This document shows positions 1 to 64,000 of a stretch of 64,000 bases of DNA, in pieces (positions within the stretch are counted from its first letter, which is position 1; each line of letters starts with the position of its first letter). Position numbers and translations under genes: made by a program. The notes under the pieces were generated by a model that saw only the letters and a program-made list of their open reading frames with translations, searched no databases and was not told the origin of the DNA. The DNA is from Deltaproteobacteria bacterium (GTDB lineage: Bacteria > Myxococcota_A > Polyangia > Nannocystales > Nannocystaceae). Where the stretch lies: contig JADJRA010000001.1 in the NCBI GenBank assembly GCA_016712475.1, positions 1,733,414 through 1,797,413 on the forward strand. Reading direction: 5' to 3'.

Positions 1-6
1 TGCGCA

Positions 7-1221
7 TCAGTGACGACGGCGACGCAGGAGCGCGAGGCCGAACGCACCGAACGCAGCCCACAGCGGGTTACCACCGCCGGAGCTGTTGCAGACGCAGCCA
101 CCGCTGCCGTCGTCCTCGCCGCCGGTGCCCTCGTCGCTGCCACCGCCGGAGTCGTCGCTTCCAGCGGTCGCGCTCGCGGTCGCGGTCGCGCTCGCGCTCG
201 CCGAGGCGTCGCCACCGCTGGTGTCCGCACCCGACGCGCTGGCGCTGCCGCTGTCGGCCGCGGTGGTGCCACCGTCGGAGCCGCTGCTCGTGCCGGGGTC
301 GACCTCGACCGTGCAGTCCGCCGCGCAACCGTCACCGGGATCGGTGTTCATGTCGTCGCACTCTTCGACGCCCTCTTGCACGAGGCCATCGCCACACACC
401 GCCGTGGTGCACGTGCTGGTGCAGGCCGCGGTGTCGGCGTTCATCAGGCCGTCGTCGCACTCCTCGCCCTTGTCCATCAGGCCATTGCCGCAGACGTCGA
501 GCAGACGGAACGTGATGCCCTCGATGCCGAGCTCGTCGCGCGCCGGGCCCGCGCCTCCGGCGTCGTCACCCGACCACGAGATGTAGTAGACGCCGCCGTC
601 GGGGATCGGGGTCTCGGGCGTGATCACCTCGACCACGTCGGTCCCAACGAAGCCGTCGCGGTCGGCCGCCATCGGCGTGACGATGGGCTCGCCGATGGCG
701 GTGTAGGCCATGTTGTCGGCCGAGTGCTCCAGCGACACGGTGCTGCTGCGACCGACGTCGTTGTTGACCCACAGGGTGTACTCGACCTGCACGTCGGTGA
801 TGTCGGCGCCGGTGTTGTTGACGAGGCGCAGCACCACGCGGCCGGGGGTGAAGGCGAGATCGGTGGGCTGGATGCCGAAGGCGATCGTGCCGGCGCCGTC
901 GATGTCGAAGGCCCACACACCGGGATCGTCGACGTTGCCGGTGCTGATGCCGCGCGCGTAGTCGCTGCCTGCGCCGCCGGCCGTGCCGCCGAAGTCGAGC
1001 ACGCTGCTACCGCTGAGCCGCACCGACCAGTCGTCGGAGTCGAGCTGTCCCGCGGCCGGCTCGGGATCGAAGCCGCTGCCGTCGAAGGCCGAGAGGTCGA
1101 TCTGGACCACCGGCGCGAGATCGACATCGGCGAGTGCCGGCTGCGTCGCCAATGCGACACCGACACCAGCGAAGAGCGACAGACCACGGATACGACCCGA
1201 AGTAAGAACTGAAGTACGCAT
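7..1221 (-). CDS. Secreted Cys-rich repeat protein with C-terminal MYXO-CTERM sorting signal
   Basis: ORF 7..1974 (-) trimmed to an in-frame ATG at 1221. This gives a signal peptide MRTSVLTSGRIRGLSLFAGVGVALATQPALA. Myxobacterial Cys-rich repeats are present (CGNG..ECDDG, CGDG..ECDD). The protein ends ...GGCVCNSSGG-NPLWAAFGAFGLALLRRRRH, a MYXO-CTERM-like tail. Stop is TGA at 7-9. Confidence 0.7.
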   Translation of the reverse strand: MRTSVLTSGRIRGLSLFAGVGVALATQPALADVDLAPVVQIDLSAFDGSGFDPEPAAGQLDSDDWSVRLSGSSVLDFGGTAGGAGSDYARGISTGNVDDPGVWAFDIDGAGTIAFGIQPTDLAFTPGRVVLRLVNNTGADITDVQVEYTLWVNNDVGRSSTVSLEHSADNMAYTAIGEPIVTPMAADRDGFVGTDVVEVITPETPIPDGGVYYISWSGDDAGGAGPARDELGIEGITFRLLDVCGNGLMDKGEECDDGLMNADTAACTSTCTTAVCGDGLVQEGVEECDDMNTDPGDGCAADCTVEVDPGTSSGSDGGTTAADSGSASASGADTSGGDASASASATATASATAGSDDSGGGSDEGTGGEDDGSGGCVCNSSGGGNPLWAAFGAFGLALLRRRRH

Positions 1222-1552
1222 CCCCCGAGGGTAGACCGCTTCCAAGGTCACCGCAACGGCAGAAGACCGCGCGGGTCGACGCGGCGGGGCATGGGTCACG
1301 CCCGCCAGCGAGAACGTCAATCGCCAGGAGCGCGATCGATCGCACACCATCGACGGGAGGTTCGGAGGCCCCGCGCTCCGTACGACCCGCGCCGACAGCT
1401 CGCGCGCGCACCATAGGGACGAGCGATCTCGGCACGAACGTGCCGTCGAGCCCGCGCCGCGATCGCTGCGCCGTGCGTCCTCGCTACAGGGCGACCGCCA
1501 GCCCCCGCCAGGGGTGGAACACCGTGTGAATGCGCGTGCGTTAGAGTTCGGC

Positions 1553-2785
1553 ATGCGCCTGCGCTTCGCCGTCACCGCCTTGGTCCTGCTCGGCTGCGAT
1601 CCCACGCCCGCTGCACCGACCCCAGCTGCCGACAGCCGGGCGGGCGCTGCGAAGGCAGAGCCCACTGCGGACGCGCCGACGGACGCGAAGCAGGACGAGA
1701 CCGCCGCGAACACCAAGCCCAAGGCCGCACCCACGCCGCTCACGAGGGAGGCGCGCGCCGAGTACCACCAACACCTCGAGCAGGGCCGCAAGCTCGCGAA
1801 GGCGCAGGAGTGGGCCAAGGCGATCGTCGAGCTCGAAGCTGCACTCGCGGTGATTCCCGGCGACGATCGTGCGCTGGGTGAGCTGTCGTGGGCGGCGTTC
1901 TCCTCGGGCGACCACGCCAAGGCGCGCTCCTCGGCGAAGGCGGCGGTGCTCGCCGCCAGCAACCCGAAGATCAAAGGCGCGTCGCTCTACAACCTCGGCC
2001 GTGCCGAGGAGGCACTCGGCGAGCTGGCCGCGGCGAAGTCCGCGTACGAGCAGTCGATCGCGGCGCGCCCGAACGAGGTCGTGCGCAAGCGACTCGCCGA
2101 CCTCGCCACCCGCGTGCCCGCGATCGCCGAGCCGCTGCCGTGCACCAAGCCCAGCGACGCGACGAAGGTCTGCGAGTGTCTGCGAGCGACGCTGCCAGCG
2201 GACACCTTCGCACCCGAGAACCAGCCCGCGGCGTGCGAGCTCACGGCCACCGGCGTCGACGGCTTCTCGTTCGCGAGGTTCGCGACCTCGCCCATCGGTG
2301 AAGAGAACGTGGTGTTGGTTGCGCGCGGGCCAGAGGGATGGGCCGTGGTCGCGCAGCTCGACTACGTCTACAACCCCGGCGCCTTCGGGATCTACGAGGA
2401 GTGGGAGCTCGCGGCTGCCAAAGAGCGCACGATTGGCACCCACGCCGTCGTCGAGTTCACCAGCCACAAGACGCGCTCCGACAGCGACATGGGCGTCGAT
2501 GAAGCGGAATCGGAGACCACCGACAGGCTGATCGTGTGCGACCGCGGGGTCGGCAGGTCACTGCCGCGCTGTCCGCTCCAGATCGTGACCTCGTACGAGT
2601 ACGAGCGCGACCGCATGGGCCTCGCCGAGGATGGCGACCTCGCGAAGGACATTCAGACGCCGGGGCTGCCCATCCACAAGACCAGCAAGATCGCCGTCAC
2701 GATCGGCGAGGATGGCATCGCGAAGCTCCGGGCCGAGACCGGCAGCGTCGAACCAGAGCAGCTGGGCGATCGCAAGCTGTGGTGA
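1553..2785 (+). CDS. TPR-repeat lipoprotein
   Basis: ATG at 1553 gives MRLRFAVTALVLLGCD (lipobox LLGC). The body has TPR-like helical repeats (KAIVELEAALAVIPGDDRALGELSWAAF...). High GC3. Confidence 0.6.
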   Translation: MRLRFAVTALVLLGCDPTPAAPTPAADSRAGAAKAEPTADAPTDAKQDETAANTKPKAAPTPLTREARAEYHQHLEQGRKLAKAQEWAKAIVELEAALAVIPGDDRALGELSWAAFSSGDHAKARSSAKAAVLAASNPKIKGASLYNLGRAEEALGELAAAKSAYEQSIAARPNEVVRKRLADLATRVPAIAEPLPCTKPSDATKVCECLRATLPADTFAPENQPAACELTATGVDGFSFARFATSPIGEENVVLVARGPEGWAVVAQLDYVYNPGAFGIYEEWELAAAKERTIGTHAVVEFTSHKTRSDSDMGVDEAESETTDRLIVCDRGVGRSLPRCPLQIVTSYEYERDRMGLAEDGDLAKDIQTPGLPIHKTSKIAVTIGEDGIAKLRAETGSVEPEQLGDRKLW

Positions 2786-2831
2786 CGACGACGATGTGGC
2801 GGGGTCGTGGCGCCGCCGGCTCGCGCGCGGC

Positions 2832-5510
2832 TCACGGCGCGGGCAGCTCGGCGATCCGCCGATCGAGGCGCTCGAGGCGAGCCGGGTCCGGCTCGGGCGC
2901 CGCCGCGGCGATCGCCCGCGCACGCACCAGCACACGCCGACGCTCGTCCTGCTGCGACGGGAGCACGAGCACGTCGGACAGCGCCACCAGCGTACCGACC
3001 AGCTCGGGATACTCGAGTCCGTAGGCGCGCTCCTGCACCGCGATCGCACGCCGGAGCGCACGCTCGGCCGCCACGGGCTCGTGCAGCTCCGTCAGCGCCA
3101 GGCCGAGGTCGTGCAGCGGCATGATGAGCTCGGGGTGCTCGGGCCCGAAGTGGCGCTCGAAGATCGCGACCGCGCGCTCGAGCTGCGGCCGCGCGAGCTC
3201 GGGGTGGCCCTCCTGCGCGTGGGTCAGCGCGATGTGGGCCAGCACGCTGGCGACCTCGGGATGATCGGGGCCGTAGGCCGCCTCGAGGTTGGCCATGGCG
3301 CGCTCGTACCACAGCCGCGCGGTCGCGGGCTCGTCGCGGGCCCACCACACGTTGCCGATGTTGGACTGTAGATCGCCGACCGTCGGATGGTGCGGCCCGT
3401 ACAGTCGCTCGAAGCTGGCGGCGGCCTCTTCGTAGAGCGGCATCGCAGCGTCGACATCGTCGCGCAGGAACGTGAGGTTGGCGAGCGCGGTCGTCACCAA
3501 CGCCCGCTCGCGATCATCGGGCTGCAGCTGCGCGGCGGCCTCGCGGGCGCGCTCGAACGACGACGCCGCGCCGTCGAAGTCGCGCTGCTCCAGACGCATC
3601 GCGCCATGCGCGACGAACAGCTTCACGGTGAGCGCCGGCGCGGCGCCGTGGCGATCGAGCAACGCCGACGCCAGCGCGAACCACCGCTCACCCTCGGGAA
3701 CCCGCGCATCGACGTAGCCGACCTGTCGCAGCAGATCGATCGCGATGGTCGCCGCCAGCCGATCGTCACCCCCGCGCAGCGCCGTCCACAGCGCCTCCTC
3801 GAGCGCGGCCTCGCCGTCGTCGCCACCATCCTTGGTCGCGAGCTGACCGTGGATGTGCAGCGTCTCGGCCAGCAGCGGCGGATAGCCGAGCGTGCGCGCC
3901 TGCGGGAGCATCGTCGCGAGCTGCTCGGCGGCGTCGCGGGGGTGACCCGAGATGTCGGCGGCGTGGACCTGCGCGAGCTGGGCCTGCAGCGACTCGATCG
4001 CCTGGCGTCGCTCGGGCTCGGTGGGCAGCGGCGTGCGCTGGCCGAGGGTGGCGGTCTCGCTGCAGGCGTCGAGCGCAGGCAATCGTCCGACCGCCGTCAC
4101 CGACTCGCGCACGGTGATGACGTCCGCCGCGGCCATGCGCGCGACCAGGGCGTCGAACGACTGCTGCGCGCGCGCGAGGCACTGCATGCGCTCGTCGAGC
4201 ACCTGCTCGGACTGCACGCCATCGATCGACGTGGCGCGGCACGCCTGGCCGTGCGCCTCGACCCACGCACCGGCGTAGCCTTCGAGCAGCGAAGTCGTGT
4301 GGCGCAGGGCGTCCGCGGCATACGGCGCGTCGACACCCTCGAACGCGTGACGCAACGCGTCGCGCGTGGCGTCGTTCCAGCTGGGGGCGAATGCCGCTGC
4401 GGCGCCCCTGCACGGTGTTGGCGATGCGGTCGCGCGCGCGGTGAACCACGCCGCGCCGCCGGTCGCACCGAGGGCGACGGCCGCGATCGCGAAGCGACGC
4501 CGCCGTGCTCTCGGATCGCGCGAGAGGCGGTCGAGCAGCGCCGACAGCGACGGGTGACGCTCGTCGACGCGCTTGGCGAGCCCCCGACGCAGCAGCGGCC
4601 ACACCCACCGCGGCACGCGACCATCGGCCGGCGGGGGCTCGGGCTCGCGCTCGCACACCGCGATGACCAGGGCCGTCAGCGAGGCCGCGCGGAACGGACG
4701 CACGCCATAGAGCGCCTCGTAGAGCGCGACGCAGAACGCAAACTGGTCGGCGGCCGGGCCCGGCTCTCCACCGAGATGTTGCTCCGGCGCCATGTAGGCC
4801 GGCGTGCCCGCGCGTCCATCATGCACGCTGGTCTCGCCGCTGCCTCGAGCACCGGCGTCGGTGGGCGGGACCTCGTCGGTCGGCTCCATTCCCGACGAGC
4901 GATCGAGCACGCGGGCGAGCCCGAAGTCACCGACCCGCGCCCGTCCATCGCGCCCGATGAGCACGTTGTCGGGCTTGAAGTCGCCGTGCACGATGCCGGC
5001 GTCGTGGGCTGCGACCAGACCGCGCCCGGCGTCGAGGTACATCGCGACGATCTCCGACCACGTGCGCTCCGGCGCGCGCTGCCACTGCGTCAGCGTGCCG
5101 CCGTCGATCTGTTCCATCGCCACGAAGACGCGGCCACCGATGGTGCCGACGTCGTGCACCGTCACGACGTTGGGCGAGGTGAGCCGCGCCATGGCCTGGG
5201 CCTCGCGCAGCAGTCGGCGGCCGCCGGCCGCTCCCGCACCCCCGCGCGCATGCAACAGCTTGAGCGCGACGGCGCGGTCGAGCTCGGGGTCGAACGCCGA
5301 GTACACCACGCCCATCGCGCCGACACCGAGCGTGCCGTGCACGACGTAGCGACCGAGCTGGCCGTGCAGCTCACCCGACGCGGCAGGCCCACGCTCGCCG
5401 CGCGCGGTCGCGTGCTCGTCGCTGGCGTGCGTCTCCTCGAGACTTCGCGGATCGGATCGCACGTCATCACGCGCGTCCCCGCCCTCGCCGTCCGTGCCGC
5501 CCACGCGCAT
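2832..5510 (-). CDS. Ser/Thr protein kinase with C-terminal TPR repeats
   Basis: Gly-loop LGVGAMGVVYSAFD, VALKLL, HGDFKPDNVLI, DFGLAR, APE motifs. The C-terminal ~500 aa is TPR-like (LARLTSPN... repeated Y..A...E). Confidence 0.85.
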   Translation of the reverse strand: MRVGGTDGEGGDARDDVRSDPRSLEETHASDEHATARGERGPAASGELHGQLGRYVVHGTLGVGAMGVVYSAFDPELDRAVALKLLHARGGAGAAGGRRLLREAQAMARLTSPNVVTVHDVGTIGGRVFVAMEQIDGGTLTQWQRAPERTWSEIVAMYLDAGRGLVAAHDAGIVHGDFKPDNVLIGRDGRARVGDFGLARVLDRSSGMEPTDEVPPTDAGARGSGETSVHDGRAGTPAYMAPEQHLGGEPGPAADQFAFCVALYEALYGVRPFRAASLTALVIAVCEREPEPPPADGRVPRWVWPLLRRGLAKRVDERHPSLSALLDRLSRDPRARRRRFAIAAVALGATGGAAWFTARATASPTPCRGAAAAFAPSWNDATRDALRHAFEGVDAPYAADALRHTTSLLEGYAGAWVEAHGQACRATSIDGVQSEQVLDERMQCLARAQQSFDALVARMAAADVITVRESVTAVGRLPALDACSETATLGQRTPLPTEPERRQAIESLQAQLAQVHAADISGHPRDAAEQLATMLPQARTLGYPPLLAETLHIHGQLATKDGGDDGEAALEEALWTALRGGDDRLAATIAIDLLRQVGYVDARVPEGERWFALASALLDRHGAAPALTVKLFVAHGAMRLEQRDFDGAASSFERAREAAAQLQPDDRERALVTTALANLTFLRDDVDAAMPLYEEAAASFERLYGPHHPTVGDLQSNIGNVWWARDEPATARLWYERAMANLEAAYGPDHPEVASVLAHIALTHAQEGHPELARPQLERAVAIFERHFGPEHPELIMPLHDLGLALTELHEPVAAERALRRAIAVQERAYGLEYPELVGTLVALSDVLVLPSQQDERRRVLVRARAIAAAAPEPDPARLERLDRRIAELPAP

Positions 5511-5600
5511 AGCATGCTACGCGAAGACGCGGCCAGCCGGGCACGCGTCCGCGCACGTGCCCGCGCCCGCGCACGTGCACGTGCTAGCCTCCCGCGCCCG

Positions 5601-6779
5601 ATGGACCTCGTCGCACCGCAGCCCCGCGCGATGTGTCTGCGCTGCCGCCGGCCGCAGGTGGTCTGCTGGTGCCGGTTCATCACGCCGATCCCCACGCGCA
5701 CGCGCGTGGTGTTGGTGCAGCACTCGCGCGAGCGCGACGTCGCGATCGGCACCGCACGCATGGCGAGTCTCTCGCTGCCGAACTCCGAGCTGCACGTCGG
5801 TGTCGACTTCACCGACGACCCCGCGCTCGCGCGCGCGCTCGGCGATCCCACGCGACCACCGATCCTGCTCTACCCCGGCCGCGACAGCATCGACGTGGTA
5901 CAGCAACCGCCGACGGGGCCGGTCACGCTGGTGGTGGTCGACGGCACCTGGTCGCAGGCCAAGACGCTAATCCGCGACAACCCGCAGCTGGCGTCCCTGC
6001 CCCGCTACGGCTTCGTGCCGCCCAAGCCCAGCGAGTACCGCATCCGTCGCGAGCCGCAGGACGAGTTCGTCTCGACCATCGAAGCACTCGTGCACGTGCT
6101 CGGTGCGCTCGAGGGCGCACCGGCGCGGTTCGAGGCCTTGATGACGCCGTTTCGCGCGATGGTCGACATGCAGCTCGAGCACATCGGTCGGGTCCATGCT
6201 GGCCGTCGCAAGCTGCGGCGTCGACCCACGCGGCCGTCGCCGCGCGGCCCCGCGATCCTGCGCGAGCGCGCGACGGATCTACTGTGCATCGTCGGGGAGT
6301 CGAACGCGTGGCCCCACGGTCACGCGCTGCGCCCCCGCGGCAGCATCGGCGAGCTGGTGCACTGGGTCGCGTGGCGCCCCGCGACCGACGAGCGCTTCGA
6401 GGCGGTGCTCGCCCCCCGCGGACCGCTGGCGCCCAACACCCCCAGCTACCTCGAGCTGTCGCAAGCCGCGATCGAGGGCGGCGAGTCGGTCGAGTCCTTC
6501 GTCGCACGCTGGCGGGACTTCGTACGCGAGCACGACGTCGTGTGCAGCTGGGGCAGCCACGGCATGCGATTGCTGCGACCGACCGGCGGCATCTGGCCCG
6601 ACCCCCACGTCGATCTTCGTCGCGTGCACGGCACCCTCACGCAGCGACGCGCGGGCAGCCTCGAACGCGACGCGACCGCGCTCGCACTGCCGGAGATCGC
6701 GTCGCCCGCCCACGGTCGCGCGGGGCGACGCCTCGCGCTACTGGCCGCGGTGGTGCGCCACTACGCCGAACGCTGCTGA
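5601..6779 (+). CDS. DTW-domain protein (tRNA aminocarboxypropyltransferase TapT/TuaA-like) with ~190-aa C-terminal extension
   Basis: ATG at 5601. N-terminal CLRCRRPQVVCWC and VVVDGTWSQAK (DTW motif). The C-terminal half (ILRERATDLLCIVGESNAWPHGH...VVCSWGSHGMRLL) has no recognisable motifs; possibly a degenerate DEDD/RNase H-like fold. Confidence 0.7.
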   Translation: MDLVAPQPRAMCLRCRRPQVVCWCRFITPIPTRTRVVLVQHSRERDVAIGTARMASLSLPNSELHVGVDFTDDPALARALGDPTRPPILLYPGRDSIDVVQQPPTGPVTLVVVDGTWSQAKTLIRDNPQLASLPRYGFVPPKPSEYRIRREPQDEFVSTIEALVHVLGALEGAPARFEALMTPFRAMVDMQLEHIGRVHAGRRKLRRRPTRPSPRGPAILRERATDLLCIVGESNAWPHGHALRPRGSIGELVHWVAWRPATDERFEAVLAPRGPLAPNTPSYLELSQAAIEGGESVESFVARWRDFVREHDVVCSWGSHGMRLLRPTGGIWPDPHVDLRRVHGTLTQRRAGSLERDATALALPEIASPAHGRAGRRLALLAAVVRHYAERC

Positions 6780-6964
6780 CGAGCTGGGGCGAACACGCTG
6801 CCGCGCGCGGCAACCGAATCGTGGCGGCGGGCGTCGCGTCCGCGAGCGCCCATCCCGAACGCCTTGACGCAACCGCCACGCCGTGGCTCGCTACGAAGCG
6901 AAGGCGCGCCAGGAGGTCTCCCGTCATGCACGAACCGTCGGACGGCCGGGAGCATCGATCGCGA

Positions 6965-7531
6965 ATGAGACGGACGACGAAACTGCGGGCGAGCCCATGG
7001 CTCATGCGGATCCCGCTGCTGGCCGCGTGCGCCGGTCACCGCGAAGTCCCTTCCTCCGCACCACCCGAGGTCGTGCGGGTCGAACTGCCCGCGACCGTGT
7101 CGCTGCCCGACGAGCCTCATGCCTCTGCGACGACGGGCGCGGAGGCCGGAGCGACACCGGAACCATTCGTCGCTGTCCGCGATCCGCAGTGCAAGGTCGA
7201 CGCGGACTGCATTCCGGTGGGCGAGGTCCATCCCTACATCTGCGGGGTCGAGCGCGAGCCCGAGATGATGTGGCCGGTCGACATGCTCGTTCGAGGGACG
7301 CTCGACTACAATGTCCCGGGTACCGGCTGCCTGTGCATCCAACGGCAGTGTGCGATTCGGGTGAACACTTGCGAGCTACTCATCGGCAGGAAGACCCCGA
7401 ACTGGGACCTGCCGGTGCGTCGCTGGTGTAACGGCGACAAGCCGGGGCCGCGTCTCAATCGAGGCCTGGACCCACCGCAGGAGGCCCACCCGAAGGGCAC
7501 TGGTCAAAGCGATGCGGGCTCCAAACGCTGA
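6965..7531 (+). CDS. Small Cys-rich lipoprotein (hypothetical)
   Basis: In-frame ATGs at 6965 and 7004. MRIPLLAACAGH has lipobox LAAC. Eight Cys in the mature part. Moderate-to-high GC3. Lies between convergent neighbours. Confidence 0.4.
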   Translation: MRRTTKLRASPWLMRIPLLAACAGHREVPSSAPPEVVRVELPATVSLPDEPHASATTGAEAGATPEPFVAVRDPQCKVDADCIPVGEVHPYICGVEREPEMMWPVDMLVRGTLDYNVPGTGCLCIQRQCAIRVNTCELLIGRKTPNWDLPVRRWCNGDKPGPRLNRGLDPPQEAHPKGTGQSDAGSKR

Positions 7532-7568
7532 GATTCCCGCCATTCGGCCCCACGCGACCGCGACCGGC

Positions 7569-8480
7569 TCACATCAACACGCCGTCGTCGTCGGGCGTCG
7601 GCGGCTCGGGGGCATCGGAGTCGCCGAGTCGATTGCACAGCTCGATCTCGATGTTGGTCGCGATCGCGTTCAGCGGAAGGGCGGCGGGGGCCATCGAGAA
7701 CGGGTCCTCGAGCATGGTCCCGACCTGGTCGATCACGCGGAACGCGAAGCAGACGAGCACCGCGATCGGGACTGCGAACCATCCAGCTTCCTCGACGATG
7801 CCCATCGGCAGTAGCACCGCGAACGCGGCGATGAGCAGCGACGCGACGAACTCGTAGGTCTGCGGGAACGGGGTCTTCTTGATGCGCTCGCAGCCGCCCT
7901 GGACGTCGAGCAGCGTGGCGATCGAGCTGTCGAGGGACTGCAGCGCGCGGGCGTCGAGGTGGCCGGCGCGGCACAGGCGTGCGAGGTCGCGGAGCTGGCG
8001 GTTCAGCAGCGCAGCGTTGACGTTGGGTTCGTCGGTCATTCGCCCGAGCTCGCTCGGCTCGACGTAGCTCGCGACCTCGGGGTCACGCGTGGCGTCCTGC
8101 TCGCGCAGGGAGCAGCGCAGCGCGTGCACGTAGGCGATGTGGCGACGCACGATGCGTTGCAGGATCGGTCGCAGTCGATCGGCGGGTCCCACCGGGTAGC
8201 CCAGCACCTGAATCCCGAACATGCGCGAGGTGTTGACCAGCTGACCCCACAACTTCCGGCCTTCCCACCAGCGGTCGTAACAGGAGTTGGTGCGGAAGCT
8301 GACGAAGATCCCGATCGCTGCACCGATGACCGTGAGCGGCACCGCCGGCAGATCGACCCATGTCGCGGTGAGCACATCCTCGAGGAACACCACGATGCCG
8401 GCGCACGCGGCATACAGCGCCAGGGCGCGCCACTGCCACACGACGAGCGTGGACACGGATCGGTGGTAGTCGACGAACAT
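7569..8480 (-). CDS. Bestrophin-like anion channel (UPF0187/YneE family)
   Basis: ORF trimmed to ATG at 8480 (MFVDYHRSV...). TM helices plus the signature SCYDRWWEGRKLWG. 303 aa, typical for bacterial bestrophins. Confidence 0.75.
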   Translation of the reverse strand: MFVDYHRSVSTLVVWQWRALALYAACAGIVVFLEDVLTATWVDLPAVPLTVIGAAIGIFVSFRTNSCYDRWWEGRKLWGQLVNTSRMFGIQVLGYPVGPADRLRPILQRIVRRHIAYVHALRCSLREQDATRDPEVASYVEPSELGRMTDEPNVNAALLNRQLRDLARLCRAGHLDARALQSLDSSIATLLDVQGGCERIKKTPFPQTYEFVASLLIAAFAVLLPMGIVEEAGWFAVPIAVLVCFAFRVIDQVGTMLEDPFSMAPAALPLNAIATNIEIELCNRLGDSDAPEPPTPDDDGVLM

Positions 8481-8940
8481 CGAAGGCGGCGGCGGGGATC
8501 CACGGCTGCACGCGTGGTGCCATGGCTGGCGTCGTGCAGGCGTGGGCAAGGACCCGCACCGACCGCGCGCATCAGCGCCCTGCATCCCATGGGCACGTGC
8601 GCCAGCGCCCGCACGGGCGCCGGTGGTGCCCGCGTTCGGCCGCCAGCTCGTCGGGCGCGTCAGCATCCGCGCCGCCGCATCGTCGAAGCCGCTGCAGTCC
8701 ACCGTCGGTGGGCCGAGGTTCCGGCGGCTGGCATCCGCGGCGCGTGTGGGCCGAGGTGCACCGGGGCGCTCGGGCGGCAGCGTCTTCGATCGCGTCAGCG
8801 TCTTGTCGAATCCGTCGCGCGGGCCGCAGTTCGGGCGTCAACGTCCCGACATGGTCCATGCGGCCGAATTGCCACCGCGTCGAGATCGCATCGCTTTGTC
8901 ACGCGGCACCACGGTTGCTCCTTCTACGGGGCAACCCGCC

Positions 8941-9216
8941 ATGACCGCCGCCGACGTCACCGTTTCCACGCCTGTCTTCTTCGACCTCGAGGCGAACCTG
9001 TTCGGCCATGACCCGGATCGGGCCACCGACGTCGCCCATGCCTTCGTGCGACAGGCGGTGCGCCCCGGACGTCCGCTGCGGCGCGTCACCAGCTCGGACG
9101 TGCCGTGCCTGCCCGACGTCGGCGTCGGCGGCTACGCGCGCCACAGCGGCGAGACCACGGTGGTGCGCAGCAGTGGGCTCGCGCTGGTGCTGGCGCAGCG
9201 TGCCCGCGCGGCATGA
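8941..9216 (+). CDS. Hypothetical small protein (91 aa)
   Basis: ATG at 8941 (MTAADVTVSTPVFFDLEANLFGHDPDR...). Very strong third-position GC bias in this frame only. No recognisable domain. Confidence 0.35.
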   Translation: MTAADVTVSTPVFFDLEANLFGHDPDRATDVAHAFVRQAVRPGRPLRRVTSSDVPCLPDVGVGGYARHSGETTVVRSSGLALVLAQRARAA

Positions 9217-9219
9217 AGG

Positions 9220-9657
9220 TCACATTCGATCGATGCCGCCCTTGGCGATGATCGCCCCGGCGACATCGAAGAACGACGCGACGCTGTCGCTGTGATCGCC
9301 GCGGATGTGCTTGCCGGCCTTGGTCAACGGGAACGCGGTGATGTCGGCCGCCGGCAGGTGCACGCCGGGTCCACGCTCGGCATCCTCGCGCCACTGGCCG
9401 CCGTAGACCGCGACCATGCACTCGCCGACGAATGCACCGATCGCCAGCGCCATGCGATCGCAATCATCGGCGGACCACAGCGCCCGGTTGGCTTCGATGT
9501 AGCGATCGACCGCGGCGACCCCGGCGTGATCGTACTCGAGTTCGATGCCGACCCGCGCCAGCGTGCGCACGAGACCGTCGGCGTGATCGCGGAGCTGTCG
9601 ACGCACGGCATCCATCGAGGGTGACGGTACCGCGACGGCGTGCGCGAGGGGGCGCAT
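9220..9657 (-). CDS. Hypothetical protein
   Basis: ATG at 9657 (MRPLAHAVAVPSPSMDAVRRQLRDH...); alternative ATG at 9615. Globular-looking composition and high GC3. Confidence 0.5.
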   Translation of the reverse strand: MRPLAHAVAVPSPSMDAVRRQLRDHADGLVRTLARVGIELEYDHAGVAAVDRYIEANRALWSADDCDRMALAIGAFVGECMVAVYGGQWREDAERGPGVHLPAADITAFPLTKAGKHIRGDHSDSVASFFDVAGAIIAKGGIDRM

Positions 9658-9844
9658 CCGTCGATGCCGCCCTCGGTGCTCGGTGCCGAGGGGCGACGTG
9701 GCGTTGCGGCGGCGAGCAGCCCACGTTTCGGACGCGGCCCGCGAGGCCGCCCGCGGACCGCCGCGATTGCGCACGTTCGCGCGAGCGCGTGTAATCCCGG
9801 CGCAGCCGCGACGATGTCTCGTCGGTGGCCCCGACGATCTGAGC

Positions 9845-10861
9845 ATGCTGCCCCTCGCCCTCGCACTCGCGACCCTCGCAGGCCCCAGCCCCGAGCTGCC
9901 TGCGCCGGAGGAGCCCGTGACCACGGCGACGAGCCTGCGATGGTCGGCGCCACCCTCGTGCCCCGATCGCGACGCGGTGCTCGGTCAGCTCGCGCCACGG
10001 GTGGACCTGGACACCCTCGCCGTCACGGTCGAGATCCACACCACCGACGCCGCGATGCTGCACGCCGAGGTCGCGATCACCGGCCCGCACGGCAGCACCA
10101 CGCGCACGCTCGAGAGCCCGGCATGCCAGAGCATCGTCGATGCCGTGGTGCTGTTGGCAGAGGTGACCGCCGAGTCGCTGCCGAGTCGCAGCGCGCTGGC
10201 AGACACGCCGGCGACGGTACCCGAGCCAGTTCCGACGACCGAACCCGCGACGCAGACCGAGCCGCCACCGCACGACGTGCGCGACGATGCACCGCCCGCG
10301 GGGCAGCCGGGCCCCCGTAGGCCCGAGCCCGCGCGCGGGCGTCGGACGCAGGCGCGATTCGCCGCCGCCGCGGTGGTCGGGGGCAACCTCGTGCCCAATG
10401 TCGATGCGGGCGCGCGGCTGTCGATCGGCATCGCGCGTCGGCGCGTCCTCGCGGATGTCGGCGGGGCCTTCGTCGGGCGGGGACGCCTGCGCCCGAACGA
10501 CGACGTGCGCCTGCAGTTCGATGCCTGGGCCGCGATCGCGCGGGTGTGCCCGGTCGTACCGCTGCCGACGCCCCGCCTCGCGCTGGCGATCTGCGGCGTT
10601 GCGGCGGCCGGCACCATGGTCGCGAGCGCACAGGGCCCCGGCCTGCTGTTCCCGCGAACCCGCGCCCAGCCGTGGCTGCGCCTCGCCGCCGGTCCCGAGC
10701 TCGGCGTGGTGCTCGGCCCACGCGTGCGGCTGGTCGCCGGCCTCGAGCTCGGCGGCCACGTCCTGCGCCCGGGCTTCACGCTCGGCGGCCTGGGCCGCAT
10801 CTGGGCGCCCAGCGGCCTCTCCGCCCATGGCCTGCTCGGCATCGAGGTCCGCGTCCCGTGA
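9845..10861 (+). CDS. Secreted hypothetical protein, translationally coupled to an ECF sigma factor
   Basis: ATG at 9845 gives signal peptide MLPLALALATLAGPSPELPA. The stop TGA (10859-61) overlaps the GTG start of the downstream sigma gene (GTGA). Confidence 0.55.
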   Translation: MLPLALALATLAGPSPELPAPEEPVTTATSLRWSAPPSCPDRDAVLGQLAPRVDLDTLAVTVEIHTTDAAMLHAEVAITGPHGSTTRTLESPACQSIVDAVVLLAEVTAESLPSRSALADTPATVPEPVPTTEPATQTEPPPHDVRDDAPPAGQPGPRRPEPARGRRTQARFAAAAVVGGNLVPNVDAGARLSIGIARRRVLADVGGAFVGRGRLRPNDDVRLQFDAWAAIARVCPVVPLPTPRLALAICGVAAAGTMVASAQGPGLLFPRTRAQPWLRLAAGPELGVVLGPRVRLVAGLELGGHVLRPGFTLGGLGRIWAPSGLSAHGLLGIEVRVP

Positions 10862-11469
10862 CGGGGCCACCGATTGCGAGATCGTTCGACGGATTCGCGG
10901 GTCATACCGCAAGAGCGAAGGAGAGCTTGCGCGCCGCCCCCCACGACGCGGACCCGACCCCGGGCCCGACGACCGCCTTCGAGGCGGCCTACGCCGAACA
11001 CTTCGGGTTCGTGTGGCGGAGCCTGCGTGGGCTCGGCGTGCCGACGGCGTCGCTCGACGACGCGGCGCAGGATGTCTTCGTCGTGGTCCACGATCGACTG
11101 CACACGTTCGACTCCACGCGCCCGATGCGGGCGTGGCTGTTCGGCATCGTGCGCAACGTGGCGCGCCGTCATCACGAGCGCGGCGCGAGGCAGTCGCCGC
11201 TGCAGCTGGTGCAGTCGCCCGCGCCGCTCGAGGAGACCATGCAGTGGCGCGAGCGGGCGGCAGTGGTGGCCGCGATGCTCGAGCAGCTCGACGAGGGCCA
11301 TCGCGCGGTGTTCTTGCTCGCGCAGCTCGAGGGCGCCACCGCGCCGGAGATCGCCGACGCGCTCGGCATCAATCTCAACACGGTCTACTCGCGACTGCGA
11401 ACCGCACGCGCACGCTTCGAGCGCGCGGTCGCACGGCACGAACGACGGGATACGGAGTCGACACGATGA
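10858..11469 (+). CDS. ECF-family RNA polymerase sigma factor
   Basis: Region 2 (FEAAYAEHFGFVWRSLRGLGV..DAAQDVFVVVHDRLHTF) and region 4 (AVFLLAQLEGATAPEIADALGINLNTVYSRLRTAR). GTG start coupled to the upstream stop. Confidence 0.8.
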   Translation: MTGPPIARSFDGFAGHTARAKESLRAAPHDADPTPGPTTAFEAAYAEHFGFVWRSLRGLGVPTASLDDAAQDVFVVVHDRLHTFDSTRPMRAWLFGIVRNVARRHHERGARQSPLQLVQSPAPLEETMQWRERAAVVAAMLEQLDEGHRAVFLLAQLEGATAPEIADALGINLNTVYSRLRTARARFERAVARHERRDTESTR

Positions 11470-12254
11470 CGCGGGAACACGACGCAGCCCGGCAGCAAGA
11501 GGTGTACTGGGAGGCCTTCGCCCGCTCGCTCACGCCCACCGCGGCCGATGCCGAGCGCGTGCGCGCGGGTCTGCTGCGTCGCCTCGCCCAGGTGCGCCCG
11601 GTCGCCCAGGAGCCGGCTGCTGCGTCGCCGCGCGAGGCTCCGCGCGCGGCCGCAGCGGTGGTGTTGTTCGCGAAGTCGGCGGCGATCTCCGTCGGTCTCG
11701 CGGTCACGGCCTTGGGTGGGCTGCACCTGGGCGCTCGCGCCTTGTCGCCGACGCCCGCCGAGCTGCCGACGCGCGTGGCGACGGCGACCGAAGTGCCTCG
11801 CGGTGACGCGCCGATACCGTCGCGTCGCGTCGTCGAGCCGCCGGCACCCGCGACCTCGCCCTCGCTCGCACCGGTGACACCGACGCTGGCCCCGCAGGCG
11901 ACACCGACCACGCGAACGACCGCGCGCGCCCCCGGCAGTACGTCGGCGCCGTCGCGCGGCGGCGAGGCCGTTGCGGTAGCGATGGCACCGGCCGACGCAC
12001 TGCAGCAAGAGCTCGCGCTCGTGCGCAGCGCTCGCGAGGCGATCGCCGCCGGGCGCCACGCCGACGCCGACGCGCCGCTGGCCCGTCACGCGCAGCAGTT
12101 TCCCGACGGTGCACTCGCGCCCGAGCGCGAGGCCTATCGAGCGATCGTCGCGTGTCGGCTCGGGCGTGGCGACGCCGGCAAGCGGGCACGCGCCTTCGCA
12201 CAGGCACACCCGACGGCATCGCTGCTGGGCGAAGTGAACGCAGCGTGCGAGTGA
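11466..12254 (+). CDS. Putative anti-sigma factor (single-pass membrane protein)
   Basis: ATGA overlap with the sigma stop. N-terminal cytoplasmic segment, one TM helix (AAAVVLFAKSAAISVGLAVTALGGL) and a Pro/Ala-rich periplasmic part. Confidence 0.6.
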   Translation: MTREHDAARQQEVYWEAFARSLTPTAADAERVRAGLLRRLAQVRPVAQEPAAASPREAPRAAAAVVLFAKSAAISVGLAVTALGGLHLGARALSPTPAELPTRVATATEVPRGDAPIPSRRVVEPPAPATSPSLAPVTPTLAPQATPTTRTTARAPGSTSAPSRGGEAVAVAMAPADALQQELALVRSAREAIAAGRHADADAPLARHAQQFPDGALAPEREAYRAIVACRLGRGDAGKRARAFAQAHPTASLLGEVNAACE

Positions 12255-12310
12255 CCGACGCCCGTCACTTCGGATGACGGAAACGACGACGACGACCGAA
12301 CCCACCATTG

Positions 12311-13870
12311 ATGACGACGAAGCGAATGCTCCTGATCCCTGGCCTTCGGATGCCGAGCATCACCGTGCTGTGCGTGCTCGCGTGCGGCCTGCCCGACAAG
12401 AACCTCGGCCAACTCGCCGACGACGGGTCGACGGCGGGCGAGCCCACCGCGTCGGGCACCGACCCGACGACCACGACCACGGACACCGGCCCTGGCGACG
12501 ACACCGGTGGCGACTTCGCCTGCGGCGATCCGGCCGCCCCGCCGCCGCGCTGCGTCGAGGATGCCGACCTCGACCAGGTGCGCCTCGCCTGCGACAACGC
12601 GCCGGACATCACGAATCCGGGCCAAGAGGACCTCGACGCCGACGGCATCGGCGACGTCGCCGATCTGTGCCAGACCATCACCAGCGACCCCAGTGCCGAC
12701 AGCGACCGCGACGGCATCGGCAACGCGTGCGACAGCTGCCCGTCGACCGTCGACCACTACGAGGGTGCGGTCGACGTCACGCTGCCGGACGGGCTGCGAT
12801 TTCGCAACGTGCCCGACCTCGGCGATCTCGACGGCGATGGCGTCGGTGATGCCTGCGACAACTGCGTGGCGGTGCCCAACTGCGGCGACTACGACGGCGC
12901 CGCACCCTGGCAGGTCGGCGATCCGATCGATCGCGACGACACCACGCAGTGCCAGGCCGACGCCGATCGCGATGGCGTCGGCGATGCCTGTCAGGGCCTG
13001 GTGGTCGGCGCACTCGCGGTCGCAGCGGTGGGGCTCGGGCCCGACGACGACTTCGATCAAGACGGCCTCGCCAACGGCGTCGACGCCTGTGCTCGCCTGC
13101 CGCTCGTCGTCGACGACGACACGCTCTGCGACGGCGACGGTGACTGCCCCTCGGGCTCGCAGTGCGAGCCACGCGTGGGCGAGAGTCAGGGTGTCTGCAA
13201 TCATCCCGATCACGACGGCGATGGCATCGGCGACGCGTGCGACACCTGTGCGACCGCGAGCAACCCCGAACAGCTCGTCGACGGTGGGCTCCAGCAGGAC
13301 GACCAAGACGGTGACTTCGTCGGCAACGCTTGCGAGGCCACGGCCGAGTGCGGCGTCCACCCCGACTCGCCGCCGAGCGGGTTCTATGCGCTCGCGGCCG
13401 AGGGCCTGTGCTGCGCTGCCCAGCTGCAGGCGCTCGGAGACGGCACGCTGGCGTTGGTCGCGACCGGCCGTCCGTTGAGCGATCCCGACGGTCGACCGAT
13501 CAAGCTGGAGTGCAGCGACGCCGACGTGGCGGCGGGCCTGTGCCGTCGACTGCCGGCAAGCGTCGCGGCGCGACCCGGCGTGCTCGAGGCCCCGCCGGGG
13601 TGCGAAGCGCTGTTGGACGGCCAGCCGGCCTGGTCGGTCGCCCCGCTCTCGCTCGCCGAGGTCGCCAGCGTCGACGACTTCTGGGGCTTTCGCTGCGAGC
13701 TACCGCAGCTCGACCAGGACTTCGACGGCATCGGCGACGCATGCGACTTCTGCATGTTCGCGTTCGACCCCGACAACACGCCCTATGTCGACGCGCAGGG
13801 GGAGCTGTGGCCCCTCAACGGCAAGTACTGCAACGGCGCCTACTCGATCGAGAACACCTGCGGCGAGTGA
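12311..13870 (+). CDS. Lipoprotein with thrombospondin type-3-like Ca-binding repeats
   Basis: MTTKRMLLIPGLRMPSITVLCVLACG (lipobox LACG). Multiple DxDxDGxGDxCD repeats (DLDADGIGDVADLC, DSDRDGIGNACDSC, DLDGDGVGDACDNC...). Confidence 0.7.
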   Translation: MTTKRMLLIPGLRMPSITVLCVLACGLPDKNLGQLADDGSTAGEPTASGTDPTTTTTDTGPGDDTGGDFACGDPAAPPPRCVEDADLDQVRLACDNAPDITNPGQEDLDADGIGDVADLCQTITSDPSADSDRDGIGNACDSCPSTVDHYEGAVDVTLPDGLRFRNVPDLGDLDGDGVGDACDNCVAVPNCGDYDGAAPWQVGDPIDRDDTTQCQADADRDGVGDACQGLVVGALAVAAVGLGPDDDFDQDGLANGVDACARLPLVVDDDTLCDGDGDCPSGSQCEPRVGESQGVCNHPDHDGDGIGDACDTCATASNPEQLVDGGLQQDDQDGDFVGNACEATAECGVHPDSPPSGFYALAAEGLCCAAQLQALGDGTLALVATGRPLSDPDGRPIKLECSDADVAAGLCRRLPASVAARPGVLEAPPGCEALLDGQPAWSVAPLSLAEVASVDDFWGFRCELPQLDQDFDGIGDACDFCMFAFDPDNTPYVDAQGELWPLNGKYCNGAYSIENTCGE

Positions 13871-13952
13871 GCTCGCCGCGGCGTCATGTCGTGGGCGCGC
13901 CGTTCTTGCCGGCGCCGGCCGATGACGCCGGGCACCACGTTCGTCGTCGCGA

Positions 13953-15989
13953 TCAGCCCTTGCGGGTGGTGCGGATGAGCATCCATGCCATCAGCGCGAA
14001 GCAACCCACGCCGAGCAGATCGTAGCCGCCGGGTCCGAGCACACCGACCAGCGTCTCGTGCAGCGACAGGCTGCCGAGCGTGTCGCCCATGCGCGCGGCC
14101 GCGATCGCGTACAGCACACCGGCGAGCGCACCGCCGGCGACCAGGCCGGTGGAGTAGAGATTGCCGGGGCCGAATTCCTCCTCGGCCTCGGCCAGCTTCT
14201 CGTCCTTGTCCTCGGCCGCGGCCGGCTTGGGCTTGCCGCGATCGGCGACGTAGCGCACCACGCCACCGGCGAAGATCGGCAGCGTGGTCGCCAGCGGCAG
14301 GTAGGCCCCGACCGCGAACGCCAGCGCCGAGACCCCGCACAGCTCGACGGTGATCGCCAGGAAGACGCCGACCAGCACGAACTGCCAGTCGAGGTTGAAC
14401 GACAGCAGGCCCTTGATGAGCGTGGCCATCAGCGTGCCCTGCGGGGCGCTGAAGGTCTCACCGATCGCGTGCACGACCTTGCCGGTCTCGGGATCGACAT
14501 GGGCATTGTCGAGCAGCTGCACGGTGGCGCCGATGACGAATGCGGCCGCGACCACGCCGATGAAGAGGCCGATCTGCTGCGCCCGCGGCGTCGCGCCCAC
14601 GAGGTAGCCGGTCTTGAGGTCCTGGCTGGTCGCGCCCGCGTTCGCAGCGGCGATGCAGACCATGCCGCCCACGCACAGCGCCATCGGTTGGTACGCGTCG
14701 CCGGTCCAGCCCAGGCCCGCGAAGATGAGACACGTCGCCATCAACGTGGCGATGGTCATGCCGCTGATGGGGTTGTTCGAGCTGCCGATGAGGCCGACGA
14801 TGCGGCTCGACACCGTCACGAAGAAGAAGCCGAACACCACCATCAAGACGCCCAGCAGCAGCTTGCTGCCGATGCCGTCGCCGGGGATGAACGGCAACAG
14901 CGCGACGATCACCGCCAGTCCGACGCTGCCGCCGACGACCACCGACATCGGTAGGTCGCGCTCGGTGCGACGGGCCGCCGGCGGCAGCTCGCCCTTGGCC
15001 TTCACCGAGCCGAGGCTGCCCCGCACCGCGCCGACGATGGTCGGCAGGGTCTTGAGCAGGGTGATGAAGCCGCCGGCCGCGACCGCGCCAGCGCCGATCT
15101 GGCGGATGTACGCGAAGTAGATCGCGACGTTGAGCTGCGCAAAGTCGTGGGTCGCCGGGTCATAGCCGAAGCGACCCGGCTCGTAGCCGATCTTCACGAG
15201 CTGCGTGGCGATGGTCTCGCCAGGCACCAGCGTGGCCAACAGCGGGATCATGCCGAGCCACGCGAGCACGCCGCCGGCGACCAGCATGCCGGTGCTGCGG
15301 GCGCCGAGGATGAAGCCCACGCCCATGTACTCGGGCGTGATGTCGCCGGCCACCGTCGCCGCCGGGAACACCTTGCTCTTCATCGAGCTGACCCACGTCG
15401 GGGTCTCGGCGATGACGCCCAGCACCTTCTGCGCGATCGCATAGACGAAGGCAAAGCCGAGGCCCTGATAGGCGATCGCGGCCAGGCGGCCGCCCTTCTC
15501 GCCCGCGATGAGCACGCCGGCGCAGGCGGTGCCCTCGGGGTACGGCAGCGTCTCGTGCTCGTTGACGATGAGCGCGCGCCGCAGCGGGATCATCATCAAC
15601 ACGCCCAGCACGCCGCCCAGCAGCGCGAGGGTGAAGATGGTCCAGTAGCTGAAGAACGGCTCGCCGATCGAGTTGCCGGTCTCGTCGCGGCTGAGGAACA
15701 GGAAGCCCGGCAGCGTGAACACCACGCCGGCCGCGACCGACTCGCCCGCGGAGCCGATGGTCTGCACGACGTTGTTCTCGAGGATGGTCGAGCCGCCCAG
15801 GCGCTTGAGCAGCGAGATCGAAAGCACCGCGATCGGGATCGACGCACTGACCGTGAGGCCGGCCTTGAGCGCCAGGTACACCGTCGAGGCGCCAAAGATG
15901 ATGCCGAACAGCGCACCGATCACGATGGCCTTGGGCGTGAACTCGGCGACGTTGCTCTCGTCGGCGACGTAGGGCTGGAACTTGGGCAT
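13953..15989 (-). CDS. OPT-family oligopeptide transporter
   Basis: 678 aa. Polytopic membrane protein matching the OPT family throughout (MPKFQPYVADESNVAEFTPKAIVIGALFGIIFGASTVYLALKAG...). Confidence 0.85.
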   Translation of the reverse strand: MPKFQPYVADESNVAEFTPKAIVIGALFGIIFGASTVYLALKAGLTVSASIPIAVLSISLLKRLGGSTILENNVVQTIGSAGESVAAGVVFTLPGFLFLSRDETGNSIGEPFFSYWTIFTLALLGGVLGVLMMIPLRRALIVNEHETLPYPEGTACAGVLIAGEKGGRLAAIAYQGLGFAFVYAIAQKVLGVIAETPTWVSSMKSKVFPAATVAGDITPEYMGVGFILGARSTGMLVAGGVLAWLGMIPLLATLVPGETIATQLVKIGYEPGRFGYDPATHDFAQLNVAIYFAYIRQIGAGAVAAGGFITLLKTLPTIVGAVRGSLGSVKAKGELPPAARRTERDLPMSVVVGGSVGLAVIVALLPFIPGDGIGSKLLLGVLMVVFGFFFVTVSSRIVGLIGSSNNPISGMTIATLMATCLIFAGLGWTGDAYQPMALCVGGMVCIAAANAGATSQDLKTGYLVGATPRAQQIGLFIGVVAAAFVIGATVQLLDNAHVDPETGKVVHAIGETFSAPQGTLMATLIKGLLSFNLDWQFVLVGVFLAITVELCGVSALAFAVGAYLPLATTLPIFAGGVVRYVADRGKPKPAAAEDKDEKLAEAEEEFGPGNLYSTGLVAGGALAGVLYAIAAARMGDTLGSLSLHETLVGVLGPGGYDLLGVGCFALMAWMLIRTTRKG

Positions 15990-16068
15990 GCGCGGGCGCG
16001 ATGGTAGCGGACCTCAGGCGGGCCGTGTCGCTGCTATGCCGGCCGCGCGGCTGCTACGATGCACGGGC

Positions 16069-16662
16069 ATGCCCACCAAGAAGCCCTCCGAGGCCGCCGA
16101 TGTGATGCTCGCCGGCTTCACCGTCGAGCAGTGGAAGCAGCACATGGACCAGGACGAGGACTGGACCGAGCGCATCGAGGGCGCCGACGCAGCCGCCGTG
16201 CGGGGCATCGTCGAAGCGCTCGCGCACGCGAACGCGGACGTGCGGCTGCTGGCGTGCAATCTGATCTACGCGCTCGGGGCCGACGGCCTCGGGGTGCAGG
16301 GCGATGCCGCAGTCACGCGGCTCGCCGAACTCGCGGCGAACGAGCCGAAGGTCAAGCTGCGAACGCGGGCGCGGCTGGTGCACGAGGCGGTCGCGCAGGC
16401 GCAGCAGCGCGCCGCGATCCACCGCGAGTTCCCTTGGCTCGGCGACAGCTCGGGTGACGCCGCCGCGCAGGCGCTCGCTGCCCTCGACGATGCGCGCGCA
16501 CGCGTGCGCCTGCACGTGTATCTGTGGTGGGTCAACGCCGCCAAGCCGGCGGCGGCGTCGCGCACCGCGGCGGCGCAGAAGCTGACGGCGCTGGTCGAGC
16601 GCGAGAGCGAGCCCGAGCTGCGCCAGGCCGCTTCGCTCGCGCTCGCGCGGGTGCGAGGCTGA
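16069..16662 (+). CDS. Hypothetical HEAT/armadillo-like repeat protein
   Basis: ATG at 16069 (MPTKKPSEAADV...). Helical repeats with ADVRLLACNLIYALG, typical of HEAT repeats. Confidence 0.5.
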   Translation: MPTKKPSEAADVMLAGFTVEQWKQHMDQDEDWTERIEGADAAAVRGIVEALAHANADVRLLACNLIYALGADGLGVQGDAAVTRLAELAANEPKVKLRTRARLVHEAVAQAQQRAAIHREFPWLGDSSGDAAAQALAALDDARARVRLHVYLWWVNAAKPAAASRTAAAQKLTALVERESEPELRQAASLALARVRG

Positions 16663-16885
16663 GCGGCCGCGGACGGGCCGGCGGGGCCGACTGCGCGCCG
16701 ATCCGAACGAACACCGCACACGCTGCGGGGTGGCGGGACTTGCGGAGCCCGCGTCGAGCTGACATGCTCTCCCGGTTCGTCGCGGTGGATGTCGTCTTGG
16801 GTCGTGTTCGACCCCGCGCGGCGAGCGTCGTCTTGGTGCCCATGTCGATGGGCCTGCCCTTTGGATGGATGGAAAGGTTGGATTT

Positions 16886-18671
16886 GATGAAGCGCGCAGC
16901 ATTGTTTTCCAGTGTGATCGCAGCTGCTCTCCTCGCGATGCCCCGCGAGGCCGAGGCCTGTGGCGGCACGTTCTGCGACACCGGGCCGAACGCGATGCCC
17001 GTGCCGCAGACCGGCGAGAACATCCTGTTCGCGATGGGTGAGGGCTACACCGAGGCCCACATCCAGATCCAGTACGACCCCAACACCGAAGCCGCGAAGT
17101 TCGCGTGGGTGGTGCCCATGACGGCGCTGCCGGAGTTCTCGGTCGGCTCGCAGACCCTGTTCACGAACGTGCTCGCCAGCACCGTGCCGGCCTACGGCTT
17201 CAACTACACGTTCGACAGCTGCGGCGACCAGGGCAACTCCAGCGGTCTCACGGGTGGCGACGGCGGCGGCGATCCAGGTGGCACGAGCGCGGGTGATGAA
17301 ACCGGCGGCGAGACCGGCCCCGAGGTGATCCTGCACGAGACCGTCGGCGCGTTCGAGATCACCGTGCTGCAGGGTGGTACCGCCGAGGAGGTCATGACCT
17401 GGCTGGGCGACAACGGCTATCAGCAGGATGCGGCAGCCGAGCCGATCCTCGCCGAGTACCTGGCGGAGAACTACATCTTCGCTGCGTTCAAGCTCACCAA
17501 CGGCGCCGAGATCGGCGAGATCCACCCCATCACGCTGCGCTTCGCCAACGACGAGGCCTGCGTGCCACTGCGGCTGACGCGGATCGCCGCCGAGGAGGAC
17601 ATGGAGGTCCGCACCTTCTTCCTCGCCAACGACCGCGTGGTGCCGCAGAACTACAAGCACGTGCTCGTGAACCCGCTCGAGCTCGACTGGCCCAACTTCG
17701 CCAGCAACTACAAGGAGATCATCACGCTCGCGGTCGATGCGTTCGGGGCCGACGGCAAGGCCTTCGTGACCGAGTACGCCGGCCCGTCGTCGGTCGTGAA
17801 CCCGAGCGGGATCTTCGACGCGAGCTGGTCGCCCGCGGCGTTCGAGGGCCTCGATCCCATCGCGGTGGTCGACACGCTGTCGTCGCAGAACCTGATGTTC
17901 TGCGACGAGTTCAACGGCTGCGTCTTCATCCATCCGCTCATCGAGGGCCTGCTCGCCCAGTTCCTGCCGGTGCCCGACGGCCTCGGCCGTGACGAGTTCT
18001 ACGGCTGCCTCAGCTGCAACGAGGCGATGATCGACACGATGGCGTGGGGCGACGGCTCCGGCTTCTCGACCGCGATGCAGGAGCGCATCGTCGCGCCGGG
18101 GCAGCACGCCGCCGATCTGCTGGCGGAGTTCCCCACGCTCACGCGCATGTACACGACCATCTCGCCCGCCGAGATGACCGAAGATCCGTTCTTCTGGCAG
18201 AACCCGGACCTCCCGCCGGTCGACCTCACGGCCTCGCTCGCGACGCGTCGCATCTTCTGCAACGGCGATGCGCTGTGGACCCTGCCCGATGGCAAGGAGG
18301 TGCTGGTGCCCGACGACGGCGCATGGCCGGACTTCGGCGACGAGATGCCCTACGTCGAAGAGATCGCGACGACGCCGGCCAACGGCGCACCGATCGCGAT
18401 CGTCGACAACCGCACCTCGATCCAAGGCCAGCTCGACACGTACAACTGCGCGCTCGGCTATCCCGCGACCACCTGCGGTGACAATGCCGACACCTCGGGC
18501 GGCTCGGCCTCGGGCGGCTCGGCCTCGGGTGGCGATTCGAGCGGCAGCGACACCGCGGGCGAGAACGACGACAGCGGCTCGGGCTGCGGCTGCAACAGCG
18601 GTGGATCCACCTCGGGCGTGCTGCTGCTGCTCGGCGCGATCGCGCTACGACGCCGTCGCCGCGATCGGTAG
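16886..18671 (+). CDS. DUF2330-like secreted protein with MYXO-CTERM
   Basis: GGAAAGG Shine-Dalgarno then ATG at 16886. Signal peptide MKRAALFSSVIAAALLAMPREAEA. C-terminus GSGCGCNSGGSTSGVLLLLGAIALRRRRRDR. Confidence 0.75.
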
Positions 18672-18757
18672 CCCAGGACCTGCCCAGGCGGGCGCGTGCG
18701 AGTCCTCGCCCGCGCGCAGGCTTGCCCCACACGAGGGCATGGGTGGACCATCCAGCC

Positions 18758-20186
18758 ATGCCCTCGCTTCGTTGGTTGGTCCCCATCACCGCGCTCGTCA
18801 CGGCGTGCTTCGATCCCACCAAGTCGACCAACGACGACACCAGCGGTGGCGATGGCACCAGCGGCAGCGCCACCGATGGCAGCATCGAGACCTCCGCCTC
18901 GGCGTCGGCCTCGACCACCGCGTCGAGTGCGACCGACGCGACGACCGCGAGCAGCACCGACCCCATGACCACCGCGGACACGACGACCGCGGCCGACACC
19001 ACGCAGGGCGACTCGACCGGGCCCGCCGAGCCCTTCTGTGGCGACGGCAACCTCGACGACGGCGAAGCGTGCGACGACGGCGACGCCATCGATGGCAACG
19101 GCTGCAACGCCGACTGCCTGCCCTCGGGACGGCTGCTGTGGTGCATCACCGACGGCGACTTCGATGAAGACGTCGGCGAGGGCATCACCACCGACAACGT
19201 CGGCAACATCCTCGCGACCGGCACGCTCTTCCGCGACGGCGCCGACGAGGACGTGTGGGTCGGCGCCTGGGCGCAAGACGGCACCGAGCAGTTCGTGCAG
19301 CTGTACGATCTCTCCGGCGGCGGCTACGAGCGCGGCGTCGACATCGCGTATGACGGCTCCAACGACGCCGCCTACGTGCTCGCCTCCGACGGTGGCGTGC
19401 GACTGCTGCGGATCCTGTCCGACGGCACGCTGTCGACCAACCAGGTGTTGACGGTCTCGGGCGCCAGCTCGCTCGAGCCGCACGTGCTCACGGTCGCGCC
19501 CGGCGGGATGTACTGGGCCGGGTCGGGCTTCTTCATGGGCGTGTCGCGTTCGGTGGCGGCGCGGCTGTCGAGCTTCGGCGGTGAGCTGTGGACGACCTCG
19601 GTCGCGCAGGGCCCCGCCAACTTCTCGCTCTACGTCGGCGCGGCCGCCGATCCGCTCGACGACGTCTATCTCGCCGGCGTGAGCGGCTCGCAGGGCTTCA
19701 TCCACCACCGCAGCGCCAGCGACGGCACCAACGCGCTCGACGCCACCGGGCTCACCCCGCTGGCCGGCATCGCCGTCGCAGGCAACGGCGATCTCGTCGT
19801 GGTCGGCACCCGCTTCGTGAACGGCCAGGGCGACAACCTCGCGGCCACGCGACTGGCCCCCGACGGCACCACCGTGCTGTGGAGCGTCGACTGGAACGGC
19901 GACGCGAACCTCGACGATTTCGCCGCCGGCGTCGCCGTCGACGCCGACGATCGCATCGTCGCGGCCGGCACCCTGCGCAACAGCAACACCAACTGGGTCG
20001 GCTTCGCCGCCGCGCCTCGAGGGCGATGGCGACACGCTCTGGACCACGACATTCGAGGCCGCGGTCGGCGGCATCTCGCAGGTCAGCGACCTCGCGCTCG
20101 ACTCCGAGGGCACGCCGAGCGTGGTGGGTACGCAGTTCGGCGACGCCGGCGACGGCGACATCTTCGTGTGTCACCTGGCGATCTGA
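18758..20186 (+). pseudogene. Lipoprotein gene interrupted by a -1 frameshift near 20005 (authentic pseudogene or 1-nt sequencing error)
   Basis: Lipobox MPSLRWLVPITALVTAC. Frame 2 is clearly coding up to ...NWVGFAAAP. After that the high-GC3 coding signal continues only in frame 0 (LEGDGDTLWTTTFEAAVGG...GDAGDGDIFVCHLAI*, stop at 20184-86). The original frame loses its GC3 bias. Confidence 0.6.
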
Positions 20187-20200
20187 ATCGAGCCGTCGGG
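20136..20200. repeat. Direct repeat copy 1 (65 bp, ~90% identical to 21198..21263)
   Basis: ttcggcgacgccggcgacggcgacatcttcgtgtgtcacctggcgatctgaatcgagccgtcggg. This forms the 3' end of the frameshifted lipoprotein gene. Confidence 0.8.
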
Positions 20201-20217
20201 CCGCACCGGCTCGGGCG

Positions 20218-21177
20218 ATGGTTAAACCGGAGGGCAGGTGGGGGAACGTACCGTCCGTGAGGCGTTCGTCGACTCCGTGGCTCTTGCTCGTTGCCTGCAA
20301 TTCGACCGGGGTCGGCCCCGTGGCGCTGAAGGAGCAGCCCAGCGGCACGACGGTGCGCGCCGTGAAGGTGAGCGGCAGGATGTCGACGATCCTTGGCCTC
20401 ACATCATCGACCGAGACCATCACGAGCGACATCCCGAAGGACAGCGCGTCGGGCGTGTTCGAGGTGCGCGTCGAAGAGACACCACCCGAGATCCTGCAGA
20501 TCGCCACCACGGCGACATGCCGCGTCGGCGATTTCACCATCGCCCAACCCTTGACGTGGAACGGCAGCATCGGCCACACCCCCGTCGGCGAGAGTCGCGA
20601 GTTCTCGGCGCAGTACCTGCCCTCCGCCGCCGCACCGGGGTTGCCCAGCGCCTGCGAGTTCTCCGCGTTCGCCGGCAGCATGCGTCCGGGCCCGAGCGTC
20701 GACATCACGCCGGTTCGGCTCGCGACCGCGTGCTGGCAGCCCGATGCGATCGTCGAGGGCTCGTGTCCGGCCGAGCGACTGCCGCGCACCGCGATCGACG
20801 AGCGCCTGCCGGCGTCGATCCCCGCGCTCGTCTCGAGCGGCGCGCGCATTCACGGCAGCGGCTACGCGGTACCGTTCTACTTCGTCGTCACGGCCAACAC
20901 GAACCAGCTCGAACGCGCGAGCGTGAACGCCAGGATCTCGTGCATCGTCGACGGCAAGGTGATCGAAGCCTCGGCGGACGCGCTCACACAGATCGATCAC
21001 CTCGCCGCCGGCGAATCGGTCCACGGACACGGCATTTCGTTCGCCCGCGCGCCGCTGCCGGCCAGACCCGAGTGGTGCACCGTCGAGTTCGAGCACACGT
21101 CGGCCGACGCTCCACGCGTGTCCATCGCGAGCTGGTGCATCCGCGACGGACACGCGACGGCTGGCGCATGCGCGTAG
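20218..21177 (+). CDS. Lipoprotein (hypothetical)
   Basis: ATG at 20218. ...SSTPWLLLVACNS has lipobox LVAC. 319 aa. Flanked by the two ~65-bp direct repeats. Confidence 0.55.
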   Translation: MVKPEGRWGNVPSVRRSSTPWLLLVACNSTGVGPVALKEQPSGTTVRAVKVSGRMSTILGLTSSTETITSDIPKDSASGVFEVRVEETPPEILQIATTATCRVGDFTIAQPLTWNGSIGHTPVGESREFSAQYLPSAAAPGLPSACEFSAFAGSMRPGPSVDITPVRLATACWQPDAIVEGSCPAERLPRTAIDERLPASIPALVSSGARIHGSGYAVPFYFVVTANTNQLERASVNARISCIVDGKVIEASADALTQIDHLAAGESVHGHGISFARAPLPARPEWCTVEFEHTSADAPRVSIASWCIRDGHATAGACA

Positions 21178-21197
21178 CGACGTGGGACGACGATCCG

Positions 21198-21263
21198 TTC
21201 GGCGACGCCGGCGACGGCGACATGTTCGTCTCGTCACTTGGCGGTCTGAATCGAGCCGTCGGG
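21198..21263. repeat. Direct repeat copy 2 (66 bp, degenerate, 1-nt insertion)
   Basis: ttcggcgacgccggcgacggcgacatgttcgtctcgtcacttggcggtctgaatcgagccgtcggg. Its reverse complement encodes the last 9 aa (PDGSIQTAK) of the anti-sigma gene on the minus strand. Confidence 0.8.
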
Positions 21264-21731
21264 ACCGACCGCGAGGTTCGGATCATCGCAGGCACAGGGC
21301 GCCCGCGTGCACGCGAGCACGCAGGCCGCCTGGGCGTCCGTCATCTCGCTGCGAACGGGCGCGTCGCCGCCCGCCGGCGGGCTCCCATCGGGCTGCGAGG
21401 CGTTCTTCTGGTAGCCGGGCCAGTCGTACAGCGGCAGCTCCTCCTCGTGCTTCGGTCGCGCGTCGGGGTCGGCCACGCTCAGCTCGTACATCGGGCAGTG
21501 GGCCCACGACACGGTGACCAGCCCGACCGCGAGCGCGCCGAGCACCATCACGCGCAGCCACTGCCGCACGAACGGGCCGAACTCGCGGCGCGGTCGCCAG
21601 GTGCCCTGGTCGGCCTCGGCCTCGAGCCGCGCGAGGAAGCGGCGGTGGGCCCCGTCGACGTCGCTCGAGTGTCGATCGAGCGCCGACTTGGCGCGGGAGA
21701 TCAGCTCGGCTCGTGATTCATCGGCGTTCAC
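21234..21731 (-). CDS. Putative anti-sigma factor (membrane-spanning)
   Basis: GTG start 3 nt after the sigma stop. Cytoplasmic N-terminus, TM helix WLRVMVLGALAVGLVTVSWA, and a Cys-containing periplasmic tail. Confidence 0.55.
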   Translation of the reverse strand: MNADESRAELISRAKSALDRHSSDVDGAHRRFLARLEAEADQGTWRPRREFGPFVRQWLRVMVLGALAVGLVTVSWAHCPMYELSVADPDARPKHEEELPLYDWPGYQKNASQPDGSPPAGGDAPVRSEMTDAQAACVLACTRAPCACDDPNLAVGPDGSIQTAK

Positions 21732-21734
21732 GGC

Positions 21735-22292
21735 TCACACTCTTCCTTCTCGCGCGCGCAGCTTGGCGACCGCAGCATCGAAGCGATCGCGACCCAGGCG
21801 GAGACGCGAATACACGGTGTTGACGGAGATCTCGAGCAGCGTCGCGACCTCGGGTGCCGACAACGCCTCGAACTCCATCAGCACGAAGACCTCGCGCAGC
21901 TTGCTCGACATCCCATCCATCGCCCGCAGCGCGAGCGCCAGGGCCTCGTTGTTGGCGACGTCACGCTCGGGATCGTCGGCGGCCGCCGGCAGGGCATCGA
22001 CGAGCTCGGGCCGTCGCACGCGGCGGCGGTTGCGGGCGACGCCGCGGGCGATGCCATACAGCCACGCCCGCGCCGGCCGCGAGGGGTCGAAGTCGGCGCG
22101 GCGGCGGTGCGCGATCACGAACACCTCCTGCGTCACGTCGTCGGCGTCGATCGGCGGCACACCGAGCCCGACCAGGGCCCGCAGCACGAACGGGTAGTGC
22201 TCGCGGAACGCCGAGGCGACGTCCAGCTCGCCGCTGCCGACCACGACGAGCGCCGCCGGGGCCGGCGCGGCCGGCGGGTCGTAGGCGCTCAT
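21735..22292 (-). CDS. ECF-family RNA polymerase sigma factor
   Basis: ATG at 22292 (MSAYDPPAAP...). Region 2 FREHYPFVLRALVGLGV..DADDVTQEVFVIAHRR. Region 4 VFVLMEFEALSAPEVATLLEISVNTVYSRLRLGR. Confidence 0.8.
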   Translation of the reverse strand: MSAYDPPAAPAPAALVVVGSGELDVASAFREHYPFVLRALVGLGVPPIDADDVTQEVFVIAHRRRADFDPSRPARAWLYGIARGVARNRRRVRRPELVDALPAAADDPERDVANNEALALALRAMDGMSSKLREVFVLMEFEALSAPEVATLLEISVNTVYSRLRLGRDRFDAAVAKLRAREGRV

Positions 22293-22343
22293 CAGGCACG
22301 ATTCTGCCACGACCTGGATTTGTCGCGGCCGCGCCCGATCCGT

Positions 22344-22390
22344 CAGTGGCGTCGGCAGTGGCGTCGGCAGTGGCGTCGGCAGTGGCCCTG
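22344..22390. repeat. 12-bp tandem repeat (cagtggcgtcgg) x ~3.7 in the ECF sigma upstream region
   Basis: tcagtggcgtcggcagtggcgtcggcagtggcgtcggcagtggcc. Lies between the msrB stop (22394) and the sigma start (22292) on the minus strand. Confidence 0.85.
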
Positions 22391-22393
22391 GTT

Positions 22394-22834
<441 letters not shown>

Positions 22835-22877
22835 CTTGCGGCGCCAAGCCTGACACGGCCCCGCGGGCGCGGCAAAG

Positions 22878-23741
22878 CTACGCGACGCGACGCGCGTAGA
22901 CCTCGAACGAGGTGCCGAGTCCGACGCGGTCCATCCACGTCGCCGGCAAGGCCGCGGCGTGACCGAGCACCTGCGAGAGCGCGACCGCAGGAGCCGAGCC
23001 ACCCAGTGCGTGGCGTCGCAGCGCACGGGCCAGCGTCTGCGGCCCGAGGTTGGAGAAGCTGGTCCACCGCACCGGCTCGAGGCCGACCCGCCGCAGCAGC
23101 GTACGCAGCCCCTCGCGCGTGAAGAGGGCGAGGTGATCGGGCGGCGTGATCATCGGGAAGCGGCGACCCATCAGTCGCGCCGGCATGCCCGACATGCTCG
23201 GAGTCGACAGCGCAACGATGCCCGCAGGTTCGAGCCACTGCACCATCGTGCGCAGCGCCGCGTGAGGATCGGGGAGGTGCTCGATCACCTCCCACAGCGC
23301 GAGCGCCTGCCATGGTCGCGGCGGCTCGTATTGCTCGAGCCAGGTGGTGTGCACGACGTGCCCGCGCGCACGCGCAGCCGCGGCGGTGCGGGCCGGATCG
23401 ACGCCCTCGATCTCGAGCCCGATGGCCTTGGCCGCGTCGAGGAAGTGACCGGGCCCGCAGCCGACCTCGATCACGCGATGGGCTCCGAGCTCGGCGACCA
23501 CACGGGCGCGCGCGTCGGCCTCCGCCCGCATGCGCACGGCGGCGTCCTGCGCGGTCTCGTGGTAGTCGGGCTGCAGGTACGTCGCCTGCACGATGTCACG
23601 GGGGGGCAGCGGCGCGACGAAGAGCGTCCCGCAGTCGCGGCAACGCACGAGCGGGTGCCCGGCGACCTCGAAGGCCCACTGCGATCGTGCGCACGCGCAG
23701 GCCGGACACGGACGCAAACCCTCTGCCACGCGCGCGCTCAC
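22878..23741 (-). CDS. Class I SAM-dependent methyltransferase
   Basis: N-terminal Cys4 zinc ribbon (CPACACAR..CRDCG). Motif I VIEVGCGPGHFL, followed by the Methyltransf_11/23-like fold. Confidence 0.75.
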   Translation of the reverse strand: MSARVAEGLRPCPACACARSQWAFEVAGHPLVRCRDCGTLFVAPLPPRDIVQATYLQPDYHETAQDAAVRMRAEADARARVVAELGAHRVIEVGCGPGHFLDAAKAIGLEIEGVDPARTAAAARARGHVVHTTWLEQYEPPRPWQALALWEVIEHLPDPHAALRTMVQWLEPAGIVALSTPSMSGMPARLMGRRFPMITPPDHLALFTREGLRTLLRRVGLEPVRWTSFSNLGPQTLARALRRHALGGSAPAVALSQVLGHAAALPATWMDRVGLGTSFEVYARRVA

Positions 23742-23791
23742 CGTCGACGGCGACGATAGCAGAGCGCGCGCGCGGCCGTCAGCTCGTGGAT

Positions 23792-23961
23792 CTCAGCAGT
23801 CGCACGGGCACGGGCAATCGTCGCAGTCGCAGAGGTCGCCGCACGGGCAAGGGCTCGCTGCATCGGCGCCGACGACGGGTGCCGTGGCGCCGGGTGCGAC
23901 GGCGCAGCCGCAGCCGCAGCCCGCGAGGTTGGTGGGGGTGGGGGTGGTGTTGCTGTCGTTC
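23792..23961 (-). CDS. Cys-rich metallothionein-like small protein (56 aa)
   Basis: Hand translation of the minus strand gives MNDSNTTPTPTNLAGCGCGCAVAPGATAPVVGADAASPCPCGDLCDCDDCPCPCDC*. 11 Cys, almost all codons end in G/C. AGGGA sits just upstream of the ATG. Starts 32 nt after the CorE-like sigma stop. Confidence 0.5.
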
Positions 23962-23993
23962 ATGTCCCTGCCGACGCGCGCACCGACCCGGCA

Positions 23994-24581
23994 TTACGAC
24001 GGTGGCAGTGGATGATCGCAGCTGCAGTCGCCACAGCCACCATCGGCACAGCTGCCGCAGCACTGCGCGAGCGCGCGGCGCAGGCGTTCGCGCGCACGGA
24101 ACAGGCGCACGCCGGCCGCGTTCGGCGTGATGCCGACCTCGGCCGCGACGTCCTTCACCGCGGCGCCTTCGAGGTCGACGCGGCGCAGCACCGTGGCTTG
24201 ATCGTGGGGCAGCGCATGCGCGAGTGTCAGCAGACAGCTGCAGATCTCGGCGCGCTCGTCGGGTGCTGGCTCGGGCGCGCGCTCGAGCGCCCGCGCCAGC
24301 TCGTCGAGCTTGCGCGCGAAGGTGTCGTCGCGCCGGCGGTGATCGATCACCGCGTTGCGCAGCATCCGGTAGAACCACGCCACCACCGACTCGTGATCCC
24401 GCAGCTGATCGATGCGCTCGAGCGAGCGCACGAACGCCGTCTGCAGGAGATCCTCGGCCAGCGCCGGGTCGTGCACGCGGCGCTGCACGAACCCGAGGAA
24501 CGCGCGCCAGCTCGGCAGCAGCGCGTCGATCGGCGAGGACTCGGGTTGATCGTGCATCGTGGGGCGGATCTCGTGGTTCAT
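23994..24581 (-). CDS. CorE-like ECF sigma factor with C-terminal Cys-rich domain
   Basis: GGGAGG Shine-Dalgarno 6 nt before ATG at 24581 (MNHEIRP...). ECF regions 2 and 4 (VLRRVDLEGAAVKDVAAEVGITPNAAGVRLFRARERLRRAL). Tail QCCGSCADGGCGDCSCDH resembles the metal-sensing Cys-rich domain of M. xanthus CorE. Confidence 0.75.
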   Translation of the reverse strand: MNHEIRPTMHDQPESSPIDALLPSWRAFLGFVQRRVHDPALAEDLLQTAFVRSLERIDQLRDHESVVAWFYRMLRNAVIDHRRRDDTFARKLDELARALERAPEPAPDERAEICSCLLTLAHALPHDQATVLRRVDLEGAAVKDVAAEVGITPNAAGVRLFRARERLRRALAQCCGSCADGGCGDCSCDHPLPPS

Positions 24582-24684
24582 CGTAGCCTCCCAGGTCGGC
24601 GGTGCCAGCACCGCGCACGCGCGGCGTAGCGCGCCCGGTCGTACGCCGACGTGCGGCGCTGCGGCGTATTACCGCGCCGGGCGG

Positions 24685-25860
24685 TCACGCCTCGCGCGGT
24701 GACCAGCGCCACCACGCACCGAGCTGCACCGCCTCGGCCAGCGCCAGCGCCAGCGGCGACGCCACCGGCCCCCACAACAGCGCGCCGCCGCCCAGCGCCG
24801 CGGCGCGCAGCCCCAGGCCCACGAGGTCCCAGGACACGAGGCCGCCGGGGTCGCGTGCGACGCGGAGCTGACGGCCGATGGTGTTGGCCAGTCGCAGCGC
24901 AGCGAAGGGGGCCGACGCGAGCACGAGCAGATCGATGCGGTCGGCGACCTGCCAGCCGGCCGCGCGATCGATGATCGCGGCGCTCGGCGGCCACGCCAGC
25001 ACGCCGGCCATCGCGACCACGCCGACGCCGGCGACGACGCCCCCCAGCAGCGCCCAGCGACGCAGGCTCGCGACCTCGGCGAGCCCCGCCACACCACCGA
25101 CGCGCAGCGCGAGGATGGTCGCGCCCGCGGTCGGCACCGCGAGGATCGCGTTGACGAAGAAGTAGCCGTAGCTGAGCAACGCGAAGTCACCATCGCCTAG
25201 CACGTACAGGGACATCATCGAGTCGACCAGGCCGAGGTTCACGTAGACCAGCGTGTCGAGATAGAGCGCGAAGCCAGGCGCACGCGCCTTCGGCATCGCG
25301 CTGCCCGGCGCATCGTCGCTGCCGCGTCGCAGCGCCGACGGCAGCAGCACCAGCGCGGCCAGCAACAGGCCGCCGGCGAGCCCACCGATCGCGCCGCGGG
25401 CCAACGAGCCGCCGCTGCCCGCGACCCACAGCGTGCCGACCACCGTGCCCAGCGGCGGCAGCCAGTCGACCATCACGCCCAGCCGCTCGTGACCGTGGCG
25501 CTCCGAGAGCGCCCGCACTGCGCCGCCGTACGCCGCGATCACGACGCACAGCGCGAACACCAGGCTCTCGATCGACCACCACGCCGGCCGCGGGATCACG
25601 ATCGCGAGGCTCGCGGTCGCAGCAAAGGCGACCGCGCTGCAGCTGGCCAGGCCGGTGCGCGCCAGCGCGGCCCCCGAGGGCCCCGGCGGCAGCGGGATCC
25701 ACCGCGCCCGCAGCAAGGCGAGCGTGAAGCTGCGGGTCGCGTTCACCACCACCACGCCGCGGAAGAACAGGTCGGCGCCCTCGGTGGCCTGCAGCTGCCG
25801 TGCAATCACCAGCTCGCGGACCATGCCGAGCAGCAGCGTCGCGGCCGACAGCGCGGCCAT
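24685..25860 (-). CDS. Polytopic membrane protein, MOP-superfamily (MurJ/Wzx-like) flippase candidate
   Basis: ATG at 25860 (MAALSAATLLLGMVRELVIARQLQATEGADLFFRGVVVVNATRSF, reminiscent of the MurJ N-terminus). About 10 predicted TM helices. 391 aa is short for MurJ, so the assignment is tentative. Confidence 0.45.
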   Translation of the reverse strand: MAALSAATLLLGMVRELVIARQLQATEGADLFFRGVVVVNATRSFTLALLRARWIPLPPGPSGAALARTGLASCSAVAFAATASLAIVIPRPAWWSIESLVFALCVVIAAYGGAVRALSERHGHERLGVMVDWLPPLGTVVGTLWVAGSGGSLARGAIGGLAGGLLLAALVLLPSALRRGSDDAPGSAMPKARAPGFALYLDTLVYVNLGLVDSMMSLYVLGDGDFALLSYGYFFVNAILAVPTAGATILALRVGGVAGLAEVASLRRWALLGGVVAGVGVVAMAGVLAWPPSAAIIDRAAGWQVADRIDLLVLASAPFAALRLANTIGRQLRVARDPGGLVSWDLVGLGLRAAALGGGALLWGPVASPLALALAEAVQLGAWWRWSPREA

Positions 25861-25886
25861 CCATGCGAAGGTCCGCCGCGCCGCGC

Positions 25887-26504
25887 TCACGTGCCCCACT
25901 CGGCCGGCACGTCGGGCGACGACAGCTTGCCCTTGATGTGCAGCAGCGTCGCGGTCACGCGGGCGAAGGCTTCGCGCACCGGCGCCGCGATCGCCTCGCC
26001 GTCGACCAGCGACAACACCCGCAGCGCGGCCTCGAAGGTCGACATGCCGCGGGGGTCGTGCTGCGTGCGCACGGTCCAGAACGACGGCGGCCCCGGCGGC
26101 AACGCCACACACGGCAGCTCGCGCACGAGCGGTGCACGTCGCGACATCCGCGAGCACTGATGCCAGGTGCCGTCGAGCAGCACGATGCCGCGGGGCCGGC
26201 TCGCGAGCTGGCCACCGCTTGGGGCAACGTCGAGCTCGGGTGCGCCTTCGCGGGGGAACAGCACCGACCAGTCGATGGCGTCGTCGGCGATGGGCCCGGG
26301 GTCGAACGCGGGCTCGCGCATGCCGTAGGGCACGATCGTGACGCCCTCGACCATGCGCTCGAAGAGTCGTGCGGTGTTGGTCGGCTTGGGCGCCTCGCGG
26401 GCGTGCTGCACGATCGCGAAGCGCACGCTCGAGCGCACCCGCGGGAACGTGGCGCACAGGCAGGTCTCGGGCGTCAGGCTGCACCCCCGGCAACGGGGCT
26501 TCAT
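25887..26504 (-). CDS. DTW-domain protein (second copy in window)
   Basis: ATG at 26504 (MKPRCRGCSLTPETCLCATFP...). IVLLDGTWHQ is the DTW motif. 205 aa. Confidence 0.7.
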   Translation of the reverse strand: MKPRCRGCSLTPETCLCATFPRVRSSVRFAIVQHAREAPKPTNTARLFERMVEGVTIVPYGMREPAFDPGPIADDAIDWSVLFPREGAPELDVAPSGGQLASRPRGIVLLDGTWHQCSRMSRRAPLVRELPCVALPPGPPSFWTVRTQHDPRGMSTFEAALRVLSLVDGEAIAAPVREAFARVTATLLHIKGKLSSPDVPAEWGT

Positions 26505-26589
26505 GCGGCTGCGAGCGCTCACGGGGCCCGCACGATAGCACCGACCGCCGCCGACGGTCGCAGGGCGCCGACGTGACCGGCAGGCTGCT

Positions 26590-27972
26590 TCAGAGCGCGT
26601 AGATCTCGACGTCGTCGACCCAGACGCTCTCGATGCCGGCCCAGTTGTACAGATCGACCGCGAAGCTGCCGGTTGCGTCCTGCAGCTCGGGGGTCGTGTC
26701 GAGGATGTCGATGAACCAGTCGGTGGGCTCGGGGTCGGTCGCGAGCCACACCTTGCCGCGCAGCTGCGTGCCGCCCGGCAGCTGCAGGACTTGGTAGCGC
26801 ATGCGGTACACCGTGCCCGGCTGCAGGCCGCCGGGGATCGGATCGAAGCTCGCCGACGACAGCGTCTCGATGCCCGCGACCTCGTGCCAGATGCCGAGCG
26901 ACTGCAGATAGAAGCCCTCGAGGAACAGCGCGTAGCCCTGCCCGGGCGGATCGGTTTGGTCGAGCGAGCCGCCGTTCTGCCGCGCGTAGAGCCCGAAGCC
27001 CTGCGAGTTCCAGTCGGTGAACTCGATCGACGCGTACATCTCGGCGTCGCGCAGATCGAAGCCCGGCAGCACGATGCGTGCGGTCCCACCGGTGATGCCC
27101 GACAGCTCGCCACGACCGTTCTGGATCGTCGCCGACAGCACGTTGTCGCCGACGATCATCCACGGCGACGGCCATGGATCGCCGTCGTTGCCGTCGAATG
27201 ACTCGGTGAAGATCGGCAGCTCGCCCATCATGCCGCCGCTGGTGCCGCCGTCGCTCGAGCTGCCGCCGCCCTCGGTGAGCCCGACGGTATCGATGCCTCC
27301 GCTCGTGGCCATGCCGCCGTCGCTGCCACCACTCGTACCCGTGACGACGTCGCCACTCGTGCCCGTGACGACGTCGCCACTCGTGCCCGTGACGACATCG
27401 CCGCTCGTGCCCGTGACGCCATCGCCACTCGTGCCCGTGACGACGTCGCCGCTCGTGCCCGTGACGACGTCGCCACTCGTGCCCGTCGCGACGTCACCAC
27501 TCGTGCCCGTGACGACATCGCCACTCGTGCCCGTGACGACGTCGCCACTCGTGCCCGTCGCGACGTCGCCGCTCGTGCCCGTCGCGGTGCCGTCACCGCG
27601 GGAGGTCGTGTCGCTGCCCGAGCCGGCGCTGGTGTTGCCCTCGGTCGTGCCGCTGCCCTCGCCCCCGGTGCTGCTGCCCTCGCTGGCGCTGGTCGTGCTC
27701 GTGCCGTGGGTCTCGGACCCGGTGGTGTCCGCGGCCGTGGTGCCAGGCCCGGTGGTGCCAGGCCCGGTGGTGCCAGGCCCGGTGGTCGAACCGGTGCCAC
27801 CCGAGCTGTCGACGCTGCCGGTCGACGCGCTCGCGGAGCTCGCGTCGCCACCGCTGCTCGAGCCGGTGATCGATGGATCCTCGGTGACGTCCCCCGTGCA
27901 GGCCCCAGTGACCCACAGGGACGCCACGGCGATCGCTCGATACCAAGGTGCGTTCATGACCATGTCGCGATG
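26590..27972 (-). CDS. Lipoprotein with Thr/Gly/Ser-rich tandem-repeat linker and C-terminal globular domain
   Basis: MVMNAPWYRAIAVASLWVTGACTG (lipobox VTGAC). About 10 copies of TGTSGDVV. The C-terminal ~200 aa looks like a beta-sandwich. Confidence 0.7.
   Translation of the reverse strand, partial: HRDMVMNAPWYRAIAVASLWVTGACTGDVTEDPSITGSSSGGDASSASASTGSVDSSGGTGSTTGPGTTGPGTTGPGTTAADTTGSETHGTSTTSASEGSSTGGEGSGTTEGNTSAGSGSDTTSRGDGTATGTSGDVATGTSGDVVTGTSGDVVTGTSGDVATGTSGDVVTGTSGDVVTGTSGDGVTGTSGDVVTGTSGDVVTGTSGDVVTGTSGGSDGGMATSGGIDTVGLTEGGGSSSDGGTSGGMMGELPIFTESFDGNDGDPWPSPWMIVGDNVLSATIQNGRGELSGITGGTARIVLPGFDLRDAEMYASIEFTDWNSQGFGLYARQNGGSLDQTDPPGQGYALFLEGFYLQSLGIWHEVAGIETLSSASFDPIPGGLQPGTVYRMRYQVLQLPGGTQLRGKVWLATDPEPTDWFIDILDTTPELQDATGSFAVDLYNWAGIESVWVDDVEIYAL
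27330..27595. repeat. 24-bp tandem repeat array (~10.5 copies) inside the lipoprotein gene
   Basis: Unit actcgtgcccgtgacgacgtcgcc with point variants (ccactcgtgcccgtgacgac[a/g]tcgcc...). It encodes TGTSGDV[V/A] on the minus strand. Confidence 0.85.
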
Positions 27973-28312
27973 CGCCTCCCTGCGCACGTCATTGCGGCCA
28001 GGGTATCACGGTCGGCAGGCCATTCGGCCACTCGGCACCGCCGCACCCGCAAGCGTTTGGATTGCACGTCGATGTCACCGCGCGGTGTCGCGCGGGTCCT
28101 GACGGGGCGACGCGAATGCCGACATGGCGGCGCGTCGATCGAAATGGACAGGAGTTCCCCGATACGACGCGAGGCGGAGCGCAGCGTCCGCTCCGCACGA
28201 TCGAGTCGATCGAGTCGATCTTCGTCGATCTTCGTCGCATCATCCGAGCGCACGCTCGGAAGGTGCATCGTGATACACCGAAGATGGGCGACAACGCTTC
28301 GCCGATGTCGAG

Positions 28313-29749
28313 ATGCCGACCTATCGCTTGATCGTCGAGGTCTCCCCGAACGCGATGCTGCTGGTCGACCGCGACCGTCGCATCGAGATGGTCAACCGCA
28401 GCGCCGAGCAGCTGTTCGGCTACTCGCGCGCGGAGCTGCTAGGGCAGGCGGTCGAGATGCTGATCCCGGAGCACCTCCGCGACGCCCACGCGGCCCACGT
28501 CCACGGGTTCTACGGGGCGCCGCAGTCCCGCGCGATGGGAGCCGGGCGCGATCTGCATGGTCTGCGCAAGGACGGCACGCAGGTACCAATCGAGATCGGG
28601 CTCAACCCGATCGAGACCCCGGAAGGGCTGTTCATGTTGGCGTCGATCATCGACATCACCGAGCGCAAGCGGGCCGATCGGGCCTTCCGCGCGGTGGTCG
28701 AGGCCTCGCCCAGCGCCATGCTGATGGTCGATGCGAGCGGCACGATCCGCCTGGTCAATCGTGGCATCGAGGAGCTGTTCGGCTACCCCCGCGAGGAGCT
28801 CATCGGTCGTGCGGTCGACGTGCTGCTGCCCGACGACGTTCGCGCGCGGCATCCCGAGCTCGTGGCGAGCTACTTCGCCACGCCGGAGTCGCGGCCCATG
28901 GGCGCAGGACGCGAGCTGTTCGGTCGTCGCAAGGACGGCAGCGTGGTCCCGATCGAGATCGGCCTGAGTCCGATCGACATCGAGGCCGGGCAGTTCACGC
29001 TCGCCGCGATCCACGACATCACCGAGCGCGCGCGTCGGGACCAGGAGCTGCGCAGGAGCAACGCCGACCTCGAGCGCTTCGCGTACATCGCCTCGCATGA
29101 CCTGCAAGAGCCCCTGCGCATGGTCGCCAACTACACCGAGCTGCTCGGCCAGCGCTACCGCGGGCAGCTCGACGACAGGGCCGACAAGTACATCCACTAC
29201 GCCACCGACGGTGCCAAGCGGATGCAGCAGCTGATCCGCGATCTGCTCGCGTACTCGCGCGTGGGTGCCGAGGGGAAGCCGATGGTCGCCGTCGAGGTCG
29301 GCACCGTGATGGAGCGCGTGCGGCGGAGCCTGGGCCCGACGATCCTCGAGCACGAGGCGACGCTGAAGGTCGGGCCACTACCCACCGTGCGGGCGGACCC
29401 GAGCCAGCTCGAGCAGCTGCTGCAGAACCTCGTCGCCAACGCGATCAAGTTCCACGACGACGCACCCCCGGTGGTCGAGGTCAGCGCTGCGCTCGAGCGC
29501 GGCCGGTGGTGCTTCGCCGTGCGCGACAACGGCATCGGCATCGACGCCGAGTACGCCACCCGCATCTTCGAGATGTTCCAACGCCTGCACGAGCGCGGAC
29601 GCTACGAGGGCAGCGGTATCGGGCTCGCGATCGCCAAGCGCATCGTCGAGCGACACGGCGGTGAGCTCTGGTTCACCTCGACGCCCGGGATCGGCACGAC
29701 GTTCTTCTTCACCCTCCAACCCACGTCGGGATCGCCCTCATCGCCATGA
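28313..29749 (+). CDS. Cytoplasmic sensor histidine kinase (PAS-PAS-HisKA-HATPase)
   Basis: Two PAS domains (repeated ...LFGYSR.EL.G..V..L.P...R..H). H-box FAYIASHDLQEPLR. N/G1/G2 boxes (NAIKF, DNGIGID, GSGIGLAIAKRIV). Confidence 0.85.
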   Translation: MPTYRLIVEVSPNAMLLVDRDRRIEMVNRSAEQLFGYSRAELLGQAVEMLIPEHLRDAHAAHVHGFYGAPQSRAMGAGRDLHGLRKDGTQVPIEIGLNPIETPEGLFMLASIIDITERKRADRAFRAVVEASPSAMLMVDASGTIRLVNRGIEELFGYPREELIGRAVDVLLPDDVRARHPELVASYFATPESRPMGAGRELFGRRKDGSVVPIEIGLSPIDIEAGQFTLAAIHDITERARRDQELRRSNADLERFAYIASHDLQEPLRMVANYTELLGQRYRGQLDDRADKYIHYATDGAKRMQQLIRDLLAYSRVGAEGKPMVAVEVGTVMERVRRSLGPTILEHEATLKVGPLPTVRADPSQLEQLLQNLVANAIKFHDDAPPVVEVSAALERGRWCFAVRDNGIGIDAEYATRIFEMFQRLHERGRYEGSGIGLAIAKRIVERHGGELWFTSTPGIGTTFFFTLQPTSGSPSSP

Positions 29750-30165
29750 AGCCAGCCCGCATTCTGCTCGTCGAGGACAACCCCGGCGATCTCGAGCTCA
29801 CGATCGACGCGTTGGCCGACAGCGACCTCGTGCTCGACGTCTCGTCCGCCATCGACGGTGCAGACGCACTCAACCTCCTTCGCCGACTCGTCGCCTCCGG
29901 CGAGGGCTTGCCCGATCTGGTCGTGCTCGATCTCAACCTCCCGAAGCTCGACGGGCGCGAGGTACTCGCGGCGATCCGTTCGACGCCCGAGCTGCGCACG
30001 CTGCCAGTGGTCGTGCTCTCCTCCTCGGACGCCGAACGTGATGTGCTCGAGAGCTACGCCGCCGGCGCCAACTGCTACGTCACCAAGCCGGTGGATCTCG
30101 CGGGCTTCCAGAGTGCTGTGCGTTCGATCGGCGGTTTCTGGTTGAGCGTCGTCCGACTACCGTGA
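29746..30165 (+). CDS. Single-domain response regulator (CheY-like receiver)
   Basis: ATGA overlap with the HK stop. ILLVEDNPGD...VVLDLNLPKLDG...CYVTKP. Confidence 0.85.
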   Translation: MKPARILLVEDNPGDLELTIDALADSDLVLDVSSAIDGADALNLLRRLVASGEGLPDLVVLDLNLPKLDGREVLAAIRSTPELRTLPVVVLSSSDAERDVLESYAAGANCYVTKPVDLAGFQSAVRSIGGFWLSVVRLP

Positions 30166-30406
30166 TCCGCTTCAGGGAAATCCTGGTGGTCGCTCGCTCG
30201 GGGTCGCCCTGGCCGCGGTGAGCGTGCTGGTCGTCACCAACGTCGCGCGATCCGTGGCATCCTGAAGGCGCGCCGCTCGCGTTGCACGGTCGCGGATGAA
30301 CAAACACTGCCCCGAAGGGATGCGGGCAGCGAAGCAACGAGGTCGACGAAGTTCGTCGGAGCAGGCGCCCACTTCGTCGTGCCCAGGTTCTGCGCACGAG
30401 GCCACG

Positions 30407-32299
30407 ATGCCAGGAGAGAAGACCCGAATCCTGCTGGTCGAGGACAACCCGGGTGATGCCGATCTCACCATCGAGCGACTGCACGAGGCCGGTGTCGCAG
30501 AGTTCGAGATCCGCTGCGTCTCGACCCTGCGCGAGACCATGCGCGCGCTCGCAGCCGAGCCCACCGATGCGGTGATCCTCGACCTCGACCTGCCCGACTC
30601 GCGGGGCATCGAGACCGTGTCTCGAGTGGTCGCGGCCGCTGGAACGGCGCCGGTGGTGGTGGTCTCGGGCTCGATCGACGAGAACCTGCATCGCGTCGCC
30701 CAGTCGGCCGGCGCGCACGACACGTACAGCAAGGACGAGATCCAGAGCCGACTGTTCCCACGCAGCCTGCTGCACGTGGTCGAGCGTCACCACGCCCGCG
30801 AGCGCCAGATCCAGATCGAGGCCCTGCTCGACACGACGCCCGACGCCATCGTGGTCTCCAACCGCGAGGGCGTCGTGCGCTACGTGAACGAGGCGGCGTT
30901 GGGCCTGTTCTGCCGTCGCCGCGAGGACTTCATCGGCGAGCCGCTCGGCTTCTCCGTGCACGATGGCGAGTCGACCGAGATCCGCGTCGATACCGCTGCC
31001 GGCACGAAGTCGTGTGAGCTGCGCGTGGTTGCGTTCCAGTGGCAAGGTGAAGCGGCGTTCGTGGCGGTGATCCGCGACGTCACCCAGCGGAAGTACCTCG
31101 AGGCCCAGCTGCTCATGAACGATCGCCTGGTCTCGATGGGTACGCTCGCCGCCGGCGTTGCACACGAGATCAACAACCCGCTGGCGGCGGTGGTTGCCAA
31201 CGTGACGGTTGCGATCGAGGAACTCTCGCACCTCATGCTGCGCCGCGACGTGATCGACGGCGTCATGGATGCCCTCCGCGACACCCGCGACGCCGCCGAG
31301 CAGATCCGTCAGATCGTGCGCGACCTGAAGGTCTACTCGCGCGCCGAGCCCGATGAGACCAGCTCGACCGCCTTCGAGGTCCACCACATGCTCGACGCGG
31401 TCGCACGTCTGGCGTGGCATGAGGTTCGGCAGCGCGCCCGCCTGGTCAAGGACTACGGCGGCAAGTTGGTGGTGGTCGGCAACGAGTCGCGCATGAGCCA
31501 GGTCTTCCTCAACCTCGTGATCAACGCCGCGCAGGCGATCCCGGCGGGTGCCCCGGAGTTCCACGAGATCCGCATCCGCACCGCACGCGAAGGCGACGGC
31601 CGGGTCGTCGTCGAGGTTCGTGACACCGGCGCAGGCATTCCGCTCGAGGTGCGTCCGCGCCTGTTCACGCCGTTCGTCACGACCAAGCCGATCGGCTCGG
31701 GCACCGGCTTGGGCCTGGCGATCTGCCAGCGCATCGTCACCGCCGCGGGCGGAAGGATCGACTACGAGAGTCAGCTCGGGGTCGGCACGTCGTTCTTCGT
31801 ACGCCTGCAGGCCGTCGACGACGCGGCGGCGAGGGCCGCCGACGTCGAGGGCCGCGGTCACGACGATGGCCCACCGCCGGCCGCGGCGCTGCGCCCCACG
31901 AAGCGCGGCCGCGTGCTCGCGATCGACGACGAGGCGTTGGTGCTCACGACCCTCGAGCGCGCGCTCGGTCGCGTGCACGAGGTCGTCTGCGAGAGCCGTG
32001 CAACCAACGCGCTGGCGCGGATCGAGGCCGGCGAGCGCTTCGACGTCATCCTGTGCGACATCATGATGCCCGAGATGACCGGGATCGAGTTCGCGACCGC
32101 GCTCGAGATCTCGGTGCCGGAGCAGGCGCAGCGCATCGTCTTCGTCACCGGCGGCGCCCTGCAGGCCGACGCGCAGAACTTCCTCGAACAGACCGAGTAC
32201 ATCCGCATCGAGAAGCCGTTCGACCTGTCGATGCTGCGAGCGGTGATGCAGCGGTTCTTGGCCGTTGGATTCGGCGACCAGGTCGTTGGCGACGCGTGA
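30407..32299 (+). CDS. Hybrid sensor histidine kinase (REC-PAS-HisKA-HATPase-REC)
   Basis: ATG at 30407 (MPGEKTRILLVEDNPGD). PAS domain. HEINNPLAAV H-box. HATPase G-boxes. C-terminal receiver (VLAIDDE...ILCDIMMPEMTG...). Confidence 0.85.
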   Translation: MPGEKTRILLVEDNPGDADLTIERLHEAGVAEFEIRCVSTLRETMRALAAEPTDAVILDLDLPDSRGIETVSRVVAAAGTAPVVVVSGSIDENLHRVAQSAGAHDTYSKDEIQSRLFPRSLLHVVERHHARERQIQIEALLDTTPDAIVVSNREGVVRYVNEAALGLFCRRREDFIGEPLGFSVHDGESTEIRVDTAAGTKSCELRVVAFQWQGEAAFVAVIRDVTQRKYLEAQLLMNDRLVSMGTLAAGVAHEINNPLAAVVANVTVAIEELSHLMLRRDVIDGVMDALRDTRDAAEQIRQIVRDLKVYSRAEPDETSSTAFEVHHMLDAVARLAWHEVRQRARLVKDYGGKLVVVGNESRMSQVFLNLVINAAQAIPAGAPEFHEIRIRTAREGDGRVVVEVRDTGAGIPLEVRPRLFTPFVTTKPIGSGTGLGLAICQRIVTAAGGRIDYESQLGVGTSFFVRLQAVDDAAARAADVEGRGHDDGPPPAAALRPTKRGRVLAIDDEALVLTTLERALGRVHEVVCESRATNALARIEAGERFDVILCDIMMPEMTGIEFATALEISVPEQAQRIVFVTGGALQADAQNFLEQTEYIRIEKPFDLSMLRAVMQRFLAVGFGDQVVGDA

Positions 32300-32360
32300 G
32301 CCGCGAGGCGCCGGGCCGCAAAGGTCGCGGGTGAGCGCCTTCGCGTTCGCACTTTGGGCG

Positions 32361-33167
32361 TCAGCCGTCGCCCGCGGCGTCGGGCAGGCAGTACGCCGTG
32401 TCGCCGACCGGCGTGCAGACGTCGGTACCGTCGCACGACGGCACCTCGAGATCGCAGCTCGGCGCGCAGACGGCGACGACCATGGGCTCGATCACCGCGC
32501 AGGTCCCCGTGCCCGCGCACTCGGGCTCGGAGCTACTGCCGCGGCACTGCTCGACACACACGCCCGTCGACGCCTCGGCGTCGAGCACCCAACAGAAGGC
32601 ACCGAACGCACAGTCGTCGACGCCGCTTTGCGGCTGGCCCTCGACGTGACACGGCTCGCCGATGTCGCTGGCGTCGGGCTGCACGGGGCTGCAGCGCGCC
32701 CGGTTCCAGGTGTCGCCGCCGTCGTTCGCCCACGGCTGGCACTTCTCGTCCGCGGGGCAATCCTGCGCGAACACGTCGCACTCCACCAACGCGCCACCGA
32801 GATCCGGTGCGCCATAGATGAAGCCACCCGCGGTCATGTCGGTGTCGAGCTCGGAGGTCGACGAGTCGACGCCGCTGTCCGAGAGCGTGGAGGCCGAGCC
32901 CTCGGTCGCCGTCGGCGCGCTCGTGCTCGACATGCCCTGCGTCGCATCGCCAGCCGAGGTCTCCGTGCTGGCGGAATCGCCCCCCGAGTCGCCGCCCTGC
33001 GGTTCTCCGCAGGCGAACAACATCGTCGAGATCGCCACCACTGCGATCGCCGGTGCAGAGGCCACGACGACGCGGCCCACCGGTGCACGACAGAACGGAC
33101 ACACCAACTCGCGCATCGCCACGTGCCGCCGACACCCACCACACCGCTGCATGATCTCACCCATCAC
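32361..33167 (-). CDS. Zinc-ribbon / single-TM / extracytoplasmic Cys-rich domain protein, coupled to the rSAM-SPASM gene
   Basis: ATG at 33167 overlaps the rSAM stop (ATGA). N-terminal CGGC-x12-CPFC, then TM helix VVVASAPAIAVVAISTMLFA. About 150 aa with 22 Cys (ECDVFAQDCPADEKCQPW...). Confidence 0.6.
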   Translation of the reverse strand: MMGEIMQRCGGCRRHVAMRELVCPFCRAPVGRVVVASAPAIAVVAISTMLFACGEPQGGDSGGDSASTETSAGDATQGMSSTSAPTATEGSASTLSDSGVDSSTSELDTDMTAGGFIYGAPDLGGALVECDVFAQDCPADEKCQPWANDGGDTWNRARCSPVQPDASDIGEPCHVEGQPQSGVDDCAFGAFCWVLDAEASTGVCVEQCRGSSSEPECAGTGTCAVIEPMVVAVCAPSCDLEVPSCDGTDVCTPVGDTAYCLPDAAGDG

Positions 33168-34522
33168 GTTGCCATCCCTTCGAGTCCATCCTCGGAGACA
33201 CCGACTTCGATTGTGTGACCCGGCCCCGAAGGGTCGCGGTCGCGTCCGGTGCGGGGCTCATCGATCTGCACCGGCCCGGCGGCCCGCAGCGCCGGATCGG
33301 TGTGCTCGCGAATCAAGCGGAAGAGGCCGTGCGCGAAGGCCTCTGGGCCCGCCGCCGCAACCTGTTCGACGCGCTCGCGCAGCCCCATGCGGTCGAGCTC
33401 GAGCGCGCGATGATGACAGTAGGGGTTGTTGCCGGGGCGCCCGAGCAACGGCTCGCTGGTCGCCGTGCAACCGGCCATGCAAGTCGAGGCGTAGTAGCAC
33501 TCGCGGCAGTAGCCCCACAGGTCGTCGAGCGTGCGGCGCTCCACGTAACGCATCGGCTCGGCGCCTTCCCACAGCGCGCGCAGCCCGTGCTCGCGCCAGC
33601 TGCCCCCGGTGTTGGTCGGCCCGCCCAGGCTCGGACAGCTCTTGATCGCGCCGTCGGCTTCGATTCCGATGCCGGTGAGGCCGGCCTGACAGCCACGATA
33701 GTGGGCGCCCTGGTTCTGCGACTGGCGCAGCTCGTGCTCGACCGGGCCGAAGTAGCCGAGGTTGTTGCCCGGCCAGATCCGGATGCCGCGTGCGCGTGCG
33801 CGCGGGATCATCTCGTCGAGCATCGCGAAGACCTCGAGCAGGTCGTAGGGCTGCAGCAACAGCTCGGGGTGATCCGCTGCGTTGCCGTGCGGCATCGTCA
33901 AGAACATCTGCCACGCGCGCACCCCCGCGTCGGCGAGCAGCTCGGCGAGCGCGGGCAGATCGTGGCGGCTCTTGGCGTTGATCTGGCTGTTCGCCCCCGT
34001 CGAGATGCCCGCGGCCTGGGCATGGCGAAGCGCCGCAAAGGCGCGGCGCCATCCACCGGGCGTACCGCGCAACGCGTCGTGGCTGGCTTCGAGCCCGTCG
34101 ATCGACACCGACACGAACTGCAGACCAGCCTCGACCAGCGCGTCCGCACGGGCGCGAGTGAGATTGAGCCCACCGGTGACCATCGATGCCTTCATGCCGG
34201 CCTGCCGAATCGCCCGGATCACGAGCAACACGTCGGCACGCAGGTAGGCCTCGCCGCCGATCAGGTCGACCTCACCGACACCGAGCTGGGCGAGCTCTTC
34301 GACGAGCTTCAACGCCTCGTCGGTGGTGAGCTCGTCGGGCCGAGCACGACCCGCGCGTGGCCCACACGCGACGCACTTCTGATCGCACGCGAGCGTGAAC
34401 TCCCAGACCGCGAGCTTCGGCGTCGGTCGCTCGCCCGGCGCCAGCGGTCGAGCCCAACGCGTACCCGAACGCGGCAACGATGCGACGATCGGAAGCCGAC
34501 GCCGCATCTGCTCGAACCCCAT
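33164..34522 (-). CDS. Radical SAM enzyme with C-terminal SPASM domain (peptide/protein-modifying maturase-type)
   Basis: CDQKCVACG is the CxxxCxxC radical-SAM cluster. SPASM Cys pattern CPSLGG...CRECYYASTCMAGC...YCHH. Candidate starts are ATG 34522, ATG 34507 and GTG 34555. Confidence 0.85.
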   Translation of the reverse strand: MGFEQMRRRLPIVASLPRSGTRWARPLAPGERPTPKLAVWEFTLACDQKCVACGPRAGRARPDELTTDEALKLVEELAQLGVGEVDLIGGEAYLRADVLLVIRAIRQAGMKASMVTGGLNLTRARADALVEAGLQFVSVSIDGLEASHDALRGTPGGWRRAFAALRHAQAAGISTGANSQINAKSRHDLPALAELLADAGVRAWQMFLTMPHGNAADHPELLLQPYDLLEVFAMLDEMIPRARARGIRIWPGNNLGYFGPVEHELRQSQNQGAHYRGCQAGLTGIGIEADGAIKSCPSLGGPTNTGGSWREHGLRALWEGAEPMRYVERRTLDDLWGYCRECYYASTCMAGCTATSEPLLGRPGNNPYCHHRALELDRMGLRERVEQVAAAGPEAFAHGLFRLIREHTDPALRAAGPVQIDEPRTGRDRDPSGPGHTIEVGVSEDGLEGMAT

Positions 34523-34551
34523 CGATGACGATGGTGAACGCGCCACCGGGA

Positions 34552-34629
34552 TCACGCAAGCGTTTTGTTCGCTAAGTTGGCAAAGCTTGAGTTGGTTCGC
34601 AGTCCGCCGCGAACTTTCGAAAAGTTCAT
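34552..34629 (-). CDS. Candidate 25-aa precursor-like peptide ORF upstream of the rSAM/SPASM gene (speculative)
   Basis: Minus strand reads gtGAGGcctatcgc ATG AAC TTT TCG AAA GTT CGC GGC GGA CTG CGA ACC AAC TCA AGC TTT GCC AAC TTA GCG AAC AAA ACG CTT GCG TGA, i.e. MNFSKVRGGLRTNSSFANLANKTLA. GAGG Shine-Dalgarno ~10 nt upstream. The stop is 30 nt before the rSAM ATG. Sits in the only ~50% GC stretch of the window. GC3 is only ~60%, and a GAACTTT-N3-AAAGTTC palindrome overlaps codons 2-6, so this may instead be a regulatory site. Confidence 0.25.
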   Translation of the reverse strand: MNFSKVRGGLRTNSSFANLANKTLA

Positions 34630-34892
34630 GCGATAGGCCTCACAAAGTCGGAGATCTTTTTGCGGATCGGCAGGCGACGCGGCCGGTCTATCCGTCCCGC
34701 GGCAGCGGGGGTCTGCCATCGGCCCTCGCAAGCTCGCGCCCGCGCATCGGGACCGACGGTGCGATCGCGAACGCGGGCCCGATGAACTCGATTCGACCCG
34801 CGAAGCTGTGGTGTCGCCGTGGGGGCAGCGACCTCGCGCGCTCGCGAGGATGCGTGCACGCGAGGATCACATCGTGCCGTACGAGCAGTTCA

Positions 34893-34924
34893 CCTTCGCT
34901 TGTGTCCGCGCGGACACAAGCGAA
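34893..34924. promoter_or_regulatory. Perfect 32-bp palindrome (16+16, no spacer), candidate operator
   Basis: cttcgcttgtgtccgc|gcggacacaagcgaag. Lies 58 bp upstream of the hydrolase lipoprotein ATG (34982), in the divergent region shared with the rSAM operon. Confidence 0.5.
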
Positions 34925-34981
34925 GGCGCACGTGCGGATCGCGGCACCGACGGACGAGCGCTGATAACCTCGGCGACGCTG

Positions 34982-37279
34982 ATGCTCGGATCTCGCGCCG
35001 CCATTCTCCTCGTCGCGTTCTCCTTCGGCTGCCACTCCGACGGCGGCGGCACGGCCGTCGGCGACAGCACCGGCACCACCGCGGCGGGATCGACCTCCAC
35101 CACCGCGGGCAGCAGCGACGCCGCCAGCGACAGCGGCGGCGGCACGCCCATCGATCCCGAGTCGCTCGGCCACAGCTGCGTGGTCGTGCGGGGCGGTGAC
35201 ACCTGGCTCGCGCGCAGCGGCGATGCGTTCGGCTTCTCCGCGACCGCGGCCGCCGACGCCACATCATTCCGCCTGCAGCCGTCGGACCTCGCGACCTACC
35301 TGCTCTACGACGCCGAGCGCGGCTACCTCGTGGCCGAGGACGGCCCCTTGCTGCGCCAGACCCAGCTCGAGTCGGACCTCACGCGGGTCGACGACGATTA
35401 CGTCTCGGGCGCCGAGTGGATCGTCGAGCCCGCCGCCGGTGCGACCGTGCACCTGCGCAACCGTCGAACCGATCGCCTGCTCGGCGCGAGCGGACTGGTC
35501 GACGACGAGGCGAGCGCGCTGGCGATTGCGCTCGATGCCGGCGACGGCTGCACCGACCACCCCGAGCTCACGCTCGACGCCACCGGCACCCCCACCAAGA
35601 CCACCTTCGACGACGGCACCGTCTACGGCATCGTCGACACGCACTCGCACATCCTCTCGAACTTCGGCTTCGGCGGCGGCGGCATCTTCCACGGCGCGCC
35701 GTTCCACCGCTTGGGCATCGAGCATGCGCTCGCCGACTGTGCGCCATTCCACGGCGAGAACGGTCGCAAGGACTTCTTCGGCTACGCGTTCGACTCGGCG
35801 GGCGCCGACGGTGCCGACATCGCCTCGGTCATCCCCGATCTGATCGCCGGCTCGCTCTCGGTCGACGCCCACGCCACCGCCGGCTACCCCACGTTCACCG
35901 AGTGGCCCAGCGCGCCGACCCGGTCGACCCATCAGATGCAGTACTACAAGTGGCTCGAGCGCGCATGGCTGGGCGGGCTTCGGCTGGTCGTGCAGCACGC
36001 CACCACCAACTCGGCGATCTGCCACATGATCGCCGGCCAGGGCCTGCAGCCGGTGCGCTACTCGTGCGAAGACATGGTCGCCGTCGATCGCATCATCGAC
36101 GAGACCTACGCGCTCGAGCGCTACATCGACGCGCAATCCGGCGGCAGCGGCAAGGGCTGGTTCCGCGTGGTCACGACCCCCGCCGACGCTCGCGAGGTGA
36201 TCGCCGCCGGCAAGCTCGCGGTGGTGCTCGGCATCGAGACCTCGGATCTGTTCGACTGCCGGCTGGTGCCGCGCGAGGGCGGCCCGACCTGCGACGCCGA
36301 CTTCCTGCGCGCACAGCTCGACGCCTACCGCGACCGCGGCGTGCGGGCGGTGTTCCCCGTGCACAAGTACGACAACGCGTTCGGCCCCGTCGATGGCGAC
36401 CGCGCGTTCATCGAGCTCGGCAACTTCTTCAACTCCGGTCACTGGTCGAACTTCACGCAGGAGTGCCCGGCGGAGCGCCCGGCTCGCTTCGACAACGGTG
36501 ACGTGCAGTTCGGCGGCCTCAACATGCCGCGCGAGCAGTTCGATGCGCCGCCGCCGATCGACTTCAGCAACTTCCCGGGCGCACCGCTCGCGACCGCCCT
36601 GCCCTACATCAACGCGATCTCGGCGCCTGCGCTGGTCGGCGACTACTGCCAGAACGCGAGCATGACGACGCTCGGCGAGACGCTCATGCGCGAGATGATG
36701 CTGCGCGGGATGATCATCGAGATCGATCACTTGCCGCAGTGGTCGTACCAGCGGGCCTTCGAGCTGCTCGAGGAGAACGACTACCCCGCGGTCGGCTCGC
36801 ACGGCGGCACCTACGACGGCCGGCTCTACGAGCTCGGCGGCGTGTCGAAGACCGGCCTCGGCGAGTGCCGCGAAGACACCCCCGGCGCGATGACGCAGCG
36901 CCTGCGCGATCGCATCGAAGAGATCGTCGCGCATGGTGGCTATCCCGCCGAGGGCTTCGGCTTCGACCTCAACGGCTTCGCCGGCGCGCCCGGTGGGCGC
37001 TTCGAGGCCGGCGCCTGCGCGACGGCACAGGCCGATCCCGTCACCTACCCGTTCACCTCCTTCGCCGGCGACGTCGAGTTCACGCAGCCGATGCTCGGCG
37101 AGCGCGTCGTCGACTACGCCAACGAGGGCTTCGTACACATTGGGATGCTGCCCGAGATGCTCGAGGACGCCCGCCGCGACGCCACCTCCGACGACGATCT
37201 CGAGCCGCTGTTCCACTCCGCCGAGGGCTACCTCCGCATGTGGGAACGGGCCGAGCAGCGCGCGGGCGAGCTGCAGTGA
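34982..37279 (+). CDS. Lipoprotein, putative metal-dependent hydrolase (amidohydrolase/dipeptidase-like)
   Basis: MLGSRAAILLVAFSFGCHSD (lipobox FSFGC). Gly/Thr-rich linker. IVDTHSHILSNFG (DxHxH-type metal site), PVHKYDN and IEIDHLP motifs. 765 aa. Confidence 0.6.
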   Translation: MLGSRAAILLVAFSFGCHSDGGGTAVGDSTGTTAAGSTSTTAGSSDAASDSGGGTPIDPESLGHSCVVVRGGDTWLARSGDAFGFSATAAADATSFRLQPSDLATYLLYDAERGYLVAEDGPLLRQTQLESDLTRVDDDYVSGAEWIVEPAAGATVHLRNRRTDRLLGASGLVDDEASALAIALDAGDGCTDHPELTLDATGTPTKTTFDDGTVYGIVDTHSHILSNFGFGGGGIFHGAPFHRLGIEHALADCAPFHGENGRKDFFGYAFDSAGADGADIASVIPDLIAGSLSVDAHATAGYPTFTEWPSAPTRSTHQMQYYKWLERAWLGGLRLVVQHATTNSAICHMIAGQGLQPVRYSCEDMVAVDRIIDETYALERYIDAQSGGSGKGWFRVVTTPADAREVIAAGKLAVVLGIETSDLFDCRLVPREGGPTCDADFLRAQLDAYRDRGVRAVFPVHKYDNAFGPVDGDRAFIELGNFFNSGHWSNFTQECPAERPARFDNGDVQFGGLNMPREQFDAPPPIDFSNFPGAPLATALPYINAISAPALVGDYCQNASMTTLGETLMREMMLRGMIIEIDHLPQWSYQRAFELLEENDYPAVGSHGGTYDGRLYELGGVSKTGLGECREDTPGAMTQRLRDRIEEIVAHGGYPAEGFGFDLNGFAGAPGGRFEAGACATAQADPVTYPFTSFAGDVEFTQPMLGERVVDYANEGFVHIGMLPEMLEDARRDATSDDDLEPLFHSAEGYLRMWERAEQRAGELQ

Positions 37280-37299
37280 GCGACGCTGAGGCCGTCGCC

Positions 37300-37740
<441 letters not shown>

Positions 37741-38137
37741 GTGTGGGAGGGGGACGACGCGAGCCGCGGGGCCAGGCCGGCGCTTCGGGGGAGGCGTGGG
37801 CGGCATGGGGGCGGCACGCTCGCCTGAGAGGCGGCGAGGGGGTGGCGCGGCAGTGGCAGGCACTCAGGACACGGGGGGAGGCCAGGACGGGCCGCGCGAC
37901 CGCGGTAGAGGGGGGGGGCAGCGCGAACACCGGCGCGCCCGGGCCACGCTCACGTCCTGCCGACACCCACTTCCGGTCGTGCTGTGCCCCGCAAGCTGCC
38001 TGCGGGCGGCAACGAGCTCTCAGAGCGCGACCGCTGGACTCGCGTCCCGCTAGGCACGAGCCTACAGCAACCGACGCGGCCCGGCCGGCGGCGGGACCGG
38101 GGGGGGGGACGTCCGCGCGGCTCGGCCGCCTACGGCC

Positions 38138-38430
38138 TGCGGGTCACCGTCTTCAACGGCCCGGTCTTCGCCGACGACGACCCCAAGTACCGCAACATCC
38201 GCCTACCGCAGCGCTTCTGGAAGATCGCGGTGCTCGTCGACGAAGATACCGACCGCCTCTCGGCCACCGGCTACCTGCTCACGCAGGTCGACGAGGTTGC
38301 CGACACCACCGACGAGTTCGTCTCGCGCGCACCACCCCAGGTGCCCGCGCTGCGGGCGGAGGTCGCGAGCAGCGACATGCGCCCGACATCGTGTTCTCGC
38401 GGTGAGACCAGCAACGCCCCGCGTCTACAC
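38138..38430 (+). CDS. C-terminal fragment of a DNA/RNA non-specific endonuclease (EndoG/NucA family); 5' part lost to the poly-G tract
   Basis: LRVTVFNGPVFADDDPKYRNIRLPQRFWKIAVLVDEDTDRLSATGYLL matches the C-terminal x-V-P-x-x-F-[FW]-K-[IV] block of Serratia-type nucleases. No start codon and no catalytic DRGH region is present. The true 3' end is uncertain. Confidence 0.3.
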
Positions 38431-38432
38431 CC

Positions 38433-39029
38433 TCACGGCTCCGGGCCCCTGTCTCGGGCCGACGGCTCACGCCATCGCGCCACCGCGGTGTACGAGCCCT
38501 CGGCCAGCTTCGCGAGATCGATCGTCACCTCGCCCGGGTGCCGCGCCACGTCGAGCACGCCCATCACCGACCCCTGGGTCGACAGGGCGATCGCGACCAG
38601 GCGGTGCACCTCGGGGATCTCCGTCACGACGATCTGGCACTCGTTCACGCCCGGCACCACCTCGACCGTCCCGAGCCCACGACTGCTCAGCTCCCATGAA
38701 CGTCCGAGCCACTTGAGCAGGCCGTTGGGGTTGCGACCGAAGATGCGCAGCGCGCCGTCGAAGAGCGCGGAATACAGACTGTTGTCGACGGAGCCGACCA
38801 CGTAGCGCCGCCAGAAGTCGAGGTACTGCTCGGTGCCCGCGATCTCGAGGTGCGCGCAGTTGATCGACACGAGCGCATCGCTCGGGATCCATGCCAGCTT
38901 GCCGCTACGGCGGATGCGCTCGACCGCCTCGGGCGCAACCGCAGCCAGCACCGCGGCCCCGTGCGGCAGCCGTTCGAGGGCCGTCAGCACCCCGTGACAG
39001 ACGGCTCCGCGAAATGCCAGCTTGGGCAC
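38433..39029 (-). CDS. Hypothetical protein (~198 aa)
   Basis: GTG at 39029 (VPKLAFRGAVCHGVLTALERLPHG...). Globular composition. Loosely similar in architecture to the 49451..50002 protein; possibly a member of a myxobacterial paralogous family. Confidence 0.4.
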   Translation of the reverse strand: MPKLAFRGAVCHGVLTALERLPHGAAVLAAVAPEAVERIRRSGKLAWIPSDALVSINCAHLEIAGTEQYLDFWRRYVVGSVDNSLYSALFDGALRIFGRNPNGLLKWLGRSWELSSRGLGTVEVVPGVNECQIVVTEIPEVHRLVAIALSTQGSVMGVLDVARHPGEVTIDLAKLAEGSYTAVARWREPSARDRGPEP

Positions 39030-39241
39030 GGCTCCGACAGTATCGCCCACAAACGCGACAACTTGAGCACCCCCTAACCCAAGAGGGGCCGCCGACGCAG
39101 CCGTGGTGCCGTACTCGAACGGGCGTCGGCATCGACCGATGACCCCTGCGGACGACGTTCCGAGTGGCCCTGCGCGAATGCATGCCGGCCTGGCGGCCGA
39201 CGCAGTGTGGGTCGAGACCGCGCGATCGGTATGCTCGTGGG

Positions 39242-40735
39242 ATGCCGCGGACACGCATCACTGCGCTCGCCTTCGTCGTCTCCGCGTCGGTGCCGAGCAC
39301 GGCGCTCGCCGAGCAGCTCTGCGGCACGGTCGCGGAGTTCAATGCGGCGATGGCCGCGGACGGCACGGCATCGACCGACGTCACGCTCGACTTCGACGTC
39401 GTCGGCGTGAACCCCAACGACTTCGCCGGCAGCAAGGGTTCGCTGGCGCAGCTGCGCAACAGTGGCTGCGCCGCGGGCCAGGACGCGGTGATCAAGGTCT
39501 ACGGGCCTGAGGATCCGCCCAACGTGGCGCACCCCTCGGGCACGCTGAAGATGGAGTACGGCAACGCGTGCTGCGGCGGCACCTGTGGTGAGAACTGGGC
39601 CGACCCCAACGCGTCGGCCGTCGTGTTCGTCGACGGCAGCGAGAGCTGTCACGTGACCATGTGGATGCGGCCAACCGAGACCGGCTACTCGCTGACGTGC
39701 AACGTCGGGCAGTTCGACGGCCTCGGGGCCAACCCCGAGGGCAACACCGTCGACGGCATCGCGCTGCTCGACTACCTGCTGCCCGATGGTGGCCACACCT
39801 GGGAGATCCCCAACGCGACCGCCAGCAACGACACGGTGTGCTGGGAGTCGGTGCCCTCGGGCATGCAGAGCATCACCGTGCCGGTCGTCGAGGATGTCAC
39901 CGCCGCGCCGTCGTCGCCCGATGCGGTGTACCCCGACATCACCGATCTCGCGGTCGAGGCCGACGGCACCACCGCCTACTTGAAGTTCGTCGTCCCGCCC
40001 ATCGATGGCAAGATCACCGGCGCACGCCTGCTGGTGCACTCGAGCACGGCCCCCTCGTCCGACGGCGACGGCGGCGAGGTGCACGTGGTCGCCGACACCG
40101 ACTGGAGCGAGGCGAACATGACGTGGAACGATCGCCCGGGGTTCGAGGCGGCGTCGCTGGGCCGCATCGGACCCGCGGCCGCCGACGTGCCCCTGTCGCT
40201 CGACCTCGGCACCGCGATCGCCGGCGAAGGGCCGATCGCGTTCGCGATCGAGTCGCCACCCACCGATACCAACGGCACACACTTCTGGTCGAAGGAGGGC
40301 GACCCTGCAGGCGCGGCTGCGCTGCAGCTCGACATCCTGGTCGTCGACGCCGATGGCGACGGCGTCAACGACGGCCCGGATTGCGACGACACCGATCCCG
40401 CCGTGAACCCCGGCGCGAGCGAGAGCTGCAACGGCATCGACGACGATTGCGACGGCGACACCGACGAGGGCTGCGACGGCGTCGACTCTGGCAGCAGCGA
40501 CGGCGGCGGCGACGGTGCGACCACCACCGCGGGCAGCAGCGACGGCGACGGTGGCTCGCCGCTGTCGGCGGGGCCGGGCTTCGGCGACACCGACACCGGC
40601 TGTGGCTGCACCGCCGCCCACGATGACGGCCACGGTTGGTCGGTGCTGCCGCTGCTGCTCGCGGTCGGCGTCGTCAGGCCGCGTCGCCGCGGGCGCGCCA
40701 GCGCGAGACCACCCCGACGTCCTGCAGGTACGTGA
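39242..40735 (+). CDS. Secreted DNRLRE-like / MopE-type metal-binding-motif protein with MYXO-CTERM
   Basis: Signal peptide MPRTRITALAFVVSASVPSTALA. ARLLVHSS...EVHVVADTDWSEANMTWNDRP is DNRLRE-like. DCDDTDPAVNPGASESCNGIDDDCDGDTDEG is the MopE-type motif. GDTDTGCGCTAAHDDGHGWSVLPLLLAVGVVRPRRRGR is the MYXO-CTERM. Confidence 0.7.
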   Translation: MPRTRITALAFVVSASVPSTALAEQLCGTVAEFNAAMAADGTASTDVTLDFDVVGVNPNDFAGSKGSLAQLRNSGCAAGQDAVIKVYGPEDPPNVAHPSGTLKMEYGNACCGGTCGENWADPNASAVVFVDGSESCHVTMWMRPTETGYSLTCNVGQFDGLGANPEGNTVDGIALLDYLLPDGGHTWEIPNATASNDTVCWESVPSGMQSITVPVVEDVTAAPSSPDAVYPDITDLAVEADGTTAYLKFVVPPIDGKITGARLLVHSSTAPSSDGDGGEVHVVADTDWSEANMTWNDRPGFEAASLGRIGPAAADVPLSLDLGTAIAGEGPIAFAIESPPTDTNGTHFWSKEGDPAGAAALQLDILVVDADGDGVNDGPDCDDTDPAVNPGASESCNGIDDDCDGDTDEGCDGVDSGSSDGGGDGATTTAGSSDGDGGSPLSAGPGFGDTDTGCGCTAAHDDGHGWSVLPLLLAVGVVRPRRRGRASARPPRRPAGT

Positions 40736-41237
40736 GGTACTCGCGGACCGTGCAGCGCTCACCACCGCGGAGGCTGGTGAGCAGGTTGAACGGCGTGTGC
40801 AGCACGCCGAAGAGTGACCACCAGCCGGTCACGCCGGTGATCAGCATCGCGCCGGTCTTGCCAGCGTGGGCGTTGCTGGCGGTCGCGACGCGCGGACATG
40901 CGGTGGCACGCAGGCGCAGCAGCAGCATGCCGACACCGATCGGGAACGTCACCAGCTCGGTGTCGAGCCGCACCACGATGCCGTCACGGAGCACGCCGGT
41001 GTCGCGGATCTCGGCTGCGTGATGCAGCAACCACCCGCGAAAAGCGTCCTCGCGGGACTGCTCGAGCACCACGAACACCGCGCCCAGCAGGTAGACCAGC
41101 GCGACGACCAACGCGATGGCGATGGCCGCAAGCGAGTGCACGGGATCGAATGCGAAGGCCGCATAGCCCGCGACGGCGACCACACCGAACATCAACAACG
41201 CGAAGTTGAAGTCGCCGTCGCGATCGACACTCACCAT
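40674..41237 (-). CDS. Small integral membrane protein (hypothetical)
   Basis: Four predicted TM helices (FALLMFGVVAVAGYAAFAF; LAAIAIALVVALVYLLGAVFVVL; ...). 62-bp convergent overlap with the upstream gene's Arg-rich tail. Confidence 0.45.
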   Translation of the reverse strand: MVSVDRDGDFNFALLMFGVVAVAGYAAFAFDPVHSLAAIAIALVVALVYLLGAVFVVLEQSREDAFRGWLLHHAAEIRDTGVLRDGIVVRLDTELVTFPIGVGMLLLRLRATACPRVATASNAHAGKTGAMLITGVTGWWSLFGVLHTPFNLLTSLRGGERCTVREYLTYLQDVGVVSRWRARGDAA

Positions 41238-41373
41238 TACAACGCGAAGCTAGCAGCGTGGTGCTTCGCGCTCAAGCCAGCAGGCGCTCCGAAAAATTGC
41301 CGCATGACCCCCGATGTCCGAGTGGACAGTCGGCCGAACGGCCACCGCCTCCACTGTCCCTTGGAGCAGTCAC

Positions 41374-42495
41374 TCACACGAAGGCGAGATGCTGCGGCTC
41401 CACGCCGTCCGGTCGGCGCAGCTGCACGAGGTCCTTCTGCACCGCGTCGAGCGCCTCGTTGACCTTGTGCTGTAGACACAGCGAGCCGCACATCTTCTGG
41501 GCATTGAAGCTCGGCGAAGCCAGGTGGTTCATCACCTCCCAGTAGCGGTCGCTGGCCCAGATGTCCTTGAAGCGGGTCTCGCAGATGTTGCCGATGTGGA
41601 ACTTCTTATAGCGCTCGTTGAAGAGCATGCCGCACGGCGCGACCAGCCCCGAGCCCGACAATTGGATCATGAAGGGCGGGCCGTAGCAGCGCTGATACGA
41701 GCGCTTGCCCTTGGCCTCGATCTTCGACCACTTGACCACGACCTTGTACGTGTCGTCGGACAGGGCCTCGGCGGCACGCAGCTGCTCGTAGATGCGGTCG
41801 TAGGCGGCGTAGTCGACGCCGAGCTCGCCGTCCTCGGAGTCCGAGCAGTGCTTGAGCACGAGGTAGTCCGGCCGCAGCTCCTGCCCGAGACGCGCCAGCG
41901 GCAGGATCTGATCGCCGTACTGCGGCATCACCACCATCTGCATCCCGATCGTCACCGGCAGCGCGTCGCGCTGCTTGATCTCGACCATGTCGCGGATGTT
42001 CTGGCACACCTGATCGAACCACGACTCGCGCACGCCCATGATCTGGGCGTAGCGCTCGCGTTCGCCGGCGGAGATGTTCACGCGCAGGTACGTCAGGTGG
42101 GGCAGAATCTCCTCGAGGCGCATGCGCGTGAGCGCGAGCCCGTTGGTGCCGACCGCCATCGAGAGCCCGAGCTCGTGGCCGTAGCGGACCGCATCGGCGA
42201 ACACCGGCGAGATGGTGCTCTCGCCGTCGGACACGAAGCTGATGCCGCGCACGCCGATCTCGGCGCAGTCCTCGAGGAAGCCGAAGATCACGTCGCGGGT
42301 GATGACCTTGCGGTCGTTCTCCTGCAGCATCGCGTAGCAGTACTCACACGCGAAGTTGCACGCGCGGGTCAGCGCCATGTCGATCGTGATCGGCGCGATG
42401 CGTTCGCCGCGGAGCCACGCGTCGACGCGGTCCTGGTGCCACGCGATCTTGGTGCCGTCGAGGATCAGATCGGTGTGTTCGGTGAGGCCGGTCAT
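41374..42495 (-). CDS. Radical SAM enzyme with C-terminal SPASM/twitch-type auxiliary Cys cluster, in a sugar-nucleotide context
   Basis: ATG at 42495 (MTGLTEHTD...). ACNFACEYC is CxxxCxxC. C-terminal Cys pattern C..PCGMLF..GNICE..MCGSLC. Adjacent to the 405-aa protein and DegT genes. A BtrN/DesII-like sugar-modifying role is inferred. Confidence 0.8.
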   Translation of the reverse strand: MTGLTEHTDLILDGTKIAWHQDRVDAWLRGERIAPITIDMALTRACNFACEYCYAMLQENDRKVITRDVIFGFLEDCAEIGVRGISFVSDGESTISPVFADAVRYGHELGLSMAVGTNGLALTRMRLEEILPHLTYLRVNISAGERERYAQIMGVRESWFDQVCQNIRDMVEIKQRDALPVTIGMQMVVMPQYGDQILPLARLGQELRPDYLVLKHCSDSEDGELGVDYAAYDRIYEQLRAAEALSDDTYKVVVKWSKIEAKGKRSYQRCYGPPFMIQLSGSGLVAPCGMLFNERYKKFHIGNICETRFKDIWASDRYWEVMNHLASPSFNAQKMCGSLCLQHKVNEALDAVQKDLVQLRRPDGVEPQHLAFV

Positions 42496-42502
42496 GGGAT
42501 GC

Positions 42503-43720
42503 CTATGGGTTCGGGGCCACCACGGCGAGCCGCCGCAGCTTGTTTCGATCGCGCACCTCTTCGAGGTAGATCTCGAGGCGCGGATCGATGCGCTCGTGCA
42601 ACGTTCGCTCGAGCACCATGCACAGCGCGGGCTTGTCGGGCCCGTCGAGCTCGCCGCACAGGCGCAGCACCAGACGAACGTCGAACTCGATCGACACCAG
42701 GCTGGCGTCGCCGGCCTCGCCACCGTGGGCCAGCGCGAAGTCCTCGAGCACCTCTTCGACCGCCTGACGACGCGCCGCGGCGCCCATCGCCGACCACGTC
42801 TCCCGCGGGCCTTCGTCGAACTCATTGGTGCGTTCGCGATAGTCGTTCAGCTCGCGGTAGCGCGAGAGGCACGCACGCACGAGCTTGGTCGGGCGCACAA
42901 AGGCCTCGCTGGCCGCCCGCGGCGTGACGATGCCGGGCACCGGGGGCGCGCTGTCGCGTGCGCGCAGCTGGTGTTCGAGCCGGATGGCGCCGTGGTCCGC
43001 GGCCTCCAGCAATGGCAGCCCCTCGATGATGCGGCACAGCGACTCCATCATGCCGACGTCCTCGGGCGCGCTGGCACCGAAGAAGCCCGCCTCGTCGACG
43101 ACGTGCGAGTCTGGATCGACCGCGAGTGTGAGCATCATGGCATCGTCGGCAGCGGCGACCAGGCGCCGACCGCTGCGCGTCGCGAGCTGACGCGCATGCC
43201 AGGGATCGGCGGCCGCAGACGCGAGCGCGTCCGCGTAGGGCGAGCCGTTCGACGGCGGCGCTGCTACCGGCGCCGGGCCGTGCGGATCGACGTTGCCGCG
43301 CCGGGGGCTGCGCGACGACGGGAGCGAGCGCGCGCCGCCGGTCTCGGCCAGCGCAGCAGCGTGCATCGAGCGCACGAGCACGGTACAGCCGCGGTCGTCC
43401 TCGACCAGACTCGCTGCGCCGAAGCGCGCCGCCATGTCGAGCACCGCGCCGCGATCGATGCCCCGCAACGTGGCATCGTCGAGGTGGATCGCGAGCTGCT
43501 CGCGTCCGGCACAGGCGGCCGCGTCCCACAGATTGCGCAGGCTCGTGACGAGGTCGTCGTCGGGCACCCACAGCGCCAGCTCGGCGGCGGCGGGCCCGAA
43601 GCCCCGCAATCGATCGACGAGTCCCACGCGGTAGTCCTCGACCAACGCGAGGTAGTCGAGCACCTCCGACGTGGTTGTCTCATCGGCGGACGGCGCAGAC
43701 GGCTGCAGGGACACTGTCAT
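42503..43720 (-). CDS. Hypothetical protein (405 aa), operonic with the rSAM and DegT genes
   Basis: ATG at 43720 overlaps the upstream DegT stop (ATGA). No recognisable motifs. High GC3 throughout. Confidence 0.6.
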   Translation of the reverse strand: MTVSLQPSAPSADETTTSEVLDYLALVEDYRVGLVDRLRGFGPAAAELALWVPDDDLVTSLRNLWDAAACAGREQLAIHLDDATLRGIDRGAVLDMAARFGAASLVEDDRGCTVLVRSMHAAALAETGGARSLPSSRSPRRGNVDPHGPAPVAAPPSNGSPYADALASAAADPWHARQLATRSGRRLVAAADDAMMLTLAVDPDSHVVDEAGFFGASAPEDVGMMESLCRIIEGLPLLEAADHGAIRLEHQLRARDSAPPVPGIVTPRAASEAFVRPTKLVRACLSRYRELNDYRERTNEFDEGPRETWSAMGAAARRQAVEEVLEDFALAHGGEAGDASLVSIEFDVRLVLRLCGELDGPDKPALCMVLERTLHERIDPRLEIYLEEVRDRNKLRRLAVVAPNP

Positions 43721-44862
43721 CGATGGAACTCCGCAATGGTCGCCGCGACACGCTCGAGTTCGGCGTCGCGCAGGAACTGGTGGATGGGGAGCGAGAGGAT
43801 GCGAGACGCCTGTGACTCGGCGACCGGAAAGTCGCCGACGCGGTGCCCGAGCGCGCGCGCGGCCGGCTGCAGATGGATCGGCACCGGATAGTGAATCGAG
43901 CTGCCGATGCCGCGGCTGGCGAGGAACTGCTGCAGCGCGTCGCGGCGGTCGACCTGCACCACGAAGGTGTGGAAGCTGTTGAACTGCGCGGGCTCGCACG
44001 GCGGCGAGAACACCCGACTGCCATCGAGCAGCGCGCGGTAGCGGGCAGCATTGCGGCGCCGCGCCGCGATGACCTCGTCGATGTGCGCGAGTCGGTGCGC
44101 GAGCACGACCGCCTGCACGGTGTCGAGCCGCGAGACGGTGCCCCACTCGGCGACGGTGTTGCGATCGACGAGGCCGTTGTTGCGCAGCCGCCGGAGCCGC
44201 GTCGCCAGTTGATCGTCGTCGGTGACGATGAAGCCGGCGTCACCCATGGCGTTGAGGTTCTTGAGCGGGTGAGCGGAGAAGCAGCCGACGTCGCCCATGC
44301 GACCGGCGTGGCGGCCTCCCAGCCGTGAGCCGAAGGCCTGCGCAGCGTCCTCGATGATCCGCAGGCCGCGCTCGGCTGCGATCTGCATGATCGCATCCAT
44401 CGCGGCGACACGACCGGTCAGGTGTACCGGCATGATCGCGCGGGTGCGCGAGCCGATGGCGCGCACGACCGCATCGGGGTCGATGTTCTGATCCGGCAGC
44501 ACGTCGGCGAACACCGGCGTCGCGCCGACCATCGTGATCGCTGCGGTCGAGGCCACGAAGGAGTTCGGCGGTGTGATGACCTCATCGCCGGGGCCGATGC
44601 CCATCGCGCGCAGCGACAACACCAGCGCGTCGGTGCCCGAGGCCACCGCGATGGTGTGCGCGGCCCCGGTGTACGCACAGACCTGCTGCTCGAAGCGCTC
44701 GATTGCCGCACCACCGATCCACTGAGCCTCGGCGAGCGCGTCGAGGATCGCCGGGCCCAGCTGCTCGCGCTCGGCGGCGAACTGCGCAGCGAGGTCCACG
44801 TACGGGATTGGCGCGCCATCGATGGCGACCTCGGGCATTCGTCGCGGTGCTGCGTGGTCCAT
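43717..44862 (-). CDS. DegT/DnrJ/EryC1/StrS-family PLP-dependent sugar aminotransferase
   Basis: IPYVDLAAQF N-terminal block, AVASGTDAL, DAAQAFGS, SAHPLKNL and TRLRRLRNNG motifs. GAAGG Shine-Dalgarno before ATG at 44862. Confidence 0.85.
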   Translation of the reverse strand: MDHAAPRRMPEVAIDGAPIPYVDLAAQFAAEREQLGPAILDALAEAQWIGGAAIERFEQQVCAYTGAAHTIAVASGTDALVLSLRAMGIGPGDEVITPPNSFVASTAAITMVGATPVFADVLPDQNIDPDAVVRAIGSRTRAIMPVHLTGRVAAMDAIMQIAAERGLRIIEDAAQAFGSRLGGRHAGRMGDVGCFSAHPLKNLNAMGDAGFIVTDDDQLATRLRRLRNNGLVDRNTVAEWGTVSRLDTVQAVVLAHRLAHIDEVIAARRRNAARYRALLDGSRVFSPPCEPAQFNSFHTFVVQVDRRDALQQFLASRGIGSSIHYPVPIHLQPAARALGHRVGDFPVAESQASRILSLPIHQFLRDAELERVAATIAEFHR

Positions 44863-45022
44863 GGCCGAGCCTTCGTGGTCTCCAGCTCTTCGTAGTGAGG
44901 ACGGATGTTCGGCGCCAGTGCAGGGCTTCGCGGCGCAACGCCGCAGACGCACGAAGGGCGCCCACGGGCGACGGGCCCGCGCGCGCCCGTCGTGGAACGC
45001 CCGCGCGATCCGCAGATCGGTG

Positions 45023-46123
45023 CTACTTGGCGTAGAAGCTACGCACGGTCGCGATCACGTGGTCTTGCTGCTCGCGCGACAGGTGCTGGTCGCAGGGGAA
45101 CGTGATGATCTCGCCGAGGTGGCGGTCGGTCACGGGGAAGTCGCCCGCGCGGTAGCCGAGGTGGGCGAGACCCTTCTGGCGGTAGACCGGGATCGGGTAG
45201 TGCACCTTGGCCTCGATGCCGTGCGCGAGACAGTGTGCGAGCAGCTCGTCGCGTCGCTCGGCGAACACGATGTAGAGGTGGTAGACGCGGCGCATGCCAT
45301 CGACCCGCGGCGGGATGCGGATGCCGGGGATCTCGCACAGGTGGCGGTCGTAGTACGCCGCGTGCTCGATGCGCTTGGCCGCGATCGACTCGGTCTGCGG
45401 CAGCAACCAGTTGCCGACGACGGCCTGCAGGGTGTCGAGCCGCGAGTTGTAGCCGAGCACCGCGATCTCGTCGCGGTTGGACATGCCGTGGTTGCGCAGC
45501 AGTCGCAGGGACGCGGCAGTGTCGTCGTCGTCGGTGACGATCACGCCGCCGTCGCCCCACACGTTGAGGTTCTTGAGCGGATGCAGCGAGAAGCCACCCG
45601 CGCGGCCCCAGGTACCGGCCCGCTTGCCGCCGATGTCGGCGAGGATCGCCTGGCAGGCGTCCTCGACCACCACCAGGCCGCGGCGCGTCGCGATCTCCAT
45701 CAGCGCCGGCATGTCGGTCATGTAGCCGGTGTAGTGCACCGGCATGATGGCCTTGGTGTTGGGCGTGATGGCCTTCTCGACCTGCGCGACGTCCATGCAG
45801 AAGGTGTCGTTGCAGTCGACGAACACCGGGCGCGCGCCGACCTCGGCGATCGCACCGACGGTCGCGATGAAGGTGTTCGCGGTGGTGATGACCTCGTCGC
45901 CGGGCCCGACCCCCGCGGCGCGCAGCGGCAGCTTGAGCGCGTCGGTGCCCGAGCCCACGCCGATCGCGTGCTTGCTGCCGATGAGGGCCGCGAAGCCCTG
46001 CTCGAAGCGCTCGAGCTCGCGGCCGAGCGTGAAATCCCCCGACTGCACGAGGGCCTTGATGTTCTGCAGCAAGTCGTCGATCTCGGCGAACTGCTGCGGC
46101 AGGTACGAATAGCGCACGTGCAT
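45023..46123 (-). CDS. DegT/DnrJ/EryC1/StrS-family PLP-dependent sugar aminotransferase (second copy)
   Basis: YSYLPQQF, GVGSGTDAL, EDACQAI, SLHPLKNL and SLRLLRNHG motifs. Confidence 0.85.
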   Translation of the reverse strand: MHVRYSYLPQQFAEIDDLLQNIKALVQSGDFTLGRELERFEQGFAALIGSKHAIGVGSGTDALKLPLRAAGVGPGDEVITTANTFIATVGAIAEVGARPVFVDCNDTFCMDVAQVEKAITPNTKAIMPVHYTGYMTDMPALMEIATRRGLVVVEDACQAILADIGGKRAGTWGRAGGFSLHPLKNLNVWGDGGVIVTDDDDTAASLRLLRNHGMSNRDEIAVLGYNSRLDTLQAVVGNWLLPQTESIAAKRIEHAAYYDRHLCEIPGIRIPPRVDGMRRVYHLYIVFAERRDELLAHCLAHGIEAKVHYPIPVYRQKGLAHLGYRAGDFPVTDRHLGEIITFPCDQHLSREQQDHVIATVRSFYAK

Positions 46124-46140
46124 GATGGCGATCCTCGGGG

Positions 46141-47241
46141 CTAGAACGGGCCCTTGAAGCTGGGGTGCGGGATGTCGAGGGGTCGATCTTCGCGGTGCTG
46201 CGCGAGCTTGCTCGCAACCGCCTCGGTGACGCTGCGCGGCAGACCCACGAGCTCTCCGATGGTCTCGGCGATCTTCGGCGAGCGCGGGTAGTAGTGCTGG
46301 GAGAGTGCGCTCGAGCTGGGCGTGGGGTGCTCGGGCAAGCCGATCCGGCGGGGGGCGGCGCGCAGATCGTCGAACGCACCCGCGACGGTCTGCGCGATGA
46401 CCTCGGCGCCGATGCCATAGCCGGCGTGGCCGGTGTCGACGGTGAGCAGGCGACCCGTGCGTCGCACGGACTCGACGATGGCGTCGGTCTGCAGCGGTCG
46501 CAGCACGCGGAGGTCGAACAGCTCGACGCCGCAGCCGGCCTCGGCGAGCGCCTGTGCGGCCTGCAGCGCCTCCAGCGTCATGTACGAGGTCGCAACCACG
46601 GTGACGTCGTCGCCCGAGGTCAGCTTGCGCGGGCCATCGAGCGGTAGCGGGGCATAGCCGGGATCGATCGCGCCCTCGGCGTAGTGCACCCAGCGGTGCT
46701 CGATGATGACGACGGGACCATCATCTTCGATCGCACCCAGCAGCAGGCCCTTGGCGTCGCGGGCACACGAGGGCATCACGACCTTCAGGCCCGGGATGTG
46801 GGCGAACAACACCTCGAGGCTCTGCGAGTGCGCGGGCCCCTGGCCCCAACCGCGCCCGACGATGAGCCGCACCGTGATCGGCACCCGGTGTCGACCGCCG
46901 GAGACGTAGTGCATCTTGGCGGCGTTGTTCACCAGCTGCTCCATCGCGAGCAGCGTGAACTCGACGCGCTGGTGCACGAGCAGCGGTCGTTGGCCCGCCA
47001 ACGCGGCACCGATCGCGGCGCCGGTCCAGCCGTTCTCGGCGATCGGCATCTCGAGCACGCGGTCGGCACCGAAGCGCTCGCGCAGGCCCGAGGTGGTGCC
47101 GAACACGCCCTTGGGATCGGTCACGCCCTCGCCCATGACGAACACGCGCGGATCGTGCTCCATCGCGAGCACGGTGGCCTCGTGGATCGCATCGGCCGCG
47201 TGGGTGACACGGGCTCGGTTGTCGCGTGCGAGCTCAGGCAT
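46141..47241 (-). CDS. TPP-dependent 2-oxoacid dehydrogenase E1 component beta subunit (transketolase C-terminal-like)
   Basis: VFVMGEGV, AENGWTGAAIG, LIVGRGWGQGPAHSQS and FDLRVLRPL blocks typical of PDH/acetoin-DH E1-beta. Confidence 0.8.
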   Translation of the reverse strand: MPELARDNRARVTHAADAIHEATVLAMEHDPRVFVMGEGVTDPKGVFGTTSGLRERFGADRVLEMPIAENGWTGAAIGAALAGQRPLLVHQRVEFTLLAMEQLVNNAAKMHYVSGGRHRVPITVRLIVGRGWGQGPAHSQSLEVLFAHIPGLKVVMPSCARDAKGLLLGAIEDDGPVVIIEHRWVHYAEGAIDPGYAPLPLDGPRKLTSGDDVTVVATSYMTLEALQAAQALAEAGCGVELFDLRVLRPLQTDAIVESVRRTGRLLTVDTGHAGYGIGAEVIAQTVAGAFDDLRAAPRRIGLPEHPTPSSSALSQHYYPRSPKIAETIGELVGLPRSVTEAVASKLAQHREDRPLDIPHPSFKGPF

Positions 47242-48247
47242 GGACGGACTCCGCGATCGTGTGCGGCGCGGGGAACGGCGCGGCAAGGGCTGCAGCGAAG
47301 GCCGTGTCGATCTCGGCGGCGATCTCCGCCTCCATCGTCGACAACGCCTCCTCGTCGAGCTCGGCGGTCTCGATGAGTTCGTTGGTGAAGCGCGCGATCG
47401 GACAGCGCGCGGCCCAGCGCGCCAGCTCGCCCGGCGGGCGATAGCCGAGGTGATCGTCGTCGGCCGGCCCGCAGTGTTCGAGCAGGCGATAGGTGTGCGC
47501 GATGATGAGGCTCGGGCCCTCGCCCCGACGCGCGCGCATGGTCGCGTGGGTCATGGCGCCGCGCACCGACAGGACGTCGTTGCCGTCGACCTCCATCGCC
47601 GGCATGCCGTGGGCGTCGGCGAATGCCGACAGCGGACGCACCGGCTGCCGCTGCGACAGCGGCGTATAGACCGAGTAGAGGTTGTTCTCGAGCACGAACA
47701 CCAGCGGCAGCCGGCCGGTGGCGGCCAGGTTGGCGCTCTCGTGCACGACACCCTCCTCGAGCGCGCCGTCACCGAAGAACGCCACCGACACGCCGTTGTC
47801 CCGGCGCTGCTTCGAGGCCAGCGCCAGGCCCACGCCGAGCGGCACGTTGCCGCCCACGATCGGCACGCTGGCCATCACGCCGGCATTGTCGTCGAACAGA
47901 TGCATCGAGCCGCCGCGGCCACTGCAGCAGCCGGTGACCTTGCCGTGCAGCTCGGCGATCATGCCCTCGAGATCGCCTCCCTTGGCGAGGTAGTGCGCGT
48001 GGCAACGGTGGGTGCTGACGATGCGATCGGTGCGTCGCAGCACCGAGCACGCTCCGACCGCCGCCGCCTCCTGGCCGATCGAGAGGTGCACCGGGCAGCG
48101 CATGCGACCGGCCGGGTACTCGCGGGCGATGCGTTCTTCGACCCGACGGATGCGGATCATCTGGCGCAGTAGCTCGCGGCGCTCGAGCGCCGCGGGCACC
48201 GCGTGGACACCGGCTCGGGGCAGGCCCAATTCGTAGAGTTCGTCCAT
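47234..48247 (-). CDS. TPP-dependent 2-oxoacid dehydrogenase E1 component alpha subunit
   Basis: IRRVEERIAREY, GQEAAAVG, TPP-binding GDGALEEG...ENN block, SVRGA. Confidence 0.8.
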   Translation of the reverse strand: MDELYELGLPRAGVHAVPAALERRELLRQMIRIRRVEERIAREYPAGRMRCPVHLSIGQEAAAVGACSVLRRTDRIVSTHRCHAHYLAKGGDLEGMIAELHGKVTGCCSGRGGSMHLFDDNAGVMASVPIVGGNVPLGVGLALASKQRRDNGVSVAFFGDGALEEGVVHESANLAATGRLPLVFVLENNLYSVYTPLSQRQPVRPLSAFADAHGMPAMEVDGNDVLSVRGAMTHATMRARRGEGPSLIIAHTYRLLEHCGPADDDHLGYRPPGELARWAARCPIARFTNELIETAELDEEALSTMEAEIAAEIDTAFAAALAAPFPAPHTIAESVHA

Positions 48248-48251
48248 GACG

Positions 48252-49262
48252 TCACTTCAGGTTCGCGACCTGCATGCGCTTGATGTTGTGGTAGAGCGGA
48301 TCGTTCATCGCGTCGGGCACCTTGCCGGCCGCGAACGCATCGCACAGCTCGCGCACGGCGTCGGCGATGGTGTGGCGGGGCGCGAGCCCGATGCGAGTGC
48401 GGAGCTTGTCGTCGGTGACGTGGTACGAACGGTTGTCGTTGGTCGGCACCACCTCGAACTCGATGCCCGGATCGACGTTGCGTCGGACCACGTCGGCCAG
48501 CTCGCGCACCGTGAGGTTCTCGTTGCCAGCATTGAAGATCTCGCGATCGACGAGCTCGTCGGGCTGCACCAGCAGGTCGAGGTAGACCGCGACCATGTCG
48601 GCGATGTGGATGTTCGGCCGCATCTGCTCGCCACCGAACACGCGGATGCGGCGGTTGTGCCACGCGTGCGCAGTGAGGATGTTGACCACGAGGTCGAGGC
48701 GGAGCCGCTTGGCGTAGCCACACACCGTCGAGGGCCGCACCGTCACCGTCACGAAGCCCGGTGCAGACTCCTGCGCCAGCACCTGCTCGCACAGCGCCTT
48801 GTACTTCGAGTAGTCGGTCAGCGGCTCGAGCGGCAGGTCCTCGGTCACCGCCGACTCCTGCTTCACGCCGTACACGCTCGATGACGACGCGTACACGAAG
48901 CGCTTCACACCGGCCTGCTTGGCGGCCTGCACCAGCGGACGGAACGCGTCGTAGTTGATCGAGCGGCCGAGTGCGGGGTCGAGGTCGTAGGACGGGTCGT
49001 TCGAGATGCACGCGAGGTGGATGACCGCGTCGACCCCCTGCATCGCACGCGCGACTGCCTCGGGATCGCGGATGTCACCCTCGATCTCCACGAGATCGGG
49101 GGTACGCACGTCGTCGAAGAGGTCGCGGCCGTAGAGGTAGAGATCGAGCACGGTCACGCGATAGCCCTCGCGCAACAGCGCGGGCACCAGCGCACTACCG
49201 ACATAGCCGGCGCCGCCGGTCACGAGCACGTGTTCGATGGGGGGACGAGTCGGGGCAATCAT
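48252..49262 (-). CDS. NAD-dependent sugar epimerase/dehydratase (extended SDR)
   Basis: VLVTGGAGYVGSAL Rossmann motif and YSKYK catalytic YxxxK. 336 aa. Confidence 0.85.
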   Translation of the reverse strand: MIAPTRPPIEHVLVTGGAGYVGSALVPALLREGYRVTVLDLYLYGRDLFDDVRTPDLVEIEGDIRDPEAVARAMQGVDAVIHLACISNDPSYDLDPALGRSINYDAFRPLVQAAKQAGVKRFVYASSSSVYGVKQESAVTEDLPLEPLTDYSKYKALCEQVLAQESAPGFVTVTVRPSTVCGYAKRLRLDLVVNILTAHAWHNRRIRVFGGEQMRPNIHIADMVAVYLDLLVQPDELVDREIFNAGNENLTVRELADVVRRNVDPGIEFEVVPTNDNRSYHVTDDKLRTRIGLAPRHTIADAVRELCDAFAAGKVPDAMNDPLYHNIKRMQVANLK

Positions 49263-49450
49263 GATCCACTCCGCGCAAACTTCGTAGTGAAGCGGACCGC
49301 CGTCTGCCAGGGGACCGCACCCCCGGGCCGCACTGGAACCGACGGCCCCGATCGGGCCACCTTCGCTGGTAGACTGCGGCAGCCAAGCCCGTGAGCCCAT
49401 CGGATCCTTCGCAAGGCCAGGCGCCGGCCCGCGCTCCTCGTGCACGTGGG

Positions 49451-50002
49451 ATGGCATTCCTCGGCCTGCTGAAGCAGCTTCGCGCGCGCTTCGGGGCCGA
49501 CGCCGTCGCCGCGGCCTTGCCGACGTGGGGCGACGAGCTGGCCGCGATCTGCGGCGAGCGGCTATCGAAGACCGAGTGGTACCCCTACGCCGCGTTCGTG
49601 CAGCTGCTGGAGGGCTCGGAGCGCGACTTCGGCGATGGCGACGGCGCGCTGGTGTCGGTGCTCGGCGAGGGCGCGGCACGCAGCGATCTCGGCGGTGGCG
49701 CGTTCTCGATCCTGCGTGTGCTGGCCTCGCCCCGCCACCTCATCGGCTCCTGCGAGCGGGTGTGGCCGCGCTACTACGAGCACGCCGGTCGCATGGTCGC
49801 GCTCGCGACCGAGCCGAACGACACCGTGCTGCGCATCCTCGACTTCCCGAGCATGGCCCGGCTGCACTGCCGCATGATGGAAGGGTGGATGATCTCGGCG
49901 ATGGCTCAGCTCGGCGCACGCGTGGCGCCGGGGGGCCGTGAGACCGTCTGCGTGAGCGACGGCGGCCCGTTCCACGAGTTTCGTTGCCGCTGGACCACGT
50001 GA
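49451..50002 (+). CDS. Hypothetical protein (~183 aa), only plus-strand gene inside the sugar cluster
   Basis: ATG at 49451 (MAFLGLLKQLRARFG...). Coherent composition. The ORF as listed starts at 49391. Confidence 0.45.
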   Translation: MAFLGLLKQLRARFGADAVAAALPTWGDELAAICGERLSKTEWYPYAAFVQLLEGSERDFGDGDGALVSVLGEGAARSDLGGGAFSILRVLASPRHLIGSCERVWPRYYEHAGRMVALATEPNDTVLRILDFPSMARLHCRMMEGWMISAMAQLGARVAPGGRETVCVSDGGPFHEFRCRWTT

Positions 50003-50012
50003 TCGCGGACGT

Positions 50013-50678
50013 TCAGGTCCCGACGCGCGCCAGCGGCGATGAGGCTGCGATCGCCACCGACGCTTCGTTGCGACGCTGGCCGGCCGCGACCGCGTGGGTC
50101 AGCCAGCTGGTCATCATGTGCGAGAGCACGCCGTGCGCCCCCTCGACCAGGCCGTAGTCGCGACACGGCACGAGAATCGGGAAGTCGCACAGCGCCATCG
50201 CCTTGCCGCCCTCGAAGCCAAGGAAGCCGACCGTGATCACGCCCTGGGCGCGGGCGACCTGCAGGGCCTCGACGACGTTGGGCGAGTTGCCGCTGGCGGT
50301 GATCACGATGAGGACGTCGCCCTCACTCGCCGCCGTGCGCAGCGGCTCCGAGAACACGCAATCGAAGGTCTCGTCGTTGGCCCACGCCGTCATGCGCGCG
50401 ACGTTGTCGACCAGCGAGTGCACGCGAAAGCGCTTGCGCGCGCTGCGGGGGTCCTTGCCGCTGACGGTCTTCTCGAAGTCGCACGCCAGATGACTGGCCG
50501 CCGACGCGCTGCCGCCGTTGCCAGCCACGAACACCCACGCCCCGCGCTCGTACGCGGCCAGCAGCGCGCGATTGGCCGCGATGACCTGCGCCTGGTCGAT
50601 GCGGGCGAGCACCTCACCGACGCTCGCGAGGTAGGTCTGCGTGAAGAGGTCGATGCCGTACTCGTTGTCGTCGTTCAT
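50013..50678 (-). CDS. gmhA: D-sedoheptulose-7-phosphate isomerase (SIS domain, GmhA)
   Basis: ATG at 50678 (MNDDNEYGIDLF...). VFVAGNGGSASAASHLACDF and VLIVITASGNSPNVVEALQVA are hallmarks of the GmhA SIS fold. Confidence 0.85.
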   Translation of the reverse strand: MNDDNEYGIDLFTQTYLASVGEVLARIDQAQVIAANRALLAAYERGAWVFVAGNGGSASAASHLACDFEKTVSGKDPRSARKRFRVHSLVDNVARMTAWANDETFDCVFSEPLRTAASEGDVLIVITASGNSPNVVEALQVARAQGVITVGFLGFEGGKAMALCDFPILVPCRDYGLVEGAHGVLSHMMTSWLTHAVAAGQRRNEASVAIAASSPLARVGT

Positions 50679-51436
50679 GGGCGCGCTCTCGCGATGGCGA
50701 AGGGGTCGGAGGCAAGGGTGCCGGCCGCGATCGCCTCGCGGGCGAGCTCGAGGCGGGCGGGGGAGTCGATCGCGACGCGGAAGCCGTCGAGCCGCTGGGC
50801 CGCCAGGCGACCACTGCGGGCCAGCGTCGGGAACACGTGGGCCGGCAGGTCGCAGATCGGCAGCGATGGAATCGCCGCGCGTGCCCGCGGCGACAGCACG
50901 CACACGCCCGAGAACGCCCACCACGGGATGTGCCCCTGCGCGACGCGGGTCGGACGCTCGAGGAAGTCGACCACGCGGTCGTCGGCGTCGAGCACCGCGC
51001 GGCTGTTGGTGCCGATGCGCTGGTGCACGAGGATGGTGCCCCAGGCCTGCTGCTGGCGGTGGTGCGCCAGCAGGCCCGCGAGGTCGTGGTCGGTCAGCAC
51101 ATCGCCGTAGTGGACCAGGAGGTCGTCGTCCTCGCCGAAGCACTCGGCGAGCTCGCGCACGGTGCCCGCGGTGCCGCGCGGCGCAGACTCGTGCACGAAG
51201 TGCACCCGCACGCCGTGCCGTGAGCCGTCGCCGAGCACGGGGAAGAAGCGCTCGGCGAGGTGGTGGATGTTGATCCACACGTCGGACACGCCGGCGATCG
51301 CGAGCCGGGCGACGATGTGCTCGAGGATCGAACGATCGCCCACCGATAGCAGCGGCTTGGGCGTGTCCTCGCACAGCGCGCCCAGGCGCGTGCCGAAGCC
51401 CGCACACGGCACCAACGCGTTCAGCCGACGAGCCAC
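50675..51436 (-). CDS. Sugar-1-phosphate nucleotidyltransferase (HddC/RmlA-like), probable heptose-1-P NTase
   Basis: LVPCAGFGTRLG is the G-x-G-T-R-L signature. The start is uncertain: GTG at 51436 overlaps the gmhB end by 16 nt, or an in-frame CTG further in. Confidence 0.7.
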   Translation of the reverse strand: MARRLNALVPCAGFGTRLGALCEDTPKPLLSVGDRSILEHIVARLAIAGVSDVWINIHHLAERFFPVLGDGSRHGVRVHFVHESAPRGTAGTVRELAECFGEDDDLLVHYGDVLTDHDLAGLLAHHRQQQAWGTILVHQRIGTNSRAVLDADDRVVDFLERPTRVAQGHIPWWAFSGVCVLSPRARAAIPSLPICDLPAHVFPTLARSGRLAAQRLDGFRVAIDSPARLELAREAIAAGTLASDPFAIARARP

Positions 51437-52020
51437 TGTGCGGCCTCCATCAGCGTCGAGCAGCAGTGGTCGGCGGGGGCCGGCGTCACCCGCAGTGCCG
51501 ACACGATGGCCGGGTCGTCGTGGCGACCGCTGTGCAGCCACACGGTGCGACAGCCGGCCGCCTGACCCGCCGCGACGTCCGAGGGACGATCACCGATCAT
51601 GATGGACTCATGGGGATCGAGGCCGAGCTCGGCAATGGCCCGCAGCAACATCCCGGGCGCCGGCTTGCGGCACGTGCACGCGACCCGGTACGCCTCGAGA
51701 TCGGCGTTGGGGTGGTGTGGGCACAGGTAGAACGCGGCCAGCGGCACACCACCGCGCTCGACGATGGTGGCCTCGATCCGCTGTTGCAGCGTGCGAACCG
51801 CCAGCTCGTCGAGCAGCCCGCGGGCGATCACGGTCTGGTTGCTGATGCCGACGAGCACGTAGCCCGCGGCATGCAAGCGTGCCAGCGCGGCGGGCACGTC
51901 GTCGGGGATCTCGGCGTCTTCGAAGCGGGCCAGCGGTCCACGGTCGTGCACGAGCACGCCGTCGCGATCGAGGAACACCGCGCGACGGCGCGGCGTGCCC
52001 TCGACCTCGGGCGTGCTCAC
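51421..52020 (-). CDS. gmhB: D,D-heptose 1,7-bisphosphate phosphatase (HAD family, GmhB)
   Basis: GTGA coupling to the kinase stop. AVFLDRDGVL (DxD), GISNQ, and Zn-binding CPHHP...CTCRKP motifs of GmhB. Confidence 0.8.
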   Translation of the reverse strand: MSTPEVEGTPRRRAVFLDRDGVLVHDRGPLARFEDAEIPDDVPAALARLHAAGYVLVGISNQTVIARGLLDELAVRTLQQRIEATIVERGGVPLAAFYLCPHHPNADLEAYRVACTCRKPAPGMLLRAIAELGLDPHESIMIGDRPSDVAAGQAAGCRTVWLHSGRHDDPAIVSALRVTPAPADHCCSTLMEAAQWLVG

Positions 52021-53123
52021 GGCCGCACCCCGGCGACGCGCAGCTGCGGCACGCCGGTGAGCTCGCGCAGCGAAGCCAGCAGCGTCGCGCGTCGGATCGA
52101 CGCGCTGTTGCCCATCACGGCCACCATCTGCGCCCCGGCGAGGTTGCCCAGGATGCCGGCGATGTTGGGCTCGAGACCGGCCGCGATCGCCATCGACGAC
52201 AGCGCGAGCACGGCGTCGCCGGCCCCGATGCGCTCGACGACGGTGTCGGCGAGCGCGGGGCAGCGATGGATGCCCGACCCGCGGGACCACAGCATGGTGC
52301 CGTGCTTGCCGAGCGTGGCCATCATCGCGCGAGCCCCCATCCGCACCGCGGTGCGCTCGAGCAGGGGTGCGAGGTCGCTGGTGAGGTCACGGGCGTCGAG
52401 CCGCAGCTCGCCCTCGTGCAGGCACGCGTAGTCGGCCCGCGGGTACTTCGAGAGCACGTGATAGCCGGTGTTCGCCGCGTTCAGCTGGGTGTTCACCGCC
52501 AGGAACGGCGCCTTCGCGGTCAGCAGGTCCACCGCCGCGGGCGTCAGCAGGCCGTGGCCGTAGTCGGTGACGATGCAGAGGTCGCAGCGCGAGAGCGCGT
52601 CGTCGAGCCGACGCAGGAACGCCCGCTCGTCGTCGCCGGCGATGGGCGTGAGGTCCATGTGGTAGACGCCCATCATCTTCGCGCGGGAGTAGGCATCGAT
52701 GTAGCGTCGCTTCACGATGGTGGGGGATCCCGTCATCGTGGCGAAGCTCGCGCGCACGTGGCCCCGCAGCGACTGTCGCACGAACTCCTCGCGCGGCTCG
52801 ACGGTGCCGAGCGCACTGACGACCTCGACGTCGCCACAGAACTCGGCGACATGGTTGGCGACCGCGAGCACACCGCCGGCCTGCGCATCGCAGCGCAGGA
52901 AGCGGTTCACGATCATTGGCTCCTTGCCGCTCTTGCCGATCGCGTCGCAGTACGCGTACTCGTCGATGATGGTCTCGCCGACCACCGCCACGCGCAGGCC
53001 CTGCATCGATTGCAGGCCGTCGTGGATGTCCTCGAGCGAGAGGCTGGCGGCGATCTGCTCGCGGGTCGGAGTGCGATCGTCGAACGAGGTGCGATCGTCA
53101 GGCTGAGACATTGCGTCCTCCAT
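52017..53123 (-). CDS. PfkB-family sugar kinase (D-beta-D-heptose-7-phosphate kinase-like)
   Basis: ATG at 53123 (MEDAMSQ...). PfkB fold with GAGDAVLA (DTxGAGD-type) near the C-terminus and AVVGETIIDEY near the N-terminus. Confidence 0.8.
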   Translation of the reverse strand: MEDAMSQPDDRTSFDDRTPTREQIAASLSLEDIHDGLQSMQGLRVAVVGETIIDEYAYCDAIGKSGKEPMIVNRFLRCDAQAGGVLAVANHVAEFCGDVEVVSALGTVEPREEFVRQSLRGHVRASFATMTGSPTIVKRRYIDAYSRAKMMGVYHMDLTPIAGDDERAFLRRLDDALSRCDLCIVTDYGHGLLTPAAVDLLTAKAPFLAVNTQLNAANTGYHVLSKYPRADYACLHEGELRLDARDLTSDLAPLLERTAVRMGARAMMATLGKHGTMLWSRGSGIHRCPALADTVVERIGAGDAVLALSSMAIAAGLEPNIAGILGNLAGAQMVAVMGNSASIRRATLLASLRELTGVPQLRVAGVRP

Positions 53124-54159
53124 GGGCGGCCGCCCCGAGGTGTCGAAACCACGCGTCGGTCGCGACCGCAATCGACTCCGGCGTCCACACCGGCGCGTCG
53201 CGCCAGTCGTCGATGTGCGAGAGCAGTCGTGCGACGCCCTCTTCGATGCCCACCTTGGCGTGCCACCCGAGCAGGCGCTCGATCAGGCCGGTGTCGGCGT
53301 GGGTCCGGTCGGGCTCGCCGGGGCGCTTGGGCAGATGCACGACGGGGCCGCCGAGCAACCGCACGATGTCGGCCACCGCGACCGGTCGACCGGTGCCGAC
53401 GTTCATCGCGACCCCGCAGATCGAGCTCTCGGCCGCGCACACGAAGGCATCGACCACGTCGGTCACGTAGGTGAAGTCGCGCGACTGCGAGCCGTCGCCG
53501 ACCACCGTATAGGGCTTGCCGGCCAGGCGCTGCGCGAGGAAGACCCCGAACATCGCGCCGTAGGTGCCGCTGGTGCGTGCGCGCGGCCCGTAGACGTTGA
53601 AGAGCCGCAGCGCCACCACCGGCAGGCCGTAGACCTGCCCCCAGTGCATCACCGCCTGCTCACCGAGATACTTGGTGAGGGCGTAGGGGTACTGCGGTCG
53701 GCAGGGCGCCTGCTCCGGCGTCGGGTAGTGCTCGGGGATGCCGTAGCACGATGACGACGCGGCGTAGAGGAAGCGCTCGACCCCCGCCGCGCGGGCTGCC
53801 TCGAGCACCGCCATGGTGCCGTCGACGTTCGCGTGGGCATACGCGAGCGGCGACTCGATGGAGGGCACGATGTCGGCGAGCGCGGCGAGGTGGAACACGC
53901 GCTGGCAGCCCTGCACGATCGGCCGCACCGCCGCGATGTCGGCGACGTCGACCCGATGGAACTCGAGCGCGGGGTTGCCTTCGTGGTGCGCGAGGTTGCT
54001 CAGCCGACCGATCGAGAGATCGTCGAGCACCCGCACTCGCCAGCCCTCCGCGAGCAGCCGATCGCAGAGGTGGCTGCCGATGAAGCCCGCACCGCCGGTC
54101 ACCAGCGCGGTTCCGCGGTGGCCCTGCTGCGCGCCCTTTGCCGTGTCGGTGTCGTCCAA
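53098..54159 (-). CDS. NAD-dependent epimerase/dehydratase (UDP-glucuronate decarboxylase / 4,6-dehydratase-like SDR)
   Basis: ALVTGGAGFIGSHL and YALTKY (YxxxK). Probable TTG start at 54159, preceded by GGGAGA 7 nt upstream. The ORF as listed extends to 54261. Confidence 0.75.
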   Translation of the reverse strand: MDDTDTAKGAQQGHRGTALVTGGAGFIGSHLCDRLLAEGWRVRVLDDLSIGRLSNLAHHEGNPALEFHRVDVADIAAVRPIVQGCQRVFHLAALADIVPSIESPLAYAHANVDGTMAVLEAARAAGVERFLYAASSSCYGIPEHYPTPEQAPCRPQYPYALTKYLGEQAVMHWGQVYGLPVVALRLFNVYGPRARTSGTYGAMFGVFLAQRLAGKPYTVVGDGSQSRDFTYVTDVVDAFVCAAESSICGVAMNVGTGRPVAVADIVRLLGGPVVHLPKRPGEPDRTHADTGLIERLLGWHAKVGIEEGVARLLSHIDDWRDAPVWTPESIAVATDAWFRHLGAAAHGGRNVSA

Positions 54160-54333
54160 CGTGCGATCTCCCGCTGACGGGAGGTTCGTAGTGACGTGGA
54201 CCGGCCCGTGCCAGTGCCAGGGCGGCGGGGCGCCCCACTTCGACGCTTCGGCGGGCCGCAATCGGGACGCCCATGGCCGCCGCGCGTCCGCTCGGACGGC
54301 GCGCGACGGGGATCCTGCGGCGAAGCGACGCGG

Positions 54334-56205
54334 CTACCGGCGTCCGCGACGGCGACGCACGAGCGCCAGCGCAAGCAGCCACGGCGCACCGACCAGCCCA
54401 CGATCGCGCGGGCCGACCACACACGCACAGCCGCCGCCACCATCGGTACCGGTGGGGCCGCCGCTGCTCGTGCTGCCGTCGGCGGCGAGCGTGGTGCTGC
54501 TCTCGCCGAGCGTGGTCGCGCCCACCGAGGTATCCGCGACGCCGGTGGTCGAGCCGCCGGTGGTTCCGCCGGTGGTCGAGGTGCCAGTGCCCTCACCTGT
54601 GCCGGTGCCGGTCGAGGTGCCCGCGACGGCACCGAAGTTCACGATCGGGATCGAGATCGACTGCTCGCCGAGGGTCTCTGGCGTCGCGCCGCCGGCGAGG
54701 TCGAACAGCTCCGCGACGTGCTCCCCCGCAGCACCGCCGTTGTCCCCGAGGAACTCGATGTACTCGGGCGTGTTCAGCAGGTAGCGCATGCGGACGTGGA
54801 CGACCAGCAGATCGTCGTTGGGATCGTCGGGGGTCGCGTCGACGACCTGCGGCATCGGCTCGAGCACGTAGCTGTGATCGTCGAAGTTGGGCCAGGTCCC
54901 ACCGGGCTGCAGCTGGTAGCGATCGCCGACCGGATCGGTCTGCGGATCGGCGATCAGACCCAGCGGCGGGATGCGATTGTCGAGGACCCAGTGGTTGTTG
55001 CGCAGCAGGTGCAGCTCGGTGCCATCGGCGAAGTCCTCCGCGATGGCCTCGTAGGTGCGGATCTGGCCATCGCGCTGCAGGCCGTTGTCGGCGTCCCACG
55101 AGCCCGAGCTGTAGAGCACCTCGCCGTTGTACTCGGCGGTCATCTCGAGCCAGGCCACGCGACCCTCGGCGTAGCCGCTCGGCAGCTTGTGGCCGGTGTT
55201 GTTGGCCACGCGCACGCCGAGATCGGCGATGCCCTGCTCGAGGTCGACGGTGTTGGGCGCGAGGATGCTGATGCTCGCGGCACCCTCGAGCAGATCGTCG
55301 TAGCGCGCCATGGTGTTGTCGAAGGAGCTGTCCGGCAACACGTTCGCGCCGGCCGAGCCGTACTCCTGCTTGAGCAGCGAGACCACGAAGCGATTGGCGC
55401 CCACGAGGTCGTGGCGACGGCCGCCGCTGGGGTGCGACTGCACCGGCTGGTACTGCGTGCACGCAGCGATGTCGTCGACCTCGGGCATGTGGCAGTCCTG
55501 ACAGCTCAGGAACGCCGGGCCTTCGATGGCGTAGTCGCTGTTGAGCCACTCGCTGTAGGTGCGCTGCTCGTTGAATGGCGTGCCCATGCCCACGCCGGCG
55601 TCATCGACCCGCTCGAGCGGCGTGCTGACGTCGTGGCACGTGCCACACAGCCGCGACGAGCCGATGTAGGGGTCGTACAGCCATGCGTGCGGCGGCGGCA
55701 GCAGGCCGTCGCTGTAGTCCCACGGGCCGCGGCGCGGCACGTTGGTGTCGACGAACACGTCGTCGATGGTGTAGTTCGCGTTGCCGACCGGTGCCTCGAG
55801 GTCTTCCATCGCGCGATGGCAGATCTCGCACTCGACACCCGACAGCTCGTCGCTGGTCAGCTCGTCGATGCTCGTCACATCGCCGTGGCCATCGAGGAAG
55901 GCCCGCGGCGCGTGGCAGCGGATGCACAGCTCGGTCTCGCCGGGGGCGTCATCCGCCGCGACCGCGACCGCGCCCCAGAACACGGGATCGCGGCCGGCAT
56001 TCGCCATCATCGAGCCCTGCCAGGTGCGAAACGGCGAGAAGGGGGGCTCGGCCGCCATCGAGGCGGGGTTCGGGAACAGGTGGCAGTTCTCGCACTCGTC
56101 GGTGGTGTTGAGCGGATTGACGAGGGTGCCGGGTTCGGTCGGCGCCGCGATCGCGTGCGCCGGGACCAGTGCCAGCACGGTGATCGCGAGCGCCCGGCGG
56201 CTCAC
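54334..56205 (-). CDS. Penta-heme c-type cytochrome with MYXO-CTERM
   Basis: GTG at 56205 overlaps the FG-GAP gene stop (GTGA). Signal peptide VSRRALAITVLALVPAHA. Five CxxCH motifs (CENCH, CIRCH, CEICH, CGTCH, CQDCH). Tail GGGGCACVVGPRDRGLVGAPWLLALALVRRRRGRR. Confidence 0.8.
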   Translation of the reverse strand: MSRRALAITVLALVPAHAIAAPTEPGTLVNPLNTTDECENCHLFPNPASMAAEPPFSPFRTWQGSMMANAGRDPVFWGAVAVAADDAPGETELCIRCHAPRAFLDGHGDVTSIDELTSDELSGVECEICHRAMEDLEAPVGNANYTIDDVFVDTNVPRRGPWDYSDGLLPPPHAWLYDPYIGSSRLCGTCHDVSTPLERVDDAGVGMGTPFNEQRTYSEWLNSDYAIEGPAFLSCQDCHMPEVDDIAACTQYQPVQSHPSGGRRHDLVGANRFVVSLLKQEYGSAGANVLPDSSFDNTMARYDDLLEGAASISILAPNTVDLEQGIADLGVRVANNTGHKLPSGYAEGRVAWLEMTAEYNGEVLYSSGSWDADNGLQRDGQIRTYEAIAEDFADGTELHLLRNNHWVLDNRIPPLGLIADPQTDPVGDRYQLQPGGTWPNFDDHSYVLEPMPQVVDATPDDPNDDLLVVHVRMRYLLNTPEYIEFLGDNGGAAGEHVAELFDLAGGATPETLGEQSISIPIVNFGAVAGTSTGTGTGEGTGTSTTGGTTGGSTTGVADTSVGATTLGESSTTLAADGSTSSGGPTGTDGGGGCACVVGPRDRGLVGAPWLLALALVRRRRGRR

Positions 56206-58229
56206 TTCGCCGCGCCTCCACGTCGGCGCCGCACGCCCACGGCGAACGCGACCAACAGCCACGGCCAGCCGCGCGACGGCTGCCCCGCGTCGCAGCTACA
56301 GCCGCCGGCGCCGTCGTCCTGCGCCGCGCCGCTGCTGCTGTCGTCGAGGCCACCGCTGCTCTCGCCCGCCGTCACCGTCGCAGACTCGCTGTTGCCGGCG
56401 GTCACGGTCGCGCCGCCGCTGGTGTCCGCACCACCGCCGGTGGTCTCACCGCCACCACCGCTGCTGCCGCCACTGCTGCTGCTCGAGCATTCGAGCCCCT
56501 CGTCGATCGTGCCGTCGCAGGTGTTGTCGGCGTCGTCGCAGACCTCGACGTTGCCCGGGAAGTTGGCGCCGTCGGTGTCGTCGCAGTCGGTGGCGTCGGC
56601 GACGTAGCCCTCGGGCGGGACGCAGCCGCCGATGGTGTCCTCGAGGTTGCCGTAGCCGTCCATGTCGGCGTCGCGGTACCACGTGTCCGGGCAGCCCTCG
56701 GTGACGTGGATGGTGCGATCGATCGGCGGATCGAGCAGGGTGTCGACGTGGCCGGAGGGCCACCGCACGACGATGCTCTCGGCCGAGGTCGCCGAGCCGA
56801 GTCCGAAGTGCCGCGTCGCGGCATTGACGATGCCGTACGCCTCACCGGCCCGGACCTCGCGGACCTGCGTGCCCAGGTCGCTGGTGACCTCCACGCGCGC
56901 CCCGACGGCGCTGCGGTTGCTCTCGACGCCCGTGAGCCACACGTTCACGTAGTGGTTGTCGTTGCCGGGATTGATGAACATCCGGTCGGCGACGTTGCTG
57001 GGCTCGTTGTAGCCGGTCGCGAAGCCGGCCAACACATCGGGGAAGCCATCGTCGTTGAAGTCGCCGATGACCGCGCTCTGGATGCCGTGGTTGTCGGCCG
57101 GGAACGGATCCATCATCGCCGTGAAGGTCAGATCGCCACCGTTGTTGAGGAACAGCCGGTGCTCGCCGGCGCGGCCCGTGACCAACAAGTCGATGAAGCC
57201 GTCGTTGTCGAAGTCCTCGAAGTGGGTCTGGATGCCGAGGTCGATCGCGTCGAGGTCGGCGATCATGCCGGAGTCCGCGGTGACATCCGTGAAGATGCCG
57301 AGCTCCGCACCCGGGCCCATGTTCTCGTAGAGGCGGCTGCCGATGTTGTGGGTGATGAGGAACGCGTCGAGATCGCCATCGTTGTCGATGTCGCCGAAGT
57401 CGGCCGACCACGATTGCGCGAGCGGCCGCAGGCCTGCGGCCTCGGCGACGTCGGTGTAGTTGCCGCTGCCGTCGTTCTGGAACAGCAGGTTGAGGCGACG
57501 GCCGTCCATTGGGTTGTTCACGCCGAGCCGACACTTGGCGATGTACAGGTCGATGTCGCCGTCGTTGTCGTAGTCGGTCCAGGTGGTGCCGTAGTTGCCG
57601 CTCGAGTCGGAGGGGATCGTCGACTGCGGCACGATGATGGTCGGGTCGTACGCCAGCGCGCCGGTGCCATCACCGCGGTAGCGGGAGGCGATGCCATCGT
57701 CGTGGCAGGCGAACAGGTCCAGCTCGCCGTCGTTGTCGATGTCGGCGAAGTTGGTGCACTGCACGAAGATGTCGGGGCCGTCGAGGAAGCCGGTCTGGAA
57801 GTCGGCGCCGTCGTCGTCGGCGAGCAACAGCTTGAGGCCGTCGTAGAAGCCGCCGGTGAAGATGTCGGCGTAGCCGTTGCGATCGACGTCGGCGATCGCC
57901 ATGCCCCACGAGTTGCCCTGGATGGAGCCGTAGTCGAGCAACACGAAGCTGCCGTCGGGCTGCTGGTACTCGATCTCGAGCGACTGCGTCTCGTCGAGCC
58001 GGATGAGGTCGTCGAGGCCGTCCTCGTTCATGTCCCAGGTGCCCATGACGACACCGCTGTGCAGCGAGGGGTTGTTGAGCGAGGCGCTCTCGTTGGTGAA
58101 GGGCTCGAGCGCGAGCGCTTCGGCGGGCAGCGTCAGCGCGAGGAGCCCCAACCAGCGGGTTCGCAGGGTCGCGTGGGATGAGCGCAGTCGAGGGGTCGCG
58201 GACGCACGCAGCTTGTTCGAGCGGATCAT
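56202..58229 (-). CDS. FG-GAP/VCBS-repeat (ASPIC/UnbV, CRTAC1-like) secreted protein with MopE-type metal-binding motif and MYXO-CTERM
   Basis: AGAGG Shine-Dalgarno then ATG at 58229. Signal peptide MIRSNKLRASATPRLRSSHATLRTRWLGLLALTLPAEALA. Repeated DxDxDG(D/E)xD FG-GAP units. CDDTDGANFPGNVEVCDDADNTCDGTIDEG motif. Tail GAGGCSCDAGQPSRGWPWLLVAFAVGVRRRRGG. Confidence 0.8.
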   Translation of the reverse strand: MIRSNKLRASATPRLRSSHATLRTRWLGLLALTLPAEALALEPFTNESASLNNPSLHSGVVMGTWDMNEDGLDDLIRLDETQSLEIEYQQPDGSFVLLDYGSIQGNSWGMAIADVDRNGYADIFTGGFYDGLKLLLADDDGADFQTGFLDGPDIFVQCTNFADIDNDGELDLFACHDDGIASRYRGDGTGALAYDPTIIVPQSTIPSDSSGNYGTTWTDYDNDGDIDLYIAKCRLGVNNPMDGRRLNLLFQNDGSGNYTDVAEAAGLRPLAQSWSADFGDIDNDGDLDAFLITHNIGSRLYENMGPGAELGIFTDVTADSGMIADLDAIDLGIQTHFEDFDNDGFIDLLVTGRAGEHRLFLNNGGDLTFTAMMDPFPADNHGIQSAVIGDFNDDGFPDVLAGFATGYNEPSNVADRMFINPGNDNHYVNVWLTGVESNRSAVGARVEVTSDLGTQVREVRAGEAYGIVNAATRHFGLGSATSAESIVVRWPSGHVDTLLDPPIDRTIHVTEGCPDTWYRDADMDGYGNLEDTIGGCVPPEGYVADATDCDDTDGANFPGNVEVCDDADNTCDGTIDEGLECSSSSSGGSSGGGGETTGGGADTSGGATVTAGNSESATVTAGESSGGLDDSSSGAAQDDGAGGCSCDAGQPSRGWPWLLVAFAVGVRRRRGGAAK

Positions 58230-58622
58230 GGGGGTAGCCTCTGCCAGGCACGACCATACCCCAGGGTCCCCGCAAGGGTTTGTCGACGGTTGCGGCGCGG
58301 GCCCGCCAACGACGACGCCACGGCACTCGCGCCCGCACGTCGCCGCGTCGTCTGCGATGGCGCCTTCGCACGCGCAGCGGCGGTCATGCGCCACGATGCA
58401 GCCCCAGACGGGCGGATACCCCCTGTCGCGCGTCGTTGCGCGCGCTACGACCGCTACGATGCGTGCGTTCGTTGACTCACGAACGCCGCACACGATGTGG
58501 GCGAGATGCTGCAGATCCGGAACGCGCGACTCGGGCAGCGCGACGCCGACGGATGCGAGCACGCGCTCAGGATCGCCGAACCCATCGCTTGATGCGCACG
58601 CGCCTCGCATCACGTGGTCGGC

Positions 58623-60617
58623 TCATCGCTCGCGCGTTCGCGACACACGACGCGTGGGGCCGGTGCCGCGGTCGCGTCGCCGTCGCACGACGGCGAGGAG
58701 CCACGGCAACCACATCGCGTGGGTAGCGTGGACAGCGTGGGGGCCGGGGCGTGACGGCGCGGCGCTGGCACACGCGCAGCCACCGGCGTCGACGTCGTCA
58801 CGTGCGCCCGGCGTGTTGCCGCCCTCGCCGTCGCCCGTGACGCTGCCGCCTTCGCCGTCGCCCGCGATGGTACCGTCGCCATCCACGGTGGTGGTGCCGT
58901 CGCTGCTGGAGGTCGGCTCGCCCTCACCTGCCGACGAGTCGCTGGCATCGTCCCCCGCCACCGTGACGACGAAGCTCTGCTGCACCGCGCCGACGTCGTT
59001 GTCGAGCTGCACGGTGAACGCGTAGCTGCCCGGGGCCGTGGGCGTCCAGGTCAATGCACCGCTGGCCGCGTCGATGCGCGCGCTGGCGGGCGCGTCGGCC
59101 AGCGACCACCACAGCGGCAGATCGCCGGCCCCGCTCGGTTGATACGCCAGCTCGATGTCGAGCTCGGCGCTGTCCGGCGGGGTGCCAGCGATGCTCGGGA
59201 GCACGAGCGCGTCGGGCTCGTCGACGACGATGCCCTCGCCCTCGACGAAGGCGTCCTCGAACTCGAACAACACCCCGTCGTCGGCATAGACGAACGGCCA
59301 GCGCGGCTCATACGGCACGTGTCGCGTGGCGGCCTGCGCTCGCCAGGTGGCGACGCGGTGGTAGGCCTCGCCATCCCATTGCGCGACGGTGGTGGTGCGT
59401 GCCGCATCGAAGCGCACCGGCACCCGGCAAGGCGCGTCGAGCTGCGGCGGGGTGGTGAGGATGTTCGCGCCGTACGCGGTCGCCTGCCGTGCCTCGCCTT
59501 GGTCGTCCCAGTCGACCACGTAGAAGAACGGTGCGCACAGCGGTGGCTCGTACTCGGCCAACAACGCCCACGCCAGCAGCAGTGAGCCCGAGCCGACGTC
59601 GGCGGGCGCGTAGTCCTCGTCGTAGAGGTCGCGCACCGCCGTGTAGACCGCCGTGCGCGTCGGCGTGAGCGACAACCAGCGACCGACCTGCGGGCGATAG
59701 CTGCCATCATTGGTGGGTCCGCCACCGATCGCGTTGCGAATGGTGCCGTCGTCGACATAGACCCGCTGCACGAAGGTTGCCGCGAGACCCTCGAGATCGG
59801 CGGCATCGAACACCACGCCGCGTCGCGCCGCCTGCACGGCGAAGTCGACGTTGATCGCCGCGTGCGACACGTCCTCGCCGTTGCCGGCGTAGGCGCCACC
59901 CCAGTAGTTCCACAGGTACGCGCCATCACCCGCGACCGTCATCATCGCGCGCAGGCGTGCGGCCAAGGCGGTGGCCTTGGCGGTCGCATCGGCGTCGCCG
60001 GTCAGCGCGCCGTACAGCAGCAGCGCGCGCCCGAGCGCGTTCGATTGATTGAGCGGCTGATCGCTGCCGGCGTAGTCGAGGAAGCTCGCGTCGGCTGCGA
60101 ACACGTAGTAGCCGGCCGGGTTCCACTCGAACTCGTGGAACGCGATCGATTCCTGCGCCGCCGCCAGATACGCCTCGGCCTTGGCACCGAAGCTCTCGCC
60201 GTCGTAGGCGAGCTCGTCGGCGTACGGCGAAGCCCGTACCGCCTCGACGAACTCGAGCATCGGGTGGATGAGCATGCCGGTGTGCACCGCATAGCAGTAC
60301 GCGCCGTCCTGGTAGCTCATGTTGCGCCAGCACGCCCCCGAGATGCCGCGATAGTCGCTGACGCCGCGCGCATCGTCGCGCTGCTCGAGCACACCATCGG
60401 CGTGCCAGGCGAGGCGATCGAGGTACATCGGATCGCCAGTCACGCGGTACATCGCGGCCAGCGAGGCCATCACGTACGACTCGCCCCACGCCAGCGTGGC
60501 GGTCTCGTTGTCGGCATCGCGGTACCAGTCACCGTCGGCGACGTTGTCGTAGGCGTCCTCGTAGGACCACCGGGCCGAGACCGCCAGCGGAAGAACGGCA
60601 AGCCACGCGAGCAACAT
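58623..60617 (-). CDS. Secreted protein (six-hairpin glycosidase-like N-domain) with MYXO-CTERM
   Basis: Signal peptide MLLAWLAVLPLAVSA. About 450-aa alpha-rich domain, then a beta domain. Tail GGCACASAAPSRPGPHAVHATHAMWLPWLLAVVRRRRDRG. Confidence 0.7.
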   Translation of the reverse strand: MLLAWLAVLPLAVSARWSYEDAYDNVADGDWYRDADNETATLAWGESYVMASLAAMYRVTGDPMYLDRLAWHADGVLEQRDDARGVSDYRGISGACWRNMSYQDGAYCYAVHTGMLIHPMLEFVEAVRASPYADELAYDGESFGAKAEAYLAAAQESIAFHEFEWNPAGYYVFAADASFLDYAGSDQPLNQSNALGRALLLYGALTGDADATAKATALAARLRAMMTVAGDGAYLWNYWGGAYAGNGEDVSHAAINVDFAVQAARRGVVFDAADLEGLAATFVQRVYVDDGTIRNAIGGGPTNDGSYRPQVGRWLSLTPTRTAVYTAVRDLYDEDYAPADVGSGSLLLAWALLAEYEPPLCAPFFYVVDWDDQGEARQATAYGANILTTPPQLDAPCRVPVRFDAARTTTVAQWDGEAYHRVATWRAQAATRHVPYEPRWPFVYADDGVLFEFEDAFVEGEGIVVDEPDALVLPSIAGTPPDSAELDIELAYQPSGAGDLPLWWSLADAPASARIDAASGALTWTPTAPGSYAFTVQLDNDVGAVQQSFVVTVAGDDASDSSAGEGEPTSSSDGTTTVDGDGTIAGDGEGGSVTGDGEGGNTPGARDDVDAGGCACASAAPSRPGPHAVHATHAMWLPWLLAVVRRRRDRGTGPTRRVSRTRER

Positions 60618-60700
60618 CGCAGCAACGGTAGCACGCAGGCGCGATGCGGCGTGCGGCCGCGCCTACGTCACACCGCGTAGGCGCGACCAGATCGCCCGCG

Positions 60701-63004
60701 TCACTCGCAGATCTGGGCCATGCCCATCGCAAACGTCGCCGTGGCGCCACCGCCGTCGATCATCACCTGACCGACGGACGACACCGTGACCGTGGCCTTG
60801 CCGGTCACATCGACGACGCCACCGTCGACCGACACGCACGTGGCGCTCTCGAGCATCAGGGCGGTCACGCCTTCGATGGTGGTCGACGGCGCCCGCAGAC
60901 GCGCGGTGCCGTCGAGCGTCAGCCGGCTGTCCATCACCTGCGCGCGCACCTGCGTGGAGCTGTTGAGCAGCGCGCCGGCATCGAGCTTCAGGCCGCTGGC
61001 GGCCGAGGTCAGCGTCGTGGTGGTGCCGAACATCGTCGCCTCGCCCGGCTGCAGCAGCAGCGAAGCGTCGGCGCCCATCAGCTGCAGCTTCGGCGTGTTC
61101 ACGACCACGCTGTCGGGCTTCATGACGATCGACGAGGCGCCGCACACGATCTTGATCTCGTCGCGCACGGTGATCGCATAGGTGCCCTGCACGGAGAGTT
61201 CGGCGCCGGGGATCCCCGGTGCCTGCACGTCGCCGCCCTTGCCTGCCCCGCCCTGGATCACCGTGCGCAAGCTGCCGGCGATCTCGAGCGACTCGTTGCC
61301 GCCCACGCTCCGCCCGCGATCGCCGTCGACGTGGATGGTCTCGTGGCGATCGATGGTGGTGCCGCGATCGCGACCGACCTTCTCGGTCTCGTCGACCCCG
61401 ACCGAGCGCGTGCTCGAGGCCAGCACCACCTCGTCGAGGTTGCGTTGCGCATGCAGGTAGATCTGCTCGTGACCGGCCGCGTCCTCGAACGACAGCTCGT
61501 TGAAGCCATCGGAGTCGGGCGTGCTACGGGTCTTGAGCACCGTGCGGGTCTTGTCGTCGGGCAGCGCGCGCGGGGGCTGGTTGCGACCGTTGTAGACACA
61601 GCCGGTGCACAGCGGCCGGTCGACGTCGCCGTCGATGAACGCGATGACCACCTCCATACCGATGCGCGGCAGGAACACGGTGCCGAAGCCCGGACCCGCC
61701 ATCGACTGCGCCACGCGCACCCAACAGCTCGGGGCCGAACCGTCGCCGCGATCCTTGGCGTGCTGGTCCCAGTGCATGCGCACGCGGATGCGACCGTGCT
61801 CGTCGACGTGGATCTCCTCGCCCTCGGGGCCGACCACGGTGGCCGTGTGCACGCCGCTGATGCGTGGCTTGTGGCCCCGCCGTCGTGGCCGGAACACCGC
61901 GGTCGCGGGCACGCACGAGAAGTGGTTCTCGTGGTGGGTCGCACCGCCATCGCGCTCGGGCTGGGTCATGCGGTGGTCGACACGGGTCACCAGCCAGCTC
62001 GCGTCCGACGCGGGGTTGGCCATGCCCCCGAGCTCGACGACCTGCCCGACCGCGAGCCCGACCACCGTGCTCGCGCCGTGGGCGTGGCGGCCGCGCAGGA
62101 TGTCGCGCTGCAGCTCGAGCTCTGCGCGCCACGGCGTGCGATCGGGCCCGACCGCGGGGTCGTCTTCGTCGACCGCTGCGAAGACGCCGTGCTCGAAGCT
62201 CTCGTAGGTCGGTGGATCGTGGTCGCCGATCTCCGCGTAGATGACGTCGTCGTCGCCCGCGCGCCAGCGTTGCTCGAGGTAGCGCACGCGCTGCGGGCGG
62301 GGCTCGGCGTGGTCGGCGAACGCATGCACCGTCTCGAGCTCGAGCATGCCGCCCTGCTGATCCGGCGCGCGCAGCTGCAGCGTGTCGGGCACGTCGGCGA
62401 AGGCGAAGGAGCGCCCCTCGTCGATCAGCTGCAGCACTTCGGCGCCGGCCGCCTGATCGTGGAAGAAGTGCGCCGTGATGCCCTCGTCCTCGAGCAGGCG
62501 GTGGATGAAGGCCAGGTCGCTCTCGCGGTACTGCACGCAGTAGTCGTGGACCGGGTGCTCGCCGAGCTTCGCGACGTCGATCTTGCGCTGCGTCCGCTCG
62601 AAGGTCGGCGCGACGATGGCCTGCACGATCTGCGGCACGCTCATGCCCTGGAAGATCCGCGATCGTCGGCCGACGTCGAGCAGCGCACAGGCGGGCCCGA
62701 CCGACAGCCCCAACACCAGGCCCTCGCGCGTGCTGCCCAGCACCGCCGCCTGGCGCACCACGCCGAACATCGTGCGGATGTCACTCTCGCGCCCGAGCGT
62801 CAGCTCGACATGGGCGCCCAACAGATCCTCGAGCTCGACGGTGTGATCGACCAGCAGCTCGAGCTCGATGGCGTAGGGCCGCGCGAGCTCCTCCGTGATC
62901 CGCACCCGCCGCACGGTGGTCGCAAACGTGCTGCTCTCGCCGGCGATCGTGCGCAGCTCGACGCGCCACTGCACGGGCTCATGGGTGACTCGGGGGTCGC
63001 TCAT
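60701..63004 (-). CDS. vgrG: Type VI secretion system spike protein VgrG
   Basis: GAGGA Shine-Dalgarno then ATG at 63004 (MSDPRVTHEPVQWRVEL...). gpD-like N-domain. gp5-like signature GFGTVFLPRIGMEVVIAFIDGDVDRPLCTGCVYNGRNQPP. C-terminal beta-helix repeats (ITVRDEIKIVCGASSIVMKPDSVVV). Confidence 0.85.
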   Translation of the reverse strand: MSDPRVTHEPVQWRVELRTIAGESSTFATTVRRVRITEELARPYAIELELLVDHTVELEDLLGAHVELTLGRESDIRTMFGVVRQAAVLGSTREGLVLGLSVGPACALLDVGRRSRIFQGMSVPQIVQAIVAPTFERTQRKIDVAKLGEHPVHDYCVQYRESDLAFIHRLLEDEGITAHFFHDQAAGAEVLQLIDEGRSFAFADVPDTLQLRAPDQQGGMLELETVHAFADHAEPRPQRVRYLEQRWRAGDDDVIYAEIGDHDPPTYESFEHGVFAAVDEDDPAVGPDRTPWRAELELQRDILRGRHAHGASTVVGLAVGQVVELGGMANPASDASWLVTRVDHRMTQPERDGGATHHENHFSCVPATAVFRPRRRGHKPRISGVHTATVVGPEGEEIHVDEHGRIRVRMHWDQHAKDRGDGSAPSCWVRVAQSMAGPGFGTVFLPRIGMEVVIAFIDGDVDRPLCTGCVYNGRNQPPRALPDDKTRTVLKTRSTPDSDGFNELSFEDAAGHEQIYLHAQRNLDEVVLASSTRSVGVDETEKVGRDRGTTIDRHETIHVDGDRGRSVGGNESLEIAGSLRTVIQGGAGKGGDVQAPGIPGAELSVQGTYAITVRDEIKIVCGASSIVMKPDSVVVNTPKLQLMGADASLLLQPGEATMFGTTTTLTSAASGLKLDAGALLNSSTQVRAQVMDSRLTLDGTARLRAPSTTIEGVTALMLESATCVSVDGGVVDVTGKATVTVSSVGQVMIDGGGATATFAMGMAQICE

Positions 63005-63311
63005 CGGTGGGATCCTCGATCGAAGGGCGGTGGGCGACCGGCCATGGCCGCCCCCCTCGCTGCTGCCCGTGCCGGACCTGGTCGCTCGCCGCGCCGAGGG
63101 CCGTGCAGGCGCCATGCTGCATCGCCGGGTCGTGCCCGCCAAGGGGGCGCGCGGCCGGGGGCTCGGCCGCAGCGTGGGTGCTCGGGCATGCCGGTGGCCG
63201 GTCGACCCGCGCGTGCCGGCGCTTGCACGCCGGCCAAAGACGTCACCCGGCGGGTCAGGCATGCGAGCGGGGCAGCCGGCGCGAACACAACCCATGCCCG
63301 CGTCGATGCAA

Positions 63312-64000
63312 TCACCCCGGGCACTGCTCGAGCCGAGCCGCGCGCGCGATCAGATAGTCGCGCTCCGGAACGCTGGTGGTGCACGCGGCCGCGGCCCGGT
63401 AGTGCACGAGCGCGGCCGCACGGTCGCCGGCCATCTCGAGCAGGTGCCCTCGCACGGCGTCGAGCCGATGGCCACCCGCGAGCCGCGGCTCGTCGGCGAG
63501 GGCGGCCAGCGCTGCCAGGCCCGCCGCCGGCCCGCGCACCATCGCGAGCGCGACCGCGCGATTGAGCCGGACCATCGGGTTGTCGCTCATCGCCTCCAGC
63601 GCTCCGTACAGCGCGAGGATCTGCGGCCAGTCGGTCTGCGCGGTCGAGGGCGCTTCGTCGTGCAGCGCCGCGATCGCAGCCTGGATCGCGTAGGGCCCGA
63701 ACCGCCGTCGCGACAGCGCCTCGGTGACCAACGCGATGCCCTCGGCAATCGCGGCGCGATCCCAACGGCTGCGATCCTGCTCGTCGAGGGCGACCAGCTC
63801 GCCGCGGGCCCCCGTCCGCGCATCCCGACGGGCATCGGTCAGCAGCATCAGCGCCAGCAGGCCCAGCAGCTCGCCGTGGGTCGGCCGCAGCGTCAGCAGC
63901 ATGCGCGCGAGCCGGATGGCCTCGCGCGCGAGGTCGACCCGCATCAGGTGCGCGCCACCGCTGGCGTAGCCCTCGTTGAAGACCAGGTAGAGCACGTGGA
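63312..64000 (-). CDS. COG4941-type ECF-like sigma factor, C-terminal (TPR-like/DUF6596) part only; 5' end beyond window
   Basis: YLVFNEGY...ELLGLLALMLL...QDRSRWD...GPYAIQAAIAALH...WPQILALY...LNRAVA blocks, characteristic of the conserved C-terminal domain of these sigma factors. The ORF runs off the window edge. Confidence 0.7.
   Translation of the reverse strand, partial: HVLYLVFNEGYASGGAHLMRVDLAREAIRLARMLLTLRPTHGELLGLLALMLLTDARRDARTGARGELVALDEQDRSRWDRAAIAEGIALVTEALSRRRFGPYAIQAAIAALHDEAPSTAQTDWPQILALYGALEAMSDNPMVRLNRAVALAMVRGPAAGLAALAALADEPRLAGGHRLDAVRGHLLEMAGDRAAALVHYRAAAACTTSVPERDYLIARAARLEQCPG

What the first reader, a model, noticed from the sequence alone, without database searches (positions are those of the whole stretch)
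32361..34629. Candidate undescribed radical-SAM/SPASM modification system: 25-codon upstream ORF in an AT-rich island, rSAM-SPASM enzyme, and a translationally coupled Zn-ribbon/TM/Cys-rich protein
The minus-strand operon contains a canonical rSAM (CDQKCVACG) with a SPASM auxiliary-cluster domain. This fold is used by peptide/protein maturases such as PqqE, MftC, anSME, QhpD, and sactipeptide, ranthipeptide and triceptide synthases. Thirty nt upstream of its ATG lies a 25-aa ORF (MNFSKVRGGLRTNSSFANLANKTLA) with a GAGG Shine-Dalgarno. It sits in the only ~50% GC stretch of a ~70% GC window, as expected for a laterally acquired or precursor-type leader. It has no Cys but carries aromatic-x-(N/K) triplets (FSK, FAN) of the kind cross-linked by triceptide-type rSAM/SPASM enzymes. 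Immediately downstream, with an ATGA overlap, is a 268-aa protein. It has a cytoplasmic Cys4 zinc ribbon, one TM helix, and a ~150-aa extracytoplasmic domain with 22 Cys. That domain is an alternative candidate substrate, analogous to QhpD/QhpC-type protein maturation. No matching family can be named from the sequence alone.
Basis: partly seen in the sequence, partly recalled or inferred. Interest (0 to 1): 0.8.

Follow-up and report, generated by a model that had tools for sequence, protein, structure and literature searches.

The report
Splicease-like radical-SAM enzyme with lipoprotein substrate
A two-gene cassette in a myxobacterial genome pairs a radical-SAM enzyme related to the backbone-cutting "spliceases" with an exported lipoprotein that carries the enzyme's likely Tyr-Gly target behind an unusual zinc-ribbon-plus-signal-peptide leader. 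The 25-codon upstream ORF that prompted the finding is not a gene.

Summary
The sequence features are real, with small errors. There is an rSAM/SPASM gene (33164-34522, -) and a stop/start-overlapping 267-aa gene (32361-33164, -). The 78-nt ORF lies in the most AT-rich 100 nt of the window.

The small ORF is not a precursor. Its GC3 is 0.58, against at least 0.82 for real genes. It is absent from loci whose rSAM is 80-86% identical.

The enzyme falls in the clade of NCBIfam TIGR03913 and TIGR04103, the latter being the PlpX tyramine-splicease family. It scores about 420 bits to each, below both cut-offs; the next family scores 140.

The conserved partner is the downstream protein. At least 63 of 77 related Myxococcota loci encode, next to the rSAM, a protein with three parts:
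- a C-x2-C-x10-C-x-F-C ribbon;
- a lipobox-type signal peptide;
- one to five x-Y-G/A-x-P motifs.

In the window this motif is GGFIYGAPD. Paralogous Cys-rich lipoproteins without the ribbon lack this Tyr-Gly (16/16 versus 0/12), and three of four checked have no rSAM nearby.

Best reading: a spliceotide-type system acting on a lipoprotein precursor, with ribbon plus signal peptide as the leader. The chemistry is inferred, not shown. I could not check whether Scott et al. 2022 already described this type.

The parts
33164..34522 (-). rSAM/SPASM enzyme, 452 aa (identical to P0001). It is splicease-like and has no N-terminal RRE, since the CX3CX2C motif starts at residue 46.
   Evidence: NCBIfam: TIGR03913 424.7 bits and TIGR04103 421.6 bits; the next family scores 140.5. 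The ATG at 34522 matches the family N-terminus RRRLPxVxSLP. AF2 pLDDT 82.9, pTM 0.85; nearest PDB folds are SkfB, SuiB, PqqE and anSME.
34364..34387 (-). CX3CX2C radical-SAM cluster motif (CDQKCVAC, residues 46-53).
   Evidence: The motif is invariant in 27 homologues.
33416..33691 (-). SPASM region with seven invariant Cys (C278 to C369), which ligate the two auxiliary [4Fe-4S] clusters.
   Evidence: Pfam SPASM is sub-threshold at 17.6 bits, but the full-length alignments are to SPASM families.
32361..33164 (-). Partner and presumed substrate protein, 267 aa. Its start overlaps the rSAM stop codon (GTGATG).
   Evidence: Conserved next to the rSAM in L083 and L085 and in at least 63 of 77 GTDB loci.
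33090..33143 (-). Zinc ribbon C-x2-C-x10-C-x-F-C (CGGCRRHVAMRELVCPFC, residues 8-25). It is the presumed cytoplasmic leader or docking module.
   Evidence: The same spacing and R-H-[VIL] core occur in 72 distinct partners. AF2 pLDDT is 81-89, and the segment superposes on NZF/RanBP2 zinc fingers at 0.7-1.4 A. The Sphingomonas version matches positions 419-473 of the TIGR03913 model.
33009..33077 (-). Hydrophobic signal segment ending in the lipobox-like L-F-A-C52.
   Evidence: Position -1 is A, G or S in 73 of 73 partners, and +2 is mostly G or S. In the alignment, Zn-less paralogues have ordinary lipoprotein signal peptides ending at the same Cys.
32829..33008 (-). Ser/Thr/Gly/Asp-rich linker (residues 53-112), predicted disordered.
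   Evidence: AF2 pLDDT below 50 across residues 33-124.
32802..32828 (-). GGFIYGAPD (residues 113-121). Y117-G118 lie at 32811-32816 and form the proposed modification site (X-Tyr-Gly). Y117 is one of only two Tyr in the protein.
   Evidence: Y-[GA] is present in 16 of 16 ribbon-bearing members and 0 of 12 ribbon-less paralogues at this alignment position (Fisher p 3e-8). Family logo.
32364..32792 (-). Cys-rich all-beta ectodomain with 16 Cys (residues 125-267). It is a Nannocystales lipoprotein domain that is not specific to the rSAM system.
   Evidence: AF2 pLDDT 85-95 with no PDB fold match (best E 0.56).
34552..34629 (-). 25-codon ORF. It is not a gene but part of the AT-rich divergent intergenic region.
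   Evidence: GC3 is 0.58. It is not conserved in orthologous loci and has no family hits.
34523..34807 (.). Divergent intergenic region between the rSAM operon and the M19-like gene (34808-37279, +). It contains the AT-rich island and the 7-bp inverted repeat at 34611-34627, and is the presumed promoter/operator region.
   Evidence: There are no sigma-70 consensus, terminator or Rfam matches. The promoter role is inferred only.

Best explanation
This is a self-contained two-gene cassette of the spliceotide kind.

Shown:
- The rSAM/SPASM enzyme belongs to the clade that contains the tyramine splicease PlpX.
- It is almost always encoded next to a protein built as zinc ribbon, then a lipobox-type signal peptide, then a low-complexity linker, then one or more x-Tyr-Gly/Ala-x-Pro motifs.
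- Within one paralogous lipoprotein family, the Tyr-Gly is present exactly where the ribbon is present. The rSAM adjacency was checked for only some members (window, L083, L085, P0142 with an rSAM; three of four ribbon-less members without).

Inferred mechanism:
1. The cytoplasmic enzyme binds the newly made partner through the N-terminal ribbon. The ribbon plays the part that the PlpY protein or the RhaA leader helix plays for known spliceases.
2. The enzyme acts on the Tyr of GGFIYGAPD while the chain is still unfolded. [quoted passage not shown]
3. The protein is exported. Lgt and signal peptidase II cut before Cys52, removing ribbon and signal peptide together as the 'leader'.
4. What remains is a lipid-anchored, disulfide-rich protein with an electrophilic ketoamide just ahead of its folded domain.
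For: Enzyme family:
- TIGR03913 scores 424.7 bits and TIGR04103 421.6 bits over nearly the whole length. The next family scores 140.5, and the sactipeptide, MftC and PqqE families score under 90.
- PlpX belongs to IPR026482, which is the 'nif11-class rSAM maturase 3' family, and cuts at X-Tyr-Gly (PMC11002830, PMC10849128, PMC9811515).

Co-occurrence:
- 56 of 77 GTDB loci have a ribbon/lipobox protein within 1.5 kb. Seven more were found with looser criteria.
- The partner sits downstream, convergent or upstream. The neighbouring genes differ.

Target motif:
- In 61 Cys-poor mature regions, 152 of 170 Tyr are followed by Gly or Ala, where 30% is expected (binomial p 1e-59).
- The logo is GG-[IV]-x-[AP]-x-Y-G-[GAS]-P-P-x-D.

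Paralogue contrast:
- FIYG (or FYA) occurs in 16 of 16 ribbon-bearing members, against 0 of 12 ribbon-less members at the same position.
- P0142, apparently ribbon-less but with FIYG, turned out to be a mis-called start. It has a ribbon and sits next to an rSAM.
- The ribbon-less P0140, P0139 and P0152 have no rSAM in the locus (about 4 kb of flank).

Accessibility:
- The motif lies in a segment with pLDDT below 50, directly before the folded domain.

Ribbon as an enzyme-linked module:
- The Sphingomonas stand-alone ribbon protein aligns to positions 419-473 of the 477-position TIGR03913 enzyme model (E 2e-8).
- Engineered fusions of the activator to the C-terminus of the enzyme or the N-terminus of the precursor both work for known spliceases (PMC11414181).

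Lipoprotein-pathway RiPPs have a precedent (PMC13056109).
Against: - No chemistry was observed.
- The enzyme is below the curated cut-off of both families, so it is a sister subfamily whose reaction could differ.
- About 15% of the sites are Y-A rather than Y-G. In the papers I could read, characterised spliceases act at X-Y-G.
- The Sphingomonas relatives have a ribbon protein without any Tyr and no YG protein within 4 kb. The ribbon may therefore have a role independent of YG.
- NCBI's name, 'GDL motif peptide-associated', may treat the ribbon peptide itself as the substrate.
- Some close paralogues (L004-L006, L086) show no partner within 4 kb.
- The lipobox was judged by pattern only, and position -3 is often non-canonical.
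- The homology of the myxobacterial ribbon to the Sphingomonas and TIGR03913 ribbon rests on identical Cys spacing and the shared R-[HF]-[VIL]-R core, not on a significant score.
Confidence: 0.5

Rival explanations
1. Same enzyme-substrate pair and same Tyr site, but a different radical reaction. Candidates are a Tyr cross-link, beta-hydroxylation, epimerisation or another backbone rearrangement, rather than tyramine excision.
For: - The enzyme is below the equivalog cut-offs and equidistant from TIGR03913, whose chemistry I could not find described.
- Y-A sites and a near-invariant Pro at +3 (126 of 158 sites) give a motif, Y-[GA]-x-P, that is richer than plain XYG.
Against: - The only characterised reaction in this clade is tyramine excision at XYG (PMC11002830, PMC9811515).
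- A three-residue cyclophane of the triceptide type is unlikely, because the third residue is often Gly, which has no C-beta.
Confidence: 0.2
2. The ribbon-like CxxC...CxFC segment is itself the substrate, for example for thioether or other Cys chemistry on a 'GDL-motif peptide'. On this view the YG motifs belong to the exported domain for unrelated reasons.
For: - Sphingomonadales loci have only the rSAM plus a 62-99 aa ribbon protein with an invariant C-x-F-C-G-G-D-L and no Tyr.
- The NCBIfam name speaks of a GDL-motif peptide.
- SPASM enzymes often make Cys thioethers.
Against: - It does not explain why Tyr-Gly appears in the Cys-rich lipoprotein family only together with the ribbon (16/16 versus 0/12).
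- It does not explain why 89% of Tyr in the mature regions sit in one motif.
- AF2 folds the segment as a confident zinc knuckle pair.
- Hits to sacti- and ranthipeptide families are weak: StsB 86.8 and SkfB 69.3 bits.
- GDL is not conserved after the ribbon in Myxococcota.
Confidence: 0.1
3. The rSAM has a non-peptide substrate (cofactor or small molecule), and the ribbon protein is only a membrane tether or regulator for it.
For: Weak hits to AhbD/NirJ heme enzymes (about 100-140 bits). One homologue is annotated 'heme biosynthesis protein' (P0076).
Against: - The top two families are both RiPP maturases, with scores three times higher.
- No heme or cofactor genes are conserved nearby.
- Partners are duplicated two or three times behind one enzyme, as RiPP precursors are.
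- A conserved short motif in otherwise low-complexity sequence is the signature of a substrate.
Confidence: 0.07
4. One reading: the 25-aa upstream ORF is a triceptide-like precursor cross-linked at its FSK/FAN triplets.
For: The ORF exists, with a GAGG 8 nt upstream of its ATG, and lies 29 nt before the rSAM start.
Against: - GC3 is 0.58 and GC1 0.38 in a genome whose genes have GC3 of at least 0.82.
- It is absent from loci with 80-86% identical enzymes.
- No similar DNA or peptide occurs upstream of about 85 related rSAM genes.
- It has no family hit.
- XyeB, GrrM and FxsB are not among the 25 best NCBIfam hits.
Confidence: 0.02
5. One reading: the Cys-rich ectodomain is the substrate, as in QhpD/QhpC-type Cys cross-linking.
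For: There are 16 Cys in the C-terminal domain, and the gene is translationally coupled to the rSAM.
Against: - The domain is found with ordinary signal peptides, and three of four ribbon-less members checked have no rSAM in the locus.
- 61 of 67 partners examined have at most two Cys in the mature part.
- The 16 Cys are invariant in ribbon-less paralogues too, which fits structural disulfides.
Confidence: 0.03

Closest known systems
Spliceotide systems: tyramine spliceases PlpX/PcpX (type I, with a Y protein) and RhaX/RasX/RcsX (type II, binary). NCBIfam TIGR04103 / InterPro IPR026482.
   Same: - The enzyme is an rSAM/SPASM with no N-terminal RRE. It aligns over its full length to TIGR04103 (E 2.5e-126).
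- The substrate gene is adjacent and carries X-Tyr-Gly site(s), often several per chain and with a variable X residue.
- It is a binary system without a separate Y gene, like the non-cyanobacterial types (PMC11414181).
   Different: - The score is below the family cut-off (421.6 against 725).
- The precursor has no Nif11 or NHLP leader. It has a zinc ribbon followed by a lipoprotein signal peptide.
- The product would be a membrane-anchored protein of 100-300 residues, not a released peptide.
- Some sites are Y-A, and the motif has a strong Pro at +3.
[quoted passage not shown] In Chromobacterium it sits in an operon with DUF1842 and DUF1843 proteins (PMC12114271).
   Same: - It is the best-scoring family (424.7 bits).
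- The ribbon module appears in both. The C-terminal positions 419-473 of the model match the Sphingomonas ribbon protein, which shares the Cys spacing and R-x-[HF]-[VIL]-R core of the window's ribbon.
   Different: - The score is below the cut-off of 591.75.
- The window enzyme covers only model positions 16-392, and the ribbon is in the next gene, fused to the substrate.
- No DUF1842 or DUF1843 protein is nearby.
- There is no GDL after the ribbon.
DAG-RiPPs: MNIO (ChrH/DybH)-modified peptides matured by the lipoprotein pathway (PMC13056109, 2026).
   Same: The precursor is modified in the cytoplasm. It is then sent through a lipobox signal peptide, so that signal peptidase II does the 'leader removal'. 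Protein-sized precursors occur.
   Different: - The modifying enzyme is an rSAM/SPASM, not an MNIO.
- A folded zinc ribbon precedes the signal peptide.
- The target motif is Tyr-Gly, not CPxCGxG.
- Lipidation is not shown here.
Other SPASM RiPP maturases with solved structures (SkfB, SuiB, PqqE, anSME).
   Same: The overall fold matches: Foldseek E 1e-17 to 1e-12 and TM 0.53-0.58. The seven-Cys SPASM pattern is present.
   Different: - Sequence similarity is low (at most 79 bits).
- There is no RRE domain.
- A beta-rich extension follows the SPASM domain (residues 381-421).

Membership tests
Spliceotide / tyramine-splicease system (PlpX family, TIGR04103) | The enzyme scores above the curated equivalog cut-off of TIGR04103 (725 bits). 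| tested here: not met
   421.6 bits, E 2.5e-126, model positions 6-386 of 412. It is a clear relative but not an equivalog. The Polyangia relative L059 scores 511 bits.
Spliceotide / tyramine-splicease system (PlpX family, TIGR04103) | A precursor encoded beside the enzyme carries X-Tyr-Gly site(s). | tested here: met
   - The window partner has GGFIYGAPD.
- At least 63 of 77 related loci have a partner, nearly all with 1-5 Y-[GA] motifs.
- 152 of 170 Tyr are followed by G or A.
Spliceotide / tyramine-splicease system (PlpX family, TIGR04103) | [quoted passage not shown] | not testable with these tools
   Needs co-expression and MS/MS.
Spliceotide / tyramine-splicease system (PlpX family, TIGR04103) | An activator element: either a PqqD-like Y protein or a leader helix that binds the enzyme. 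| tested here: inconclusive
   No PqqD-like or other small conserved gene is present. A zinc ribbon occupies the leader position. Its binding to the enzyme is inferred from its presence in the TIGR03913 enzyme model. No complex model could be run.
Spliceotide / tyramine-splicease system (PlpX family, TIGR04103) | A Nif11- or NHLP-type leader (type I/II precursors). | tested here: not met
   The partner has no Pfam or NCBIfam hit at E <= 0.01.
TIGR03913 (GDL motif peptide-associated maturase) | A score of at least 591.75 bits. | tested here: not met
   424.7 bits, model positions 16-392 of 477.
TIGR03913 (GDL motif peptide-associated maturase) | Operon partners DUF1842/DUF1843, as described for Chromobacterium (PMC12114271). 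| tested here: not met
   A Pfam scan of the partner, the small ORF and seven neighbouring genes found none.
TIGR03913 (GDL motif peptide-associated maturase) | The ribbon segment forms the C-terminal part of the enzyme model (positions about 420-477). | tested here: not met
   The window enzyme ends before it, and the ribbon is the N-terminus of the next gene.
DAG-RiPP (lipoprotein-pathway RiPP) | The precursor has a signal peptide ending in a lipobox Cys. | tested here: met
   The window has L-F-A-C52. Across 73 partners, position -1 is always A, G or S and +2 is mostly G or S. This is pattern-based only, since no SignalP-type predictor was available.
DAG-RiPP (lipoprotein-pathway RiPP) | Diacylglycerol/acyl modification of the N-terminal Cys, and an MNIO as the modifying enzyme. 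| not testable with these tools
   Lipidation needs experiment. The enzyme here is an rSAM, not an MNIO, so at most the maturation logic is shared.
Sactipeptide / ranthipeptide synthases | Cys donors in the core peptide, and enzyme family membership. | tested here: not met
   61 of 67 partners have at most two Cys in the mature part. StsB scores 86.8 and SkfB 69.3 bits, and PapB is seen only for L059 at 60 bits.
Triceptide (3-CyFE: XyeB/GrrM/FxsB) with the 25-aa ORF as precursor | A conserved short precursor with an aromatic-X-X motif next to the enzyme. | tested here: not met
   The ORF is not conserved and does not look coding. These families are not among the 25 best NCBIfam hits.
QhpD/QhpC-type protein maturation; anSME | A Cys-rich subunit, or a sulfatase, as the obligate neighbour and substrate. 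| tested here: not met
   The Cys-rich domain occurs without the rSAM, and most partners lack it. No sulfatase is nearby. Neither family is among the 25 best hits.

The most novel reading that the evidence does not exclude
[quoted passage not shown] They use a previously undescribed bipartite leader, a zinc ribbon followed by a lipoprotein signal peptide, which the cell's own signal peptidase II removes. This would be the first spliceotide-type lipoprotein, and a natural counterpart of the engineered activator-precursor fusions.
Probability: 0.35. Interest if true: 0.75.

Novelty: new variant of a known kind. Interest (0 to 1): 0.6.

Why it matters
Spliceases are the only known way in which cells put beta-amino acids and reactive ketoamides into ribosomal proteins. 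According to the papers I could read, the native end products of such pathways are still unknown.

A large myxobacterial family would give three things:
- **Natural protein-sized substrates.** The substrate is an exported, probably lipid-anchored protein.
- **A hypothesis for function.** The products could be envelope-tethered protease inhibitors or electrophilic handles in predatory, protease-secreting bacteria.
- **A new recognition module.** The zinc ribbon could be used in protein engineering.

The work also adds a second enzyme class to the recently described idea that RiPP precursors can borrow the lipoprotein pathway for leader removal.

Practically, neither NCBIfam release 20 nor Pfam has a model for this partner or this enzyme subfamily. 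These genes are therefore annotated only as 'radical SAM protein' and 'hypothetical protein'.

Tried and rejected
- **Conservation of the 25-aa ORF.** I looked for small ORFs within 500 nt upstream of 77 related rSAM genes. I read the upstream DNA of the three closest orthologues. I ran fuzzy and BLAST searches for the island and the palindrome in all loci. It was found only in the same strain (L001, L002).
- **RNA or regulatory element in the island.** There was no Rfam match and no sigma-70 or terminator consensus.
- **Stand-alone search with the 56-aa ribbon plus signal peptide** against 1.84 billion representatives. It gave 5 hits, so it was too insensitive to size the family.
- **Search for natural ribbon-rSAM fusions** with the Sphingomonas ribbon profile. 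All 120 best hits are 62-99 aa stand-alone proteins. The fusion is therefore supported only by the coordinates in the TIGR03913 model.
- **Long rSAM homologues** (P0030, P0086). They are not fusions.
- **Fold of the Cys-rich domain.** No PDB match.
- **PDB search for a splicease structure.** None found.
- **Literature.** Scott et al. 2022 (Chem), which classifies splicease types, is not held. The supplements of two Piel-lab papers are not held. I found no paper linking spliceases to Myxococcota, zinc ribbons or lipoproteins.
- **Complex model.** I did not attempt an enzyme-partner complex model, because the tool folds single chains of window or database sequences only.

Full report
**What is in the sequence**

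Region 32361-34629 of the window holds two minus-strand genes with the codon bias of real genes (GC3 0.84 and 0.88).
- The first is an rSAM/SPASM gene. NCBI's start, ATG 34522, gives 452 aa, identical to P0001 from a 'Deltaproteobacteria' MAG. This start matches the family N-terminus RRRLPxVxSLP.
- The second is a 267-aa gene whose start overlaps the rSAM stop codon. The junction reads GTGATG, not ATGA.

The operon is bounded by a convergent hybrid histidine kinase gene (30296-32299) and a divergent M19-like gene (34808-37279).

The CDQKCVAC motif and seven invariant SPASM cysteines are present. The AF2 model is confident (pLDDT 82.9, pTM 0.85). Its nearest solved folds are the RiPP maturases SkfB, SuiB and PqqE, then anSME.

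**The 25-codon ORF**

The ORF exists at 34552-34629, and the island around it is the most AT-rich 100 nt of the window (GC 0.47). Three lines of evidence argue that it is not a gene:
- Its GC3 is 0.58 and its GC1 0.38, in a genome whose genes have GC3 of at least 0.82.
- Nothing like it lies upstream of the rSAM in the three closest orthologous loci. In L083 (86% identical enzyme) another gene ends 61 nt upstream. L085 and L086 are both 80% identical.
- Neither the peptide, the island nor its 7-bp inverted repeat recurs in about 85 related loci. Only L001 and L002, which are 99% identical assemblies of the same organism, have it.

No Rfam family, sigma-70 consensus or terminator matches there. 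I read the region as the divergent promoter region, which is an inference. The repeat at 34611-34627 may be a strain-specific operator.

**Which enzyme family**

NCBIfam gives two hits far above all others:
- TIGR04103, 'nif11-class peptide radical SAM maturase 3': 421.6 bits against a cut-off of 725.

The next family scores 140.5. The sactipeptide, mycofactocin and PQQ enzymes score under 90.

PlpX, the founding tyramine splicease, is described as a member of IPR026482, an rSAM-SPASM subclass found with Nif11/NHLP precursors (PMC11002830, PMC10849128). Equating IPR026482 with TIGR04103 rests on my own knowledge plus the matching name.

[quoted passage not shown] The window enzyme is thus a sister subfamily of the splicease clade, not an equivalog of either curated family.

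The subfamily is large. All 120 best database hits exceed 600 bits and come from Nannocystis, Plesiocystis, Enhygromyxa and related MAGs. Single genomes carry several copies, for example at least four in N. punicea.

**The conserved partner**

The genes around the 80-86% identical enzymes are all different. Only the downstream protein recurs: in L083 (260 aa, 21 Cys) and L085 (269 aa, 21 Cys), but not in L086.

In 77 GTDB loci I scanned all six frames for C-x2-C-x(7-14)-C-x-[FWY]-C followed by a hydrophobic run ending in Cys.
- 56 loci have such a protein within 1.5 kb of the rSAM.
- Seven more appear with looser criteria or slightly further away. Several of the remaining loci are cut by contig ends.
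- The same scan finds exactly one such protein in the whole 64-kb window, namely the partner.
- The partner may lie downstream on the same strand, convergent, or directly upstream. Polyangia loci often have two or three copies in tandem.

The ribbon is strikingly uniform: C-P-x-C-x-R-H-[VIL]-R-x5-C-P-F-C, with 10 residues between the two Cys pairs in 72 distinct sequences. AF2 folds it confidently (pLDDT 81-89). It superposes on NZF/RanBP2 zinc fingers at about 1 A, although such a small domain cannot reach a significant Foldseek E-value.

The hydrophobic segment always ends in [AGS]-Cys (73 of 73), followed mostly by Gly or Ser. Ribbon-less paralogues align with ordinary lipoprotein signal peptides ending at the same Cys. 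The 'TM helix' is therefore most likely a lipoprotein signal peptide with a folded zinc ribbon in its n-region.

**The Tyr-Gly motif**

The mature parts of the partners vary. They are mostly low-complexity Asp/Gly/Pro/Thr-rich chains of 60-200 residues with no Cys other than the lipobox Cys. In a Nannocystales subgroup that includes the window, they are a 16-Cys beta-rich domain. What they share is one to five copies of a short motif.
- In the 61 Cys-poor mature regions, 152 of 170 tyrosines are followed by Gly (134) or Ala (18). Composition predicts 30% (binomial p 1e-59; the sequences are related, so the p-value is only indicative).
- The logo is GG-[IV]-x-[AP]-x-Y-G-[GAS]-P-P-x-D.

The window's partner has two tyrosines. 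Y117 sits in GGFIYGAPD (32802-32828). The AF2 model places it in the disordered linker (pLDDT below 50), directly before the folded domain.

The sharpest test is internal to the Cys-rich family.
- All 16 members with a ribbon have F-I-Y-G (one has F-Y-A) at this alignment position.
- The 12 members with ordinary signal peptides have F-I-[IVG]-x, F-L-x or similar, and no Tyr there (Fisher p 3e-8).
- P0139 has a Y-G two columns earlier, which I count as a non-match.
- P0142, an apparent exception with FIYG and no ribbon, is a mis-called start. The in-frame upstream sequence encodes MKSCPACERHVRSTESSCPFC, and the gene follows an rSAM/SPASM gene.
- The ribbon-less P0140, P0139 and P0152 have no rSAM in the locus (about 4 kb of flank). 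P0144 has only an unrelated gene with a weak SPASM hit 3.8 kb away.

Within this lipoprotein family, ribbon and Tyr-Gly are gained together, and the rSAM accompanies them in the members whose loci I checked.

**How it most likely works**

Shown:
- the family placement of the enzyme;
- the co-occurrence of enzyme and partner;
- the architecture of the partner;
- the motif statistics.

Inferred:
1. The cytoplasmic Fe-S enzyme, which has no signal peptide and no RRE because its cluster motif starts at residue 46, binds the nascent partner through the ribbon.
2. It modifies the Tyr-Gly site while the Cys-rich domain is still unfolded in the reducing cytoplasm.
3. Sec export and the Lgt/LspA pathway then remove ribbon and signal peptide in one cut. 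This is the equivalent of RiPP leader removal.

Support for a docking or activating role of the ribbon is indirect.
- In Sphingomonadales the rSAM scores 537-571 bits to TIGR03913. It is followed, with an 8-nt overlap, by a 62-99 aa protein that is just this ribbon plus a helix.
- That protein aligns to positions 419-473 of the 477-position enzyme model (E 2e-8).
- Richter et al. showed that the splicease activator (the Y protein or the RhaA leader helix) works whether free, fused to the C-terminus of the enzyme, or fused to the N-terminus of the precursor (PMC11414181). The same three arrangements are seen, or implied, for the ribbon here.

Use of the lipoprotein pathway by RiPP precursors was demonstrated in 2026 for MNIO-modified 'DAG-RiPPs' (PMC13056109). 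That paper does not mention rSAM enzymes. Ketoamides made by spliceases inhibit Ser/Cys proteases (PMC11626197). An envelope-tethered inhibitor is a reasonable guess at function, but only a guess.

**Weak points**

- No chemistry has been observed, and the enzyme is below both curated cut-offs.
- About 15% of sites are Y-A.
- The Sphingomonas ribbon proteins have no Tyr, and no YG protein lies within 4 kb. The ribbon could therefore be a substrate in its own right, which may be what NCBI's 'GDL motif peptide' means, since these proteins carry an invariant C-x-F-C-G-G-D-L.
- Some close paralogues lack a partner within 4 kb (L004-L006, L086).
- The link between the myxobacterial and Sphingomonas ribbons rests on pattern identity, not on a significant score.

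**Novelty**

The kind of system, a spliceotide or rSAM-SPASM RiPP system, is known. Three things appear to be new:
- the precursor type, with zinc ribbon plus lipobox signal peptide as leader and a protein-sized, probably lipid-anchored product;
- the Y-[GA]-x-P motif;
- the expansion of the family in Myxococcota.

Neither NCBIfam release 20 nor Pfam has a model for the partner or for this enzyme subfamily. No paper in the held library links spliceases to Myxococcota, zinc ribbons or lipoproteins.

Scott et al. 2022 surveyed YG-rich neighbours of PlpX-like enzymes in 189 genera (PMC10849128) and may already list this type. I could not read that paper. I therefore rate the finding a new variant of a known kind, with interest 0.6.

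Noticed in passing
window 37304-37753: There is a poly-G tract of about 450 nt (GC 0.99-1.0). A 99%-identical assembly (L001, GCA_017996215.1) has, in place of window 37307-38122, about 1.9 kb encoding most of a 660-aa Trypsin_2 + Endonuclease_NS protein. The tract is therefore almost certainly a sequencing or assembly artefact, and ORFs across it (for example 35264-37966 on the minus strand) are meaningless.
   Followed up: partly
window 27329-27582, inside ORF 26590-27987 (-): A 24-nt tandem repeat of 10.6 copies encodes (TGTSGDVV)x10 in a 465-aa lipoprotein (LWVTGAC|TGD) with no Pfam hit.
   Followed up: no
L070 5235-5435 and L071 5148-5360 (Allosphingosinicella / Sphingomonas): More than 300 small (62-99 aa) proteins consist of the same C-x2-C-x10-C-x-F-C ribbon, an invariant GGDL and an Ala/Glu-rich helix. 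They overlap the end of a TIGR03913-like rSAM gene by 8 nt. They have no Tyr and no signal peptide, and no YG protein lies nearby. It is unresolved whether they are activators or substrates.
   Followed up: partly
L051, L054, L055, L059-L062, L074, L077, L081 (Polyangia MAGs): Two or three tandem partner genes follow a single rSAM. Each has its own ribbon, lipobox and 3-5 YG[AGS]PP repeats, in the manner of multi-precursor RiPP clusters.
   Followed up: partly
window 28313-32299 (+): A PAS histidine kinase, a single-domain response regulator and a hybrid kinase lie convergent to the cassette. They are not conserved next to orthologous cassettes (L083, L085, L086), so they are probably unrelated.
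   Followed up: yes
window rSAM residues 381-421 (about 33260-33382, -): A conserved beta-strand extension follows the SPASM domain (strands 381-389, 400-407, 419-421; pLDDT mostly 68-95). It is a candidate docking surface for the ribbon, but this was not tested.
   Followed up: no
L003 5422-6159 and L064 5233-5568: Some partners have I-Y-A instead of I-Y-G at the motif. In several Nannocystaceae paralogues every site is T-Y-A-G-P-D. If these are modified, the enzyme's site rule is broader than the published X-Y-G rule.
   Followed up: partly
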